Both the position numbers and the translations under genes were made by a program. DNA of 50,347 bases, from contig JAUSCU010000018.1 in the NCBI GenBank assembly GCA_030651065.1, positions 1 through 50,347 of the forward strand. The letters are read 5' to 3'. Below the pieces are notes generated by a model. That model was not told where the DNA came from and did not search any database. It was given only the letters and a program-made list of their open reading frames with translations. How positions within the stretch are numbered: position 1 is the stretch's first letter; the number at the start of each line of letters is the position of its first letter. Positions 1 through 50,347 of the stretch are shown one piece after another. The DNA is from Candidatus Omnitrophota bacterium. GTDB taxonomy: Bacteria; Omnitrophota; Gorgyraeia; 1-14-0-20-64-10.

Positions 1-409
1 TCACGCTGCACGTCGGCTGGGGGACCTTCAAGCCGGTCGGGGAAAAGGAGATGGCGGAGGGAAAGTTGCACCCGGAGAGATTCAAAATTCCGGCTGAGAC
101 GGCCGAAGCGATCAAAGGAACGAGAACAAACAAGGGGCGAGTCATCGCTGTGGGAACAACAACGGCGCGGGCGCTGGAATCATCCGCCCTTGGTCAAGCT
201 CAGGACGAGCGAACGACGGACTTATTTATCCAGCCGGGATTTAAGTTCAAGGTAGTGGACGGGATGGTAACAAACTTCCACTTGCCGGGAACCAGCTTGC
301 TGCTGCTTGTCTCCGCTTTCGCGGGTGAAGAGCGGATTCAGGCGGCCTACGCGGAAGCGGTGAAGCAGAAGTACCGGTTCTATTCCTACGGAGATGCCAT
401 GGTGATCCT

Positions 410-413
<4 letters not shown>
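1..413 (+). CDS. queA: S-adenosylmethionine:tRNA ribosyltransferase-isomerase QueA, C-terminal fragment (5' end outside window)
   Basis: Translation ...GRVIAVGTTTARALES...VVDGMVTNFHLPGTSLLLLVSAFAG...YRFYSYGDAMVIL is the conserved QueA C-terminus. The frame is open from base 3. It lies upstream of tgt-yajC-secDF, as in the classical operon. Confidence 0.85.
188..204 (+). repeat. 15/17 copy of the CCTTCGACARGCTCAGG motif (ccttggtcaagctcagg) inside queA
   Basis: Direct comparison with the copies at 1445, 42611 and 45479. Read in-frame as L-G-Q-A-Q-D-E-R. Confidence 0.6.
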
Positions 414-2045
<1,632 letters not shown>

Positions 2046-2315
2046 GTGAATCCAGGCCCGTTGGTGCAGCTGTTCCCCATGTTGTTGATCTTCGGGGTGA
2101 TGTATTTCGTTATGATCCGCCCTCAGATGAAGCAGCAGAAAGAGCTCGCGCAGATGCAGTCGAAGCTCAAGAAGAACGACGAGGTGGTCACCAACGGCGG
2201 CCTCCACGGCACTGTCGTGAACCTGAAGGACAGCGTGGTGACGCTGCGCATCGACGACAACGTCCGCATGGACGTGGACCGGAACTGCGTCGGCCGCCTG
2301 GTGAAGGAAGGGTAA
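2046..2315 (+). CDS. yajC: preprotein translocase subunit YajC
   Basis: 89 aa with a single N-terminal TM. IRPQMKQQKE...GGLHGTV motif. GTG start immediately after the tgt stop; followed by secDF. Confidence 0.85.
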   Translation: MNPGPLVQLFPMLLIFGVMYFVMIRPQMKQQKELAQMQSKLKKNDEVVTNGGLHGTVVNLKDSVVTLRIDDNVRMDVDRNCVGRLVKEG

Positions 2316-2325
2316 AGAGCTCCCC

Positions 2326-4485
2326 ATGTACCGCCGCCTGACCCCCTGGATCCTCACCATCCTTGCCGTCGCCGGGCTGGCGGTCTGGTCCGCCTTCCCG
2401 CTGAAAGAAAAGATCTCCCTCGGGCTCGATCTCCAGGGCGGGATGCACCTGATCCTCAAGGTGGACACGGCGAAGCTGCCGCCCGAGGCGCGGGCCGACG
2501 CGGCGGAGCGGGCGCTGGAGGTTATCCGCAACCGGATCGACCAGTTCGGGGTGAAGGAACCGTCGATCCATCAGCAGGGGAAAGATGAGATTGTGGTCCA
2601 GCTGCCGGGTATCACCGACCGGGAGCGGGCGCTGGCAATCGTCCAGCAGGTGGCCCACCTGGAGTTCCGGATGGTCAGCGCCGACCCCGAGCTGCTCAAA
2701 AAAGCGATTGCCGGGGAGATGGTGGACGGCTACGAGGTCGTCCGGGATGCGCAAGGGGAACCGTACCTTCTGGAAAGACAAGTCCCGCTGACCGGTGAGG
2801 GGCTGGCCAACGCCCATGTGGACTACGGGCAGTTCGGATCGCCGGAGGTGAGCTTTGCGCTGACGCCGGCAGGGTCCAAGGTCTTCTCGCAGTTGACGGC
2901 GTCCAACATCGGCCGGCGGCTGGCGATCGTGCTGGACGGCCGCGTGAAATCGGCGCCGGTCATCCAGGGCCAGATCTCCGACCAGGGACAGATTACCGGC
3001 CGCTTCACGCAGCAGGAGGCGCTGGATTTGGCCCTCGTGCTCCGGAGCGGCGCGCTGCCGGCCCCTCTGGTCGTCGAGGAGGAGCGGACCATCGGCCCGC
3101 TGTTGGGCAACGACTCGATCCGGGCCGGCGTCAAGGCAACCGGGATCGGCATCGGGATGGTCTTCCTCTTCATGGCCGTCTACTACCTGCTGCCGGGGCT
3201 GATCGCCTGCACGGCCCTTGCGCTGAACCTGCTGTTGATCCTCGGCGGCTTGGCCCTGTTCCACGCCACGCTGACACTGCCCGGTATCGCCGGCATCGTG
3301 CTGACGCTCGGTATGGCGGTGGACGCGAACGTCCTCATCTTCGAACGGATGCGGGAGGAGCTGAAGCTCGGCCGAACGATCCGCCAGGTGATCACCAACG
3401 GCTACGACCGTGCCTTCTCAGCGATCCTGGACTCCAACCTCACCACCGTGCTGGCGGCGTTTCTGCTGTTCCAGTTCGGCACCGGCCCGATCCGGGGTTT
3501 CGCGGTGACCACGGTGATCGGTCTGACCGCCAGCATGTTCACGGCGGTGGTGGTCACGCGAGTCATCTTCGAGGCGCTGCACCGGGCTAAGATGCTCCCT
3601 CAGATCCGGATGCTTCATCTGATTGGCCAGACAAAGCTGGATTTCCTGAAACCACGGAAGATCTGCTACGTCATCTCGCTGTTGTGCGTGGTGGGGGGGC
3701 TGGGCTACTTCTCAACGCTCGGGAGCCGTGCCTACGGCATCGACTTCTCCGGCGGCCAGATCCAGCAGTACCATTTCCAGAAGCCGGTGCCGATGGATTC
3801 GGTTCGCTCGGCGGTGCGGGATGCCGGCGTGCAGGACGCCTCGCTGCAGCAGTTCGGCCAGCCCAACGACGTGATGATCCAGACCGGCGGCGATACCGTG
3901 AAGGAGGTTCAGGAGAAGCTGAGGGCCTCTTTCCCGGACAACCCGCCGGAACTGGTCCGGGTGGAGCAGGTGGGCCCTTCGGTGGGGAAGGATTTGAGCA
4001 AGCGGGCGCTCCAGGCAATCTTCTGGGCCCTCGTTTCGATCAGTCTCTACGTCGGTTTCCGGTTCCGTTCCTGGTCTTTCGGCGTGGCCGGCATCGTGGC
4101 GCTGCTGCACGACGTGCTGATCGCGCTGATCGCGCTGGCGATCACCGGCCGGCCGGTTTCGCTGACACTGATCGCCGCTTTCCTGACGATCGCCGGCTAT
4201 TCGATCAACGACACGATCGTGATCTACGACCGGATCCGGGAGCTGCGCCGCACCGCCCGCAAGATGCCGTTCTCGGAGCTGATCAACCTGGCCTTGAACC
4301 AAACACTCTCCCGGACTCTCTTGACCTCCGGCGTCACGCTGCTGACGGTGGTCTCTCTCTTTATGTTCGGCGGCGACATCCTGAACGACCTCGCTTTCGC
4401 GCTGGGGGTCGGTTTCATCTCCGGCGTTTATTCCACCGTCTACATCGCCACCCCGCTGCTTCTTCTTTGGGAGAAGAAGCGCTAA
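2326..4485 (+). CDS. secDF: fused protein-export membrane protein SecDF
   Basis: 719 aa. SecD-like periplasmic head and 6 TM, then a second SecF-like module (GIDFSGG..., LHDVLIALIALA, YSINDTIVIYDRIRE). Canonical position after yajC. Confidence 0.9.
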   Translation: MYRRLTPWILTILAVAGLAVWSAFPLKEKISLGLDLQGGMHLILKVDTAKLPPEARADAAERALEVIRNRIDQFGVKEPSIHQQGKDEIVVQLPGITDRERALAIVQQVAHLEFRMVSADPELLKKAIAGEMVDGYEVVRDAQGEPYLLERQVPLTGEGLANAHVDYGQFGSPEVSFALTPAGSKVFSQLTASNIGRRLAIVLDGRVKSAPVIQGQISDQGQITGRFTQQEALDLALVLRSGALPAPLVVEEERTIGPLLGNDSIRAGVKATGIGIGMVFLFMAVYYLLPGLIACTALALNLLLILGGLALFHATLTLPGIAGIVLTLGMAVDANVLIFERMREELKLGRTIRQVITNGYDRAFSAILDSNLTTVLAAFLLFQFGTGPIRGFAVTTVIGLTASMFTAVVVTRVIFEALHRAKMLPQIRMLHLIGQTKLDFLKPRKICYVISLLCVVGGLGYFSTLGSRAYGIDFSGGQIQQYHFQKPVPMDSVRSAVRDAGVQDASLQQFGQPNDVMIQTGGDTVKEVQEKLRASFPDNPPELVRVEQVGPSVGKDLSKRALQAIFWALVSISLYVGFRFRSWSFGVAGIVALLHDVLIALIALAITGRPVSLTLIAAFLTIAGYSINDTIVIYDRIRELRRTARKMPFSELINLALNQTLSRTLLTSGVTLLTVVSLFMFGGDILNDLAFALGVGFISGVYSTVYIATPLLLLWEKKR

Positions 4486-4495
4486 CGTAGGTTCC

Positions 4496-6199
4496 ATGCG
4501 CAAGACCTGGGTCCTTCACCCGGTGGATGAGGTTTTGGCGCGGGAGATGGCCGGCGCCCTCGGGGTGAGCCCAGTCATCGCCCGCCTTTTGATCCGCCGG
4601 GGCATTGGGTCTTTCTCCGCCGCGGAGCAATTCCTGTTCGGCGATGTCGGCTCTCTGGCCGATCCGGGCCGGATGGCCGGCCTGCCTGAAGCGGTGCGGC
4701 TGATCCGCCACGCTCTCCGCGAGAAAAAGAAAATCCTGATCGTCGGCGATTATGACGTCGACGGCCTCACCAGCTCGGCCCTCCTGCAGTGGGTCCTGCG
4801 TTCCCTGGGTGCCGACGTTTCCTGCCACATCCCCCACCGAATGGAAGACGGCTACGGCCTGAAGCCGGAGGTCGTCGAGAAGGCGCATCAAGACGGCGTG
4901 GAGCTGCTGATCACCACCGACTGCGGAACCTGCAGCTTCAAGGAGCTCGAGCTCGCCCGCCGTTTTGGGATGGAGACGGTAGTGGTGGACCACCACGACC
5001 TCGATCCCGCCGGGCCTCCCCCGGCCTCCGCTTTTCTGAACCCCTTGCGGTCGGACTGCGGCTACCCGGAGAAAGAACTCTCCTCGGCCGGCGTCGCCTT
5101 CACGCTGGCGCGCGGGCTGCTGGAGGGAGGGGCAGGCACCTGGGAGCATCTGGACCTGGTGGCGCTGAGCACCGTGGCCGACATGGCGCCTCTTTCCGGC
5201 GAGAACCGGATCCTGGTCCGGGCCGGGCTGCACGCGCTGGAGCACACGCGAAAACCGGGTTTGCGGGCGCTGCTGTCGCAGGCCAAGCTGGAGGGAAAAA
5301 CCCTGACGCCCGAAGAGATCAGCTTCCGGCTGGCCCCGCCGCTCAACGCCGCCGGGAGGATGGGTTCCTCAGAAGCCAGCTTCCGGCTGTTGACGACCGC
5401 CGACCCTGTGGAAGCGGAGGCGGCGGTCAAGTCGCTGTTCAAAGACAACCGGGCCCGCAGGGCGCTGGAAGGGGAGGCGTTCAAGAAAGCGCTGGTCAAG
5501 GTGGCCCGCGAGATCAATTTCAGCCGGGACCGGGTGATCATCTTGGAGGATGAGAAATGGCACCCCGGCGTGGCCGGCATCCTGGCAACCCGCCTGACGT
5601 ACCGGTTCCACCGTCCTACGGTCGTGATCGCCGTCAACGGCTCCATCTGCCGCGGATCGGCCCGCTCCACGCGGGCGCTCGACCTGGTCCAGGCGCTCCA
5701 TGCGGTGAAGGAACATCTGGTGGAGTTCGGCGGGCACCCGGGCGCCGCGGGGCTTACCATCGAACGGGACCGGATCGTCCCGTTCCGGGAGGCGCTCAAC
5801 CGCGTGGCGCACGAACGGATGGACCGCGGGCAACTCTCTCCCTCGGTGGAGCTCGATGGGGAGCTGCCTCTCTCGGACCTGACGGAGAGCCTGATGCGGG
5901 AGATGGAGGCGCTAGCACCCTTCGGGACCGGCAACCCGAGGCCGGTCTTTTTAAGCCGGGACGCCCGGCTGCCGGCGGAAAGAGGGCCGGCCGGTTTCCA
6001 TCCGATGGGAATGCGCGTGACCGTGCAGGACCCGCAAGGGAACAGTTTTGAGGCGCTGCAGCCGCGCGACGCGCTGGGGGAGGGCTTAAACCTGCGGCGG
6101 GTGCGGGGTCCGGTGCATCTGGCCTATTCGCCGGTCTCCCGGCGCGAGGAAGACCGGTTCAGTATCGAGCTTCGGCTGCGGGACCTGAAACTTCCGTAA
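4496..6199 (+). CDS. recJ: single-stranded-DNA-specific exonuclease RecJ
   Basis: DHH-family motifs: ILIVGDYDVDGLTS, ITTDCG, VVDHH, GGHPGAAG (DHHA1). Confidence 0.9.
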   Translation: MRKTWVLHPVDEVLAREMAGALGVSPVIARLLIRRGIGSFSAAEQFLFGDVGSLADPGRMAGLPEAVRLIRHALREKKKILIVGDYDVDGLTSSALLQWVLRSLGADVSCHIPHRMEDGYGLKPEVVEKAHQDGVELLITTDCGTCSFKELELARRFGMETVVVDHHDLDPAGPPPASAFLNPLRSDCGYPEKELSSAGVAFTLARGLLEGGAGTWEHLDLVALSTVADMAPLSGENRILVRAGLHALEHTRKPGLRALLSQAKLEGKTLTPEEISFRLAPPLNAAGRMGSSEASFRLLTTADPVEAEAAVKSLFKDNRARRALEGEAFKKALVKVAREINFSRDRVIILEDEKWHPGVAGILATRLTYRFHRPTVVIAVNGSICRGSARSTRALDLVQALHAVKEHLVEFGGHPGAAGLTIERDRIVPFREALNRVAHERMDRGQLSPSVELDGELPLSDLTESLMREMEALAPFGTGNPRPVFLSRDARLPAERGPAGFHPMGMRVTVQDPQGNSFEALQPRDALGEGLNLRRVRGPVHLAYSPVSRREEDRFSIELRLRDLKLP

Positions 6200-6205
6200 C
6201 CCGCT

Positions 6206-6742
6206 TTACCAGAGAGAAAACAGCCGCCCCGGCCGGATCTTCCCCGCGATGTGTTTCCGGGGAACAGGTCCAAATACCCGGCTGTCCTCGCTGTTCATCC
6301 GGTTGTCCCCCATCAGGAAGTAAGACCCCTCCGGGATCCGGCGGGGCGGCATCTCCGGCTCTGTGGTTCCGGAGAGGTACGGTTCTTCCAATAGATGTCC
6401 ATCTACCCAAACCCGGCCTTCCGATACGGAAAGGGTCTCTCCGCCGACCGCGATGACCCTTTTCACGTAATACCAGCGGGGATGGTTCGGGGGGTGGATC
6501 ACCACCACATCTCCGCGGCGGGTGGGGGTGATCCAGACGATGAACTTGTTGACGAGGAAATACCCGCCTGGTTTCAGCGTGGGGAACATACTCAGGTCGG
6601 TGATGCGGCCCGCGCTGACCACATACTGCTCGCAGAGCAGGAAGGCGGGGATCGAGAGGACCAGCAACACGGCCCAGATCCGGTTTTTCCGTCGGCGCTC
6701 GCCCCGGATGAAACCCCATCGGAAGAAAGCTCTCCGTTCCAT
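6206..6742 (-). CDS. lepB: signal peptidase I
   Basis: SMFPTLKPGGY (catalytic Ser box), RGDVVV, YVKRVIAVGGE, GDNRMNSEDSR boxes. I place the start at the internal ATG (6742), because the longer ORF (to 6994) runs antisense over the next gene and adds an acidic, non-homologous extension. Confidence 0.8.
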   Translation of the reverse strand: MERRAFFRWGFIRGERRRKNRIWAVLLVLSIPAFLLCEQYVVSAGRITDLSMFPTLKPGGYFLVNKFIVWITPTRRGDVVVIHPPNHPRWYYVKRVIAVGGETLSVSEGRVWVDGHLLEEPYLSGTTEPEMPPRRIPEGSYFLMGDNRMNSEDSRVFGPVPRKHIAGKIRPGRLFSLW

Positions 6743-6772
6743 TCGGCTAGTGTACAATAAAGCCAGATAGCC

Positions 6773-7927
6773 ATGAAGCGGTTCCTCCTCATCCTCCTCA
6801 TTGTTTTCCTGGTTGCCGCGGCCGGCTTGGGATTCTTTCTGGCCACGTTTGACGCGGACCGCGCCCGTCCCACCGTGATCAAGAAAATGGAAGAGGTGCT
6901 GGGCCGCCCGGTTGCGCTTAAGCGGATCGTCCTGCGCTGGAAGGGCGGGATCGCGGTCGAGCTGCACGGGCTGGAGATTCCGCCGGCTCTCCATGTGGGA
7001 AACGTGAGCCTCTTGCTGCGTCCCTTGCCGTTACTTCGGGGGGATGTGCAGATCCTTTCCGTGCTCCTCCAGGCCCCTACTTTCCGGGTGATCCGGCACG
7101 CCGATGGGGTGATCGAGATTCCCGGAGTGACGGCCGAGCTGCACCAGCGGCTCGGCACTTCCTCGGCAGCAGGGACGGTGCCGCCTCGGTCGTCGCTACT
7201 GATCCGGGAACTGCTCATCCGGGAGGGGACTTTCATTTACGCGGATCAAAGCGCGCGCCCTCCCCTGGAAATCACACTGGAGCAGGTTCAACTCCGGGCC
7301 TCGCTGGACCTGCGGTCCCAGCAGCTGGATCTAAAGGATTCCTCCGCGAAACTGGGAGAGGGAACCCTTCGCTTGAGCGGTTCGGTGAAAAATTTCGGCT
7401 CGAACCCGGAAGGGCAAGTGGATCTGAAGACCGAAAATATCCGCCTGCTCAATGTGAACCTGCTCCGGGAGGTCTTCGACCGGATGACGGTTATTCCTGG
7501 ACTTACCGAATCCCTGCTGGCCCGATTGCCCCCCGAGTTCGCGCAAAAGCTGACCGAAAAAGATACTCTTTTCCGTCCGATGGATTTTCATCTCACGCTG
7601 GAGAACGGGGCGGTCTTGTTCCAGAATTTCCGGGTGGCTACCGACTCGTTTGAGCTGGTCGCTTCCGGCCGGGCTGGGTTGGACGGGAGCTTGGCGTTTC
7701 CCGCCCAGATCTTCATCCAACAGGATCTTTCGAAGGCACTCATCCAATCGGCGGACGAGCTGAGGCTCTTCACCGATGACCAGTGGCGGATCGTCCTGCC
7801 GGTCCGGGTGGGGGGGACCGTCCAGAAGCCGTCCGTCTCCCCGGACCTCCAGGTTGTGGCCGAAAAGCTTTTCTCCGCCAAGGCGCAGGACCTGGTGGGG
7901 GAACTGCTGAACAAGATAAATGAGTAA
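6773..7927 (+). CDS. AsmA-like / DUF748-like envelope protein (N-terminal membrane anchor)
   Basis: 384 aa. The N-terminus MKRFLLILLIVFLVAAAGLGFFLATFDADRARP... and repetitive beta-rich body resemble AsmA-family proteins. Assignment by eye only. Confidence 0.4.
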   Translation: MKRFLLILLIVFLVAAAGLGFFLATFDADRARPTVIKKMEEVLGRPVALKRIVLRWKGGIAVELHGLEIPPALHVGNVSLLLRPLPLLRGDVQILSVLLQAPTFRVIRHADGVIEIPGVTAELHQRLGTSSAAGTVPPRSSLLIRELLIREGTFIYADQSARPPLEITLEQVQLRASLDLRSQQLDLKDSSAKLGEGTLRLSGSVKNFGSNPEGQVDLKTENIRLLNVNLLREVFDRMTVIPGLTESLLARLPPEFAQKLTEKDTLFRPMDFHLTLENGAVLFQNFRVATDSFELVASGRAGLDGSLAFPAQIFIQQDLSKALIQSADELRLFTDDQWRIVLPVRVGGTVQKPSVSPDLQVVAEKLFSAKAQDLVGELLNKINE

Positions 7928-8279
7928 GCCGACGATCGCTATCGTGGGTGCCTCCTCTGACCGCTCCAAATATGGCAACGTGGCGGTGCGCAGTTACCGG
8001 GAGGCCGGCTATGAGGTTTTCCCGGTCCATCCGAAAGAGACCGAGATCGAAGGGCTGAAAGTCTATAAGTCGGTGGTCGATATCTCCGTGGCGCTGGACC
8101 GGGTGAGCGTTTACCTGCCGCCGCAGATCGGCATGAAGGTGATCGAGGAGATCGCCCGAAAGGGGACGAAAGAGCTTTTCCTAAACCCCGGATCCGAGAG
8201 CGACGAGCTGGTCGCGAAGGCGCAATCGCTGGGCCTCAACGTGATCGTCGCCTGCAGCATCACGGCTCTGCGCCATTGA
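7920..8279 (+). CDS. CoA-binding domain protein (YccU/YneT-like)
   Basis: IAIVGASSDRSKYGNVAVRSYREAGYEVFPVHPK..IEGLKVYKSV is the CoA_binding_2 signature. 8-nt overlap with the upstream gene. Confidence 0.7.
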   Translation: MSKPTIAIVGASSDRSKYGNVAVRSYREAGYEVFPVHPKETEIEGLKVYKSVVDISVALDRVSVYLPPQIGMKVIEEIARKGTKELFLNPGSESDELVAKAQSLGLNVIVACSITALRH

Positions 8280-8280
8280 G

Positions 8281-8469
8281 ATGAGCCCGCGCTGTTTCTT
8301 CTGCGGCGAGGAATTGAAGTCGGGCGGTCAACCGGACCGGCTGCATTGCGGCAAGTGCCGGGCCGACTTTCGCTCCAAGATTGATCCGGAAGGTTGCCTG
8401 CTGTCGTTGGAAGTGGAAGGCTGCGGCGCGGAGGAGTGTTGCCGCCACACGAAAAAGCCGGCCGGGTGA
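8281..8469 (+). CDS. small Cys-rich zinc-ribbon protein (62 aa), hypothetical
   Basis: CFFC-x13-CGKC plus a C-terminal GCGAEECC. The ATG lies 1 nt after the upstream stop, and its own stop overlaps the GTG start of the next gene (GTGA). Confidence 0.45.
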   Translation: MSPRCFFCGEELKSGGQPDRLHCGKCRADFRSKIDPEGCLLSLEVEGCGAEECCRHTKKPAG

Positions 8470-9089
8470 TCGACCTCTCGGTCCCTCTGCGGGACGGGAT
8501 GGTGCACTGGCCGGGCGACCCGCCGGTCCGGATCCGGAAGGTGAAGGAGATTGGAGGGACCCACTCCTCGAACCTCTCGCTGCTCTCGATGGGATCCCAC
8601 ACCGGCACCCACATGGACGCGCCGGGGCATTTCCTCAAAGGGGGGCTGACGATTGACCGGTTGCCGCTGGAGGCGGTCATCGGCCCGGCCCGTGTGATCC
8701 CGATCCGGCATCCGCGTGAGATCCGCGTGGAAGAGTTACGGCCGCACCGGATCCGGAGCAGAGAGCGGATCCTGTTCAAGAGCCGCAACTCTTCCCGATG
8801 TTGGAAATCGGACGCTTTCGTCCGGGACTTCGTCCATTTGACGGCAGAATCGGCCCGGTATCTGGCCGGTCTGCGCCTGCGTTGCGTCGGGGTGGATTAT
8901 CTTTCGGTGGGCGGCTACAAAAAGGACGGCGCCGAGGTGCACCGGGCGCTGTTGGGGGCCGGGATCTGGATCATCGAGGGGTTGAATCTTTCCGCCGCGC
9001 GGCCGGGCCGATATGAGCTGATGTGTCTTCCCCTGAAGATCTCAGGCGGGGATGGGGCTCCGGCGCGGGCGGTGTTGCGGAAGCTTTAG
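8466..9089 (+). CDS. cyclase-family protein (kynurenine formamidase/arylformamidase-like)
   Basis: VIDLSVPL..GMVHWPGDPP...SMGSHTGTHMDAPGHF... is the putative-cyclase (KynB-type) metal-site signature. The GTG start at 8466 is chosen because the family begins at IDLS. Confidence 0.7.
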   Translation: MIDLSVPLRDGMVHWPGDPPVRIRKVKEIGGTHSSNLSLLSMGSHTGTHMDAPGHFLKGGLTIDRLPLEAVIGPARVIPIRHPREIRVEELRPHRIRSRERILFKSRNSSRCWKSDAFVRDFVHLTAESARYLAGLRLRCVGVDYLSVGGYKKDGAEVHRALLGAGIWIIEGLNLSAARPGRYELMCLPLKISGGDGAPARAVLRKL

Positions 9090-9943
9090 GAAACTTCGAC
9101 CGGCCCGACCACCTCGTGGCGGACCGTGTTGCCGCCGCTGTTCTTAGCGGCATACATCAGGGCATCGGCCTTCTTGATCATCTCCTCCACCGACTCCGGC
9201 GGCCGCAGGAAAGTAGCCACTCCGAAGCTGAAGGTGACCGGCCACTCGTTTCTCTGCGCCAGATCCAGCAGGAAACGGTGGATTCGCTTCACCACGATTT
9301 GCGCCGCTTCCGACTGGGTCTCCGGCAGCAGCAGTCCGAACTCATCCCCGCCCAGCCGGGCGATCAGGTCGCTGGAGCGTATCTTGCTCTGGATCGTCTG
9401 AGCGGTCGCCCGCAGCAGCGTGTCGCCGGTGTTATGGCCGTACCGGTCGTTCACGAACTTAAACTTGTCCACGTCCAAGTAGACGATCGAGAAGGGCCGG
9501 TTGTACCGCTGTGAACGGGTGATCTCAACCTGGGCGGCCGCCTCGAAAGAGCGCTTGTTCGCAGCCTTCGTGAGGAAGTCGGTTCGGGCGGATGCCCTCT
9601 CCTGCTCCCACTCCTTCTTGAGGGCCGGCAGAATCCACGCGACTGCCACCAGGAAGCCCAGCTTCATCGCGGCGTTCCAGTAGGGGACGGGTGAAGCGAT
9701 GGACTCCGGTCTTGAAGCGGTATCGGCGGCGAACCAGGTGATGGCGCTCAAGATGGCGATGAGGATCCCGGCTTGTCTTCCGGCGAACCAAACCGTCAGT
9801 GCGACGGGGATCAGGAAGAAAATTTCAAGAGAAAGGGTAGGTCCCGTTGCCCAGTCCAGGACGCCCATCAGGGCGACCAGCGACAGGCCCAGAAAAACCG
9901 AAGCTCCGGCGGGCTTCTGCTTGAAATGTTCCCCCAGGTTCAT
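9086..9943 (-). CDS. membrane-anchored diguanylate cyclase (GGDEF)
   Basis: N-terminal TM helices, then ...RYNRPFSIVYLDVDKFKFVNDRYGHNTGD...RLGGDEFGLLLP...AKNSGGNTV. Confidence 0.8.
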   Translation of the reverse strand: MNLGEHFKQKPAGASVFLGLSLVALMGVLDWATGPTLSLEIFFLIPVALTVWFAGRQAGILIAILSAITWFAADTASRPESIASPVPYWNAAMKLGFLVAVAWILPALKKEWEQERASARTDFLTKAANKRSFEAAAQVEITRSQRYNRPFSIVYLDVDKFKFVNDRYGHNTGDTLLRATAQTIQSKIRSSDLIARLGGDEFGLLLPETQSEAAQIVVKRIHRFLLDLAQRNEWPVTFSFGVATFLRPPESVEEMIKKADALMYAAKNSGGNTVRHEVVGPVEVS

Positions 9944-10002
9944 GTCTCTAGGATAATTCCCTCGGCATTCAGAGTCAAGTTAACGTGGTAAGATTTCAGT
10001 CC

Positions 10003-10947
10003 ATGACGAAGGCGATGGTGCTGGGGGCAACCGGCCACATTGGGGCGCACGTGGTCCGGGCGCTGCTGGGGCGGGGCCATGAGGTCAGGGCGGCCTACCG
10101 TTCGGAGAAATACCTCTCGGTGCTCGAAGGGCTGCCGGTGGAGCGGGTGAAAGTGAATCTGGACCGCCCGGAGGAGTTGAGAGAGGCGCTCCGCGGATGT
10201 TCCTGGGTCTTCCACGCGGCGGGATATTACCCCTCGAACCGCCCATCTCGCGCGGAAGCGATCCGCGCCGGGATCGAGTCGGCCCGGCGGGATCTGGAAG
10301 AGATCCGGCGGGCCGGCCCGGAGAGAGTGGTTTTTACCAGCAGCGCCGCCACTTTTATCGAATCAAACAGCATCTACACGGCGGTGAAGATTGCCATGGA
10401 GCAGGAGGCTCTGCGGGCTGCCGGCGCCGGGCTGCCGGTGGTGATCGTCAACCCCAGCCTTTGCATCGGGGAGTACGACGCGCACGCCTTTTCCGGCCGG
10501 TCCGTCTTGGCCTTCGCAAAATACCGGCTCGGGTGGTACACTAGCACCTCGTTCAATGTGGTCTACACCGGGGATGTCGGCGTGGGCCATGTCCGGGCGG
10601 CCGAAGCCGGCCGGGTGGGTGAACGGTACCTGCTGGCCGGACAGAACATAAGTTTAAAGGAATTCGGGACCCTTGCCTGCCGGGAATTGGGTCTGCCCCC
10701 TCCGCGATGGAAAATCCCGCTCGCTGCCGTTTACCTGGCGGCTTGCGGCGTTGAGCTGTTTGCCGCGGTGACCGGGCGGGAGCCGCTCTTCACGCGAGAG
10801 GAGGCGCGCCGCATCCGGGTAGGCTACCGGTTGGACGGTTCCAAGGTGGTTCGGGAGCTGGGGACGCCGCAGACGCCGCCGGCTGAAGCAATCCGGAGGG
10901 CGGTGGAGTGGTTCAAACAACAGGGATACTTAAAGGAGAGTCCGTGA
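10003..10947 (+). CDS. NAD-dependent epimerase/dehydratase family (extended SDR) protein
   Basis: MVLGATGHIGAHVVRALLGRGHEV Rossmann motif and a YxxxK region (YTAVK). The ATG at 10003 is preferred over the GTG at 9985. Confidence 0.75.
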   Translation: MTKAMVLGATGHIGAHVVRALLGRGHEVRAAYRSEKYLSVLEGLPVERVKVNLDRPEELREALRGCSWVFHAAGYYPSNRPSRAEAIRAGIESARRDLEEIRRAGPERVVFTSSAATFIESNSIYTAVKIAMEQEALRAAGAGLPVVIVNPSLCIGEYDAHAFSGRSVLAFAKYRLGWYTSTSFNVVYTGDVGVGHVRAAEAGRVGERYLLAGQNISLKEFGTLACRELGLPPPRWKIPLAAVYLAACGVELFAAVTGREPLFTREEARRIRVGYRLDGSKVVRELGTPQTPPAEAIRRAVEWFKQQGYLKESP

Positions 10948-11420
10948 TGAAGCGCGGTTTTTTGGTTTTCTTGCTGCTGGCATTGGCCGGCTGCGCCACT
11001 TCAACGCAATGGGTCACCTTCCCCATCAGCAGCGGGGGGAAGGGGATCTCGCTCGACGCTTGGCTCAAGGAGCATCCCCTGAAAGCCGACCAGGCGGTCT
11101 CCCTGGAGGAGCTGTCGCGCGGCGAGACCGCCAGCACTCACATCGTCCAGATCCGCAAACAGGAGCCGCTGCACATCCATGAGAACCACGACGCGACGGC
11201 AATCCTGCTCAAGGGACACGGCATTCTTTGGATCGGCGACCGGAAATTGGAACTCAGGCCCGGCAGCATCGTTACGATCCCGCGCGGGCTCCCGCATTCC
11301 TTCACCAACCAGTCCCAAGAGCCCGCGGTGGCCTACGTGGTGTTCAATCCCGCCTTCGACGGGAAGGATTTCGTCCCGGTGACGGTCAGCAGTCAAGAGG
11401 CCCCGGCCGGGAAGAGCTGA
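10947..11420 (+). CDS. cupin-domain lipoprotein
   Basis: Lipobox LLLALAGC at the N-terminus. Cupin motifs [17 protein letters not shown]...IPRGLPHSF. 1-nt overlaps with both neighbours. Confidence 0.65.
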
Positions 11421-13234
11421 TGGCGCAGGACACCCACCTACGCAACATCGCGATCATCGCCCACGTGGACCACGGCAAGACCACGCTAGTGGACGCGATG
11501 CTGCGTTATACGCATGCCGTGAGAGGCATTGTCTCCGAGGGGACGCTCATCATGGACTCCATGGACCTGGAGCGTGAGAAGGGGATCACGATCCGGGCCA
11601 AGAACGCCAGCCTCCTGTTCGGCGACGTCAAGATCAACATCGTGGACACGCCGGGCCACGCCGACTTCGGCGGCGAGGTGGAACGAACGCTGCGGATGGT
11701 GGACGGGGCGCTGTTGCTGGTGGACGCCAAGGATGGCCCGATGCCGCAGACCAAGTTCGTCCTGCGCAAAGCGATCGCGCTGGGATTGCCGGTGATCGTG
11801 GTGGTCAACAAGATCGACCGGCCGGACGCCCAGGTAGACGAGGCCTTGAACCGGACCTTCGACCTCTTTGTAGAGCTCAACGCCTCGCACGACCAGTTGG
11901 ATTTCCCGATCGTCTATGCCTCGGCGTTATTGGGTACCGCCACGCTGCACATGGACAAGCCCAGCCCCGACGTCGGCCCCTTGTTCGAGACGATCGTTCA
12001 AAAGATCCCTCCCCCTACCGTGCTTCCGGACGATCCTCTGCAGATCCTGGTGCTGGCGCTCGCCTACGATTCCTTCAAGGGGATGATGGCGATCGGAAAG
12101 ATCCAGGCCGGCTCCATCAAAAAAGGCCAGGCGGTGACGCGGATCGATGCCGCCGGCAAGCAGATCCGCGCCAACGTGCTGGCCCTGCTGGCGTACCAGG
12201 GGTTGGAGCGGATGGAGATCGCGGCGGCCGGCGCCGGTGAGATCGTGGCGGTGGCCGGCTTCGAGGAGATCTCCATCGGCGACACGATCACCGACCCCGA
12301 GCGGCCCCGGCCTTTGCCCCGCGTGGAGATCGAGGAGCCCACACTCCAGATGTCCTTCGCCGTCAACAAAAGCCCCTTCGCCGGAAAGGAGGGCAAGTAC
12401 GTCACCTCCCGCGCGCTGAGGGAGCGGCTGGAGAAGGAGCTGGAGACCAATGTGGCTCTGCGGATGGCCGACACCGACAACCCCGACACGATGCTGGTCT
12501 CCGGGCGGGGCGAGCTTCATCTGGCGATCCTGATCGAGACGATGCGGCGGGAAGGGTACGAGATGGAAGTCTCCCAGCCGGAGGTGGTCTACAAGGAAAA
12601 GGACGGCAAGCGGCAGGAGCCGTTCGAGTTTCTCACCATCGACACGCCGAGTGAGCACCAGGGGATCGTCATGGAAGAACTGGGCCGGCGCCGGGGTGAG
12701 ATGAAGGACATGTCGCATACGGCCACCGGTGAGATCCATCTGGAGTACCACATCACGACCCGCGGCCTGCTGGGCCTCAAGAACATTCTGCTCAAAAAGA
12801 CGCGCGGCACCGCCGTGGCGCACCACATGTTCGAAGGGTACCAGCCGGTCATCACGGACCTTCCGGGCCAACAGCCGCACGGCTCGCTGGTGGCCACCGA
12901 GGACGGCGTCAGTAGTTCCTACGCGATCATGAACATCCAGGAACGGGGGGAGCTGTTTATCGGTCCCACGGTCCCGGTCTATACCGGCATGGTGGTGGGG
13001 CAGACCAGCCGCGACCAGGATCTTGGCGTGAACATCTGCAAGCTGAAGAAACTCACCAACGTCCGCTCCAACGCGGAGGCCACTATCCTGCTGGTCCCGG
13101 CGCGCGAGATGACGTTGGAGCTGTCCCTCGAGTACATCGGCCCCGATGAGCTCCTCGAAGTGACCCCGAAATCCCTCCGGATCCGCAAGCGGATCGGCGA
13201 CCAAAAGCAGCGCCTCCGCTCCCAGAAGGACTAG
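11420..13234 (+). CDS. typA: translational GTPase TypA/BipA
   Basis: [36 protein letters not shown] and the full EF-G-like domain layout. The start is set at the ATG of [13 protein letters not shown]. Confidence 0.92.
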
Positions 13235-13268
13235 CCAAATTCCTCTCAAACCCGCTTTTTTTATTTTG

Positions 13269-13300
13269 CCTGGATAGTAGACAAAGTTCTGCTATTCAGG
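13269..13300 (+). repeat. hairpin H0: 12-bp stem (two G-U pairs when read on the + strand), 8-nt loop
   Basis: cctggatagtag/acaaagtt/ctgctattcagg. Pairs c69-g300 ... g80-c89, with 13273-13296 and 13278-13291 as G-T. Confidence 0.6.
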
Positions 13301-13316
13301 TAGAATTGGCTGCGTG

Positions 13317-13351
13317 AAAACTTGAGGTCGCAATTTGCGACTTCAAGTTTT
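13317..13351. repeat. hairpin H1 of the TCRCA-N3-TGYGA family (16 bp, one G-T); A-tract/T-tract flanks resemble a bidirectional intrinsic terminator
   Basis: aaaacttgaggtcgca-att-tgcgacttcaagtttt. It lies 83 nt after the typA stop and 18 nt before the ORF6N ATG. Confidence 0.85.
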
Positions 13352-13544
13352 TCCAGGGAGGATTGCGAATGGAGTTACAGATTGAGAAGAAGATTCTTTT
13401 TCTGCGTGGGCACAGGGTAATGCTGGATACCGATCTGGCGGCGCTTTATGGAGTTCCCACTGGAGTGTTAAACCAAGCGGTCAGACGGAACATGGACCGA
13501 TTTCCGGACGATTTTATGTTCCAACTTACCCGTGAGGAGATCGA

Positions 13545-13571
13545 GAGGATATCACAATTTGTGATATCCTC
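13545..13571. repeat. hairpin H2 of the TCRCA-N3-TGYGA family (13 bp perfect, 1-nt centre)
   Basis: gaggatatcacaa-t-ttgtgatatcctc; read in the ORF frame as R-I-S-Q-F-V-I-S-S. Confidence 0.9.
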
Positions 13572-13610
13572 CGGCGGCTATAGAACCTGTGATCTCAAAA
13601 GGCAAGAATC

Positions 13611-13637
13611 TCTAAGATCACAGTTTGTGATCTTAGA
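13611..13637. repeat. hairpin H3 of the TCRCA-N3-TGYGA family (12 bp perfect, 3-nt loop)
   Basis: tctaagatcaca-gtt-tgtgatcttaga; read in the ORF frame as L-R-S-Q-F-V-I-L-E. Confidence 0.9.
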
Positions 13638-13644
13638 ACATCTT

Positions 13645-13665
13645 GGTATCGCAAAATGCGATACC
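13645..13665. repeat. hairpin H4 of the TCRCA-N3-TGYGA family (9 bp perfect, 3-nt loop)
   Basis: ggtatcgca-aaa-tgcgatacc. Reads G-I-A-K-C-D-T in the ORF frame and V-S-Q-N-A-I-P in the +1 frame. Confidence 0.85.
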
Positions 13666-13753
13666 TGGAATTGGGAGAACTACGGCCATGGAACATTGCT
13701 ATCTTTTGCTGAGATGCGCGGGTTGGGTGGTGCGGGAGGGAAGCGAAAGGGAA

Positions 13754-14932
13754 CTACGAGCGCGGCCGGAAAAGGCCGAGGCTCGCCGTGAAGCCGTGGA
13801 TGTAGTTGCGCGGTCCGATCGGCCCGATCTCCCCGTTGCAGAAGAAGCCGGCGACGGGACAGCCGGGCCCGACCGCCTCCCGGATCATCCGGACATCCAC
13901 GTCGGGCTCCCCGTAGAGGTCCCGGCCGCGGCCGAGGCAGCTGAACAGCAGCCCGCCGCTGAATCCGGACTTGGGCAACGAGCCCTGGCCGAGCAGGGTC
14001 TGGAGGTCCTCGCGTGAGGTGCCGGCGTCCCGCACGTGGAACTGCACGGTTTGGCCGGTCTGGATCTTGTCTCCCACGGCTAGCGCCCCCACGGAAGGAT
14101 CCATGCCGATGAGGTTCCGGATCAGGAAATCCCCCCGCTGGAACTTTTCCTTGTACTCGTCCATCACCACCCCCAGCAGCAGCGCCTGCCGGGCCAGCTT
14201 CTTATCGGCTTCCGACAGCTCGCCGTAGAGCTGCTGGAGCGTATTCATAGCCGGCTGGCCGGCCAACTCCAGGATCACGTTCTCCTCGGCCCGGGTGATG
14301 ATGTAGGGCCGGCCGACCGGCCGGCAGCCCTGCGAGACCACGGTTTCGAGCCGGATGTCGCCGGTCAGCAGAAGACCGACCGCTCCTTCCGGGACAATAT
14401 CGTCGTTGAAGAAGAGGGCGTTGCCGCCGGCTTCCGAAGCCCCGCTGGCTAAACCCCCAATGAGCGGCATCTTGGGATAAACAGCGTTTAAACCCGAGAC
14501 CAGCCCCATGCAATCGCAGCTGAACGGGTCCGGCAGCAGGATGCCGGAGGGCTCTTCTTTTGGGTTGACGCCGGTCTTCTCGATCCAAAAGCCCGGCTCC
14601 TGTTGTTCCGCCAATTCCTGAGGGGTGACGGTAAACGGATGCAGTTTCACGCCCGGTAGATGGGCCAGGGAGAGCGAGAGGGCCGGCGCATGCTCCAACT
14701 CTTTTCCGGCTCCCAGCACTCCGCCGGCGGTGCAGCCGAGCAGCAGCGGCGAGCCCAGCTCCTTCCGGAGCCGGCGCAGCAGCGGTTGCCACTCGGTCCG
14801 GTACAGGCCGGAGACGAACAGGAAAGCGGCATGTGCCGGTTTGCCCTGCAGGGAGGGGAGGGCTTGGGCGGCCGCGGCCTCAAGGGCTTTCGAGGGATCG
14901 GTTTGGTCGGAGATTCCGGCGGCAAAAAGCAT
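13754..14932 (-). CDS. FIST-domain (FIST_N + FIST_C) sensory protein
   Basis: 392 aa. The overall pattern and the C-terminal ...GFFCNGEIGPIG... are characteristic of FIST_C. No output domain is fused. Confidence 0.65.
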   Translation of the reverse strand: MLFAAGISDQTDPSKALEAAAAQALPSLQGKPAHAAFLFVSGLYRTEWQPLLRRLRKELGSPLLLGCTAGGVLGAGKELEHAPALSLSLAHLPGVKLHPFTVTPQELAEQQEPGFWIEKTGVNPKEEPSGILLPDPFSCDCMGLVSGLNAVYPKMPLIGGLASGASEAGGNALFFNDDIVPEGAVGLLLTGDIRLETVVSQGCRPVGRPYIITRAEENVILELAGQPAMNTLQQLYGELSEADKKLARQALLLGVVMDEYKEKFQRGDFLIRNLIGMDPSVGALAVGDKIQTGQTVQFHVRDAGTSREDLQTLLGQGSLPKSGFSGGLLFSCLGRGRDLYGEPDVDVRMIREAVGPGCPVAGFFCNGEIGPIGPRNYIHGFTASLGLFRPRS

Positions 14933-14955
14933 TATAATGGGGATTCTATCATTTC

Positions 14956-15453
14956 ATGCCTAAAGATCACAGCTTGGACATCGTCTCAAAGGTCAATCCC
15001 CAGGAACTGCGCAACGCGGTCCAGATGGCGCAGAAGGAGATCCAGACCCGCTTTGATTTCAGGGGTTCCAGCGCCGGCATCCTGATGGAGGAGAAGCCGC
15101 CGGCGCTCAAGCTGACGGCTGACCACCTGATGCAGCTCAAGAGCGTGGTGGACCTTCTGCAGGACAAGCTCGGCCGCCGCGGCGTCTCGCTGAAGTCGTT
15201 CGTCTGGAAGGAACCGGAACAGCTTCCGGCCGGCGGCACCAAGCAGCAAGCGGACCTGCAGCAGGGGATCTCTTCCGAGAAGGGGAGGGAGATCGTCAAA
15301 GCGGTCAAGGGGCTGGGGCTTAAAGTGGATGCCAAGATCGAGGGGGACTCGGTACGCGTGTACGCGAAGCAGATCGACGACCTCCAGACGGTGATGCAGG
15401 GCTTGAAGGACAAGGATTTGGGGATCCCGCTCCAGTTCGAGAATTACCGCTGA
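14956..15453 (+). CDS. yajQ: YajQ-family nucleotide (cyclic-di-GMP)-binding protein
   Basis: Colinear with E. coli YajQ: ...DIVSKVN.QELRNAV..A.KEI.TRFDFRG...IEGDSVRVYAKQIDDLQTVM..LKDKDLGIPLQFENYR. Confidence 0.88.
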   Translation: MPKDHSLDIVSKVNPQELRNAVQMAQKEIQTRFDFRGSSAGILMEEKPPALKLTADHLMQLKSVVDLLQDKLGRRGVSLKSFVWKEPEQLPAGGTKQQADLQQGISSEKGREIVKAVKGLGLKVDAKIEGDSVRVYAKQIDDLQTVMQGLKDKDLGIPLQFENYR

Positions 15454-15486
15454 TGCGCACTCATTACACAAAAGGAGAATAGGGAA

Positions 15487-15858
15487 ATGAAAAGGAACGG
15501 ATGGATCGCGGCAATTTTCGCACTGGGTTTCATCGGCGTCCTGTCCATGCGGGCTTTGGCCGAGGAAACACCGGCAGTCCCGCCGGCTGTGGAGGTGGAA
15601 GAGCCGGAGTACGCGTTCGGGACGGCCAAGAGCGTTGAGGGGGACACGCTGGTGATCAATGAGTTTGACTACGATACCGGCGAAGAGAAGGAAGCCACGT
15701 ACTGGGTGGACTCCAAGACGGAGTATGACAATGTCGCATCGCTCAAAGAGGTTGCCGCCGGCGACGAGGTGGACATCGACTATCTCGTGAAGGACGGCAA
15801 GAAGGTGGCCGTGGCGATCTCGGTCGCCAAGCCGGTGGAAGGAGAAGAGGGGGAGTAA
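15487..15858 (+). CDS. small acidic exported protein, hypothetical
   Basis: 123 aa with a signal peptide (MKRNGWIAAIFALGFIGVLSMRALA). AGGAG-type RBS upstream. No recognisable family. Confidence 0.5.
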   Translation: MKRNGWIAAIFALGFIGVLSMRALAEETPAVPPAVEVEEPEYAFGTAKSVEGDTLVINEFDYDTGEEKEATYWVDSKTEYDNVASLKEVAAGDEVDIDYLVKDGKKVAVAISVAKPVEGEEGE

Positions 15859-15890
15859 CGCGCGCCCAGGTCACACTCCCCGGTGGCTTG

Positions 15891-18320
15891 ATGGCGCAGA
15901 GTCTTTTTCCGGTTGAGCAGAAGTTGACCCCCATGATGGAGCAGTACCGCTCCATCCAGAAGACCCTCGCGCCGGATACGGTCTTGTTCTTCCATCTCGG
16001 CGATTTCTACGAGATGTTCTTCGAGGACGCCGTCCGGGCTTCCGAGATCCTCGGCATTACGCTGACCGGCCGCGACGCCGGCCCCGCCGGCCGCGTGCCG
16101 ATGTGCGGCATTCCCACCCACGCTTTCCAGCAATACGTCCGCCTGCTGCTGGACCGCAACCTGAAGGTGGCGGTCTGCGAGCAGATCGGAGATCTCCAGC
16201 CGGCAAAGGGGCTGGTGCTGCGCAAGATCACCCGGATCATCACGCCGGCTACCTACCTGGATGAGGAAACCAAACCGCCCCAAGCCGAATACCTGCTGGC
16301 CGTGGCGGCCGAATCTTCCCGATGCGCGTTGGCGGCTCTGGATTTGGGGACCGGGGAATTCTTCGTCCGGGAAGTGGACAGGGCCCGCCTGCCGAATGAG
16401 CTTTCGCTGTTACAGCCCCGGGAAGTGATCCTTTCCAAGAGTTTTTCGCGGGAGTCCCAATCGGCGGAGCTGCTCAAGGAAAATGGTCAGGCGACGGTGA
16501 CCGTTTATGAGGATTGGATCTTCGAGGCGCGGGAAGGGGCGCGGCTGTTGAAGGAAGGGTTCGCCCTGGCTTCCGAGAGGGTGGTGTCCTTTCATGACCG
16601 CCCTCTGGCGGTGTCCGCGGTCGGCGCCGTGCTCTATTACCTGAAGGATCACCTCCAGCCTTCGCTGGGACATCTGCGCCTGCCGGTTCTCCTGGAGGCG
16701 CGGGACTTCATGGCGCTGGACCGCCAAACGGTTCGCAGCCTGGAGCTGGTGTCCGGCACCTCTCTGCTGGGGTGCCTGGACCAGACGTTGACTCCGATGG
16801 GCAGCCGCTTATTGCGCCACTGGGTTCTCCACCCCCTGTTGAAGCTGGAGGCGGTGCTGCACCGGCAGGAAGGGACCGCCGAGTTGGCGGCCGGTCCGGA
16901 ACTCCTCCAGGCGCTGCGCTCCCTCTTGAAGGGGGTGCGGGACGTTGAGCGGTTTTTAAGCCGCCTCAATTGCGGCGTTGCCAACGCCCGGGATCTGCTG
17001 GGTCTCAAACTGTTCCTGGAGCGGGTGCCGCAGCTGCAGGATTGCTTGAAGGAAACCCGGTGCCGGATCCTTGCCGAGCTCCGCGGCTCGATGGAACCGT
17101 TCCCGAAGATCCGGGAACTCATCGAGCGGGCCATCGTGGAGGGGCCGCCCCTTTCCCTAAAAGAAGGGGGCATGATCCGGGACGGCTACTCCGCCGAGCT
17201 GGACGAGCTGCGGGGTTTGGCGGCCAAGGGTAAATCCTGGCTGGTGGAGTTCGAGCGGCGGGAAGCGGAGCGGACCGGAATCAAGTCGCTGCGGGTCCGC
17301 TACAACCAGGTGTTCGGCTACTCAATCGAGGTGAGCAAGCTGAACCTCCACCGGGTGCCCCCCGAATACCAACGCCGGCAGACGCTGGCCAACGCCGAGC
17401 GGTTCGTGGTGCCGGAGCTGGTGCAGTGGGACGAGAAGATCAGCGGCGCGCAGGAGAAGATCAAGGATCTGGAAGTCCGGCTGTTCATGGAGGTGCGGGA
17501 CCGGGTGCTTGGAGATCTGGCCGGCCTGCAGGCGGTCGCGCGGGCGGTGGGGGAGCTGGATGCCCTGGCGTCACTCGCCTTCACGGCGGTCCGGAACCAA
17601 TGGGTTCGGCCGCAGGTGAGCGATTCCCTGGAATTGGAGATCAAGGGGGGCCGGCATCCGGTCGTGGAAGCGATGCTGCCGGCGGGAAAATTCGTGGAGA
17701 ACGACGCCTTCCTCGATGGTGCCGGCCAGCAGCTGATCGTTCTGACCGGCCCGAACATGGCCGGAAAGTCCACCTACCTCCGGCAGACCGCGCTGATCGT
17801 GCTACTGGCGCAGACCGGCTCCTTTGTTCCCGCCAAGTCGGCCCGGATCGGGCTGGTAGACCGGATCTTCACGCGCGTGGGGGCGCGCGACGACCTGGCC
17901 CACGGCGAGAGCACCTTCATGGTGGAGATGATTGAGATGGCCCAGATCCTCGGAGCGGCAACCGGCAAAAGCCTGCTGATCCTGGACGAGGTGGGGCGGG
18001 GCACCTCCACGTTCGATGGAGTGAGCTTGGCCTGGGCGATCTGCGAGCATTTGGCGGCCGGTCCGGTCCGCCCGCGAACACTGTTCGCGACCCACTATCA
18101 TGAGCTGATCCAGTTGGAGCGGGAATTCCCCTCGGTCAAAAACTTCACCACCCTGGTTCGGGAGACGCCGGATGGGATATTTTTCCTTAGAAAAGTGGCG
18201 CCCGGCGGATCAGATCGCAGCTACGGAATCCACGTGGCCCGTTTGGCCGGCATCCCGGCTTCTGTCACGCAGCGGGCGGAGGAAATCCTCAAGGTGCTCG
18301 AGAGCGAGAAAAAAGTCTGA
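15891..18320 (+). CDS. mutS: DNA mismatch repair protein MutS
   Basis: TPMMEQYRSIQ, FYEMFFEDA, Walker A GPNMAGKST, DEVGRGTSTFDG, THYHEL. Confidence 0.93.
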   Translation: MAQSLFPVEQKLTPMMEQYRSIQKTLAPDTVLFFHLGDFYEMFFEDAVRASEILGITLTGRDAGPAGRVPMCGIPTHAFQQYVRLLLDRNLKVAVCEQIGDLQPAKGLVLRKITRIITPATYLDEETKPPQAEYLLAVAAESSRCALAALDLGTGEFFVREVDRARLPNELSLLQPREVILSKSFSRESQSAELLKENGQATVTVYEDWIFEAREGARLLKEGFALASERVVSFHDRPLAVSAVGAVLYYLKDHLQPSLGHLRLPVLLEARDFMALDRQTVRSLELVSGTSLLGCLDQTLTPMGSRLLRHWVLHPLLKLEAVLHRQEGTAELAAGPELLQALRSLLKGVRDVERFLSRLNCGVANARDLLGLKLFLERVPQLQDCLKETRCRILAELRGSMEPFPKIRELIERAIVEGPPLSLKEGGMIRDGYSAELDELRGLAAKGKSWLVEFERREAERTGIKSLRVRYNQVFGYSIEVSKLNLHRVPPEYQRRQTLANAERFVVPELVQWDEKISGAQEKIKDLEVRLFMEVRDRVLGDLAGLQAVARAVGELDALASLAFTAVRNQWVRPQVSDSLELEIKGGRHPVVEAMLPAGKFVENDAFLDGAGQQLIVLTGPNMAGKSTYLRQTALIVLLAQTGSFVPAKSARIGLVDRIFTRVGARDDLAHGESTFMVEMIEMAQILGAATGKSLLILDEVGRGTSTFDGVSLAWAICEHLAAGPVRPRTLFATHYHELIQLEREFPSVKNFTTLVRETPDGIFFLRKVAPGGSDRSYGIHVARLAGIPASVTQRAEEILKVLESEKKV

Positions 18321-20074
18321 TGGGGCGGATCCGTGTGCTTCCGGAGCAGTTGGCCAACAAGATCGCAGCCGGCGAGGTGATCGAGAGGCCGGCCTCCATT
18401 GTGAAGGAGCTGGTGGAAAACTCGCTGGACGCGGGCGCTCGCTCGATCGAGATCGAAATTGACCACGGCGGCAAGGCCTTCATCCGCGTTTCGGACGACG
18501 GGGCCGGCATGGACGCCTCCGACGCGAAGCTCGCGTTCCAGCGTCACGCGACCAGCAAGATCACGGCCGCCGAAGATCTGGAAGGCATCGGTTCCTACGG
18601 GTTCCGGGGCGAGGCGCTGCCCAGCATTGCGGCGGTCTCCCGCGCCCGGTTGATCACCCGCCGCGAAAAGGACCCCGCCGGGACTGAGGTGGTGGTCGAA
18701 GGAGGGTCCTTGAAAGGGGTGCAGGAGCACGCTTGCCGCCCCGGCACGATCGTGGAGGTGCGGGACCTCTTCTTCAACACGCCGGCCCGCCGGAAATTCC
18801 TCAAGGCCGATTCCACGGAGTTTGGGGCTATCCAGGACGTGGTCTGCCGGATGGCCCTCTGCGCGCCGCAGACCCGTTTCGTCCTGAAATCTTCCGATAA
18901 AACGCTGCTGGACCTGCCGGCCGGGGTCCCTTTATCCCGCCGGGCGCAAGCGGTGTTCGGCCCGGAATCTTCCGGGCAGCTGCTTGATCTTGATTGGCAG
19001 GGGGATGGCATCGGCTTCCGCGGCCTGCTGGGAAAACCCTCTCTCACGCGCGGCAACCGGAGCCAGATCCACCTGTTCGTCAACCGGCGGTGGGTCAAGT
19101 CTCTTCCGCTCTCCTACGCCCTGCAGGCCGGGTATCAAGGGATGCTGATGGAGGGCCGCTGTCCGGTCGCCGTCCTATTCCTGGAGGTGGACTTAAAGCG
19201 AGTGGATGTGAACGTCCATCCGACGAAACAGGAGGTCCGGATTTCCAATGAGCCGGAGATTACCTCCGCGCTCCAGCGGGCGGTGCGGGAGCGGCTTTCC
19301 CAAGAGCCGGACCTGGCCCCCTCTCTGAAGACCGGAATCCATCAGCCGGCGGTTAAAACCTACGCGATCCATTCCGATTCTTCCGTGGCGCAGCCGTGGG
19401 GTGCGGTGCTCGAGGGTGCCCGCTCCGCCGGCCTCTTGGCGTCCGCCCCGCCCTCCGCCGCGCTGCAGCAGCCGATCGCCCTTAAGGGCAAGCTCAAGAT
19501 CACCCGCCTGCTGGGACAGATCCATCGGACCTACCTTGTTGCCGAGACGGAAGAGGGGTTCGCGATCATTGACCAGCACGCGGCGCACGAGCGGGTGGTC
19601 TTCGAGGCGCTGCTGGCCTCTCTTCGCTCGGGTCAGGCGGAGAAGCAGATGCTGTTCTTGGAAGAACTTCTGGAGGTCCATCCCCGCCAGCGGGAACTGT
19701 TCAAGCAGTCCCTGCCGCTGCTGACCAAAGTCGGATTCGACATCGAGGGGTTCGGGGAGGGTACCTCGGTGGTCCGTGCCTACCCGGCAGTGTTTGGCGA
19801 AGTGGATCCCTTGCAGGTGCTGCGCACCTTCCTGGAACAGCTGGAGGAGGGCAAGGTCCGCACGGTGCTGGAGGAAAGCCAGGAGGCATTGGCGGCTCTC
19901 TGCGCCTGCAAGAAGCAGTCGGTCAAGGCGAACGACGCGATGGAGCCGGCCGCGGCGCGGAAACTCCTGGAGCGGCTGGCCCACTGCGAGAACCCCTTCA
20001 ACTGCCCGCACGGCCGCCCGGTCCTGTTCACACAGACCCTCTCCCAGCTCGAGAAGCAGTTCAAGCGGACTTGA
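18320..20074 (+). CDS. mutL: DNA mismatch repair endonuclease MutL
   Basis: N-terminal GHKL ATPase (IAAGEVIERPASIVKELVENSLDAG). The C-terminal endonuclease motif DQHAAHERVVFE, i.e. DQHA(X)2E(X)4E, and CPHGRP indicate a MutH-independent nicking MutL. 1-nt overlap with mutS. Confidence 0.93.
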   Translation: MGRIRVLPEQLANKIAAGEVIERPASIVKELVENSLDAGARSIEIEIDHGGKAFIRVSDDGAGMDASDAKLAFQRHATSKITAAEDLEGIGSYGFRGEALPSIAAVSRARLITRREKDPAGTEVVVEGGSLKGVQEHACRPGTIVEVRDLFFNTPARRKFLKADSTEFGAIQDVVCRMALCAPQTRFVLKSSDKTLLDLPAGVPLSRRAQAVFGPESSGQLLDLDWQGDGIGFRGLLGKPSLTRGNRSQIHLFVNRRWVKSLPLSYALQAGYQGMLMEGRCPVAVLFLEVDLKRVDVNVHPTKQEVRISNEPEITSALQRAVRERLSQEPDLAPSLKTGIHQPAVKTYAIHSDSSVAQPWGAVLEGARSAGLLASAPPSAALQQPIALKGKLKITRLLGQIHRTYLVAETEEGFAIIDQHAAHERVVFEALLASLRSGQAEKQMLFLEELLEVHPRQRELFKQSLPLLTKVGFDIEGFGEGTSVVRAYPAVFGEVDPLQVLRTFLEQLEEGKVRTVLEESQEALAALCACKKQSVKANDAMEPAAARKLLERLAHCENPFNCPHGRPVLFTQTLSQLEKQFKRT

Positions 20075-20481
20075 TGAGGCTGCAACTCGCCGACGACCAG
20101 ATGTGCTTCGGCTGCGGCGGGAAAAATGCCCGCGGATTGAAGCTCCAGTTCACCCTCGATGAGGCCCGCCACCGGATCCGCGCCGAATGGACCCCGCTCA
20201 AGGAGCATCAGGGTTACGCCGAGATCGTCCATGGCGGCATGATTGGGCTGGTGCTGGACGAGCTGATGGGCAACCTCCTTTGGAAAATGGGCCGGCCGTC
20301 GGTCACTGCTGAGATGAGTGTCCGGTTCCTCAAGCCGGCGCATGTGGGTCATCCGTTGCATGCCGAAGCCTGGATCTCTTCTCATAAGGGAAGGATCGCT
20401 CACGTTGAGGCGATTGCCCGAAACGCCGCCGGCGTCGTGGTGGCCGAAGCCAAAGGCCGGTTCGTGCAGATCAAAACATGA
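20074..20481 (+). CDS. PaaI-family hotdog-fold thioesterase with N-terminal CxxC
   Basis: MCFGCGGKNARGLKLQF...HQGYAEIVHGGMIGLVLDELMG is the PaaI/4HBT pattern. Overlaps the mutL stop (TGATG). Confidence 0.7.
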   Translation: MRLQLADDQMCFGCGGKNARGLKLQFTLDEARHRIRAEWTPLKEHQGYAEIVHGGMIGLVLDELMGNLLWKMGRPSVTAEMSVRFLKPAHVGHPLHAEAWISSHKGRIAHVEAIARNAAGVVVAEAKGRFVQIKT

Positions 20482-21632
20482 GTTTAGTCCGCAAGGCGCT
20501 GGCCTTCGCGGCCGAGCGCCACGCCGGGCAGCTTCGGAAAGGGGACGGCAAGCCCTTTATCGTCCATCCGATCGCAGTCGGCAGGATCCTCTCTGTGGCG
20601 AACATGCCGGAAAAGGTGATTGCCGCCGGCCTGCTGCACGACGTCCTCGAAGACACTCCGACCCGGCCGGCGGAACTGGCCCGGCTGTTTGGCAAGGAAG
20701 TCGCCTCTTTGGTGAAAGAAGTGACCGAGCCGCCGAAGCGCCATTCCTGGGAATACCGAAAACGGGCTTACCTGCGCCACATGAAAAAAGCCTCGCGCGG
20801 CGCGCTGGCGATCTCCTGCGCCGACAAGCTGCACAACACCGCTGCTCTGTTGGCCGCCTACCGGCGAGAAGGGCCGGTCGTCTTTGGACGATTCAGCCGC
20901 GGCATCGACCGGAAGGTGGAATACCACCGGGAAGTTTGCGAAGCGGTCCGGGCCGCCTGGCCCCAATGCCCGTTCTTGCCCCGCCTCGACCGTTTAGTCG
21001 CTCAGTTGGAGATTATCTCCAAGGAGCAGACAGGCAGGGAACCCAGGGAAGTCGAGGCGAAATTCCTGGTCAGGAATCCGGCCGTCTTAAGCCGGCTTGC
21101 CCATCTGCGTTTTCTTGGCTCCTTCCGCCGGATTTCCAGCCGCCCGGAGCGGCAGGAGAACCGCTATCTGGACACCCAGGATCTCCGGCTGCGGCAAGCG
21201 CGGGCCATCCTGAAGAGGCGGCGAGTCGGCGCGAAAACGGAGACGACCTTCAAACGGGAAATCTCCCACCGGGGAGGGGTTTCCGAGAGGATCGAGGTGA
21301 CCGGGCCGGAGGCGGTTCTGCGGGCCCGGAAGATCGTGGGTTCCCGCCCGCTCCAAGAGATCTTGAATCTGCGCACGTTCCGGCGTAGGCTCCTCTTTGC
21401 CTGCGGCAAGGATAAGATCGAGCTGGATCTGGACCAAGTGGATGTTTTGCGGGGGAGGCGAAAGATTGCCCGCCATTGGGAGGTGGAGCTGGAGAACCGG
21501 TCCGCCGGGGAGGAACATTTCCGGGAAGCCCTCGCGGAGCTGAAGCGTTCCTTCCGGGGGGAGTTGCGCTCTTCCCGGGTTCCGAAGGTCGAGATTGGGT
21601 TACGCCTGCTGAGAAAAGAGATGAACCGGTGA
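20478..21632 (+). CDS. fusion protein: RelA/SpoT-type HD (alarmone-hydrolase-like) domain + CYTH (triphosphate tunnel) domain
   Basis: N-terminus: AERHAGQLRKGDGKPFIVHPIAVGRIL...AAGLLHDVLEDT (HD_4/SpoT hydrolase signature). From about aa 191, EVEAKFLV is the EXEXK signature of CYTH, followed by basic beta-strand repeats. Confidence 0.7.
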   Translation: MSLVRKALAFAAERHAGQLRKGDGKPFIVHPIAVGRILSVANMPEKVIAAGLLHDVLEDTPTRPAELARLFGKEVASLVKEVTEPPKRHSWEYRKRAYLRHMKKASRGALAISCADKLHNTAALLAAYRREGPVVFGRFSRGIDRKVEYHREVCEAVRAAWPQCPFLPRLDRLVAQLEIISKEQTGREPREVEAKFLVRNPAVLSRLAHLRFLGSFRRISSRPERQENRYLDTQDLRLRQARAILKRRRVGAKTETTFKREISHRGGVSERIEVTGPEAVLRARKIVGSRPLQEILNLRTFRRRLLFACGKDKIELDLDQVDVLRGRRKIARHWEVELENRSAGEEHFREALAELKRSFRGELRSSRVPKVEIGLRLLRKEMNR

Positions 21633-22039
21633 AAAAGAAGATCTTGATTGTCGAAGACGACGAGGATTTGGCCAGGCTTACCCGCCGGCGCCTGCTCTTC
21701 TCGGACTTCGAGGTGATGGTCGTACCGGATGCGATCATGGCGCTTCAGGAAGCCAATCAGTTCCGGCCCGATCTGGTGCTCCTGGACCTCATGCTGCCGG
21801 CCGGCGGAGGGCTGGCCGTTCTGAAGGGATTGAGGTCCTCCATTTACACCACCTACATCCCGGTATTGGTGATGAGCGGATTGGATCGGGAGGCTGAGTC
21901 CGATTATTTCAAGAAAATAGAAAAGCTCGGCATTGAAGAGTTCATCCGAAAACCGTTCGAAGGCAGCCGGCTGGTGGACGTGATCAACCGGATCCTGCAC
22001 GAACAGTACCCGGATTCTCAAGCGGAGGGAACAAAATGA
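21629..22039 (+). CDS. single-domain response-regulator receiver (CheY-like)
   Basis: KKILIVEDDEDLARL...PDLVLLDLMLP...PVLVMSG...KPF. The GTG start overlaps the upstream stop (GTGA). Confidence 0.8.
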   Translation: MKKKILIVEDDEDLARLTRRRLLFSDFEVMVVPDAIMALQEANQFRPDLVLLDLMLPAGGGLAVLKGLRSSIYTTYIPVLVMSGLDREAESDYFKKIEKLGIEEFIRKPFEGSRLVDVINRILHEQYPDSQAEGTK

Positions 22040-23463
22040 ACCGATTCTGGGGCTTATCGCTTCTCCTTATGACAGCACCCGCCCTGACATGGGCGGCGGA
22101 GCCGTCGGTCTTCAAGAGCACCGTGGATGACCAGACGTCGGTCGAGGTGACCGTCTACAACTCCAACCTCGGCTTGGTGAAAGATGTCCGCAAGGTGCGG
22201 GTGCCGGCCGGGCGGGGGGAGCTGCGCTTCATGGATGTGGCCTCCGCCATTCAGCCGGTCACGGTGCGGGTCCGCTCGGTGAACCAGCCGGAGGCCTTCA
22301 GCGTGCTGGAGCAGAACTACGAGTACGACCTGATGAGCCCCGCCAAGCTGCTGGACAAATTCGTCGGAAAGAAGATCAAGCTGGTCGAGTGGAAGGAATT
22401 CCAGGACCGGAAGGACACCGTCGAGGCTACGCTGCTGAGCAACAACAACGGCGAGATCTACCAGGTAGGCAACGAAATCTACCTGGGCCACCCCGGCATC
22501 CGCGTGCTGCCGGAGATCCCGGAGAACCTGATCGCCAAGCCGACACTCATGTGGCTCTACGACAACCAGGGCCGGCCCGAACAGGAGTTGGAGGTGTCGT
22601 ACCTGACCAGCAACATCAACTGGAACGCCGATTACGTTTTGGTGCTGAACAAGGAGGACACCGGGGTTGACCTCTCCGGCTGGGTGACGGTGAACAACCA
22701 ATCCGGCGCCGCTTACAAGGATGCCAAGCTGAAGCTCATCGCCGGCACCATCCACCGGGCCTCTGAGCCGCAGATGTTGGGCCGGTACGCCGAGGAGCGC
22801 CAGATGTCGGCTAAGGCCAGCATGGCGGATGGGTTCCAGGAGCAGGGGTTCTTCGAGTACCACATCTACGACCTTCAGCGCCCCACCACGATTAAGGAGA
22901 ACCAGACCAAGCAAATCGAGTTGCTGCAGGCGGCGGGCGCAGCTGCGCAAAAAGAGATGCTGGTCTACGGCGCTCAGAATTGGTTCACTTACCAGTACCA
23001 GGAGCAGATTCCGGAGCAGCCGGTGAAGGTGTACGTAAAGTTCAAGAACTCGGAGGAGAATCACCTGGGTATGCCGCTGCCGGCCGGCGTTGTGCGGGTC
23101 TACAAGAAGGACGCGCAGGAGAAGCTGCAGTTGATCGGCGAAGACCGGATCAAACACACCCCGAAGGATGAGGAGGTGAAGCTGGAGATCGGCGAAGCCT
23201 TCGACGTGGTGGCCGAGCGCAAGCAAACCGACTACAAACAGATTACCTCAGGCGTGCACGAGTCGGAGTGGGAAATCACGCTGCGCAACCACAAGACCGA
23301 ACCGGTGACGGTCGGCATCATCGAGCCGCTGTACGGCAACTGGTCGGTGATTAGCAACAGCCACCCGTTCACGAAGGTGGATGCTTTCACGATCCGGTTC
23401 GACGCGGAGGTCCCCAAAGACGGGGAAGTGAAGGTCCTCTACCGGGTCCGGGTCGGGCTGTAA
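22036..23463 (+). CDS. exported DUF4139/DUF4140-like protein (TIGR02231-type), function unknown
   Basis: Signal peptide, then VTVYNSNLGLVKDVRKVRVPAGRGELRFMDVASAIQPVTVRV, which is typical of that family as I recall it. ATGA overlap with the receiver gene. Confidence 0.55.
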   Translation: MNRFWGLSLLLMTAPALTWAAEPSVFKSTVDDQTSVEVTVYNSNLGLVKDVRKVRVPAGRGELRFMDVASAIQPVTVRVRSVNQPEAFSVLEQNYEYDLMSPAKLLDKFVGKKIKLVEWKEFQDRKDTVEATLLSNNNGEIYQVGNEIYLGHPGIRVLPEIPENLIAKPTLMWLYDNQGRPEQELEVSYLTSNINWNADYVLVLNKEDTGVDLSGWVTVNNQSGAAYKDAKLKLIAGTIHRASEPQMLGRYAEERQMSAKASMADGFQEQGFFEYHIYDLQRPTTIKENQTKQIELLQAAGAAAQKEMLVYGAQNWFTYQYQEQIPEQPVKVYVKFKNSEENHLGMPLPAGVVRVYKKDAQEKLQLIGEDRIKHTPKDEEVKLEIGEAFDVVAERKQTDYKQITSGVHESEWEITLRNHKTEPVTVGIIEPLYGNWSVISNSHPFTKVDAFTIRFDAEVPKDGEVKVLYRVRVGL

Positions 23464-23467
23464 AAGG

Positions 23468-23728
23468 TTACGCGGCAGCCGCTTTGGCGGCGAACTTCGG
23501 GGTAGGCCGGGTGACGCGGCCCTTCTTGATGCAGCGGGTGCAGACCACGATTCGTTTCACGATGCCGTTGATGACGGCGCGGACCGGCTGAAGGTTGGGC
23601 ATGAAGCGGCGCTTGTTCTTCCGGGCGATGTGCCGGCCCACCCCGCCTTCCTTCTTGGCTTTCCCTTTCCGGGTGTAGGTCCGGCCCGCCATCGGGCCCT
23701 TTCCGCAGATGTCGCAACGCCTTGCCAT
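23468..23728 (-). CDS. rpmB: 50S ribosomal protein L28
   Basis: MARRCDICGKGPMAGRTYT...RRFMPNLQ... matches L28. The start is the internal ATG of the 131-aa ORF. Confidence 0.9.
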   Translation of the reverse strand: MARRCDICGKGPMAGRTYTRKGKAKKEGGVGRHIARKNKRRFMPNLQPVRAVINGIVKRIVVCTRCIKKGRVTRPTPKFAAKAAAA

Positions 23729-23765
23729 GTAGGGTATGATACGGATTGGGCAAAAGCACGTCAAG

Positions 23766-25943
23766 ATGAATTCCCCCGTGAAAACCACCCGCGCTGTTTC
23801 TCCGACGGCGGTCTCGCTCGACACCCCGGTGCAGTACTTGAAGGGGGTGGGGCCGCGCCGCAATTCCTTCTATGACCGGCTGGGTTTAAAGACGCTGCGG
23901 GACCTGCTGTATCATTTCCCGCGGCGGCATGAGGACCGGCGAGCTTTTCTTTCCATCTCCCAGTTGGAGCCGGGCCAGAAGGGCACCGCGCGCGGTGTCA
24001 TCTCAAGCGTCAGCCTTTTCCGGGCGAAGACCGGCACGCTGATCCTGCAGGTGTCGGTGCGGGACAGCACCGGTTTGGTGACCGCCCTCTGGTTTAACCA
24101 GCCCTACATGCGGAAATGGTTCTCCGTCGGGCAGGAAATCATCCTGTACGGCGCCGTGGACCGGATCGGCCGGAAGGTGCAGATGACGGTGCCGGAGTTC
24201 GAGTTCATCCCGAAGGAAGCCGCCGGCGCGGAGCACAAGACGCTGCACATGGGACGGATGGTGCCGGTTTACCCGGCTACCTCCGGCCTGCACCAGCGGG
24301 AGCTGCGGGAAACGGCGGCGGCGGCTTTGAAAACACTCTGGAACAGCTTGCCGGACCCTCTGCCGGAGGAGATCCGGCAGAGGCACGGGCTGCTGGATTT
24401 CAAGACGGCGATGACCCGGATCCATTTCCCGCCGGCGCCGGAGGCGGTGGCGGGGGCGAAGGACCGGGTGACGTTCGACGAAATGTTCTGCTTCCAGCTG
24501 GCGCTGGGGATGCGCCGGAAGAAGATGCAGGCCCGGCCCGGCATCGCGCATGAGGTGGCGGGCGATCTCGTGGAGCGGTGGAAGAAACGGCTGCCCTTTA
24601 CGCTGACCGCCGGCCAGGAGAAGGCGATGAAGGAGATCGCCGCGGATATGGCGGCGCCCTCGCCGATGCACCGGCTGCTGCAGGGGGAGGTCGGATCCGG
24701 CAAGACGGTGGTGGCCGCTTATGCTATGGCGGTGGCGGCGCAGAGCGGGTCCCAGTCGGTGGTGCTGGCCCCCACCGAGGTGCTCGCCCGGCAGCACGCG
24801 CTGACGCTGTCGCAGATGCTTTCCCCGGCCGACATTTCCGTGGGGTTGCTGACCAGCTCATTGGAGGAGCCGGCCCGCCGGCAGATGGCCAGGGATCTCG
24901 CCGAAGGGAAACTGCAAGTTTTGGTGGGGACGCACGCCGCGCTGGAGCCGTGGGTCCGCTTCTCGAAGCTGGGACTGGCGGTGATCGACGAACAGCAGAA
25001 GTTCGGTGTGGACCAGCGCAACGCGCTGATTTCCAAAGGGAACAACCCGGATCTGCTAATCCTCACCGCTACGCCGATCCCCCGGACGCTGAGCCTGACG
25101 CTCTACGGGGAGATGGCCGTTTCCACGCTCGTTGAGCGGCCGGCCGGGCGGCAGACGGCCCGCACCCTTTGGATGGATTCGACCCGCAGGGAAGAAGTCT
25201 TCACCTTCGTCAAATCGGAGTTGGCGGCGGGCCGGCAGGCCTACGTGGTTTGCCCCCGCATCGGGGGAGACGGCAGCAAGGATCAGCCGGGGGAAGACCT
25301 GTTCCCCTCCATCCAGTCCGCCGTGGAAAAGGTCCGGGCGCCGGTCCGGACCGTGTCGGTCCTGCAGATGTTCGCGGAGTACCAGCATCTTTTTTCCGGC
25401 TACCGGGTCGGGCTGCTGCACGGGCGGATGAAGGCCGACGAACAGAAAAAGGTCTTCGCCGCTTTCAAACAGAAGGAGATCCATCTACTGGTGGCAACGC
25501 AAGTGATCGAGGTCGGGGTGGACGTGGCCAACGCCACCGTGATGGTGATCGAGGGGGCGGAGCGGTTCGGGCTTTCACAGCTGCACCAGCTGAGGGGCCG
25601 GGTCGGCCGCGGTGAGCATGAGTCCACTTGCATCCTGATCGCCGACCCGAAGGACCCCGCCGGTATGGAGCGGCTGCAGACGATGGTGCAGGTGGCCGAC
25701 GGGTTCCGGATCGCCGAGGAGGACTTGAGGCTGCGGGGCCCGGGGGAGCTGCTGGGCAAGCGCCAGTCCGGGCTGCCGGACCTGAAATGCCTTGAGTGGG
25801 CCGTGCAGGGACCGTGGCTCGAGCTCGCCCGAAAAGAGGCGGAAACGATGCTGGCCGCGGAACCGGAGTTGGACGCCCCCGCGCTGGCTCCTCTCAAAAG
25901 GGAAGTGAAGTTGCGCTTTCCTCAACTCATTGAGACCGCGTGA
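23766..25943 (+). CDS. recG: ATP-dependent DNA helicase RecG
   Basis: Wedge/OB N-domain, LPFTLTAGQ, GEVGSGKT (Walker A), DEQQKFG (DEAH-type), QLHQLRGRVGRG. The ATG at 23736 is an alternative start. Confidence 0.9.
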   Translation: MNSPVKTTRAVSPTAVSLDTPVQYLKGVGPRRNSFYDRLGLKTLRDLLYHFPRRHEDRRAFLSISQLEPGQKGTARGVISSVSLFRAKTGTLILQVSVRDSTGLVTALWFNQPYMRKWFSVGQEIILYGAVDRIGRKVQMTVPEFEFIPKEAAGAEHKTLHMGRMVPVYPATSGLHQRELRETAAAALKTLWNSLPDPLPEEIRQRHGLLDFKTAMTRIHFPPAPEAVAGAKDRVTFDEMFCFQLALGMRRKKMQARPGIAHEVAGDLVERWKKRLPFTLTAGQEKAMKEIAADMAAPSPMHRLLQGEVGSGKTVVAAYAMAVAAQSGSQSVVLAPTEVLARQHALTLSQMLSPADISVGLLTSSLEEPARRQMARDLAEGKLQVLVGTHAALEPWVRFSKLGLAVIDEQQKFGVDQRNALISKGNNPDLLILTATPIPRTLSLTLYGEMAVSTLVERPAGRQTARTLWMDSTRREEVFTFVKSELAAGRQAYVVCPRIGGDGSKDQPGEDLFPSIQSAVEKVRAPVRTVSVLQMFAEYQHLFSGYRVGLLHGRMKADEQKKVFAAFKQKEIHLLVATQVIEVGVDVANATVMVIEGAERFGLSQLHQLRGRVGRGEHESTCILIADPKDPAGMERLQTMVQVADGFRIAEEDLRLRGPGELLGKRQSGLPDLKCLEWAVQGPWLELARKEAETMLAAEPELDAPALAPLKREVKLRFPQLIETA

Positions 25944-26530
25944 GAATCACCGCCGGAAAATACGCGGGGCGGACCGTGGCGCCCCCCAAGGGCCCGCGCA
26001 TCCGGCCGACGCAGGACCAGGTCCGCCAGGCCCTGTTCAATATAGTGGGACCCAAAGTCGAAGGAGCCCGGGTGCTGGACCTCTTCGCCGGCTCCGGCGC
26101 GCTGGGGATTGAGAGCTTAAGCCACGGCGCGAAGCACGTCACCTTCGTCGACCGCTCCGGTTTCTGCATCCGGGCCGTTGAGCAGAACCTGGAGAGGCTG
26201 TTGGGGCAGGCTTCTTGGGAATCTTCCACCCTCTTGAAAGCCGATGTCTTGTCGGCGATCCGGAAACTAACCCTCCGCGGCCAAACTTTCGACCTTGTGT
26301 TTCTGGACCCGCCGTACGGGCAGGATTTGGCCAGAAAAGCCTTGATCGCCCTATGCCGCGGTGCTATAGTTTCCCAGTCTGGATGGGTGGTCTCCGAATC
26401 CGATAAGCGGGATCCTCTCCCACCGGCTTTTGAGGACTCTGGAAGTCGGCTGGTATCACAACGCGTTGAAACATATGGGGATACCGTACTTACATTCTAT
26501 GAAGATTGCAGTCTACCCCGGCACGTTTGA
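25940..26530 (+). CDS. rsmD: 16S rRNA (guanine966-N2)-methyltransferase RsmD
   Basis: RITAGKYAGR......RPT.D.VR.ALFNI......VLDLFAGSGALGIE..S.GA..V.FVD and DPPY. GTGA overlap with recG. Confidence 0.8.
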   Translation: MRITAGKYAGRTVAPPKGPRIRPTQDQVRQALFNIVGPKVEGARVLDLFAGSGALGIESLSHGAKHVTFVDRSGFCIRAVEQNLERLLGQASWESSTLLKADVLSAIRKLTLRGQTFDLVFLDPPYGQDLARKALIALCRGAIVSQSGWVVSESDKRDPLPPAFEDSGSRLVSQRVETYGDTVLTFYEDCSLPRHV

Positions 26531-26993
26531 CCCGGTTACCAACGGCCACCTTGATCTTATTAGAAGAGCCCGAGCCGTTTTCAAACAGGTGGTGGTTGGC
26601 GTGGCTGAAAACCCCGGCAAGGGGACCCTTTTTTCCGTAGAGGACCGGGTAGAGATGCTGCGGGAGGCGACCCGGCGGCTCGCGGGCATCCGAGTAGAGC
26701 CCTTCGGCGGCCTGTCGGTTTCGTTCGCGCGCCGGCAGAAGGCCCGCGTGATCCTGCGGGGTTTGAGGATGCTCACGGATTTCGAATATGAGTTTCAGTT
26801 GGCGCTGACCAACCGGCGGCTGGACCCGCACGTGGAGACGGTGTTCCTGATGCCCTCCGCCGAAACTTCTTATGTTTCCTCCCGCCTGATCAAAGAAGCG
26901 GCCGGCCTCGGCGCCGATGTGCGGGGGCTGGTGCCGCTGTTTGTGGCGCGGCGTTTGAAGGAGCGCTTAAAAAATGAAGGTCAGACTGAGTGA
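26499..26993 (+). CDS. coaD: phosphopantetheine adenylyltransferase
   Basis: MKIAVYPGTFDPVTNGHLDLIRRA...ISSRLIKE signature. Confidence 0.9.
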   Translation: MKIAVYPGTFDPVTNGHLDLIRRARAVFKQVVVGVAENPGKGTLFSVEDRVEMLREATRRLAGIRVEPFGGLSVSFARRQKARVILRGLRMLTDFEYEFQLALTNRRLDPHVETVFLMPSAETSYVSSRLIKEAAGLGADVRGLVPLFVARRLKERLKNEGQTE

Positions 26994-27384
26994 CATCTTG
27001 GAAGAGGGTCTCACGGTGACGGAAGTGCTGGACCCGGTGAGAGTGAGATTGGACACGGCGGACCTGAAATTCACCGCCCCCGTCGGCGTGACCGCCACGT
27101 TCCAGCAGCAGGATGACACCGTTTGGGTGGAAGTTGGCGTGGCCGGAGAGACCCAGCGGATCTGCGCCCGCTGCCTGGAGGGTTTCGGCAGGCCGTACGA
27201 TAACCGGTTCACTCTGGACTACTCGGTCGAGGGCAAGCTGGATCTGGACATTACTGATGACGTGCGGCAGGAGATCCTGTTGAGCTACCCCGTGCGGTTT
27301 CTCTGCCGGGAAGATTGCCGCGGACTTTGTCCCCAGTGTGGGACGAACCTGAATGAAAGGAGCTGCACCCATGCCTCTTCCTAA
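26974..27384 (+). CDS. yceD: DUF177 / YceD-family protein (large-subunit rRNA accumulation)
   Basis: CARCLEGF...CREDCRGLCPQCGTNLNE four-Cys pattern. Canonical position just upstream of rpmF-plsX. Confidence 0.75.
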   Translation: MKVRLSDILEEGLTVTEVLDPVRVRLDTADLKFTAPVGVTATFQQQDDTVWVEVGVAGETQRICARCLEGFGRPYDNRFTLDYSVEGKLDLDITDDVRQEILLSYPVRFLCREDCRGLCPQCGTNLNERSCTHASS

Positions 27385-27568
27385 ACGGCGTTTTTCCCGG
27401 TCCCGCAGGGACAAGCGCAGGACCCAATTAAACTTGAAAGTTCCCGGCCTTTCCCTCTGCCCGCAGTGCGGAGCGTCGGTGCTTTCCCACCAGATCTGCC
27501 CCTCCTGCGGCCAGTACCGCGGCCGCCAGGTGGTTCCGGTCAAGGTGGAAGGCAAGAAAAAAGGTTGA
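27371..27568 (+). CDS. rpmF: 50S ribosomal protein L32
   Basis: MPLPKRRFSRSRRDKRR...CPQCG....H..CPSCG. Confidence 0.9.
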   Translation: MPLPKRRFSRSRRDKRRTQLNLKVPGLSLCPQCGASVLSHQICPSCGQYRGRQVVPVKVEGKKKG

Positions 27569-28593
27569 CCCTACCGAAGCCGAGGGCAAGAATCGCCCTC
27601 GACGGGATGGGGGGAGACCGGGCGCCGGGTGCCGTTGTGGATGGGGCGGTTCAAGCGGCTCGCTCTCTTGACGTCGAGCTGGTCCTCATCGGGCAGAAAG
27701 ACCGGCTCCAGAAAGAGCTGGACCGCTTTCAGCCGCTTCCTCCCAACCTGCGCGTGCAGCACGCCTCCGAGGTGATCAAGATGGCCGAATCCCCGGCCGT
27801 CAGCGTCCGGAAGAAGCCGGATTCCTCTATCTGCCAGATGGTGGAGCTGGCCAAGCGGGGGGAGGTGGACGCCATTGTCAGCGCCGGCAACACCGGCGCG
27901 GTGGTTTGCGCCGCCAGCCTTGGGTTAGGCCTTCTCCAGGGGATTGAGCGGCCCGGTATCGCGGTGGTGATCCCATCGCTGCGCGGCCCGGTGATGGTGA
28001 TCGACGTGGGTGCCAACATCGGGCCGAAACCGGAGCACCTCTTCCAGTACGGCGTCATGGGGTCGATCTACATGCGCCACGTCCTGGAGATCGATAATCC
28101 GGCCGTGGGGTTGTTGAACATCGGCGAAGAAGAATCCAAGGGCACCGACTTCCTGAAAGCCGCTTTCAAACTGCTGGAAGAATCCTCCGTCAACTTCGTC
28201 GGCAACATCGAGGGCCGCGACATCTATTCCGGAAAATGCCACGTCGTCGTGACCGACGGGTTCGTCGGCAACGTGGCACTCAAGGTGTCGGAAGGGATCG
28301 CTTTTACCCTGGCCGAACTGCTCAAGCGGGAGCTGAAAAGAACCCTCTGGAACAAGTTCGGCGCGATGCTGCTGCTGCCGGCTTTCCAGCGGCTGAAGAA
28401 GCAGATGGATTACGCGCAGTACGGCGGGGCGCCGCTCTTGGGGGTCCAGGGGGCCTGTTTCATCTGCCACGGCTCCTCCTCCGCCCGGGCCATCCGCAAC
28501 GCCGTGGCCTCCGCCGCGATGTTCGTCACGCACGGCGTTAACCAGGCGATTCTCGATTCCTCGCATGAATTGCGGAGGGCCTCGGTCGCATGA
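27565..28593 (+). CDS. plsX: phosphate acyltransferase PlsX
   Basis: RIALDGMGGDRAP..., SAGNTGA, VTDGFVGNV. The only canonical start near the conserved N-terminus is the TTG at 27565, which overlaps the rpmF stop (TTGA). Confidence 0.88.
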   Translation: MTLPKPRARIALDGMGGDRAPGAVVDGAVQAARSLDVELVLIGQKDRLQKELDRFQPLPPNLRVQHASEVIKMAESPAVSVRKKPDSSICQMVELAKRGEVDAIVSAGNTGAVVCAASLGLGLLQGIERPGIAVVIPSLRGPVMVIDVGANIGPKPEHLFQYGVMGSIYMRHVLEIDNPAVGLLNIGEEESKGTDFLKAAFKLLEESSVNFVGNIEGRDIYSGKCHVVVTDGFVGNVALKVSEGIAFTLAELLKRELKRTLWNKFGAMLLLPAFQRLKKQMDYAQYGGAPLLGVQGACFICHGSSSARAIRNAVASAAMFVTHGVNQAILDSSHELRRASVA

Positions 28594-29570
28594 CTCAGCC
28601 GGTCGGGTTCCTTGGTCTCGGCTTTTACGTTCCGCAGCGGGTGATGACCAACGCGGAATTGGAGAAGCTGGTCGAAACCTCCGACGAATGGATCCGCACT
28701 CGGACCGGCATCTCCGAGCGGCGGATCGCCGCCGAGGGCGAGAACACCAGCGACCTGGCCCTGAAGGCCACCCAGGCCGCGCTGCAGGATGCCAAGCTCA
28801 AACCCACCGATCTGGACCTGCTCCTCGTGGCCACGATGACGCCGGACATGCCCTGTCCATCGACCGCCTGCATCCTGCAGGCGAAGCTGGGGGCGCCGCA
28901 GGCGGCCGCCATGGACGTGGCCGCCGCCTGTTCCGGCTTCCTCTTTGGGCTCGTCATGGCCCAGCAATTCGTGGCCAGCGGCACTTACAAGCACGTGCTG
29001 GTAGTCGGTGCCGAGGTACTGTCGCGCGTGGTGGACTGGACCGACCGGGGCACCTGCGTGCTGTTCGGCGACGGAGCGGGGGCCGCCGTGATCGGCCGCA
29101 CCGCGCAGGGCAAAATTCTTTCGACCATTCTCGGATCGGACGGCACGAAGGTGGACTTGCTGAAGGTTCCCGGCGGCGGAACGGCCCAGCCGGCTTCCAT
29201 CCAATCGGTCGAGGCGCGCGCGCATTTCCTCAAGATGAACGGCACCGAAGTGTTCAAGCACGCGGTGCGCGGCATGGCAGACGCCGCGCATGAGGCGATC
29301 CGGCGGGCCGGCATCCAGCCGGAACAGGTCACCTGCGTGGTCCCGCATCAGGCCAATGTTCGGATCATTGAGGCGGTGGTGAAGAAGGCCGGTATCCCTA
29401 TGGAAAAGGTTTTCCTGAACGTGGATCGCTACGGAAATATGTCGGCCGCTTCCACGATCGTCGCCCTCTGCGAGGCGGTCCAGTCGGGCCGGATCAAGAA
29501 GGGGGATTATGTCCTGCTGGTCGTCTTCGGCGCCGGCCTCACCTGGGGCGCCGCCGTCCTTCAGTGGTAG
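28590..29570 (+). CDS. fabH: 3-oxoacyl-ACP synthase III
   Basis: TSDEWIRTRTGI, active-site AACSGF, PHQAN and GNMSAAS motifs. Confidence 0.92.
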   Translation: MTQPVGFLGLGFYVPQRVMTNAELEKLVETSDEWIRTRTGISERRIAAEGENTSDLALKATQAALQDAKLKPTDLDLLLVATMTPDMPCPSTACILQAKLGAPQAAAMDVAAACSGFLFGLVMAQQFVASGTYKHVLVVGAEVLSRVVDWTDRGTCVLFGDGAGAAVIGRTAQGKILSTILGSDGTKVDLLKVPGGGTAQPASIQSVEARAHFLKMNGTEVFKHAVRGMADAAHEAIRRAGIQPEQVTCVVPHQANVRIIEAVVKKAGIPMEKVFLNVDRYGNMSAASTIVALCEAVQSGRIKKGDYVLLVVFGAGLTWGAAVLQW

Positions 29571-31357
29571 TTCCTTCGTTCGACCGTCCGACCCGCCTGC
29601 TGGTCCTGATCGGTTTCCTCCAAGGCTCTCTTCTCTTCTGGATGCACAAGCTGCTGGAATGGCACGCCTGGCCGTCCACCAAGCCTTCTGTGCTTATCAC
29701 CTGGTACACGCTCGTGTTCGCGGTTCCGCTGGCATTGCAGCTAATGGCAGACCATCTCGTTGAATCCCGGGCCTGGAAATTCGCCGCCGGTCTGGCGGGG
29801 ACGCTGGCCGTTTTGAGCGTTTACACGGCCCGGACCGTCTTTCCGGGCAGCGGAACGAGTCCGGATGCTTTCTTTGAGTCTGGGGCCTACTTCATTCCCA
29901 CAGTGGTGCTGGCTTGGTACGTGGTTCTCCCCTTCGCCCAGGCTTGGCTTAAGAACAAGCAGGCCCGCTTCCCGTACCCGGACCTCTTTCAGTTTTCCTG
30001 GAACAATATCCTGGTCATCCTGACCGCAGGGTTTTATACCTCGCTTTTCTGGGGGTCCTTGGCGTTGTGGGCGTCTATGTTCAAAATCATCCACATTGAT
30101 TTTTTCGCGGAGCTGTTCACGGAGACCTGGTTTATCTATCTGGTGACCGGCGGCGTGTTCGGGTTCGCTTTGGCGAACGGGCGCTCACAGAAAGGGCTCG
30201 TGACCAATCTGCGCACGACGATGTTGGTGATGTTCCGGAACCTCCTTCCGCTGCCGGCTTTCATCGCGCTGATTTTCCTGGCGGCGCTGCCGTTTGCCGG
30301 CCTTCAGCCGTTATGGGACACCAACCATGCCACGCTGTTGATGCTCAACCTGCAGCTCTACGTCGTGTTCTTTCTGAACGCCGTGTACCAGGACGGCCGC
30401 CAGGAGACTCCCCCGTACCCTCTTCCGGTCCGCTTCCTGGTGGAGGCCGGCGTGATTGTTCTGCCGGTCTATTCGGCACTGAGCTTTTACGCGCTCGGGC
30501 TTCGGGTCGCCCAGCATGGATGGTCCGTCAGCCGGGTTTTCGCGGCGCTGGCCGTCTTCATCATGGCCCTCTACGTCACCGGTTATGCCCGGTCAATATT
30601 GAGATGGGAATCACCCTGGATGAAGGGTGCCGCGCGGATAAACGTCCGGATCGCGGCGGTAGTGATCGCATTGGCGGTGCTGGTCAACACGCCGATCTTG
30701 GACCCGCGACTGATTACGGTCCGCAGCCAAGTGGCGCGGCTCAAATCGGGTGCCGTGAGTGCCGAGAAGTTCGATTATGACTACTTCCGGTTTTTGCTGG
30801 GCAAGCCGGGGCGGGACGCGCTGGTCCGGTTAGCCAAGCTGGAGGGACACCCCCAGGCGGAAACGATCCGGTCAAAGGCAGCCGCCGCTCTGGACAAAAA
30901 GAACCGCTGGGAAAATCCAGCCACCGGGGTCCAAACGGTGGAAGAGCTGGAGAAAGGGATGAAATTATTTCCTTCCGGAAAGGTTTGGGACCGGAGTTTC
31001 CTGGAATTTCTATTGGAAGGAAAAGAAGCCTATAGGCACTATTGGGTTGGCGGCCGGGTGTTGGCCGTCGATTTAAATAAGGATTCCGCGGAGGAGTACG
31101 TCCTCTTCAAGCCTTATCATCACGGCCAGAATCTTCTCTTCGCGCGCACGGAGACCGGATGGAAAGAAGTCGGCCGCCTTGTTTCGGCGGACTCTGATTT
31201 TCAGGACGCCAACTTCGAAAAACAGCTTTCAAACTGCCAGGTCCTCCTCTCGCAATGGAATGAATTGCGAATTGGGGAGCAGACATACCAAGTGTTTCCA
31301 AAATCGTCCGATACGACGCAACCCGGCCCGGACATCCCAATGACGTCTATTGATTGA
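29564..31357 (+). CDS. polytopic membrane protein with C-terminal soluble domain, unknown function (possibly DUF4153-like)
   Basis: 597 aa: about 10 hydrophobic segments over the first 370 aa, then a hydrophilic tail of about 220 aa. The GTG start overlaps the fabH stop by 7 nt, and the stop overlaps the fabD ATG by 1 nt. The family guess is from memory only. Confidence 0.5.
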   Translation: MVVPSFDRPTRLLVLIGFLQGSLLFWMHKLLEWHAWPSTKPSVLITWYTLVFAVPLALQLMADHLVESRAWKFAAGLAGTLAVLSVYTARTVFPGSGTSPDAFFESGAYFIPTVVLAWYVVLPFAQAWLKNKQARFPYPDLFQFSWNNILVILTAGFYTSLFWGSLALWASMFKIIHIDFFAELFTETWFIYLVTGGVFGFALANGRSQKGLVTNLRTTMLVMFRNLLPLPAFIALIFLAALPFAGLQPLWDTNHATLLMLNLQLYVVFFLNAVYQDGRQETPPYPLPVRFLVEAGVIVLPVYSALSFYALGLRVAQHGWSVSRVFAALAVFIMALYVTGYARSILRWESPWMKGAARINVRIAAVVIALAVLVNTPILDPRLITVRSQVARLKSGAVSAEKFDYDYFRFLLGKPGRDALVRLAKLEGHPQAETIRSKAAAALDKKNRWENPATGVQTVEELEKGMKLFPSGKVWDRSFLEFLLEGKEAYRHYWVGGRVLAVDLNKDSAEEYVLFKPYHHGQNLLFARTETGWKEVGRLVSADSDFQDANFEKQLSNCQVLLSQWNELRIGEQTYQVFPKSSDTTQPGPDIPMTSID

Positions 31358-32277
31358 TGACCCCCTTCGCGTTGTTGTTTCCCGGCCAAGGGGCGCAGTC
31401 GGTTGGGATGGGCAAGGAGCTGGCGGAGGCGTTCCCGATCGCCCGCGCCCGATTCGATGAGGCCGATTCCATTCTGGGCTATTCTTTAAGCAAGCTTTGC
31501 TGGGAAGGCCCGGCAGAGGAGCTCACCCGCACCGAGCATTGCCAGCCGGCTCTTTATGTCACCTCGATGGCGGCTCTCGCCGCGCTGGAATCCTTGGGCC
31601 CCGTGAAACCCTCCGCCGCGGCCGGCTTGAGCCTCGGCGAGTACACAGCGCTGGCCGCGGCCGGAGCCGTGAGCTTCGCCGATGGATTGAAACTGGTCCG
31701 GCTGCGGGGCCAGGCGATGGAGGAGGCGGCCCGGGCTCGCCCGGGTACGATGGCCTCCGTGCTGGGGCTTGATCTGGAGCAGCTCCAAGGGGTCTGCGCG
31801 GAGACCGGTGCTCAGGTGGCCAACCTCAATTCGCCGGGGCAGGTGGTGATCTCCGGCACCGCCGAGTCGGTGGCTGCCGCCTCCGCCAAGGCCAAGGAGA
31901 AGGGGGCCAAGCGGGTGATCCCGCTGGAGGTGGGGGGCGCGTTTCATTCCCGGCTCATGGAGCCGGCCGGCCTCCGGCTCCGGCAGGGGCTTCAGAGTTT
32001 TGCTGTCCAGGCTCCCCGCTATCCGGTGGCCAGCAACGTGACCGGCGCTTACCACGGAGACCCGGCCCAGATCCGGGAGCTGCTGGTCCGGCAGCTGACC
32101 GAACCGGTGCAGTGGATCGCCTGCGTTCGGACGATGGCGGAGAAAGACATCAAGACCTATGTAGAGGTAGGCTCCGGGACCGTGCTCAAGGGGTTGGTTC
32201 GGAAGATCGACCCCGAAGCGGCCGTCTATTCGGCCGGCACGCCGGAGGAAATTCGAGGGTGGAGATTCGAAGCTTGA
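31357..32277 (+). CDS. fabD: malonyl-CoA:ACP transacylase
   Basis: FPGQGAQSVGMG, GLSLGEYTAL (active-site Ser), GAFHS. Confidence 0.9.
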   Translation: MTPFALLFPGQGAQSVGMGKELAEAFPIARARFDEADSILGYSLSKLCWEGPAEELTRTEHCQPALYVTSMAALAALESLGPVKPSAAAGLSLGEYTALAAAGAVSFADGLKLVRLRGQAMEEAARARPGTMASVLGLDLEQLQGVCAETGAQVANLNSPGQVVISGTAESVAAASAKAKEKGAKRVIPLEVGGAFHSRLMEPAGLRLRQGLQSFAVQAPRYPVASNVTGAYHGDPAQIRELLVRQLTEPVQWIACVRTMAEKDIKTYVEVGSGTVLKGLVRKIDPEAAVYSAGTPEEIRGWRFEA

Positions 32278-32301
32278 CAAACCAAACCGGGTGGTTATAG
32301 T
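32274..32301 (+). promoter_or_regulatory. sigma70-like promoter for acpP: TTGACA-16 nt-TATAGT
   Basis: TTGACA at 32274-32279 overlaps the fabD stop. TATAGT at 32296-32301. AGGAGG RBS at 32317-32322 before the acpP ATG. Confidence 0.45.
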
Positions 32302-32326
32302 AGACTAATTCAATTCAGGAGGAACC

Positions 32327-32572
32327 ATGAGCGTACCGGAAAAAGTTAAGAATATCATTGCCGAGCAGTTGGGCGTCAAGCCCGAGGAAGTAACCCCGGA
32401 AGCCAAGTTCATTGACGACCTGGGAGCCGATTCTCTTGACACTGTTGAGCTTGTGATGGCCCTCGAGGAAGAGTTTGGGATCGAAATCCCGGACGAAGAG
32501 GCCGAGAAGCTCGTCACCGTGGGTGACGCCGTCAAGTACATCGGGGAGAAGGCCGGCCAGAAGGCCTCGTGA
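32327..32572 (+). CDS. acpP: acyl carrier protein
   Basis: [29 protein letters not shown] with the phosphopantetheine Ser. Confidence 0.95.
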
Positions 32573-32581
32573 CCCTGCTTC

Positions 32582-33829
32582 GTGCAGAAACGCCGCCGAG
32601 TCGTCGTGACCGGCCTGGGAGTGATCTCGCCGGTAGGGAACACGCTTCAAGAAGCCTGGTCTTCCCTCGTTCAGGGAAAGACCGGTGCCGGCCCGCTCAC
32701 TCTTTTTGACGCCTCGAAGTATCCCACCCGCTTCGGGGCGGAAGTAAAGAACTTCGACCCCGCGCTCTACCTCACTCCCAAGGAGTCCAAGCACTCCGAC
32801 CGGTTCGTTCAGTTCGCGGTGGCCGCCGCCAAGCAAGCGGTGGCCGACGCCAAGCTGGACATGTCCAAGGAGGATGCGTCCCGTGTCGGCGTCTGGATCG
32901 GCACCGGCATGGGGGGCCTCTCCACTATCGAGGAGGGCTACCGGGACCTGCAGACCCGGGGCCCGGCTAAGGTGCGCCCCTTCTTTATCCCGATGATCAT
33001 CTGCAACATGGCATCCGGACAGGTCTCGATCAACCTGGGGGCCAAAGGTCCCAACTCTTGCACGGTCAGCGCCTGCGCCTCCAGCGCCCACGCGATCGGC
33101 GACGCGCTCGAAATCATTGACCGTGGGTCCGCCGACGTGATGATTGCCGGTGGGTCTGAATGCGCGATCACGATGCTGGGTGTGGCCGGTTTCTGCGCGC
33201 TCAAAGCCCTTTCCACCCGCAACGACGATCCAAAGACGGCCAGCCGGCCGTTCGACAAGACCCGCGACGGTTTCGTGATCGCCGAGGGGGCCGCCATGCT
33301 GGTGCTGGAGGAGTTGGAGCACGCCAAGGCGCGCGGCGCTCACATCTACGGCGAGCTGATCGGCTACGGGATGACCGGAGACGCGTACCACATCACGGCT
33401 CCGGACCCGGACGGCACGGGGGCTGCCGGCGCCATGAAGATGGCGCTGGAGGATGCCGATCTCTCGCCCAAAGACATTTCCTACATCAACGCGCACGGCA
33501 CCTCCACAAATCTCAACGACAAGATCGAAACCAAGGCGATCAAAATGGTCATGGGGGACCAGGCCCACAAGATCCCTGTCAGCTCCACCAAGTCGGTGAC
33601 CGGCCACCTGCTGGGGGCCGCTGCCGCCATCGAGTTTGTCGCCTGCTGCATGGCGATCAAGGACCAGATCATCCCCCCCACCATCAATTACACGACGCCG
33701 GACCCGGAGTGCGACCTGGACTACGTTCCGAACGAGGCCCGCAAGGCAAAGATCTCCGTCTGCCTCAGCAACTCGCTCGGTTTCGGCGGCCACAACGTTT
33801 CTCTGATCGTCAGGAAATTCGAGGGCTAA
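32582..33829 (+). CDS. fabF: 3-oxoacyl-ACP synthase II
   Basis: RRVVVTGLG, active-site ACASS, HGTSTNLND, GHLLGAAG, NSLGFGGHN. Confidence 0.93.
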   Translation: MQKRRRVVVTGLGVISPVGNTLQEAWSSLVQGKTGAGPLTLFDASKYPTRFGAEVKNFDPALYLTPKESKHSDRFVQFAVAAAKQAVADAKLDMSKEDASRVGVWIGTGMGGLSTIEEGYRDLQTRGPAKVRPFFIPMIICNMASGQVSINLGAKGPNSCTVSACASSAHAIGDALEIIDRGSADVMIAGGSECAITMLGVAGFCALKALSTRNDDPKTASRPFDKTRDGFVIAEGAAMLVLEELEHAKARGAHIYGELIGYGMTGDAYHITAPDPDGTGAAGAMKMALEDADLSPKDISYINAHGTSTNLNDKIETKAIKMVMGDQAHKIPVSSTKSVTGHLLGAAAAIEFVACCMAIKDQIIPPTINYTTPDPECDLDYVPNEARKAKISVCLSNSLGFGGHNVSLIVRKFEG

Positions 33830-34597
33830 ATGCTGCTGCAAGGCAAAAAAGGTTTGATCGTCGGCGTTGCCAACAAGCGCTCCATCGCTTGGGCCATCGC
33901 GCAGGCCGCCCACCGGGAAGGGGCTCAACTGGCCTTCACCTATCAGGGGGAGCGGCTCAAGGAATCGGTCGGGGAGCTGGCCGCCGGCCTGGGGGGCAGC
34001 TCTCCTTTATATGAGTGCGACGTTACCAACGACGCGCAGATGGACCAGGTCTTTGCCGGCATCAAAAGCGCCTGGGGAAGCATGGATTTCCTGGTGCACG
34101 CGGTCGCTTTCGCCAAACGGGAGGAGTTGGAGGGGGATTTCCTCCCGACCTCCCGGGAAGGATTCCGGCTGGCGCTGGACGTCTCGGCCTACAGCCTGAC
34201 GGCGCTGGCCCAGCGCGCGGTGCCCCTCATGACCGACGGCGGCAGCATCGTGGCCCTCACCTACTACGGCGCCGAAAAGGTAATCCCCCGGTACAATATC
34301 ATGGGGGTGGCCAAGTCGGCCCTCGAGGCCTCCATCCGCTACCTGGCATTCGACGTCGGCCCCAAGAAGATCCGGGTCAACGGTCTTTCCGCCGGGCCGG
34401 TCCAGACCTTGGCCGCCCGCGGCATCTCCGGGTTCACCGATATGATGAAGATCGTGGAGGGGAAGGCCCCCCTGCGGCGCAACGTCCAGATCGAAGAGGT
34501 GGCCAACGCGGCCGCCTTCCTGCTTTCCCCCCTCTCCTCCGGTATCACCGGGGAGATCCTCTACGTGGATTGCGGCTACAACATCCTCGGGATGTAA
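33830..34597 (+). CDS. fabI: enoyl-ACP reductase (NADH), FabI type
   Basis: [23 protein letters not shown]......[12 protein letters not shown] (Y-x6-K), GPVQTLAA. Confidence 0.9.
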
Positions 34598-34630
34598 TTT
34601 GTTAGTAGTAACATCTTTTAGTTACAGATC

Positions 34631-34660
34631 TTGACGTTTCGGTCAGTTACAGGCCATACT
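34631..34660 (+). promoter_or_regulatory. possible sigma70-like promoter TTGACG-18 nt-CATACT, facing the 280-nt element
   Basis: Lies in the AT-rich spacer after fabI. The -35 is 5/6 and the -10 is 4/6 to consensus. It would start transcription about 10-15 nt before 34679. Confidence 0.3.
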
Positions 34661-34678
34661 TAATTTGAGCGGCATTTT

Positions 34679-34958
34679 AGAGCCGGCTTCGCAACCTCGC
34701 GTGAACCGCATTGCGAGTGCCGGGCCGCTGGATTCAAGGAACGACGACGACGGCGTATCCACGGGGCGATACGCCGAGGAGGAGTGACGCTGAAGACGGC
34801 GGCCCGCCACCGCAACCCGAAGGGCTGGGCGGATTTGCTTCGTTGCGCTGCGTTGCTCGTCGTCGACGTAGTGCTGGGTCGACTACGCCTCCTCCTCGCG
34901 CCTTGCGCGACTCGCAACTGCGCCCAGTGCGGCCACGGGAGGTTGTGAAACCGGCTCT
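34679..34958 (+). other. 280-nt GC-rich element closed by a 20-position terminal stem: candidate structured ncRNA or MITE
   Basis: agagccggcttcgcaacctc (34679-34698) pairs with gaggttgtgaaaccggctct (34939-34958): 18 Watson-Crick pairs, 1 G-U, 1 C-A. Further internal helices are listed in the findings, and the apex at about 34819 is the exact midpoint. No convincing ORF. Strand not established. Confidence 0.5.
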
Positions 34959-35008
34959 TATGCGCTTTTTCTTTTGTAGGCTTCTTTAAGGGTTCAACAA
35001 AGGGGTGA

Positions 35009-35542
35009 ATGAGAATGAATAAGCGGTGGGTGATGGGGATGGCGATGGCGCTAAGCTTGGGCGGAGCCTGCCCGGCGATGGCGGCCACCTCACTCCCGGA
35101 GCCTGAAAAAGAGCTTACCGAGAAGATGGAGAAACAGATGCTGGAGTTCGTTCGGAACAACTACCCCCACCGGATGACCAGCGCGGTCAGGAGCATGCAG
35201 AACCAGGAAAGCAAGCTCCGGAAGACTCTGACGGAGGCCGCGCAGTTTTTTGAAGGGTTTGCCGTGGGCCCGGTCCGAATGGAAGGTCGATGGGAAGGGA
35301 CCGGATGCGGCGCCCGGTACATGCTCCTGAGCGTGGTACGCGGCGTGCAGAATTACCCGAACGCGACCGTTTCCTTTAAGACGTATCCCGGCCTGTTCCG
35401 GCCGTTCACCGTGGTGCAGGTGGACGCCGACAGCGACGGAAAAGTGGAGGAACAGTCCACCGCGCTTTGTAAACGGGAAAAAATGCTGGAGTGGCTCTCC
35501 GAGCGGTTCCCCCAGGCGGTCTGCCTGGTCCGCAAGAAGTAA
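35009..35542 (+). CDS. exported hypothetical protein
   Basis: 177 aa with signal peptide ...MALSLGGACPAMAAT. AAAGGGG RBS. No recognisable family. Confidence 0.5.
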   Translation: MRMNKRWVMGMAMALSLGGACPAMAATSLPEPEKELTEKMEKQMLEFVRNNYPHRMTSAVRSMQNQESKLRKTLTEAAQFFEGFAVGPVRMEGRWEGTGCGARYMLLSVVRGVQNYPNATVSFKTYPGLFRPFTVVQVDADSDGKVEEQSTALCKREKMLEWLSERFPQAVCLVRKK

Positions 35543-35553
35543 ATTTTCTCCGC

Positions 35554-35582
35554 TTGACATTCCGTCTTCCTTCTGCATAATT
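35554..35582 (+). promoter_or_regulatory. sigma70-like promoter for smc: TTGACA-16/17 nt-CATAAT(T)
   Basis: TTGACA at 35554-35559 and CATAAT at 35576-35581. GAAGGAGG RBS at 35598-35605 and the GTG start at 35609. Confidence 0.45.
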
Positions 35583-35608
35583 ATGTCTACTCCCCGAGAA
35601 GGAGGAGT

Positions 35609-38600
35609 GTGCGATTTAAAAAACTAGAACTTCTCGGATTCAAATCATTTGCTGAACAGACCGAGCTGATCTTTGAGCCCGGTGTCACCGCAGTCGTGGG
35701 TCCAAACGGCTGCGGTAAGTCTAATGTCGCCGACGCCATTAAGTGGGTGCTCGGTGAGCAGTCCCCCCGTGAGCTGCGCGGCGGGCGGATGGAGGACCTT
35801 ATCTTTAACGGGTCCGACCGCCGCGAGCCGATCCATTTTGCCGAAGTCTCCCTGACGCTCGACAACTCCGAGAAGAAACTCCCCATTGATTTCGCCGAGG
35901 TGGTTATCTCCCGGCGCCTGTTCCGAAACGGTGAGAGCGAATACCTCCTCAACCGCAGTGCCGTCCGCCTGAAAGACATCCAGGAAATGCTGATGGGCAC
36001 CGGCATCGGCACCTCGGCCTATTCCCTCTTTGAGCAGGGACGCATCGAGCAGCTCATCAGCGCCCGGCCTGAGGACCGCCGCGTCGTTTTTGAAGAGGCG
36101 GCCGGTATCACCAAGTTCAAATCCCAAAAACGGGAAGCGATGCGCCGCCTGGAGGAAACGGAAGAGAACCTCGCCCGCGTCAGCGACGTGATCGCGGAGG
36201 TCAAGCGCCAGACCCAGGCGCTGGACCGGCAGGTGCGGCGCGCGAAGGCGTACCGGGAGCAGATGGAGGAGCTGAAAAAACTGGAGGTGGGTCTGGCCCG
36301 TCAAGAGCAGGGCCGGCTGGCCGCCCTCTGGCAAGAGAAGGAAGCCTCCCTTCAGGCGTTCCGGCAGGAACTTTCCGGGCTCGAAGAGCAGGCGGCCGGA
36401 CAGGAATCTTCTTTAGCACAAGCACGCGGACAGGGTTCGGAAGCGGAGGAGTCTTTCTCTCGGGCGAGGGAGGGGCTGCTGGCGGTCACCCACCGGCAGG
36501 AAGCGGGGCGGAACAATCTGCAAGTGAACCGGGAGAGGATCGCCGAGGGGCAGAACCGGTCCGAATCGGCCCGGGAGGAGATTGCCGGGGCGGAGAAACA
36601 GCTGGGCCAGCTTCAGGAGCAGATCCGGCAGCTGCGGGTACTGGTAGGGCAGGAAGAGGAAGAGCGCCTCTCCAAAGAGGGACAGATCACTCGGTGGGAA
36701 ACCCAGTTGGCCGGCTGCGCCCGGATGATTGATGAGGCGCAGGCGGTGATCGGCCAAGCGCGCGAACAGCTGCTGGATCTGACCGGGTCGGAGGTGCAGG
36801 TCAAGAACCAGTTGGCCCGGGTCCGGCAGGAGAGCGCCCGGCTGGAGGCGCGGGCCGGCCGCTTGCAGGCGGAAAACGGAAAGGTTTCCCATGAGCAGCA
36901 GGAGGCCGGTTCCAAGGTGGAGAACCTGCGGGACAGCCTGCTGCAGATCCGCGCGGTAATGGAACAACTTGAACGGGAAAGGACCATCTGCCAGGAGAGT
37001 CTGGCTTCCACCGACCTTTCGCTGGAAGATTCGGAACGGGAGACCGGCAGCTTGGGCGCCGAGCTGAACCGGGTCGGTTCGCGGTTGGAAGCGCTCAAAG
37101 GGCTCATGGACAACCATGAGGGCTACTCCAGCGGTGTTAAGGCCCTGCTCAAAGCAATGGACGAAGGGATTGTCGCGCGGGAAGGCGTCAATGGGGTGCT
37201 GGCGGAATTGATTCATGTGGACCGGAACGACATGGCGGCTGTGGATGCCGCCTTAGGGCCCTGGGCCGAGGCGGTTGTCGTGGATTCTGCTTCGGCGGCC
37301 CAACGGTGCCGGCAGTTTCTGGAGAGCTCCGCGGCCGGCCGCGTCCTCTTTTTGATCCGGGACCAGGTCCCGAACCCTCTTCCGGAGCCGGATCCCTCGA
37401 GTGCCGTCGCCCTTCTGGACCGGGTCGGGATTACGCCGCACCTGCAGCCCCTGCTTCAGCTGATCTTGTCGGACGATTGGTGGGTCTTGCTGGGGCCGAC
37501 GCCGCCGGAAGAGGCGATGCTGGTCGGCCGGGCGAGCCGCCTGCAGTCGCTGGAGATTTCCAACGCGCACCTGCAGGGGAAACTGGAAGAGGCTCGAGGC
37601 CGGCTGGCGTCGCTCGAAGAGCAGCGGCGGGAGCAGGCCCAGGCGCTGGCCACGTTGGAAGAGGTTGCCGATTGGAAAGGGCAGGAACTCCACCGCGCCG
37701 AAGCGATGTTCGGCTCCGCTCAGGCGGATTCGGACAAGCTGCGGCAGGAGATGGAGGTCCTGAAAACCGAAGAGACGGAAACCTCGGTCGATCTCCGGGA
37801 GATCCACACCGAACTGGAGCGTTGGGAGAAGGAGCTCGCGGTCAAGGAACAGCAGTTGGAATCCCACCAGTCGGCGATCCGGCAGGGGCAAGAGACGATT
37901 GCCGCCGCCGGCCGGCAGCGGGAAGAGGTTTCCGTGGCGCTGGCCGGGGCGAAGGGGGAGCTGGCCTCTTTGGATGAAGTGGCCGCCAGCCGGCGCTCCT
38001 CGCTGCAGGTGCTGGAGCAGTCGGTGGAATCCCTCGAGGCCCGCGCTCAAGAGCGGCGCGCGGAGCTGGCGCAGCTGGAACTTCGGCAGGCGCAGCTGGA
38101 AGAGGCTTGCGTCCGGATCGAGCAGGAACTGGCCGGCCTGGAGATGGAACTTTCGCGCGTCCAGGCGCAGGCCGATGAGGCCGCGCGGCGCCGCGAAGAG
38201 GCCCAGCGGGCGGCCCAGGAACAGGAGCAGGAGTTCCTGCAGGTGCGCCGGCGGCTGGACCAGCTTCAGTCGAAACTGCACGCGCAGGAGATGGAGCAGG
38301 CGCAGTTGACCTTCCAGAAGGAGCAGATAGGCACTCGCCTGCTGCAGATATACCAGATCAACTTGGATGAGATGCCGGAGGAGCTGGCGGAGCCGGACGC
38401 GGCGGAGCCCGACCCGGAGCAGATGCGCGCGCGGGCGGAGGAGCTGTCTCAGAAGCTTCAGAAGATGGGGCCGGTGAACCTGGCTTCCATCGAGGAGGAG
38501 AGGGAACTGCAGAACCGTTTCGAGTTCTTAAGCGCCCAGCAGGCCGATTTGACGAAAGCCAAGGACGACATCCATGAGGCGCTCACGAAGATCAGCCGGA

Positions 38601-39112
38601 CCACGCGCGCGATGTTCCGGGAAACCTTCGAGGCGATCCATAAGGAGTTCCAGGGTACGTTCAAGCAGCTGTTCGGGGGTGGCGAGGCGCGGCTGGTGCT
38701 GATGGACGAGGAGGACCTGCTGGAGAGCGGCATCGAGATCATCGCTCGTCCGCCCGGGAAGCCGCTTCAGCCGATCTCCCTGCTCTCCGGCGGTGAGAAG
38801 GCGCTGACCGCGATCGCGCTCCTGTTCGCGATCTTCAAGATCAAGCCGAGCCCCTTCTGCCTGCTGGACGAGATCGACGCGCCGCTTGATGAGGCCAACG
38901 TGGACCGGTTCACGCGGGCGCTCAAGGAATTCCTGAAGGACTCGCAGTTCATCATCATCACGCACAACAAGAAGACGATGGGCATGGCCGACGTGATGTA
39001 CGGCGTCACGATGCAGGAGATGGGGGTTTCGAAGATCGTTTCAGTGAAGTTTAAGAAGGACGGGACAGATCCCACGCAGCAGCAACTGCAGCCAGTAGTA
39101 TCGCGCAACTAG
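35609..39112 (+). CDS. smc: chromosome partition protein Smc
   Basis: FKSFA......F..G.TAVVGPNGCGKSN (Walker A), long coiled coils, a central hinge (GVNGVLAELI), C-terminal LSGGEKALTAIALLFAI and FCLLDEIDAPLD. Confidence 0.93.
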   Translation: MRFKKLELLGFKSFAEQTELIFEPGVTAVVGPNGCGKSNVADAIKWVLGEQSPRELRGGRMEDLIFNGSDRREPIHFAEVSLTLDNSEKKLPIDFAEVVISRRLFRNGESEYLLNRSAVRLKDIQEMLMGTGIGTSAYSLFEQGRIEQLISARPEDRRVVFEEAAGITKFKSQKREAMRRLEETEENLARVSDVIAEVKRQTQALDRQVRRAKAYREQMEELKKLEVGLARQEQGRLAALWQEKEASLQAFRQELSGLEEQAAGQESSLAQARGQGSEAEESFSRAREGLLAVTHRQEAGRNNLQVNRERIAEGQNRSESAREEIAGAEKQLGQLQEQIRQLRVLVGQEEEERLSKEGQITRWETQLAGCARMIDEAQAVIGQAREQLLDLTGSEVQVKNQLARVRQESARLEARAGRLQAENGKVSHEQQEAGSKVENLRDSLLQIRAVMEQLERERTICQESLASTDLSLEDSERETGSLGAELNRVGSRLEALKGLMDNHEGYSSGVKALLKAMDEGIVAREGVNGVLAELIHVDRNDMAAVDAALGPWAEAVVVDSASAAQRCRQFLESSAAGRVLFLIRDQVPNPLPEPDPSSAVALLDRVGITPHLQPLLQLILSDDWWVLLGPTPPEEAMLVGRASRLQSLEISNAHLQGKLEEARGRLASLEEQRREQAQALATLEEVADWKGQELHRAEAMFGSAQADSDKLRQEMEVLKTEETETSVDLREIHTELERWEKELAVKEQQLESHQSAIRQGQETIAAAGRQREEVSVALAGAKGELASLDEVAASRRSSLQVLEQSVESLEARAQERRAELAQLELRQAQLEEACVRIEQELAGLEMELSRVQAQADEAARRREEAQRAAQEQEQEFLQVRRRLDQLQSKLHAQEMEQAQLTFQKEQIGTRLLQIYQINLDEMPEELAEPDAAEPDPEQMRARAEELSQKLQKMGPVNLASIEEERELQNRFEFLSAQQADLTKAKDDIHEALTKISRTTRAMFRETFEAIHKEFQGTFKQLFGGGEARLVLMDEEDLLESGIEIIARPPGKPLQPISLLSGGEKALTAIALLFAIFKIKPSPFCLLDEIDAPLDEANVDRFTRALKEFLKDSQFIIITHNKKTMGMADVMYGVTMQEMGVSKIVSVKFKKDGTDPTQQQLQPVVSRN

Positions 39113-40589
39113 CCGCCCACCACGGAAAAACCGCCGGCGTAACGTGCCGGCGCCCCTTCGGATGCAGGTTCAGGAACAAGTAAGCGATCTGGGTTTCGGC
39201 CAGCGGCCGCAGATGGTACTCCACGACCGCCTCCTCCATCTTCGGGCTGCGCTTCCCTGACAGTTCTTTGATCCAGAGGATCAGCCGGGCCTGCGGGATT
39301 TGCTCGCCGGCTGGGCGGTCGGCCATCTCCCGCAGCATCTGGTTTGTAGCGGACCGCCCGGTGAAGGCGGTCATCATGCCGGCCAAGTAATTCACGTTGG
39401 AGTAGATCAGCTCATCCGGTTCCGTGTGGGCGCGGACCGCCTCGGCCAATTCCTCCATGAACTTCTCGTTATAGACGGGTAAGCCGGTGCCGCGCACGGT
39501 GGGCCGGACTCCACCGGAAAGGGTGCTTAAGGTGGTGTCTGCCCAGGCGACGTGGGGAGCGGTGGTCTGCCCGGGCGAGAAATGCAGGCTGGGGGACAAC
39601 AGCGCCAGTCCCGCCAGCAGAAGGCCGCCGGCCCAGGGTTGCCGGATCCTCTCGATCAGCCAGTCCAGCGCCACCGCCGCCAACAAGAGCCAGGGGAACA
39701 GTCCCTGCGTGGACAGGAACCGGGACCGGTAGCCGGCAAAAAACATCGCCGAGAAGGCAACCGCCATCACGGCCAGGTAACGGAACATTCCTTTCCTGCG
39801 CCACGCGATCGGGAGCCCCCACAGCCCCAGCAGGAGTAGGGGCAGCGGTGTTTCCAGCAGCAGCTCTTCGCCGCGCGGTTGGATCTGAAGCAAGGAATGA
39901 TAATTCCACAGATGAAGCAGCCAGGGACCCGCAGCCAGCAGCCCGACGCCTAGGATTGCCCAGCAGCTCTTGCGGTATTCCCTCTCGACGAGACTGAACA
40001 ACAGGAGGCTCAAAGCTAACAGCCAGGGCAGGCCCGCGTGCAGCCAGAAGGCGGCCGCGAGGAAAAGCCCGCCGGAGAGCCACCGTTTCCGGTGGAGCGC
40101 CACCATCATTCCAAGGCCGGCGACGAGGGCCAGCGTGGCCGGCAGGTGATTGATCGTTCCGAGGAAAAAACTGTACGGGGTGGCCAGCGTGATCAGCGCT
40201 AGGCAGGCCAGCCGAGGCGAAGTCAAACGGATGAGCGCCATCCAGGCAGCGGCCAGCAACAGCGGGAAGGAAACCCAAGTCCAGAACCGGGCCAATTGGA
40301 TGAACGGCATTCCCGTCAGAGTTCCGTGGAAGAAGATCAGGTGGAACAGCGGGGGGTAGAGATGGGGTCTTCCTTGGGGCGCCGCTTCCCAGAAGGCGTG
40401 AAGGACCGGGCCGCCCGCTTGGGCGAACCCCCGGATCACCGCCAAGTGGTAGTAGCTATCCAGGAAGTACGGGAAGACCGGCCAATGCGCCGCCGTCAGG
40501 ACGGCCGCCGTTACGAGAATGAGTCCCGCTGTCAGGTTCCAGGGGTTACGCGATAACAACGCGGTTCCTCCCTTGTTTTTTGGCTTCAT
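39051..40589 (-). CDS. polytopic membrane protein, GT-C-like glycosyl/lipid-carrier transferase candidate
   Basis: 512 aa: about 11 TM segments, then a soluble C-terminal domain. The first loop FLDSYYHLAVIRG resembles the DxxYYH-type first-loop motif of some GT-C enzymes. Weak, by eye only. Confidence 0.4.
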   Translation of the reverse strand: MKPKNKGGTALLSRNPWNLTAGLILVTAAVLTAAHWPVFPYFLDSYYHLAVIRGFAQAGGPVLHAFWEAAPQGRPHLYPPLFHLIFFHGTLTGMPFIQLARFWTWVSFPLLLAAAWMALIRLTSPRLACLALITLATPYSFFLGTINHLPATLALVAGLGMMVALHRKRWLSGGLFLAAAFWLHAGLPWLLALSLLLFSLVEREYRKSCWAILGVGLLAAGPWLLHLWNYHSLLQIQPRGEELLLETPLPLLLLGLWGLPIAWRRKGMFRYLAVMAVAFSAMFFAGYRSRFLSTQGLFPWLLLAAVALDWLIERIRQPWAGGLLLAGLALLSPSLHFSPGQTTAPHVAWADTTLSTLSGGVRPTVRGTGLPVYNEKFMEELAEAVRAHTEPDELIYSNVNYLAGMMTAFTGRSATNQMLREMADRPAGEQIPQARLILWIKELSGKRSPKMEEAVVEYHLRPLAETQIAYLFLNLHPKGRRHVTPAVFPWWAASCAILLAAVAAAWDLSRPS

Positions 40590-41598
40590 AGAGGGCTTGG
40601 TCGGCCGCTTGAATCAGCTGTTCCGTCTCATGCGCGTCCTGAGGGAAGGTGGCCACTCCCAACGAGAGGGTGAGCGGCAGGGCAGTCTGGTCCATCGCCA
40701 GCCGGATCCGCTCCGCCAATTTAAGGGCGTTGATCTTAGTGGTCTTAGGGAGGATCAGCGCGAACTCCTCGCCGCCGAAGCGGGCGACGTAGTCCTCCGA
40801 CCGGGCGGTCTCCTTAAGCAAGCGGGCGACGGCTTTCAGCCCCTTGTCGCCGCCCAGGTGCCCGACCTGGTCGTTGTACTCCTTGAAATGGTCCAGGTCG
40901 GCCAGCAGAAGGCTGGCCGGCTGCTGCGACTGTCCGGCGGAGGAGAGCGTCTCCATCAACGTTCGCTGGAAGGCGCCCCGGTTCCACAGCTGAGTCATCG
41001 GGTCGAGGTCGGCCTGCCGCAACGCCCCCTGGTAGGTCCGGGCGTTCTCGATCGCCAACCCCGCGTGGGCCGCCAGCAAAGCCATGAGCCGGAATGATTC
41101 GCGGGAGATCGGGGTACGCGTGATCCGGTTGTCGGCGAAGATGAGGCCCACCACCTCATCCTCCCGCCCTTTGAGCGGCACCAGCACGCAGCTGGTGCTC
41201 TGCAGCGCCCGCAGAACCGGGTCCATCGCGGCTTTTTTTTGATCGGCGGCAGTCACGACCTCGATCGGAGATCCCTGCAGAGCCGACATCGCCGCCAGGC
41301 CGCCGGCCCGCTCGGTCATCGGCACGCGGAGAGAAGTGATCGTCTTGTGGAAGGAGGATCCCTCCCCGTTCTCCGGGCCGATCCCCATCCGGCCGATCAG
41401 CTGTTTTTGTTCCGGGTCCACCAGGAAGATCCCGGCCCGGTTGAACGCCAGGCCGTGGTGCGCGGTGACGCCGGTGAGGATGATGGTGAGGGTTTCGTCG
41501 AAGTCGAGCGTGGTGCGCAGCGCGTTGCCGATCTCATAGAGGAGCGTCAGCTCTCCCTGGGCCTTCCCCAGCAGCTCCTGGAGCTTCTTGGAGGTCAT
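40546..41598 (-). CDS. GAF-domain diguanylate cyclase (GGEEF)
   Basis: N-terminal GAF-like region, then ...DPMTQLWNRGAF...LLLADLDHFKEYNDQVGHLGGD...RFGGEEFALILP...EAKKQGRNRV. Confidence 0.8.
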   Translation of the reverse strand: MTSKKLQELLGKAQGELTLLYEIGNALRTTLDFDETLTIILTGVTAHHGLAFNRAGIFLVDPEQKQLIGRMGIGPENGEGSSFHKTITSLRVPMTERAGGLAAMSALQGSPIEVVTAADQKKAAMDPVLRALQSTSCVLVPLKGREDEVVGLIFADNRITRTPISRESFRLMALLAAHAGLAIENARTYQGALRQADLDPMTQLWNRGAFQRTLMETLSSAGQSQQPASLLLADLDHFKEYNDQVGHLGGDKGLKAVARLLKETARSEDYVARFGGEEFALILPKTTKINALKLAERIRLAMDQTALPLTLSLGVATFPQDAHETEQLIQAADQALYEAKKQGRNRVVIA

Positions 41599-41620
41599 GT
41601 TTTATTATATAATAAGAACT

Positions 41621-41950
41621 ATGACTTCTCTTACGTTCCCCAAAGACCGGTTCACTCTTCTGGCGTTTCTGGGCTTGGCTGTCTCTTTCTGCTTCTGGCC
41701 CCGGCTGCACCTGTTTCCCTCTTCTTCCGTCGGTGGGTGGAAACAGCAGATTGTCGCCGAAAAGCCGGTGGATCTGGGGCACCTGGAACCGAAAGGCCGA
41801 ACGAATCCGGACGGCTCCGAGGTGTGGGGTTTTCCGGAAGGGTCCGGGCTTGAAGAGGTGATCGAGGTACACGTGAAGGACGGCCGGGTGGTTCGGGAGG
41901 TCCTGCGGCCCTCTCCCCGCATTGCCGCAGATGCGTTCCGCGACTCTTAG
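41621..41950 (+). CDS. small hypothetical protein with N-terminal hydrophobic segment
   Basis: 109 aa from the ATG at 41621 (MTSLTFPKDRFTLLAFLGLAVSFCF...). No family recognised and no SD upstream. Confidence 0.35.
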   Translation: MTSLTFPKDRFTLLAFLGLAVSFCFWPRLHLFPSSSVGGWKQQIVAEKPVDLGHLEPKGRTNPDGSEVWGFPEGSGLEEVIEVHVKDGRVVREVLRPSPRIAADAFRDS

Positions 41951-43283
41951 TCCCTCAAGCTCCCTCCTGCGCCTGTACGATCCCGGCACTCATGGGAACA
42001 GTTTTTCCCTGGATGGGTTCCCGGCGATCAAGGAAGACAAAGACTGGAAAACCCGGCTGATCGAGTTCATCCAGCTTAAGGGGGCGCTCGGGATGACCAC
42101 GAACCAAACTCTCTTCCGCCAGCTGCTGGAGACCGGCGTGCTGGACGGCCGCCTTCGGGAATTCCGGGCGGCGGGCCGGGCCGTCCCGGAAATCTACCAG
42201 ACCCTCTACAACGAAGCGGCTACCGAAGCGGCCCGGATCTTCGCGCCGGTCCACGCGGAGCGGCCGTGGGAAGGAAGGGTTTCCCAGGAAGCCTCCGCCT
42301 TGTTGACGGAGCTGGGGCCCTTGGTCCGGGAGGTGCGCCGGATTGCCGGCGCCATGAAGGGTGTTCCCGCCTTCACCAAAGTGCCCAACCTCAAGGTGGG
42401 CCCGCAGGCGGTCCGTTTGGCGACGGCAACCGGAGAGGTCAGCCCCAACGTCACCTTAATTTTCTCCGACCGCCATTATCTGGACACCGCCGAGGGATAT
42501 GTACTGGGCCTGAAGGATCTGGCGGACAAGGGCGGCCATCTCCCGGCGATCCATTCCGTGAACTCCCTCTTTGTCAGCCGGACCGACCGGGTGGTGGACC
42601 CCATGATCGCCCTTCGACAAGCTCAGGGTGATCGGCTTGATCTCCTCAAGGGGAAGGTGGCGGTTGCTCAGGCAAAAAAGATCTATCAGATGTTCGAGGC
42701 GATCTTCCTGGGGAAGCCATTCCAGGACCCGGAGGGCCTCTATGCCGACGAGGAGGGGAAAGCCATCGTCGAGAAGATCGACCGGCTGCGCGCGCTGTTC
42801 GGGACGCTTAAAAACCGGGGCGCCAACCCGCAGCGGTTGCTGATCGCCTCCAGCGGCGTGAAATCCGACCAGCCCTACAGCCCTCTCTTGTATGTTCTGC
42901 CGTTCCTCGGTCCCTGGTCCGCCAACACGATGCCGGAGGGGACGTTCGAGGCGCTGACCTGTTTCGTTGCCGGCCTCTCGGAAACCCAAGCCGCCTCGCT
43001 GCGCCGCCGCAACCTCATGGCGGAGCCCTTTCCGGAGATCCTGACCGAGGACAAAGAATGGGACAAGGCGTTGCTGATGACCGCTGAGGAGCGCCGGCAG
43101 GAGGGGATCGGGGCGGTCACCTGCGATCAGATTTTGCGTAGGGCCCGTGACCACGTCCTTGGGCCGGCCGGCACCTCGTTGAGAAAGATCGGCGACGACC
43201 TGCGCGATAAGGGGGCCGGGTCTTTTACCGCCGATGAGCAGGCCACCCTCACCGCCATCCAAACCAAGCTCCAAGCCCTCTAA
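41922..43283 (+). CDS. transaldolase-family protein (long form)
   Basis: GMTTNQTLF (cf. TTNP/SNPT box), FTKVPNL (Schiff-base Lys region), NVTLIFS, SVNSLFVSRTDRVVD. Confidence 0.6.
   Translation: MPQMRSATLSPSSSLLRLYDPGTHGNSFSLDGFPAIKEDKDWKTRLIEFIQLKGALGMTTNQTLFRQLLETGVLDGRLREFRAAGRAVPEIYQTLYNEAATEAARIFAPVHAERPWEGRVSQEASALLTELGPLVREVRRIAGAMKGVPAFTKVPNLKVGPQAVRLATATGEVSPNVTLIFSDRHYLDTAEGYVLGLKDLADKGGHLPAIHSVNSLFVSRTDRVVDPMIALRQAQGDRLDLLKGKVAVAQAKKIYQMFEAIFLGKPFQDPEGLYADEEGKAIVEKIDRLRALFGTLKNRGANPQRLLIASSGVKSDQPYSPLLYVLPFLGPWSANTMPEGTFEALTCFVAGLSETQAASLRRRNLMAEPFPEILTEDKEWDKALLMTAEERRQEGIGAVTCDQILRRARDHVLGPAGTSLRKIGDDLRDKGAGSFTADEQATLTAIQTKLQAL
42609..42635 (+). repeat. copy of the CCTTCGACARGCTCAGG motif (gcccttcgacaagctcagggtgatcgg) inside the transaldolase-like gene
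   Basis: 16/17 to the copies at 1445 and 45479. Read in-frame as L-R-Q-A-Q-G-D-R. Confidence 0.85.
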
Positions 43284-43296
43284 GTGAGCCACCTCT

Positions 43297-44508
43297 ATGT
43301 TTGACCCCATATCGGAAATCCTGGAAGATCTCAGGGCCGGCCGGATGGTCGTCGTGCTTGACGACGAAGGCCGGGAAAACGAGGGGGACTTGGTGCTGGC
43401 CGCCCAGTTCGCGACCCCCGAGGCGGTCAACTTCATGACCACCCACGGCCGGGGCCTGATCTGCGTCCCGATGGAGCCGGAGCGGCTTCAGCTGCTGGAG
43501 CTGACCCCGATGGTGGTGGAGAGTCAGGCGCCGCTGGGCACCGCCTGGATGGTTTCGGTGGACGCCCGCGCCGGCGTCACCACCGGCATCTCGGCGCACG
43601 ACCGGTCCACGACGATCCGGGCGATGATCGATCCCAACACGAAAGCCTCCGACCTGGTCCGGCCCGGTCACATCTTTCCGCTGCGCGCGCGGCACGGCGG
43701 AGTGCTGGTCCGGGCGGGGCACACGGAAGCGGCGGTGGATCTGACCCGGCTGGGAGGGCTCTTCCCGGCCGGCGTGATCTGCGAGATCATGGCTCCCGAC
43801 GGCACGATGGCCCGCACACCGCAGCTTAAAACATTCGCGCGGGAGCACCGCTTGAAGATCTGCACGATCGCCGACCTCATTAAGTACAGGCTCTCCAAGG
43901 AAAAATTCGTCCGGCGCGTGGTGGAAACCGCCCTGCCGACCCAGTACGGGGAGTTCCAACTGATCGCTTATGAATCGGACACCGATGGGCAGACCCACGT
44001 GGCCCTCGTGCTGGGAGATGTCCGCCAGCCGCCGGTGCTAGTAAGGGTCCACTCGCAATGTCTCACCGGGGACATCTTCGGATCCTGGCGATGCGACTGC
44101 GGTCCACAATTGGAGTCGGCGCTGAAGCTCATCCAGAAAGAAGGACGGGGTGTCCTCCTTTACCTGCGGCAGGAAGGGCGGGGCATCGGGCTCGTCAACA
44201 AGCTGAAGGCCTACGCGCTGCAGGACAAAGGGCTCGACACCGTCGAGGCCAACCGGGCGCTCGGTTTCGGGCCGGACCTGAGAGATTACGGGATCGGCGC
44301 GCAGATCCTGGCTGACCTGGGGCTGACCCAGATCCGGCTGATGACGAACAACCCCCGCAAGGTGGTGGGCTTGGAAGGATTCGGGTTGACCATTGCCGAG
44401 CGGGTCCCGCTGGAGATCCCCGCCACGCCGGCCAACGCGAAATACCTCAAAGCCAAGAGAGAGAAACTGGGCCACCTCCTGTTGGAGGTTCTCGATCAGG
44501 AAGAGTAG
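43297..44508 (+). CDS. ribBA: bifunctional 3,4-dihydroxy-2-butanone-4-phosphate synthase / GTP cyclohydrolase II
   Basis: [21 protein letters not shown] (RibB half); [27 protein letters not shown] (RibA half). Confidence 0.93.
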
Positions 44509-44923
44509 AGGTGGGAGCCGTTTCGGGATCGTCGCCAGCCGCTTCAATTCTGAGATCACCAACCGGCTTGTGCTCGGCGCTTCCGATTTCCTGCGGAAGA
44601 AAAAAGCACAGATCGAGGTGGTTAAGGTGCCGGGCGCGTTCGAGCTGCCTCACCGGGCGATGAAGATGGCTGCCAGCGGCCGGTACCGGGCGGTCGTGGC
44701 GGTCGGCTGCATCTTAGCCGGTGACACGCCGCACCACCGCTACCTCTCACAGGCCACGATGTCCGGCCTCACGCTGGCCGGCGTTCTGAGCGGTGTTCCG
44801 GTTACCTGCGGCGTGGTGACCGCGCAGAATTGGAAGCTGGCGATGGAACGGTCACAGGCTAAGGGCGTGAACCGGGGACGAGAAGCGGCGCAGGCCGCGT
44901 GGGAGATGGCGAATCATGGGTAG
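44393..44923 (+). CDS. ribH: 6,7-dimethyl-8-ribityllumazine synthase (start codon unresolved)
   Basis: [17 protein letters not shown]......VPGAFELP...... is the RibH core, beginning at about 44515. The open frame has no ATG/GTG/TTG between 44393 and the core; see the finding on an ATC at 44495. Confidence 0.8.
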
Positions 44924-45332
44924 TCGCTCAAGGGCTCGCGAGGCGGCGCTTAAAACGCTCTATCAGATGGACGTCACGGGCGACCCGCCCGCCGACGCGC
45001 TCAAGATCTTTTTCCGCCATCACCGGGTGGCGGTCGGCTCGCAGGCGTTTGTCAGCCGGCTCGTGGAAGGGACCATCAAGCACCTGGCCGAGATTGACCC
45101 GCTGATTCGCCGGCACGCGACCAACTGGACGCTGGAACGGATGGCGATCGTGGACCGGAATATCCTGCGGCTGGGGGCCTACGAGCTGTTGCACGAAACC
45201 CAGACGCCTCCCAAGGTGGTAATCAACGAGGCGGTGGACCTGGCCAAGCGGTTCGGCGCCGCCGATTCCGGAAAGTTCGTCAACGGCGTGCTCGACTCGA
45301 TCCACAAAACAGAACGGGTGGAATGCCCATAG
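44916..45332 (+). CDS. nusB: transcription antitermination factor NusB
   Basis: SRARE.ALK.LYQMD......W.LERM..VDRNILRLGAYEL......P.KV.INEAV.LAK.FG...S.KFVNGVLD. Confidence 0.88.
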   Translation: MGSRSRAREAALKTLYQMDVTGDPPADALKIFFRHHRVAVGSQAFVSRLVEGTIKHLAEIDPLIRRHATNWTLERMAIVDRNILRLGAYELLHETQTPPKVVINEAVDLAKRFGAADSGKFVNGVLDSIHKTERVECP

Positions 45333-46159
45333 ATTTGCACCTGCACACGCGCCACTCCGATGGCACGTTCGCCCCGGAAGAGGTGATCCGGCGCGCCAAG
45401 TCGCTCAAGATGACCACGATCAGCATCACCGACCACGACACCGTTTCCGCGCTGCCGGCCGCGCGCCGGGCGGCCGGCCCTTCGACAGGCTCAGGAGATC
45501 TGGAGATCCTGACCGGCATCGAGATGACCGCCGTCTCCCACGACCGGGAGCTGCACGTGCTCGGCTACGGGTTCCGGGAGGAGGATCCGGCAATGCAGGA
45601 TTACATCCGGCAGGCGCAGGAGCGCCGGCACGGCCGGATCCATTTGATGATTGACCAGCTGAATGCCCGCGGGATCGAGGTGACCCGGGCGGAGGTTGAG
45701 AAGATCGCCGGAGAAGGGACCTCCATCGGCCGGCCGCACCTGGCGGAGGCGCTGCTCAAGAAAGGGGTGGTCAACTCCCTCAATGAGGCGTTCGACCGGT
45801 ACATCGGCGACCACGCTCCCTGTTTCGTGAAGCAGGCGATCCTCACCACGGCGGATGCCGCGCGGCTCATCCGGCAGGCGGGCGGCGTGGCGGTGCTGGC
45901 GCACCCCTATCGCATGGTGGAAGATGACTGGATCCCCTCGCTGGCGGCCGACGGCATCCAGGGGATCGAGGTGTATCACTCCGACCATAACCCCGCGACG
46001 ATCCGGCATTACCTGAAGATCACGCAGGAGCTCAACCTGTTGGCCACCGGCGGCTCTGATTGCCATGGATTTCGAAAAGCCAAAGGGCCGCTGATCGGTA
46101 CGGTGAAAGTACCGGACAGCTGCCTGGAAGAGCTGAAGCAAACCCTGAAGGGGTCATGA
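45323..46159 (+). CDS. PHP-domain phosphoesterase (TrpH/YciV-like)
   Basis: IDLHLHTRHSDG......ISITDHDT...GIE......H.LGY......AHP......GIEVYHS.... Confidence 0.8.
   Translation: MPIDLHLHTRHSDGTFAPEEVIRRAKSLKMTTISITDHDTVSALPAARRAAGPSTGSGDLEILTGIEMTAVSHDRELHVLGYGFREEDPAMQDYIRQAQERRHGRIHLMIDQLNARGIEVTRAEVEKIAGEGTSIGRPHLAEALLKKGVVNSLNEAFDRYIGDHAPCFVKQAILTTADAARLIRQAGGVAVLAHPYRMVEDDWIPSLAADGIQGIEVYHSDHNPATIRHYLKITQELNLLATGGSDCHGFRKAKGPLIGTVKVPDSCLEELKQTLKGS
45478..45503 (+). repeat. copy of the CCTTCGACARGCTCAGG motif (cccttcgacaggctcaggagatctgg) inside the PHP gene, read in a different frame
   Basis: 17/17 identical to the copy at 1445-1461. Read as P-S-T-G-S-G-D-L. Confidence 0.85.
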
Positions 46160-47247
46160 CCCGCCAGGATGCCCGTTTCATGCGGATGGCGCTGGATCTG
46201 GCGGCCCGGGCCCGCGGCGGCACGCTGCCGAACCCGATGGTCGGCGCGGTGGTGGTCCGTTCCGGCCGGGTCGCCGGGCGGGCCTGGCATTCCAAGGCCG
46301 GCCGGCCGCACGCTGAAGCCCTGGCGCTGGCCCAAGCCGGCGCCGCGGCAAAAGGAGCCACCTTGTACATTTCGCTCGAACCTTGTTCCCACACGGGACG
46401 CACCCCTCCCTGTACCGAAGCGATCTTGAAAGCCGGCGTCCGCCGCGTGGTGGCGGCGATGGTGGACCCGGATCCCCGCGTGCGAGGCAGGGGCCTGCGC
46501 CGGCTTCGGTCGGCCGGCATCCGGACCACCGTGGGGGTTTTGGAGCCCCAAGCCCGCGCGCTTAATGAGCCGTTCATCACTCGAGTCAGCCGGGGCAGGC
46601 CGTTCGTCACGGTGAAGATCGCGCAGTCCCTGGACGGCCGGATTGCCGACGCCCTCGGGCGCTCCCGCTGGATCAGCGGACCGGCCGCCCGGCGATGGGC
46701 GCACCGTCTTCGCTCGGAGCAGGACGCGTTGTTGGTCGGCGTGAACACGGTGCTGGCGGACGATCCGAGGCTGACGGTCCGGTTCAAGTCGGGAAACAGG
46801 AAACCTCTAAAAATCGTGCTGGATTCTTCGCTTCGAACTCCGCCCAAGGCCCGGCTTTTCTCCGGAGGCGGGCGCGTTTTGATCGCTACGACGCTGCGCG
46901 CCTCCCGGGTGCTTGAAAACCGCCTGTGTCGGGCCGGAGCCGAGGTGATCCGCCTGCCGGGCCGGGCCGGCCGTGTCCATTTTCAGGAGGTTCTCAAACT
47001 ACTGGCGAGACGGGGGATTTCCAAGCTGATGATCGAAGGGGGCGGCGAAGTGGTGGCCTCGGCCCTCAAGGCGCGCGCGGTGGATCGGGTCGCCTGGATC
47101 CTCGCGCCGAAAATCTTCGGCGCCGGCGGCTGCGTCCCCGCGGTCGGGGGTCTTGGGATACGTTCCTTGAACCAGGCCGTCCGGCTGAAGAATCTCCGGG
47201 CCGTTCGGATGGGGGAGGATTGGGTGATGACGGGGGAGGTTCGGTGA
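46156..47247 (+). CDS. ribD: bifunctional diaminohydroxyphosphoribosylaminopyrimidine deaminase / 5-amino-6-(5-phosphoribosylamino)uracil reductase
   Basis: FMRMALDLA......NP.VGAVVV......G.H..AG.PHAE..AL, SLEPCSH.GRTPPC (deaminase zinc site), then the reductase half (KIAQSLDGRIA...). ATGA overlap with the PHP gene. Confidence 0.9.
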   Translation: MTRQDARFMRMALDLAARARGGTLPNPMVGAVVVRSGRVAGRAWHSKAGRPHAEALALAQAGAAAKGATLYISLEPCSHTGRTPPCTEAILKAGVRRVVAAMVDPDPRVRGRGLRRLRSAGIRTTVGVLEPQARALNEPFITRVSRGRPFVTVKIAQSLDGRIADALGRSRWISGPAARRWAHRLRSEQDALLVGVNTVLADDPRLTVRFKSGNRKPLKIVLDSSLRTPPKARLFSGGGRVLIATTLRASRVLENRLCRAGAEVIRLPGRAGRVHFQEVLKLLARRGISKLMIEGGGEVVASALKARAVDRVAWILAPKIFGAGGCVPAVGGLGIRSLNQAVRLKNLRAVRMGEDWVMTGEVR

Positions 47248-47915
47248 TGCGCCCAGCAAAGGCCTTTCCTGCCTGCTGCCTGCTGTTTTCTGCTTTCTGG
47301 ATCTTCGTTTCCCCCGCGGTTTCGGCCGAGGATCTGGACCAGCTCCGCGAGGATCTCCGGCAGAGCCAGAACGCCCTCGAGGAACTGAGGGTTTCCCGCG
47401 AAAAACTTGAAAATTCGGCCCAGGATCGGGAGACGCTGGACCGGATCAGGGAAGAGATTTCCCGGAAATCTAACGAGCTCGACACCACGCTGCTGGAGCT
47501 TGGGGCCCAAAACCGGGAGGAGCAGCTCTGCTTCGCCGTCCTGCGGGGGGACGAGGCTCAGGTCAAACGGTTGCTGCGGGAGGGGGCTGACCCCAACGGC
47601 AAGAACCGGTTCGGCGGCTCCGCGCTGGAAGGGGCGGCCGACGGAGGGTTCACCGAGATCGTCCGGCTGCTGGTTCACAAAGGGGCGGACGTTAATTCCA
47701 AGGGGACGCTGGGCGGAACGCCGTTGATCCTGGCTGCCTCCAAAGGGCATCGGGAAGTGGTCCGCTTCTTGTTGGAATCGAAAGCCGACGTGAATGCCCG
47801 GGCCGACACCGGTGTGACCGCGCTGACGGTAGCAAAGGAGAACCGGCACAAAGAGGTGGTGGAACTTTTAAAAAAGGCCGGGGCGAAGGAGCAGGTTGTT
47901 TACCGGGATTATTGA
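47247..47915 (+). CDS. exported ankyrin-repeat protein
   Basis: Signal peptide (MRPAKAFPACCLLFSAFWIFVSPAVSA), a short coiled-coil, then at least 3 ANK repeats (GADPNGKN..G.SAL..AA..G..EIVRLLV.KGADVN......G.TPL..AA..GH.EVV.FLL...ADVN). Confidence 0.8.
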   Translation: MRPAKAFPACCLLFSAFWIFVSPAVSAEDLDQLREDLRQSQNALEELRVSREKLENSAQDRETLDRIREEISRKSNELDTTLLELGAQNREEQLCFAVLRGDEAQVKRLLREGADPNGKNRFGGSALEGAADGGFTEIVRLLVHKGADVNSKGTLGGTPLILAASKGHREVVRFLLESKADVNARADTGVTALTVAKENRHKEVVELLKKAGAKEQVVYRDY

Positions 47916-48489
47916 AACCACCGGCGAAGTGCTCGCCCGCCGGGCGGGCCTGCTTCGGATCCGGCCCGCGCGGCCGCTGAAAGGGCTGGCGGAGGGTGAG
48001 AGCATCGCCCTGAACGGCGTCTGCCTGACATTGGACCGTTCCCGGAAGGGAGATCTGGAATTCCGTCTGCTTCCGGAGACTCTGCGGGCCACGACGCTGG
48101 GGATTTTGAAGCCGGGCGGGCGCGTGAACCTGGAGCGGTCGTTGCGGGCGGGCAGCCGGGTGGGAGGCCACCTGGTTCTGGGCCACGTGGACGGGAAGGG
48201 AAAGGTGGCCGTCCTCCGGAAAGTGAAGGACACCGCGACGCTCGAGATCTCGTTGTCTCCCGCGATGGGCGCGCTGCTGGTCCCCAAAGGCCCGATCACC
48301 GTGGATGGGGTGAGCCTGACGATCGGAACCACGGTACCGGGTACCCGGAGGGTACCCGGTACCGATTGTTTTTCCGTGCACTTAATCCGGCACACTCTTT
48401 CCTCGACGACGCTTTCCGGAAAGAGGCCGGGCGACGAGGTCAATCTGGAGATTGATCCGGTCGCCAAGATTTTGAGGGGCATGCTATAG
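47896..48489 (+). CDS. ribE: riboflavin synthase alpha chain
   Basis: (M)FTGIIETTGEV......GESIALNGVCLT......NLER......GGHLV.GHVDG......KG.ITVDGVSLT. The TTG start overlaps the ankyrin gene by 20 nt. Confidence 0.88.
   Translation: MFTGIIETTGEVLARRAGLLRIRPARPLKGLAEGESIALNGVCLTLDRSRKGDLEFRLLPETLRATTLGILKPGGRVNLERSLRAGSRVGGHLVLGHVDGKGKVAVLRKVKDTATLEISLSPAMGALLVPKGPITVDGVSLTIGTTVPGTRRVPGTDCFSVHLIRHTLSSTTLSGKRPGDEVNLEIDPVAKILRGML
48332..48364. repeat. perfect 15-bp inverted repeat with 3-nt spacer inside ribE
   Basis: cggtaccgggtaccc-gga-gggtacccggtaccg; encodes T-V-P-G-T-R-R-V-P-G-T-D. Confidence 0.9.
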
Positions 48490-48497
48490 TGGGCGGA

Positions 48498-48992
48498 ATG
48501 CGAAAGATAAAGATCAAAAAACTCCCGGTCTGGGCGGTGGTCGTCCTGCTGTGCGCCGCCGCGTTGGCCCGGGCGGTGGAGCTGCAGTCCGATCAGACGA
48601 TCACTGCCGCCGTCGTGCAGCGGGCGATAGACGGCGACACCGTGGTGCTGGTGGGCGGCGAGAGGGTCCGCTACATCGGCGTGGACACGCCGGAACTGCA
48701 TCATCCGAAAAAGAAAGTCCAGCCGTACGCCCGGGAAGCCATGGAGTTCAACCGCCGGCTGGTGGAAGGCCAAAAGGTCCGGTTAGAGACGGATGTGGAG
48801 CGCCGGGACAGGTACGGCCGCCTGCTCGCGTACGTCTACCTCGAAGACGGCCGGTTCGTGAACGCTGAGCTCCTGAAAGCAGGTTACGCTCAGCTGCTGA
48901 CGATCCCGCCCAACGTGCGCTACGTGGATCTGTTCATCGGCCTGCAGAAACAGGCGCGGGATGCCAAGCGGGGACTATGGGGAAAACGATGA
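48498..48992 (+). CDS. thermonuclease (SNase-like) family protein with N-terminal anchor/signal
   Basis: V.RAIDGDTVVL......VRYIGVDTPE......PYAREA..FN..LV.G..V.LE.D....DRYGRLLAYVYL.DG..VNAELLK.GYA. The GTG at 48489 is an alternative start. Confidence 0.8.
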   Translation: MRKIKIKKLPVWAVVVLLCAAALARAVELQSDQTITAAVVQRAIDGDTVVLVGGERVRYIGVDTPELHHPKKKVQPYAREAMEFNRRLVEGQKVRLETDVERRDRYGRLLAYVYLEDGRFVNAELLKAGYAQLLTIPPNVRYVDLFIGLQKQARDAKRGLWGKR

Positions 48993-50323
48993 ACTTAAAG
49001 ATACCCCTGCTCACCCTGATGCTGGCGTTTTCACTTACCGGATGCGTCAAGCGGACAATCCTCATCGAGTCCGAGCCGGCGGGCGCGAAGGTCTGGATCA
49101 ACGAGCATCCGGCCGGCACCACGCCGGTCAAGTACGAGTTCATCACGCACGGCCGCTATAACTTCCGCCTGAGGAAGAGCGGCTTTCGGGAAGTGGTGGC
49201 CAGAGAGAAGGTGCCTGCCCCGCTTTACGAGTGGATCCCGTTTGATTTCTTCGCGGAGATCCTGCTGCCGGTCCGGTTGGAGGACAAGCACCGCTTCCTT
49301 TATAAGCTGACGCCCGAAGCCCCTTCGGAGAGGCTGCAGGAGGAGACCCCGGCCGACGTCAAGGCGGATCTGGAAGGGCTCCAGGACTCTGATCCGGAGA
49401 AGCGCCGCGCCGCCTGCTTCAATCTGGCCCGCCGGCGAGACCCCTCCACGGCGGAGGCTGTGCTCGCGGCCACACGGGATCCGGCCCCGATTGTTCGCAA
49501 GACCGCGCTCCAGGCTTTTCGGGCGATCCGCGGCAAGGACTCCCTGCCTCGCTTGACCGAAATGCTGGCGCAGGACCCGAACCCCGAGGTGCGCTGGCAG
49601 GCTGCGGCGGAGATCGAGGCTCTCAAAGGGAAGCAGGCGATTCCGGATCTCATCCAAGCGCTGAAGGACAAGGACCCTCTGGTACGGGCGGGGGCGGCCG
49701 AAGCGCTCAAAGGGATCTCCCCTGATCCGCAGGCTGCCCGCCCCCTGATTTTGGCTCTTCGGGACAAGGACACCACGGTGCGGCGGGCCGCAGCCGAAGC
49801 ACTCGGGAAGATCGGCGACCGCTCGGCGGTCAGGCCGCTGATCAGGGTCCTGTTCCACCATGATTTCCAGACCCGCCGCCGGGCGGCCGCGTCGCTGGGA
49901 CAGATCGGCGACCCATCGGCCGGTTTCGCGCTCGCCCGTTCGCTGGATAACTGGGACCCCAAGCTGCGGCAGATCGCCGGCCAAGTCTTGATCCAGATGG
50001 GGGACCGGCGCGCGGTGCCGATGCTGATCCGGTACTTACGCTCTTGGGAAGCAACCACGCGGCAGGAATCGGCGATCGTTCTGGGCGGGCTGAAGGATGA
50101 GAGGGCGGTCGAGCCGCTGGTCCGCGCGTTCCACCGCGAACCGAACCCAGTCACCAGCCATGCCATGCTGGAGGCCCTCCAATCCCTCGGGGCCCAGACG
50201 GACCCCAGCTGGGAGGAAGTGGACCGCTACCGTCTTCAGAAATACCAGGAGCGGGTGAACCGGCAGGACAAAAAGGAAAAGAAGCAGCAAGAACAGGGAT
50301 CCGAAAAGGGGGTAGAATACTAG
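48989..50323 (+). CDS. lipoprotein with PEGA domain and HEAT (PBS-lyase-type) repeats
   Basis: Lipobox LAFSLTGC. The IESEPAGAKVWINEHPAGTTP segment is PEGA-like. Then repeated D..VR..AA.ALG.IGD..AV.PLI..L units. ATGA overlap with the nuclease gene. Confidence 0.7.
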   Translation: MNLKIPLLTLMLAFSLTGCVKRTILIESEPAGAKVWINEHPAGTTPVKYEFITHGRYNFRLRKSGFREVVAREKVPAPLYEWIPFDFFAEILLPVRLEDKHRFLYKLTPEAPSERLQEETPADVKADLEGLQDSDPEKRRAACFNLARRRDPSTAEAVLAATRDPAPIVRKTALQAFRAIRGKDSLPRLTEMLAQDPNPEVRWQAAAEIEALKGKQAIPDLIQALKDKDPLVRAGAAEALKGISPDPQAARPLILALRDKDTTVRRAAAEALGKIGDRSAVRPLIRVLFHHDFQTRRRAAASLGQIGDPSAGFALARSLDNWDPKLRQIAGQVLIQMGDRRAVPMLIRYLRSWEATTRQESAIVLGGLKDERAVEPLVRAFHREPNPVTSHAMLEALQSLGAQTDPSWEEVDRYRLQKYQERVNRQDKKEKKQQEQGSEKGVEY

Positions 50324-50347
50324 CTTCCTTTTGCAGCGGATCGTACG

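Follow-up and report, generated by a model that had tools for sequence, protein, structure and literature searches.

Palindromes carried by ORF6N genes as probable cognate sites of the proteins they encode

The palindromes found in and around ORF6N genes are probably dyad-symmetric DNA sites read by the helix-turn-helix (HTH) of the ORF6N proteins. The palindromes would be bound by a protein dimer on duplex DNA, and their biological role is probably autoregulation of a defence-island gene (PADLOC PDC-S05). The analysis started from four palindromes (H1-H4) in a stretch of 50,347 nucleotides from a Candidatus Omnitrophota bacterium, called the window below, and was extended to a survey of about 190 non-identical ORF6N genes (191) from many phyla. 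Residues of the predicted recognition helix were found to vary together with base pairs of the palindrome arms, and it is mainly this covariation that points to a protein-read site.

Four palindromes and a truncated gene

H1-H4 are all part of a low-GC island, flanked by typA and a FIST gene, where they occur within or close to a truncated ORF6N gene. The features of the locus are as follows:

13278-13306, + strand: ORF6N cassette promoter, sigma-70-like, TAGACA-17-TAGAAT (10 of 12 positions agree; no other match in the region)
13317-13351, no strand: H1, a 35-nt palindrome AAAACTTGAGGTCGCA-ATT-TGCGACTTCAAGTTTT of 16 pairs including one G-T, in the 5' leader
13369-13586, + strand: portion of the ORF6N gene with homology to full-length relatives: N-domain and linker, residues 1-73
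13459-13491, + strand: codons of the predicted recognition helix, T31-N41 (TGVLNQAVRRN), from the AF2 model and residue-base covariation
13545-13571, no strand: H2, an in-gene palindrome GAGGATATCACA-ATT-TGTGATATCCTC with 12 of 12 pairs, encoding ERISQFVISS
13587-13685, no strand: 99-nt replacement segment, delimited by blastn and alignment, and compared with loci L259 and L260
13588-13600, no strand: a lone right arm, TGTGATCTCAAAA, additional to H1-H4
13611-13637, no strand: H3, TCTAAGATCACA-GTT-TGTGATCTTAGA, 12 of 12 pairs, half-site A-TCACA (cognate by the code given below)
13645-13665, no strand: H4, GGTATCGCA-AAA-TGCGATACC, 9 of 9 pairs, half-site A-TCGCA

An earlier, sequence-only reading had described four palindromes with a shared core and 50 paired positions, one of them G-T; the lone arm was absent from it. 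All four are at the places it gave and the single G-T is correct, while the paired positions number 49. The pattern TCRCANNNTGYGA has four matches in the window, all of them H1-H4, against 0.20 expected, and this count was reached by none of 100 shuffles. What that reading said of the frames is also right: H2 and H3 are read in the ORF frame as ISQFVIS and RSQFVIL, H4 gives IAKCD in that frame and VSQNAIP in the +1 frame, and H1 is located upstream of the ATG at 13369. Folded as single-stranded DNA, H1, H2, H3 and H4 reach -14.3, -10.4, -10.0 and -8.5 kcal/mol respectively, with z-scores of -7.0 to -7.4 against dinucleotide shuffles. A terminator scan found no intrinsic terminator (G+C-rich stem with a T run) at H1-H4.

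The window protein belongs to the ORF6N domain family PF10543 (E 9e-24, 84 bits, cut-off 27.8), and the match covers profile positions 2-63 of 86 only, which indicates that this copy is truncated. Homology to the genes of L003 and L001 ends at 13586, after residue 73, and the listed ORF continues to 13791 through unrelated sequence, overlapping the 3' end of the FIST gene. Full-length members of the subfamily (P0002-P0006, 182-203 aa) comprise an N-domain, a linker, an AFTEQGVAMLS helix, a coiled coil and a KIGF tail, an architecture that was not found in the window gene. From these alignments the gene is a truncated ORF6N allele. Its predicted promoter is kept in L001, L003, L260 and L262; H1 begins about 4 nt past the predicted transcription start and ends 18 nt 5' of the ATG.

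The 99-nt segment stands where L003 has 365 nt, comprising the C-terminal two thirds of the gene and two palindromes, and it contains the lone arm, H3 and H4. The lone arm matches, letter for letter, the right arm of the palindrome inside the L260 allele (TCTTTGAGATCACAAATTGTGATCTCAAAGA), and the deletion or recombination junction falls at that palindrome's centre. Positions 13643-14200 of the window match L259 at 88%. Breakpoints of allele mosaics among close relatives coincide with palindromes, and the palindromes themselves recur among alleles. The H2 stem is identical to that in L001, L003, L005 and L084, and the leader palindrome of L003, TTAAGATCACAATTTGTGATCTTAA, has a stem nearly equal to that of H3. 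The H4 palindrome is the internal site of ORF6N genes in L044, L083 (gene 3) and L253 and is also found 3' of the truncated allele in L259. At the equivalent spot of L001 and L002 the alignments lack the H1 palindrome, and L003 has a different one there.

The palindrome in the family and its relation to the recognition helix

A protein search gave 3,602 matches at E <= 0.001 from many phyla. In the family survey a palindrome of at least 9 pairs occupies the same alignment position in 170 of 191 non-identical genes (89%), in the linker following the N-domain and about 190 nt inside the ORF; it is built of a 9-16 bp stem and a 3-nt centre. The centre is A/T-rich, with AAT and ATT about equally common, and the loop orientation has no strand preference. 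Stems of at least 10 pairs were present in 80 of the 93 genes analysed first, and in 0.3-0.9% of synonymous shuffles. The number of paired bases per gene is 11.7 as compared to 5.2-5.35 in synonymous-codon resampling, which confirms the suspicion that the constraint is not simply that of protein coding. The excess extends to the outer pairs 7-12, where 5.57 of 6 are paired (93%) against 2.08 by resampling, so that the synonymous-codon control proposed in the sequence-only reading comes out clearly in favour of a nucleotide signal; in extragenic palindromes 5.21 of these 6 pairs are complementary. Selection at the nucleotide level is thus shown for the family palindromes by their sequences.

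That reading had also named two peptide forms for this position of the family. They are real: 151 genes read the palindrome in the SQ frame (SQ[IF]V) and 19 in the TNCD frame ([IV]TNCD), at the same alignment position. As judged from these alignments, the two peptides are two frame readings of one palindrome, which persists across reading frames. Mismatches in the family palindromes (26 G-T, 33 A-C and 78 others) contain no excess of G-T, and this favours a dyad acting at the DNA level over an RNA hairpin.

The distribution of the palindrome was followed further. In 7.3 Gb of plasmids the consensus occurs almost solely in or beside ORF6N genes, and several plasmid copies adjoin integrases and ardA leading-region genes. 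The motif is duplicated within single linkers of P0074, P0080, P0096 and P0118. The palindromes of tandem arrays are located within genes and not in the spaces separating them, and near-identical C-terminal tails start about 50 codons past the palindrome; in the arrays of L063 and L023 the N-domain and the site vary together while the C-terminal part is conserved. The genes adjoining 80 genome loci and the viral loci were compared, and none recurs as a conserved partner. The GenBank phage collection gave 5 matches only, all unannotated and with no link to a characterised phage, and viral contigs held no relatives of the divergent Segatella 'KNN' subfamily. In the searched literature on ORF6N and KilA-N the palindromes are not described, the sole sequence match being an unrelated CRISPR-finder table.

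Comparison of proteins with their own palindromes shows, at the level of sequence covariation, that helix residues 32, 36 and 40 (i, i+4, i+8) predict arm pairs 6, 4-3 and 2. Residues 36-37 go with the core of the arm: QA with TCAC (96/99 genes), EQ with TCGC (19/19), KA with TTCC (15/16) and RA with TGCC (9/14). Residue 32 goes with pair 6 (K with G, 81/85; R, G, F or I with A, 74/80) and residue 40 with pair 2 (R with C; N or H with A). When 173 protein columns were scanned against 14 pairs, residues 32, 33 and 36 reached a normalised MI of 0.7-0.9 with pairs 6, 3 and 4, as would be expected from the proposal that the palindromes are operator sites for the ORF6N domain. All other columns stayed at or below 0.3, except for residues that the palindrome itself encodes.

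Several other sources of such a signal do not account for it. The signal is absent from columns between helix and palindrome, so block linkage is not the cause. Genes of the TNCD frame obey the same code (K with G 14/14, EQ with TCGC 3/3, QA with TCAC 11/13) despite a different peptide, which excludes residue-residue co-evolution within the protein. At the nucleotide level the covariation is confined to codon positions 1-2, and long-range nucleic-acid pairing is thus not the cause either. Among phylogenetically independent pairs, 43 of 49 obey the code for residue 32 and 31 of 36 for residue 36; the proteins of L185 and L030, at a distance of 0.02, have K with G and R with A, respectively. About 40-50 switches of specificity were inferred among 160 sequences. 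A held-out set of 12 plasmid loci from named species of six phyla had a site in 11, of which 10 were fully predicted, and N or H at residue 40 went with A at pair 2 in 4 of 4. Gln is generally preferred at A, Glu at the C of a G:C pair, and Lys or Arg at G; the ORF6N pairings agree with these preferences, which supports the code. The outer pairs 7-12 covary with no residue beyond those they encode, and the outer arms are unchanged between core classes. For the latter reason, the idea of the outer arm as a second, weak half-site for the same helix was ruled out.

In the AF2 model helices 20-27 and 31-40 form a helix-turn-helix, with residues 31-40 in the second helix, and the palindrome-encoded peptide is at a helix end and in a low-pLDDT linker. 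Pairs 2-6 lie at +/-3 to +/-7 from the dyad centre and the half-site centres are 10 bp apart. The palindromes thus have the dyad symmetry and the spacing of about one helical turn that belong to the operator of a dimeric HTH protein, together with covariation of specificity residues (32, 33, 36 and 40) with bases (pairs 6, 4-3 and 2). A PDB sequence search found no relative, and a PDB fold search gave no significant structural relative with bound DNA (best E 0.087), the weak fold matches including the MerR-family structures 3hh0, 5d90 and 6jgx (E 1.2-4.8).

Applied to the window gene, with G32 at 13462-13464, Q36 at 13474-13476 and R40 at 13486-13488, the code predicts A-TCACA as the cognate half-site. 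By the residue-base code H2 (A-TCACA) is cognate to the helix of its own gene. The H1 half-site, G-TCGCA, is assigned by the code to the class of K32/E36 proteins, and that of H4, A-TCGCA, to the class of non-K32/E36 proteins, so neither H1 nor H4 is cognate to the gene they adjoin. They may be either relics of other alleles or sites for paralogues.

Outside the genes 18 of 42 palindromes are cognate to the neighbouring gene, as compared to 9.7 +/- 2.4 by permutation, and this number was reached in 2 of 2000 permutations. Where a gene lacks the internal site, its upstream DNA supplies cognate ones (three in L033, one in L049). Palindromes that are non-cognate to the adjoining gene make up more than half of the extragenic ones, H1 and H4 among them, and some copies precede promoters or separate unrelated genes. 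Leader copies, found at only about 30% of loci and frequently non-cognate, end 14-40 nt 5' of the start codon at many loci.

Probable operator sites and the competing explanations

According to the proposed mechanism, each arm would contain a half-site at pairs 2-6 counted from the 3-bp centre, and a dimer, probably formed via the C-terminal coiled coil, would put two recognition helices in successive major grooves, where pair 6 would be read by residue 32, pairs 4-3 by residue 36 and pair 2 by residue 40. One cognate site is kept by almost all ORF6N genes in their own coding sequence, in a tolerant linker about 25 codons downstream of the helix that would read it, and many genes have extra sites in the 5' leader or just past the stop codon. 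The most likely use of such sites is autogenous control of a stand-alone, horizontally mobile defence-island gene by a roadblock in the gene and at the leader. A site within the ORF would also keep reader and site linked when the gene moves or changes its specificity. In the window, H2 and H3 are the cognate sites by the code.

Several observations speak against the operator reading. A simple duplex operator has no need for complementary outer pairs 7-12, and conservation is higher at the internal site than in the leader, an unusual arrangement for autoregulation by an operator. Non-cognate palindromes form the extragenic majority, the fold search gave no significant relative with bound DNA, and one 21-mer version has 76 matches in viral contigs, 49 of them away from any detectable ORF6N gene. 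These viral 21-mers are candidates for targets, for sites of regulators encoded elsewhere or for terminators. Some unrelated viral copies are flanked by A/T runs.

The sequence-only reading had taken the compensated arms for a sign of either a nucleic-acid hairpin or a dyad protein-binding site. For the inner six pairs the second option is supported: their compensated changes would reflect a symmetric site co-evolving with a dimeric reader and not hairpin pairing as such. It is the outer pairs 7-12 alone that still call for intrastrand pairing or templated correction.

An unlikely but not negligible explanation is that the palindrome is extruded, either when the DNA is single-stranded or when it is negatively supercoiled, into a hairpin or cruciform, and serves as a structure-specific signal, for example as a recombination or breakage site which shuffles ORF6N alleles or as a site active on incoming single-stranded DNA. 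A protein would then read the stem near the loop, and because one hairpin stem reproduces one duplex half-site, this explanation partly overlaps with the operator reading. It would account for outer pairs that are complementary though unread, in genes and outside them, and the A/T-rich centre and the folding energies of the window stems suit it as well. Homology breakpoints at 13586/13587, the centre of the half-palindrome, and at 13643, two bases 5' of H4, are consistent with breakage there, as are the duplicated motifs in single linkers and the plasmid copies beside integrases and ardA. On the other hand, stems of 12 bp are near the lower limit for cruciform extrusion in vivo. The boundary of the C-terminal tail in tandem arrays is about 50 codons past the palindrome, not at it; recombination exactly at the palindrome is on this ground not supported for the arrays. 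No recombinase or HUH enzyme is consistently linked and neighbour genes are not conserved. An empty typA|FIST site was sought among relatives and not found (L263 is not syntenic and the rest carry some ORF6N allele), and the ends of a cassette are consequently not definable. Hairpins marking the ends of a small mobile cassette, as proposed from the sequence of the window, find no support.

More doubtful is a self-perpetuating quasi-palindrome, in which intrastrand template switching at replication copies changes from arm to arm and lengthens the arms, the perfect outer arms being a mutational by-product with no function of their own. Outer arms that are free to vary yet symmetric, with no protein correlate, would be expected from such a process, and the nearly equal share of AAT and ATT centres would follow if the whole palindrome flips. 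In decayed alleles (the window, L259) palindromes also outlive the surrounding coding sequence. Template switching explains pairs 7-12 at most; it does not account for the way residues predict the bases of pairs 2-6, for a position that stays constant across many phyla, or for the cognate upstream sites of genes with no internal one.

There is very little chance that the palindromes act as RNA hairpins in the 5' leader, coding region or 3' end of ORF6N mRNA, controlling its stability, processing or translation. H1-H4 are all on one predicted transcript from the promoter at 13278-13306, and H1 would be its 5'-proximal stem-loop. The role is not supported by other results, since mismatches are mostly non-wobble with no enrichment of G-U over A-C (26 vs 33), the loop orientation is without strand preference, and some copies are placed upstream of promoters or between unrelated genes. 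No Rfam family was matched in 10 ORF6N loci at gathering thresholds, and permissive thresholds gave only chance-level matches in the window region (E >= 0.23). The covarying residues are moreover in a predicted helix-turn-helix, a motif that reads B-form major grooves. An equally slight chance is left for covariation within the protein, with residues 32 and 36 packing on the palindrome-encoded peptide (S/F/C/Y ... V/G/A, T/I) and the DNA symmetry incidental: core classes do change two amino acids in the common frame (S..V, S..A, F..G, C..G), but the same rules hold in the other frame, which encodes unrelated residues ([IV]T.CD, VA.CD), the peptide is in a low-confidence linker, cognate palindromes exist in non-coding DNA too, and the dyad symmetry is far above synonymous resampling.

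Comparison with known systems and significance

The operator reading has precedents. The N-terminal domain of lambda O binds dyad-symmetric sites (iterons) inside the O gene, in the segment encoding a linker, and lambdoid phages differ jointly in the O N-domain and its sites but share a conserved C-terminal part. ORF6N sites are likewise dyad-symmetric, repeatable and placed in the linker segment of their own gene, and the L063 and L023 arrays repeat the lambdoid pattern. Lambda O, however, initiates replication, and its system comprises four iterons and an A/T-rich unwinding region, whereas ORF6N genes usually have one site, are mostly stand-alone and chromosomal, and follow a simple residue-base code; to our knowledge, no role in replication has been described for ORF6N proteins. 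The repressors of 434, lambda (cI/Cro) and P22 (c2) are HTH dimers which bind half-sites about 10 bp apart around an uncontacted A/T-rich centre, with base contacts from few positions on one face of the recognition helix. The putative ORF6N sites have the same spacing and a similar centre. Auxiliary operators within coding sequence are known as well (lac O2 in lacZ, gal OI in galE), but in ORF6N the main site is inside the ORF of the regulator itself across the whole family. The putative ORF6N operator also reaches 27-35 bp with complementary, unread outer arms, in contrast to classical operators.

A perfect palindrome in the coding region of its own binding protein is represented by parS in spo0J/parB. 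It is nearly invariant across bacteria and nucleates a partition complex, whereas ORF6N sites diversify with the protein. MerR-family regulators combine an N-terminal (winged) helix-turn-helix, a long coiled-coil dimerisation helix and palindromic DNA, with sites in promoter spacers; ORF6N shares the N-terminal HTH, the coiled coil and the palindromic site, with weak structural matches, but has sites inside the gene and no significant sequence or fold match.

REP/RAYT elements, IS200/IS605 ends and attC sites are short hairpin formers that cluster next to a gene and combine a conserved core with compensated stems. Near the ORF6N palindromes neither a HUH transposase nor an IntI integrase is found. 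REP/RAYT or IS200/IS605 hairpins were rejected on account of the missing recurrent neighbour, HUH (Y1) or other, and of copies that are not dispersed, all four in 50 kb being at the ORF6N gene. Integron attC sites were rejected as the palindromes are perfect with a 3-nt centre, lie inside genes in arrays and have no conserved integrase; they are also free of extrahelical bases and attC core motifs, and their partner is a predicted helix-turn-helix.

Full-length ORF6N relatives match the PADLOC PDC-S05 profile HMMs (E 2e-47 to 1e-55). A PDC-S05 representative with a RhuM domain, from another subfamily, is reported in a preprint to lower the EOP of T7 and T5 about 1000-fold (10.1101/2024.09.26.614923). 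The ORF6N domain is widespread yet uncharacterised, with annotation limited to 'anti-repressor' or defence candidate, and the palindromes could be a starting point for the mechanism and regulation of PDC-S05-type genes and of ORF6N genes in conjugative elements and small plasmids. The seemingly conserved protein motif SQIVTS or VTNCD may be explained as a translated DNA signal, which calls for caution when profiles are built or structures deduced from this segment. With a cognate site in the gene, each family member would offer a protein-and-site pair, and the family a natural data set for a DNA recognition code. The code makes predictions: Q36E would change TCACA to TCGCA, G32K would change pair 6 from A to G, and R40N pair 2 from C to A.

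As a tentative generalisation, ORF6N proteins may all bind DNA sequence-specifically, as a very large family whose recognition code is simple and readable, each gene carrying its own target. If so, target sites would be predictable from sequence for thousands of defence-island and phage 'anti-repressor' genes, and tandem arrays of paralogues with different specificities would become interpretable. The extended complementary arms might allow the same site to act as a single-stranded DNA hairpin, the in-gene site may serve as a self-titrating control, and defence of the PDC-S05 type may act by binding matching palindromes in phage DNA.

The palindrome as a nucleotide feature of ORF6N genes

The four palindromes with a TCRCA-N3-TGYGA core, H1-H4, which the sequence-only reading had described in and around the ORF6N gene of the window, were all recovered at the positions it reported, and its statements on their reading frames are correct on translation; a lone right arm had been missed. 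The locus comprises the following features:

13234, stop codon of typA/bipA
13278-13306, promoter-like element TAGACA-17-TAGAAT
13317-13351, H1, 16 pairs, one of them G-T
13369-13791, + strand, ORF6N open reading frame (PF10543, E 9e-24, profile positions 2-63 of 86 only)
13545-13571, H2, 12/12 pairs
13588-13600, lone right arm TGTGATCTCAAAA
13611-13637, H3, 12/12 pairs
13645-13665, H4, 9/9 pairs
13754-14932, - strand, FIST gene, convergent with the ORF6N frame

The motif TCRCANNNTGYGA has 4 matches in the 50,347-base window, solely at H1-H4 (0.2 expected), and their folding energies as single-stranded DNA range from -8.5 to -14.3 kcal/mol (z about -7). They lie in an island of 44-50% G+C (genome about 63%), bounded by the typA/bipA stop and the FIST 3' end. 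From the position of the promoter-like element, H1 begins about 4 nt past the predicted start of transcription. The truncated ORF6N frame and a +1 frame starting from H4 (MVSQNAIPG..., 13643-14017, + strand) both enter the FIST 3' end; the extended parts lack homology to ORF6N and probably do not represent genuine coding sequence. The window contains two further palindromes, both G+C-rich, CGGTACCGGGTACCCGGAGGGTACCCGGTACCG (48332-48364, 15/15) and CCTCTGCCGGAGGAGATCCGGCAGAGG (24357-24383, 11/12), whose sequences are unrelated to H1-H4.

The palindrome is found throughout the family. In a genome scan of 80 loci (Verrucomicrobiota, Planctomycetota, Proteobacteria, Acidobacteriota, Omnitrophota, Chloroflexota, Nitrospirota and others), 80/93 genes carry a palindrome that has 10 or more pairs around a 3-nt centre and occupies one alignment position, directly after the FMFQLT.EE motif, and with viral, plasmid and metagenome loci included at least 9 pairs are present in 170/191 non-identical genes. 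The consensus is TTTGAGRTCRCA-WWT-TGYGAYCTCAAA; counted outward from the centre, Watson-Crick pairing is 0.79-1.0 at pairs 1-12, about 0.45 at pairs 13-14 and at background further out. The earlier proposal that the constraint exceeds protein coding is upheld by synonymous shuffles, which give 5.2-5.35 paired bases on average against 11.7 observed and reach 10 or more pairs in only 0.3-0.9% of cases. The proposed alternation of SQ[IF]V with [VI]TNCD likewise turned out to be two frames of one palindrome, since SQ[IF]V-type peptides are read at the same position in 151 genes and [IV]T[NI]CD-type peptides in 19. In the AF2 model the encoded peptide lies at a helix end and in a linker whose pLDDT is below 50; the protein sequence at the palindrome is carried along with the DNA signal.

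Among 121 palindromes the mismatches are 26 G-T, 33 A-C and 78 others, and the centres AAT and ATT are equally frequent. Wobble tolerance and strand preference are therefore both absent, which counts against an RNA hairpin and in favour of a DNA dyad; in an Rfam search, 10 loci matched no family at gathering thresholds and the window region gave chance-level hits only (E >= 0.23).

Two unusual arrangements were noticed. The 118-aa protein P0007 (JGI) consists of an N-domain, the palindrome motif (SLTSQFAMSK) and immediately a second N-domain (ERIERSILLIRGHKVMLD...), two ORF6N heads being fused and the C-terminal part missing. In the Legionella pneumophila plasmid NZ_CP048619.1 (L165) an internal palindrome (4168-4194) and a copy 6 nt past the stop (4882-4906) share one stem (TTAAGGTCACA...TGTGACCTTAA), their centres being inverted relative to each other (AAT versus ATT), and flank the C-terminal 230 codons, an arrangement repeated in NZ_CP004007.1.

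Correspondence between helix residues and half-site bases

The arm covariation expected by the sequence-only reading is present across the collected loci in both frames, and is accompanied by residue-base rules. The core occurs as TCACA, TCGCA, TTCCA, TGCCA, TACCA or TTGCA, and varies jointly with the motif [K/x]xLN[Q/E/K/R][A/Q]V[KR]RN (residues 32-41) in the predicted recognition helix.

Table. Helix residues and palindrome bases (genes following the rule)
Residues 36-37 QA: pairs 5-2 TCAC, 96/99
Residues 36-37 EQ: pairs 5-2 TCGC, 19/19
Residues 36-37 KA: pairs 5-2 TTCC, 15/16
Residues 36-37 RA: pairs 5-2 TGCC, 9/14
Residue 32 K: pair 6 G, 81/85
Residue 32 R, G, F or I: pair 6 A, 74/80

Across 173 profile columns and 14 pairs, normalised MI does not exceed 0.3 except, trivially, for palindrome-encoded residues and for residues 32 (0.71 with pair 6), 33 (0.70 with pair 3, 0.60 with pair 4) and 36 (0.89 with pair 3, 0.74 with pair 4). 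Linkage within an ancestral block fails as an explanation, because the columns physically between helix and palindrome carry no signal and because K and non-K at residue 32 are found with every core class. Covariation at the nucleotide level is confined to codon positions 1-2, and the TNCD frame, which encodes an unrelated peptide, follows the same rules (K with G 14/14, EQ with TCGC 3/3, QA with TCAC 11/13). In independent contrasts on a neighbour-joining tree of the remaining protein sequence, both members obey the code in 43/49 pairs for residue 32 and 31/36 for residue 36; loci L185 and L030, at a distance of 0.02, differ as K with G versus R with A. Twelve plasmid loci from named species (Parabacteroides, Bacteroides, Sulfuricurvum, Segatella, Haliovirga, Legionella, Alistipes, Butyrivibrio, Treponema) were held out; 11 have a site, 10 of these being fully predicted, and they add a third position, R40 going with C at pair 2 and N/H40 with A (TCGAA or TCAAA, 4/4).

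The AF2 model has a helix-turn-helix made of helices 20-27 and 31-40, with a mean pLDDT of about 90 in this part; residues 31-40 are its second helix, and positions i, i+4 and i+8 share one face of it. Pairs 2-6 lie at +/-3 to +/-7 from the dyad centre, and the half-site centres are therefore one helical turn apart. Gln is generally preferred with A, Glu with the C of a G:C pair and Lys/Arg with G, and the pairings of the code agree with these preferences. The controls support a direct helix-DNA link, and the palindromes are probable dyad operators of ORF6N itself. The window helix, TGVLNQAVRRN, predicts A-TCACA (pair 6, then core), which is fitted by H2 and H3 and not by H1 (G-TCGCA) or H4 (A-TCGCA).

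Outer arms, additional copies and allele turnover

Complementarity of pairs 7-12 is 5.57/6 in genes against 2.08 on synonymous resampling, and 5.21/6 outside genes, and the scan of protein columns against these pairs found no covarying residue outside the palindrome-encoded peptide. This is more than a plain duplex operator requires. Possible causes are the folding of a hairpin or cruciform, a role of the site on single-stranded DNA, or correction of one arm with the other as template, any of which would be sufficient.

Copies also stand outside genes. Leader copies in many loci end 14-40 nt upstream of the start codon, and 18/42 extragenic palindromes within 600 nt of an ORF6N gene are fully cognate to it, i.e. 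of the class that its own helix predicts (permutation 9.7 +/- 2.4; 18 reached in 2/2000). The genes of L033 and L049, which have no internal site, have cognate sites upstream. Non-cognate copies belong to other classes and, in the window's lineage, match internal sites of other alleles, and are therefore read as relics of allele replacement or sites of paralogues. Paralogues of differing classes stand in tandem, 2-4 per array and about 45 nt apart, in L012, L014, L023 (952-2571), L061, L063 (263-2611) and L083 (959-2444). The C-terminal ~70 residues are near-identical within the L063 and L023 arrays while N-domains and palindromes differ, a pattern that suggests either that tails undergo gene conversion or that heads are under diversifying selection. 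Elsewhere, an unrelated palindrome, GAGGGGGACAGATTTCAAATCTGTCCCCCTC, flanks the ORF6N gene of L051 on either side (1301-1331, 2554-2578) and resembles a REP-type repeat belonging to that genome, and a short tandem repeat, (GTACTCA)n, lies upstream of the L055 locus (216-255).

In viral contigs 49/76 matches to GARRTCACAAWTTGTGAYYTC have no detectable ORF6N gene nearby, 14 of them from one phage family and 5 from another, some with terminator-like A/T runs. On plasmids the consensus palindrome is nearly confined to ORF6N genes or their surroundings, and it is essentially missing from 5,426 E. coli genomes. One phage family (L097, L099, L104, L106, L109, L122, L127, L133, L135, L145, L146, L154, L157, L160) conserves an imperfect palindrome, GAGGTCACAATTTGTGATTTC, which has two G-T pairs when one strand is read and lies where a small ORF ends, close to metallophosphatase-like and sigma-factor-like genes; ORF6N was not found in the contig sequence examined.

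Named FIST homologues, about 60% identical, point to a member of Candidatus Omnitrophota as the probable source of the window. Comparison anchored on the FIST gene shows the typA-FIST locus to be hypervariable. The metagenomic loci L001, L002 and L003, with the same typA, ORF6N, FIST, yajQ synteny, have full-length genes of 182-203 aa. Window homology to these relatives ends at 13586, after which 99 nt (13587-13685) stand in place of 365 nt of L003. L001 and L002 have no leader palindrome, and L003 has a differing one, TTAAGATCACAATTTGTGATCTTAA, near-identical to H3. L259 (FIST 97% identical) has another truncated allele, of different class, after which come the H4 palindrome and the window's right flank; the allele of L260 (90%) is full-length, and its internal palindrome supplies the lone arm; L262 (79%) has the window's promoter block among different flanking genes, and its internal palindrome is identical to the post-stop palindrome of L003. 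Several homology breakpoints among close relatives are at or adjoin palindromes. A second in-frame palindrome, TTTGACATCGCAAATTGCGAGGTCAAA (encoding LTSQIARS; A-TCGCA, non-cognate to its gene), lies 10 codons before the stop in L001 (1524-1550), L002 (774-800) and L003 (814-838).

Known systems, genomic context and function

REP/RAYT, IS200/IS605, attC, terminators and Rfam families were considered and rejected, the defining features of each being absent. The closest analogue is lambda O, ori-lambda being situated inside the O gene; the operators lac O2 and gal OI, also inside genes, and parS inside spo0J are further precedents. The literature search found no account of ORF6N palindromes or of an ORF6N recognition code. 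ORF6N would be a helix-turn-helix operator system whose operator is embedded family-wide in the regulator's own ORF, together with a readable code.

Comparison of neighbours across loci revealed no conserved gene. ORF6N genes occur with toxin-antitoxin pairs, with a type IIG restriction enzyme immediately downstream, with an Abi gene, between hsdM and hsdS in Treponema, and with integrases and ardA in Bacteroidales elements. In the latter a family palindrome lies between the site-specific integrase gene and ORF6N (L166:3345-3373, Bacteroides ovatus plasmid NZ_CP081918.1; L247, upstream 59 nt), and ardA and conjugation genes follow downstream, an arrangement resembling that of a leading region. 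Segatella plasmids of 2.9-4.1 kb carry rep and ORF6N only; on the Segatella copri plasmids L163 (NZ_CP152354.1, 2955 bp) and L164 (NZ_CP152486.1, 4140 bp) the two annotated genes are a replication initiator and an ORF6N gene with divergent palindromes (TCGAA and TCAAA cores) and the helix end KNN. Full-length relatives match the PADLOC candidate PDC-S05 (E 1e-47 to 1e-55) as well as PHROG 'anti-repressor' families, and protection has been reported for one PDC-S05 representative with a RhuM domain (preprint 10.1101/2024.09.26.614923). An in-gene site would place a mobile single-gene module under autogenous control, and would keep reader and site linked during diversification of specificity.

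Follow-up and report, generated by a model that had tools for sequence, protein, structure and literature searches.

A probable MITE with an unusually well preserved fold in the orf177–smc leader of a Candidatus Omnitrophota genome

Prokaryotic MITEs are defined as elements shorter than 500 bp that have terminal inverted repeats (TIRs) of 4–30 bp, are flanked by direct repeats and give transcripts with stable stem-loops (PMC10969869). Families such as Correia/NEMIS of Neisseria, ERIC and QMITE2 of Coxiella carry no transposase, occupy intergenic positions in multiple copies and are typically AT-rich (PMC10969869). In the Bacillus cereus group, bcr1 is a small MITE-like mobile repeat of ~155 bp whose branched, 'cruciform-like' fold is kept by compensatory changes (PMC3184786); it is flanked by 5-bp direct repeats, its transcription is established, and the conservation is reported to act at the level of RNA. 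A MITE of Porphyromonas gingivalis bears a minisatellite (PMC4596501). PIF/Harbinger and IS5 elements produce 3-bp duplications (PMC4122938), and insertion sequences (ISs) of the IS427 group have repeats of 13–21 bp and 2-bp duplications (PMC3281130).

In a 50,347-nt stretch of DNA from a Candidatus Omnitrophota bacterium (hereafter the window), we analysed a GC-rich intergenic segment that had been predicted to be either a novel structured RNA or a MITE. The element at 34680–34957 is very probably a MITE, that is, a non-autonomous cut-and-paste DNA transposon with imperfect 25-bp TIRs that encodes no protein (Table 1). It is 278 bp long, contains no transposase gene, ends in TIRs next to a flanking direct repeat and is polymorphic for presence and absence, and these features fit the published definition. 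Like the families named above, it is intergenic and has multiple copies across genomes and metagenomes, and its transcript is predicted to form a stable stem-loop. Unlike them, it has an overall GC content of 65%, which counts against the interpretation as a MITE, and its interior branches at a three-way junction instead of forming a simple rod. No sequence similarity to the MITE families compared was seen, and the element has so far been seen only in uncultured bacteria from groundwater and sediment-type environments. The element belongs to no known Rfam family; it represents a MITE family with an unusually well preserved fold among scattered copies. The branched fold with compensatory changes is shared with bcr1, from which the element differs in its length, in its 3-bp TWA flanks and in showing no strand preference. 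A 3-bp duplication at an A/T-rich target is shared with the IS5 superfamily and its MITEs (IS1031/IS427; PIF/Harbinger, Tourist-type). In contrast to that superfamily, no transposase or full-length IS with the termini of the element was found, and the derivation from it is putative.

Table 1. Coordinates of the element and of the host leader around it (window positions unless a contig is named)
Feature	Position	Strand	Description and basis
Probable MITE body	34680..34957	+ (arbitrary; copies in both orientations)	278 bp, GAGCCGG...CCGGCTC
Left terminal inverted repeat, 5' strand of closing stem P1	34679..34703	+	25 nt; inverted-repeat search
Right terminal inverted repeat, 3' strand of P1	34934..34958	+	25 nt; P1 (helix 1) paired in 95.8% of cells
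Target-site duplication, left copy TTA	34677..34679	.	Sequence
Target-site duplication, right copy TTA	34958..34960	.	Sequence; direct, not inverted, repeat of 34677-79
Left arm P2	34710..34815	+	Long imperfect hairpin, tip GGCGTATC/GATACGCC at 34752-34775; MFE, covariation
Central mini-hairpin CCC-GAA-GGG at the three-way junction	34816..34824	+	Stem invariant in 6/6 copies
Right arm P4	34825..34928	+	Inner hairpin CGTAGT/ACTACG at ~34865-34889; inner part less certain
Promoter-like TTGACG-18-CATACT, host feature	34631..34660	+	Kept in L030, L031, L033 and L034, all without the element
Leader hairpin, 5' half, host feature	34667..34675	+	Small conserved hairpin; element in its loop
Leader hairpin, 3' half (34960-67), and T-run TTTTTCTTTT (34966-75), host feature	34960..34975	+	GCGCTTTTTCTTTT invariant
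orf177–smc leader	window 34598-34675 and 34960-35008; L030 1510-1650; L031 1040-1205; L033 3131-3290; L034 3872-4015		

Boundaries of the element and the empty site in relatives

The two arms are 88% complementary over their 25 nt. They contain the 20 terminal positions of the original prediction, with the 18 Watson-Crick pairs, one G-U and one C-A pair counted there, and extend beyond them. When the terminal 20-mer was searched with up to three mismatches, the arms were its sole matches in the 50 kb (expected number 0.00). The predicted contrast in composition is also present: over 100-nt segments the GC content is 58–68% in the element and ~43% in the flanks. The open reading frames that cross the element on both strands are found as described, and so are the TTA trinucleotides at both ends. 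No open frame is kept across the copies of the element, and a protein search with its longest open frame gave no matches.

The end motif of the element is TWA-GAGCCGGYTTCRCAACC. Comparison of copies with both ends shows flanks of TTA/TTA in the window and in locus L011, and of TAA/TAA in L003. The remaining three copies have one mismatch each (TAA/TAG in L008, TAA/TAT in L015, TCA/TAA in L017). The duplication is hence perfect in only 3 of 6 two-ended copies, which counts against the interpretation as a MITE. The middle base of the flank repeats directly in five of the six, which argues for a duplication and not for an extension of the inverted repeats. The junctions follow the pattern T-W-A / GAGCC...GGCTC / T-W-A, with TWA present at 14 left and 7 right junctions; judged from these sequences, the target duplication is a 3-bp TWA. 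Identity among the copies is 92% at the termini against ~77% in the interior.

To find relatives of the locus, we used metagenome homologues of orf177, the gene that follows the element, and compared their contigs with the window. In the closest relative (L030, orf177 87% identical), positions 1–1589 match window positions 33089–34677 with 89.7% identity, and positions 1593–2608 match 34962–35988 with 89.0% identity. The orthologous site comprises 3 nt in L030 and 284 nt in the window. Removal of the 278-bp body and one TTA from the window leaves GCATTTTATGCGC, which has the same length as the corresponding GCATTTCGGGCGC of L030. The empty site reads CGG rather than TTA in this relative, a point against the interpretation as a MITE. 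Three further relatives (L031, L033 and L034) have the promoter-like block, the leader hairpin and the T-run contiguous, with the element absent. The direct repeats on both sides, together with the precise empty site, show an insertion. The syntenic presence in relatives that was to be expected of an RNA gene is thus contradicted at all four loci. The MITE alternative offered in the original prediction is right: besides the precise empty site, it agrees with the dispersed copies in another genome, the two orientations and the deletion derivatives described below. In the window, the element inserted at a TTA and duplicated it. Its family marks recent transposition and is usable as a strain-level marker.

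Dispersed copies and the source of mobility

We scanned 185,579 species genomes for AGAGCCGGYTTCRCAACCTC, and metagenomes likewise, with the search of these large collections covering the exact 20-mer only. The species genomes yielded two loci, L008 and L011, each with a pair of inverted matches separated by 260 nt. Both belong to one Candidatus Omnitrophota MAG, nzgw285 (JAHFFE01), where they lie on different contigs. Identity is 96% between the two copies and 78% between each of them and the window copy. The two have opposite orientations and unrelated flanks, one being located between lytB and a T2SS ATPase gene and the other between mgtE and a secretin gene. The check for extra copies that accompanied the original prediction therefore has a mixed outcome: the window contains only one copy, which counts against a MITE, and multiple copies exist elsewhere, including the two in this MAG. 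Several copies occur within single metagenomes as well.

In addition to L008 and L011, full-length homologues are found at L014 and L023. The L014 copy, recovered in the metagenome scan, is 322 nt long owing to a 45-nt insertion and adjoins hisG. The L023 copy is cut by the contig end and lies upstream of a FIST gene. The protein encoded there shares 64% identity with the FIST protein of the window (13754–14932); no element is present beside the window's own FIST gene. A 159-nt derivative (L017) has a deletion between the internal direct repeats CCGGCTTCGCAACC and CCGCCACCGCAACC. In L019, a truncated right end abuts a 45-nt tandem array, which replaces the interior. This array (L019 1–205) comprises 4.6 copies of the unit CACTTGTAATCTCCGAGTCGTGGCTGCGGCCAAAGGAGGCCGCAC with 97% matches, and the contig starts inside it. 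The array resembles the minisatellite-bearing MITE of Porphyromonas gingivalis, which is unrelated in sequence and host; no array is present in the window copy. Three contigs (L023, L025 and L027) end inside the element, as is expected of repeats; the L025 contig holds a left end that is cut off in this way.

Solo ends were found at L022 and L026. Together with L009, these loci hold isolated copies of the terminal repeat, 23–26 nt long and without a recognisable partner (L022 4573–4597, L026 381–403, L009 858–883). Those of L022 and L026 are flanked by TTA or TAA and are positioned just past stop codons, ahead of promoter-like sequences, and that of L009 has a TCA flank. Such isolated copies may be remnants of excision or deletion.

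Two shorter elements share the 20-nt termini and the TWA flanks and have unrelated interiors: a 186-nt element in a Bradymonadales MAG (L003 6018–6203) and a 121-nt element (L015 24–144). Common termini around different interiors are expected if one transposase mobilises several MITE families, and these sequences suggest that a single enzyme may serve several families across phyla. The Omnitrophota copies and the Bradymonadales MAG with the same termini add a MITE family from little-studied groundwater lineages.

Exact matches to the 20-mer were also encountered in other contexts. Five loci (L016, L020, L021, L024 and L029; for example L021 141–2458) contain three different group II introns, with matches to the Rfam D1-D4-7 and domain V/VI models. 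The C-terminus of the intron-encoded protein, ...LEVVKPAL, is encoded there by exactly GAGGTTGTGAAACCGGCTCT, the 20-mer of the terminal repeat, which is conserved among group II introns whose neighbouring codons differ. A link between these introns and the element was considered and rejected: the 20-mer is coding in the introns, the window element has no intron domains, and the identity was treated as a coincidence. By chance, ~4 matches are expected in a large collection (2 strands × 596 Gb × 4 variants / 4^20), and the number of unrelated ones seen was close to this. The matches in the group II introns and those inside other genes are therefore attributed to coincidence.

Movement would take place in trans, through a DDE transposase for which the conserved termini are the binding sites. 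In the ISfinder tables, the IS1031 group is listed with 'GAG' ends and 3-bp repeats. With its 3-bp TWA duplication and GAG ends, the element would be a substrate of an IS5-superfamily enzyme (IS1031/IS427 groups, PIF/Harbinger-related); a 2–3-bp duplication at a TA/TWA target, as in IS5-type elements, is seen here. No transposase is present in the 50-kb window. The window, 37 fetched loci, plasmids and viral contigs yielded no parent IS and no transposase with matching ends, and this counts against the interpretation as a MITE. A search of all loci for paired 13-mer ends 60–4000 bp apart returned only the MITEs and weak chance pairs. A candidate parent IS at L003 was checked and rejected, and the open reading frame beside the solo end of L026, considered as a transposase, encodes an HTH_17/DUF6922 protein. 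Plasmids searched with the whole element and a 34-nt end gave only one chance match of 23 nt in a nuclease gene. Viral contigs searched with an 18-mer end gave two chance matches in unrelated sequence.

The fold and its compensatory evolution

Folded as RNA, the plus strand of the element reaches a minimum free energy (MFE) of -160.9 kcal/mol, compared with -123.0 ± 5.9 for its shuffles (z -6.4), and the minus strand reaches -153.6 kcal/mol (z -7.6). The fold as DNA has a value of -89.2 (z -5.6). The native sequence was more stable than every shuffle, both as RNA of either strand and as DNA, so the non-random folding expected from the original prediction holds on both strands. The MFE structure and the RNAalifold consensus agree in a three-way junction composed of the P1 stem, the left arm, the central mini-hairpin and the right arm (Table 1).

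The left arm (P2, helix 2) contains 36 pairs, 9 of which are changed on both sides among the copies, and is paired in 94.4% of cells. Its tip hairpin, which had been predicted, has a folding energy of -11.7 kcal/mol. The predicted CCC-GAA-GGG hairpin is present near the midpoint of the element, and its loop varies among GAA, TTC and AAA. The basal helix of the right arm (P4, helix 4) has 12 pairs with 5 changed on both sides, and the inner hairpin of this arm shows a compensatory change from T-A to C-G (alignment columns 236–262). For two other predicted helices, ttgcgagt/actcgcaa (34711–18 with 34910–17) and ccgcc/ggcgg (34804–08 with 34828–32), the complementarity is real, but the helices are absent from both the MFE and the consensus structure. 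Their bases pair instead inside the separate left and right arms, and it is on that arrangement that the covariation sits.

Standard pairs occupy 91.0% of the cells in the six copies, a percentage somewhat favoured by the derivation of the structure from the window sequence, compared with 34–47% when the 3' partners are slid by 1–3 columns. The counts of pairs changed on both sides are less affected by this derivation: there are 17 such pairs, against 1–4 after sliding and 8.7 ± 2.0 in shuffles, none of which, out of 500, reaches 17. Paired and unpaired columns of the interior are equally diverged (76.5% and 77.8% identity, respectively), which means that the stems change at the rate of the loops, but do so coordinately. 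Compensatory substitutions maintain the fold as the copies diverge. This is not the outcome expected from simple neutral decay of dead copies, and the strength of the compensatory evolution thus counts against the interpretation as a MITE. The maintenance implies that the fold matters for propagation or for tolerance after insertion. G-U and A-C cells occur with about the same frequency in the well-supported helices, and neither transcribed strand is therefore favoured as the selected form. Selection on the folded DNA, selection on both transcripts and template-switch correction of quasi-palindromes are possible sources of this pattern.

Two triplet segments of the left arm match segments of the right arm: (ACG)4 at 34741–52 is complementary to 34858–69 at 11 of 12 positions, and (GAG)3 at 34775–84 to 34889–98 at 10 of 10. 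The matches cross the nested helices in order, and the segments are among the best-conserved interior sequences. We considered a pseudoknot composed of these two pairings (A:A' and B:B') and rejected it: it crosses covarying helices, and its own changes are only one-sided. Two compensatory events (columns 65/109 and 69/105 of alignment A4) favour the nested pairing over the pseudoknot. The complementarity of the triplet segments could reflect a tertiary contact, an alternative conformer or protein-binding sites.

It is conceivable, though we consider it rather unlikely, that the three-way-junction fold is itself the selected unit and that the element is one of a family of mobile structured nucleic acids in which the shape is specifically required. 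One role of the fold would then be in mobilisation, through joining of the ends or recognition of the element as folded single-stranded DNA. Another would be an RNA function in transcribed leaders and terminator loops, where the element would rebuild a larger terminator or attenuator, as upstream of smc. If the fold is selected in this way, the crossing triplet segments could form a double-crossover-like tertiary contact or bind proteins. Taken as a MITE, the element, with its compensatory evolution at ~22% divergence, provides a tractable case for asking why some MITEs, like bcr1, keep their fold; a requirement of transposition, tolerance by the host and exaptation as RNA are candidate reasons.

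The orf177–smc leader and alternative explanations

The element is located between fabI (33830–34597) and orf177, a gene for a 177-aa signal-peptide protein (35009–35542) that is followed by smc (35609–39112). Upstream of fabI are fabF, acpP, fabD, a DUF4153 gene and fabH, and the rest of the window consists of core housekeeping genes (tgt, secDF, recJ, typA, mutS, mutL, recG, plsX, ribBA and ribD). The leader of orf177–smc is conserved across five related genomes (Table 1). It contains a conserved promoter-like block, GTAACA..TTTAG.TA..TCTTGAC-N18-CATACT, and ~15 nt further on a small GC hairpin that has an A-rich 5' flank and the invariant GCGCTTTTTCTTTT; GGGCTTCTTTGAGGGTTCAAAAA and the start codon follow. 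GCGCTTTTTCTTTT is invariant in 5 of 5 loci, with or without the element. The hairpin is intact in the element-free relatives and has a folding energy of -20.3 kcal/mol in L033 (z -4.65). The location of a terminator-like hairpin right behind a promoter is suggestive of attenuation or of a very short leader RNA.

The target of the insertion was the loop of this small terminator-like hairpin, between the promoter-like block and the ribosome-binding site of orf177–smc. In a fold of positions 34662–34980, the two halves of the leader hairpin pair with the entire element enclosed between them, immediately ahead of the U-run. Here the element is predicted to be co-transcribed from the host promoter-like site, and it would enlarge the hairpin that precedes the U-run, with a putative effect on the expression of orf177–smc. 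The insertion in the loop of a conserved hairpin is a natural experiment on the function of the leader.

The original prediction favoured a stand-alone novel structured RNA gene of ~290 nt, transcribed from the TTGACG-18-CATACT promoter and ended by the TTTTTCTTTT terminator. Both signals are present, and the position of the element between them, its very stable fold, the compensatory covariation in two arms and the lack of a known Rfam family agree with such a gene. However, the four relatives without the element also have the promoter-like block and the T-run, conserved and next to each other, and these are thus features of the host leader rather than signals of the element. Other copies lie in both orientations between unrelated genes, without promoter-like or T-run signals; no transcribed strand is favoured by the mismatches in the helices; and the flanking repeats and the empty site mark an insertion. 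A dedicated RNA gene is therefore not supported, and we judge it very unlikely. The annotation loses one false candidate for a novel non-coding RNA gene, and the case illustrates that a promoter and a T-run beside a striking fold can belong to the host. Extremely unlikely, too, is a cis-regulatory leader (a riboswitch or an attenuator) that evolved to control orf177–smc. The element does lie in the 5' leader, ~50 nt upstream of the start codon, and forms with its host flanks a giant hairpin extending right up to the U-run, yet L030, L031, L033 and L034 have this leader without the element, which elsewhere adjoins lytB, T2SS ATPase, mgtE, secretin, hisG and FIST genes. At gathering thresholds, Rfam has no matches in the window and none on the element copies in 14 loci, as the prediction of no known family had it. 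The sole similarity, to sucA in a permissive scan, is taken as chance (21.6 bits, with the gathering score at 40; E = 0.12).

Mobility of another kind would be expected of a hairpin repeat moved by a single-strand (HUH) transposase, such as REP/BIME with RAYT, or palindromes derived from IS200/IS605. The extensive hairpins on both strands and in DNA, the conservation of the fold without strand preference and the insertion in a hairpin loop are all compatible with this. To our knowledge, REP/BIME and IS200/IS605-type elements have no long terminal inverted repeats and no target duplication, whereas the element has 25-nt TIRs with direct TWA flanks on both sides; furthermore, none of the copy neighbourhoods examined contains a Y1 or RAYT gene. 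We give this explanation very little credence. An inverton, that is, a segment bounded by inverted repeats whose orientation a site-specific recombinase switches, would account for the 25-nt inverted repeats around ~230 bp in a promoter-proximal intergenic region and for copies in both orientations. But the two orientations are found at different loci, no recombinase gene is nearby, no promoter-like site lies within the element, and neither presence/absence polymorphism nor a target duplication is a property of invertons, so that the element is almost certainly not one.

Two further observations concern the genes around the leader. L033 carries, between fabI and the promoter block of orf177, an inserted PemK/MazF-like toxin gene (2789–3130; Pfam E = 9e-24). 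In the window, the gene for the DUF4153 membrane protein (597 aa, 29564–31357) lies inside the fatty-acid synthesis cluster and overlaps both fabH (28590–29570) and fabD (31354–32277) by a few bases, an arrangement that is the same on contig L001.
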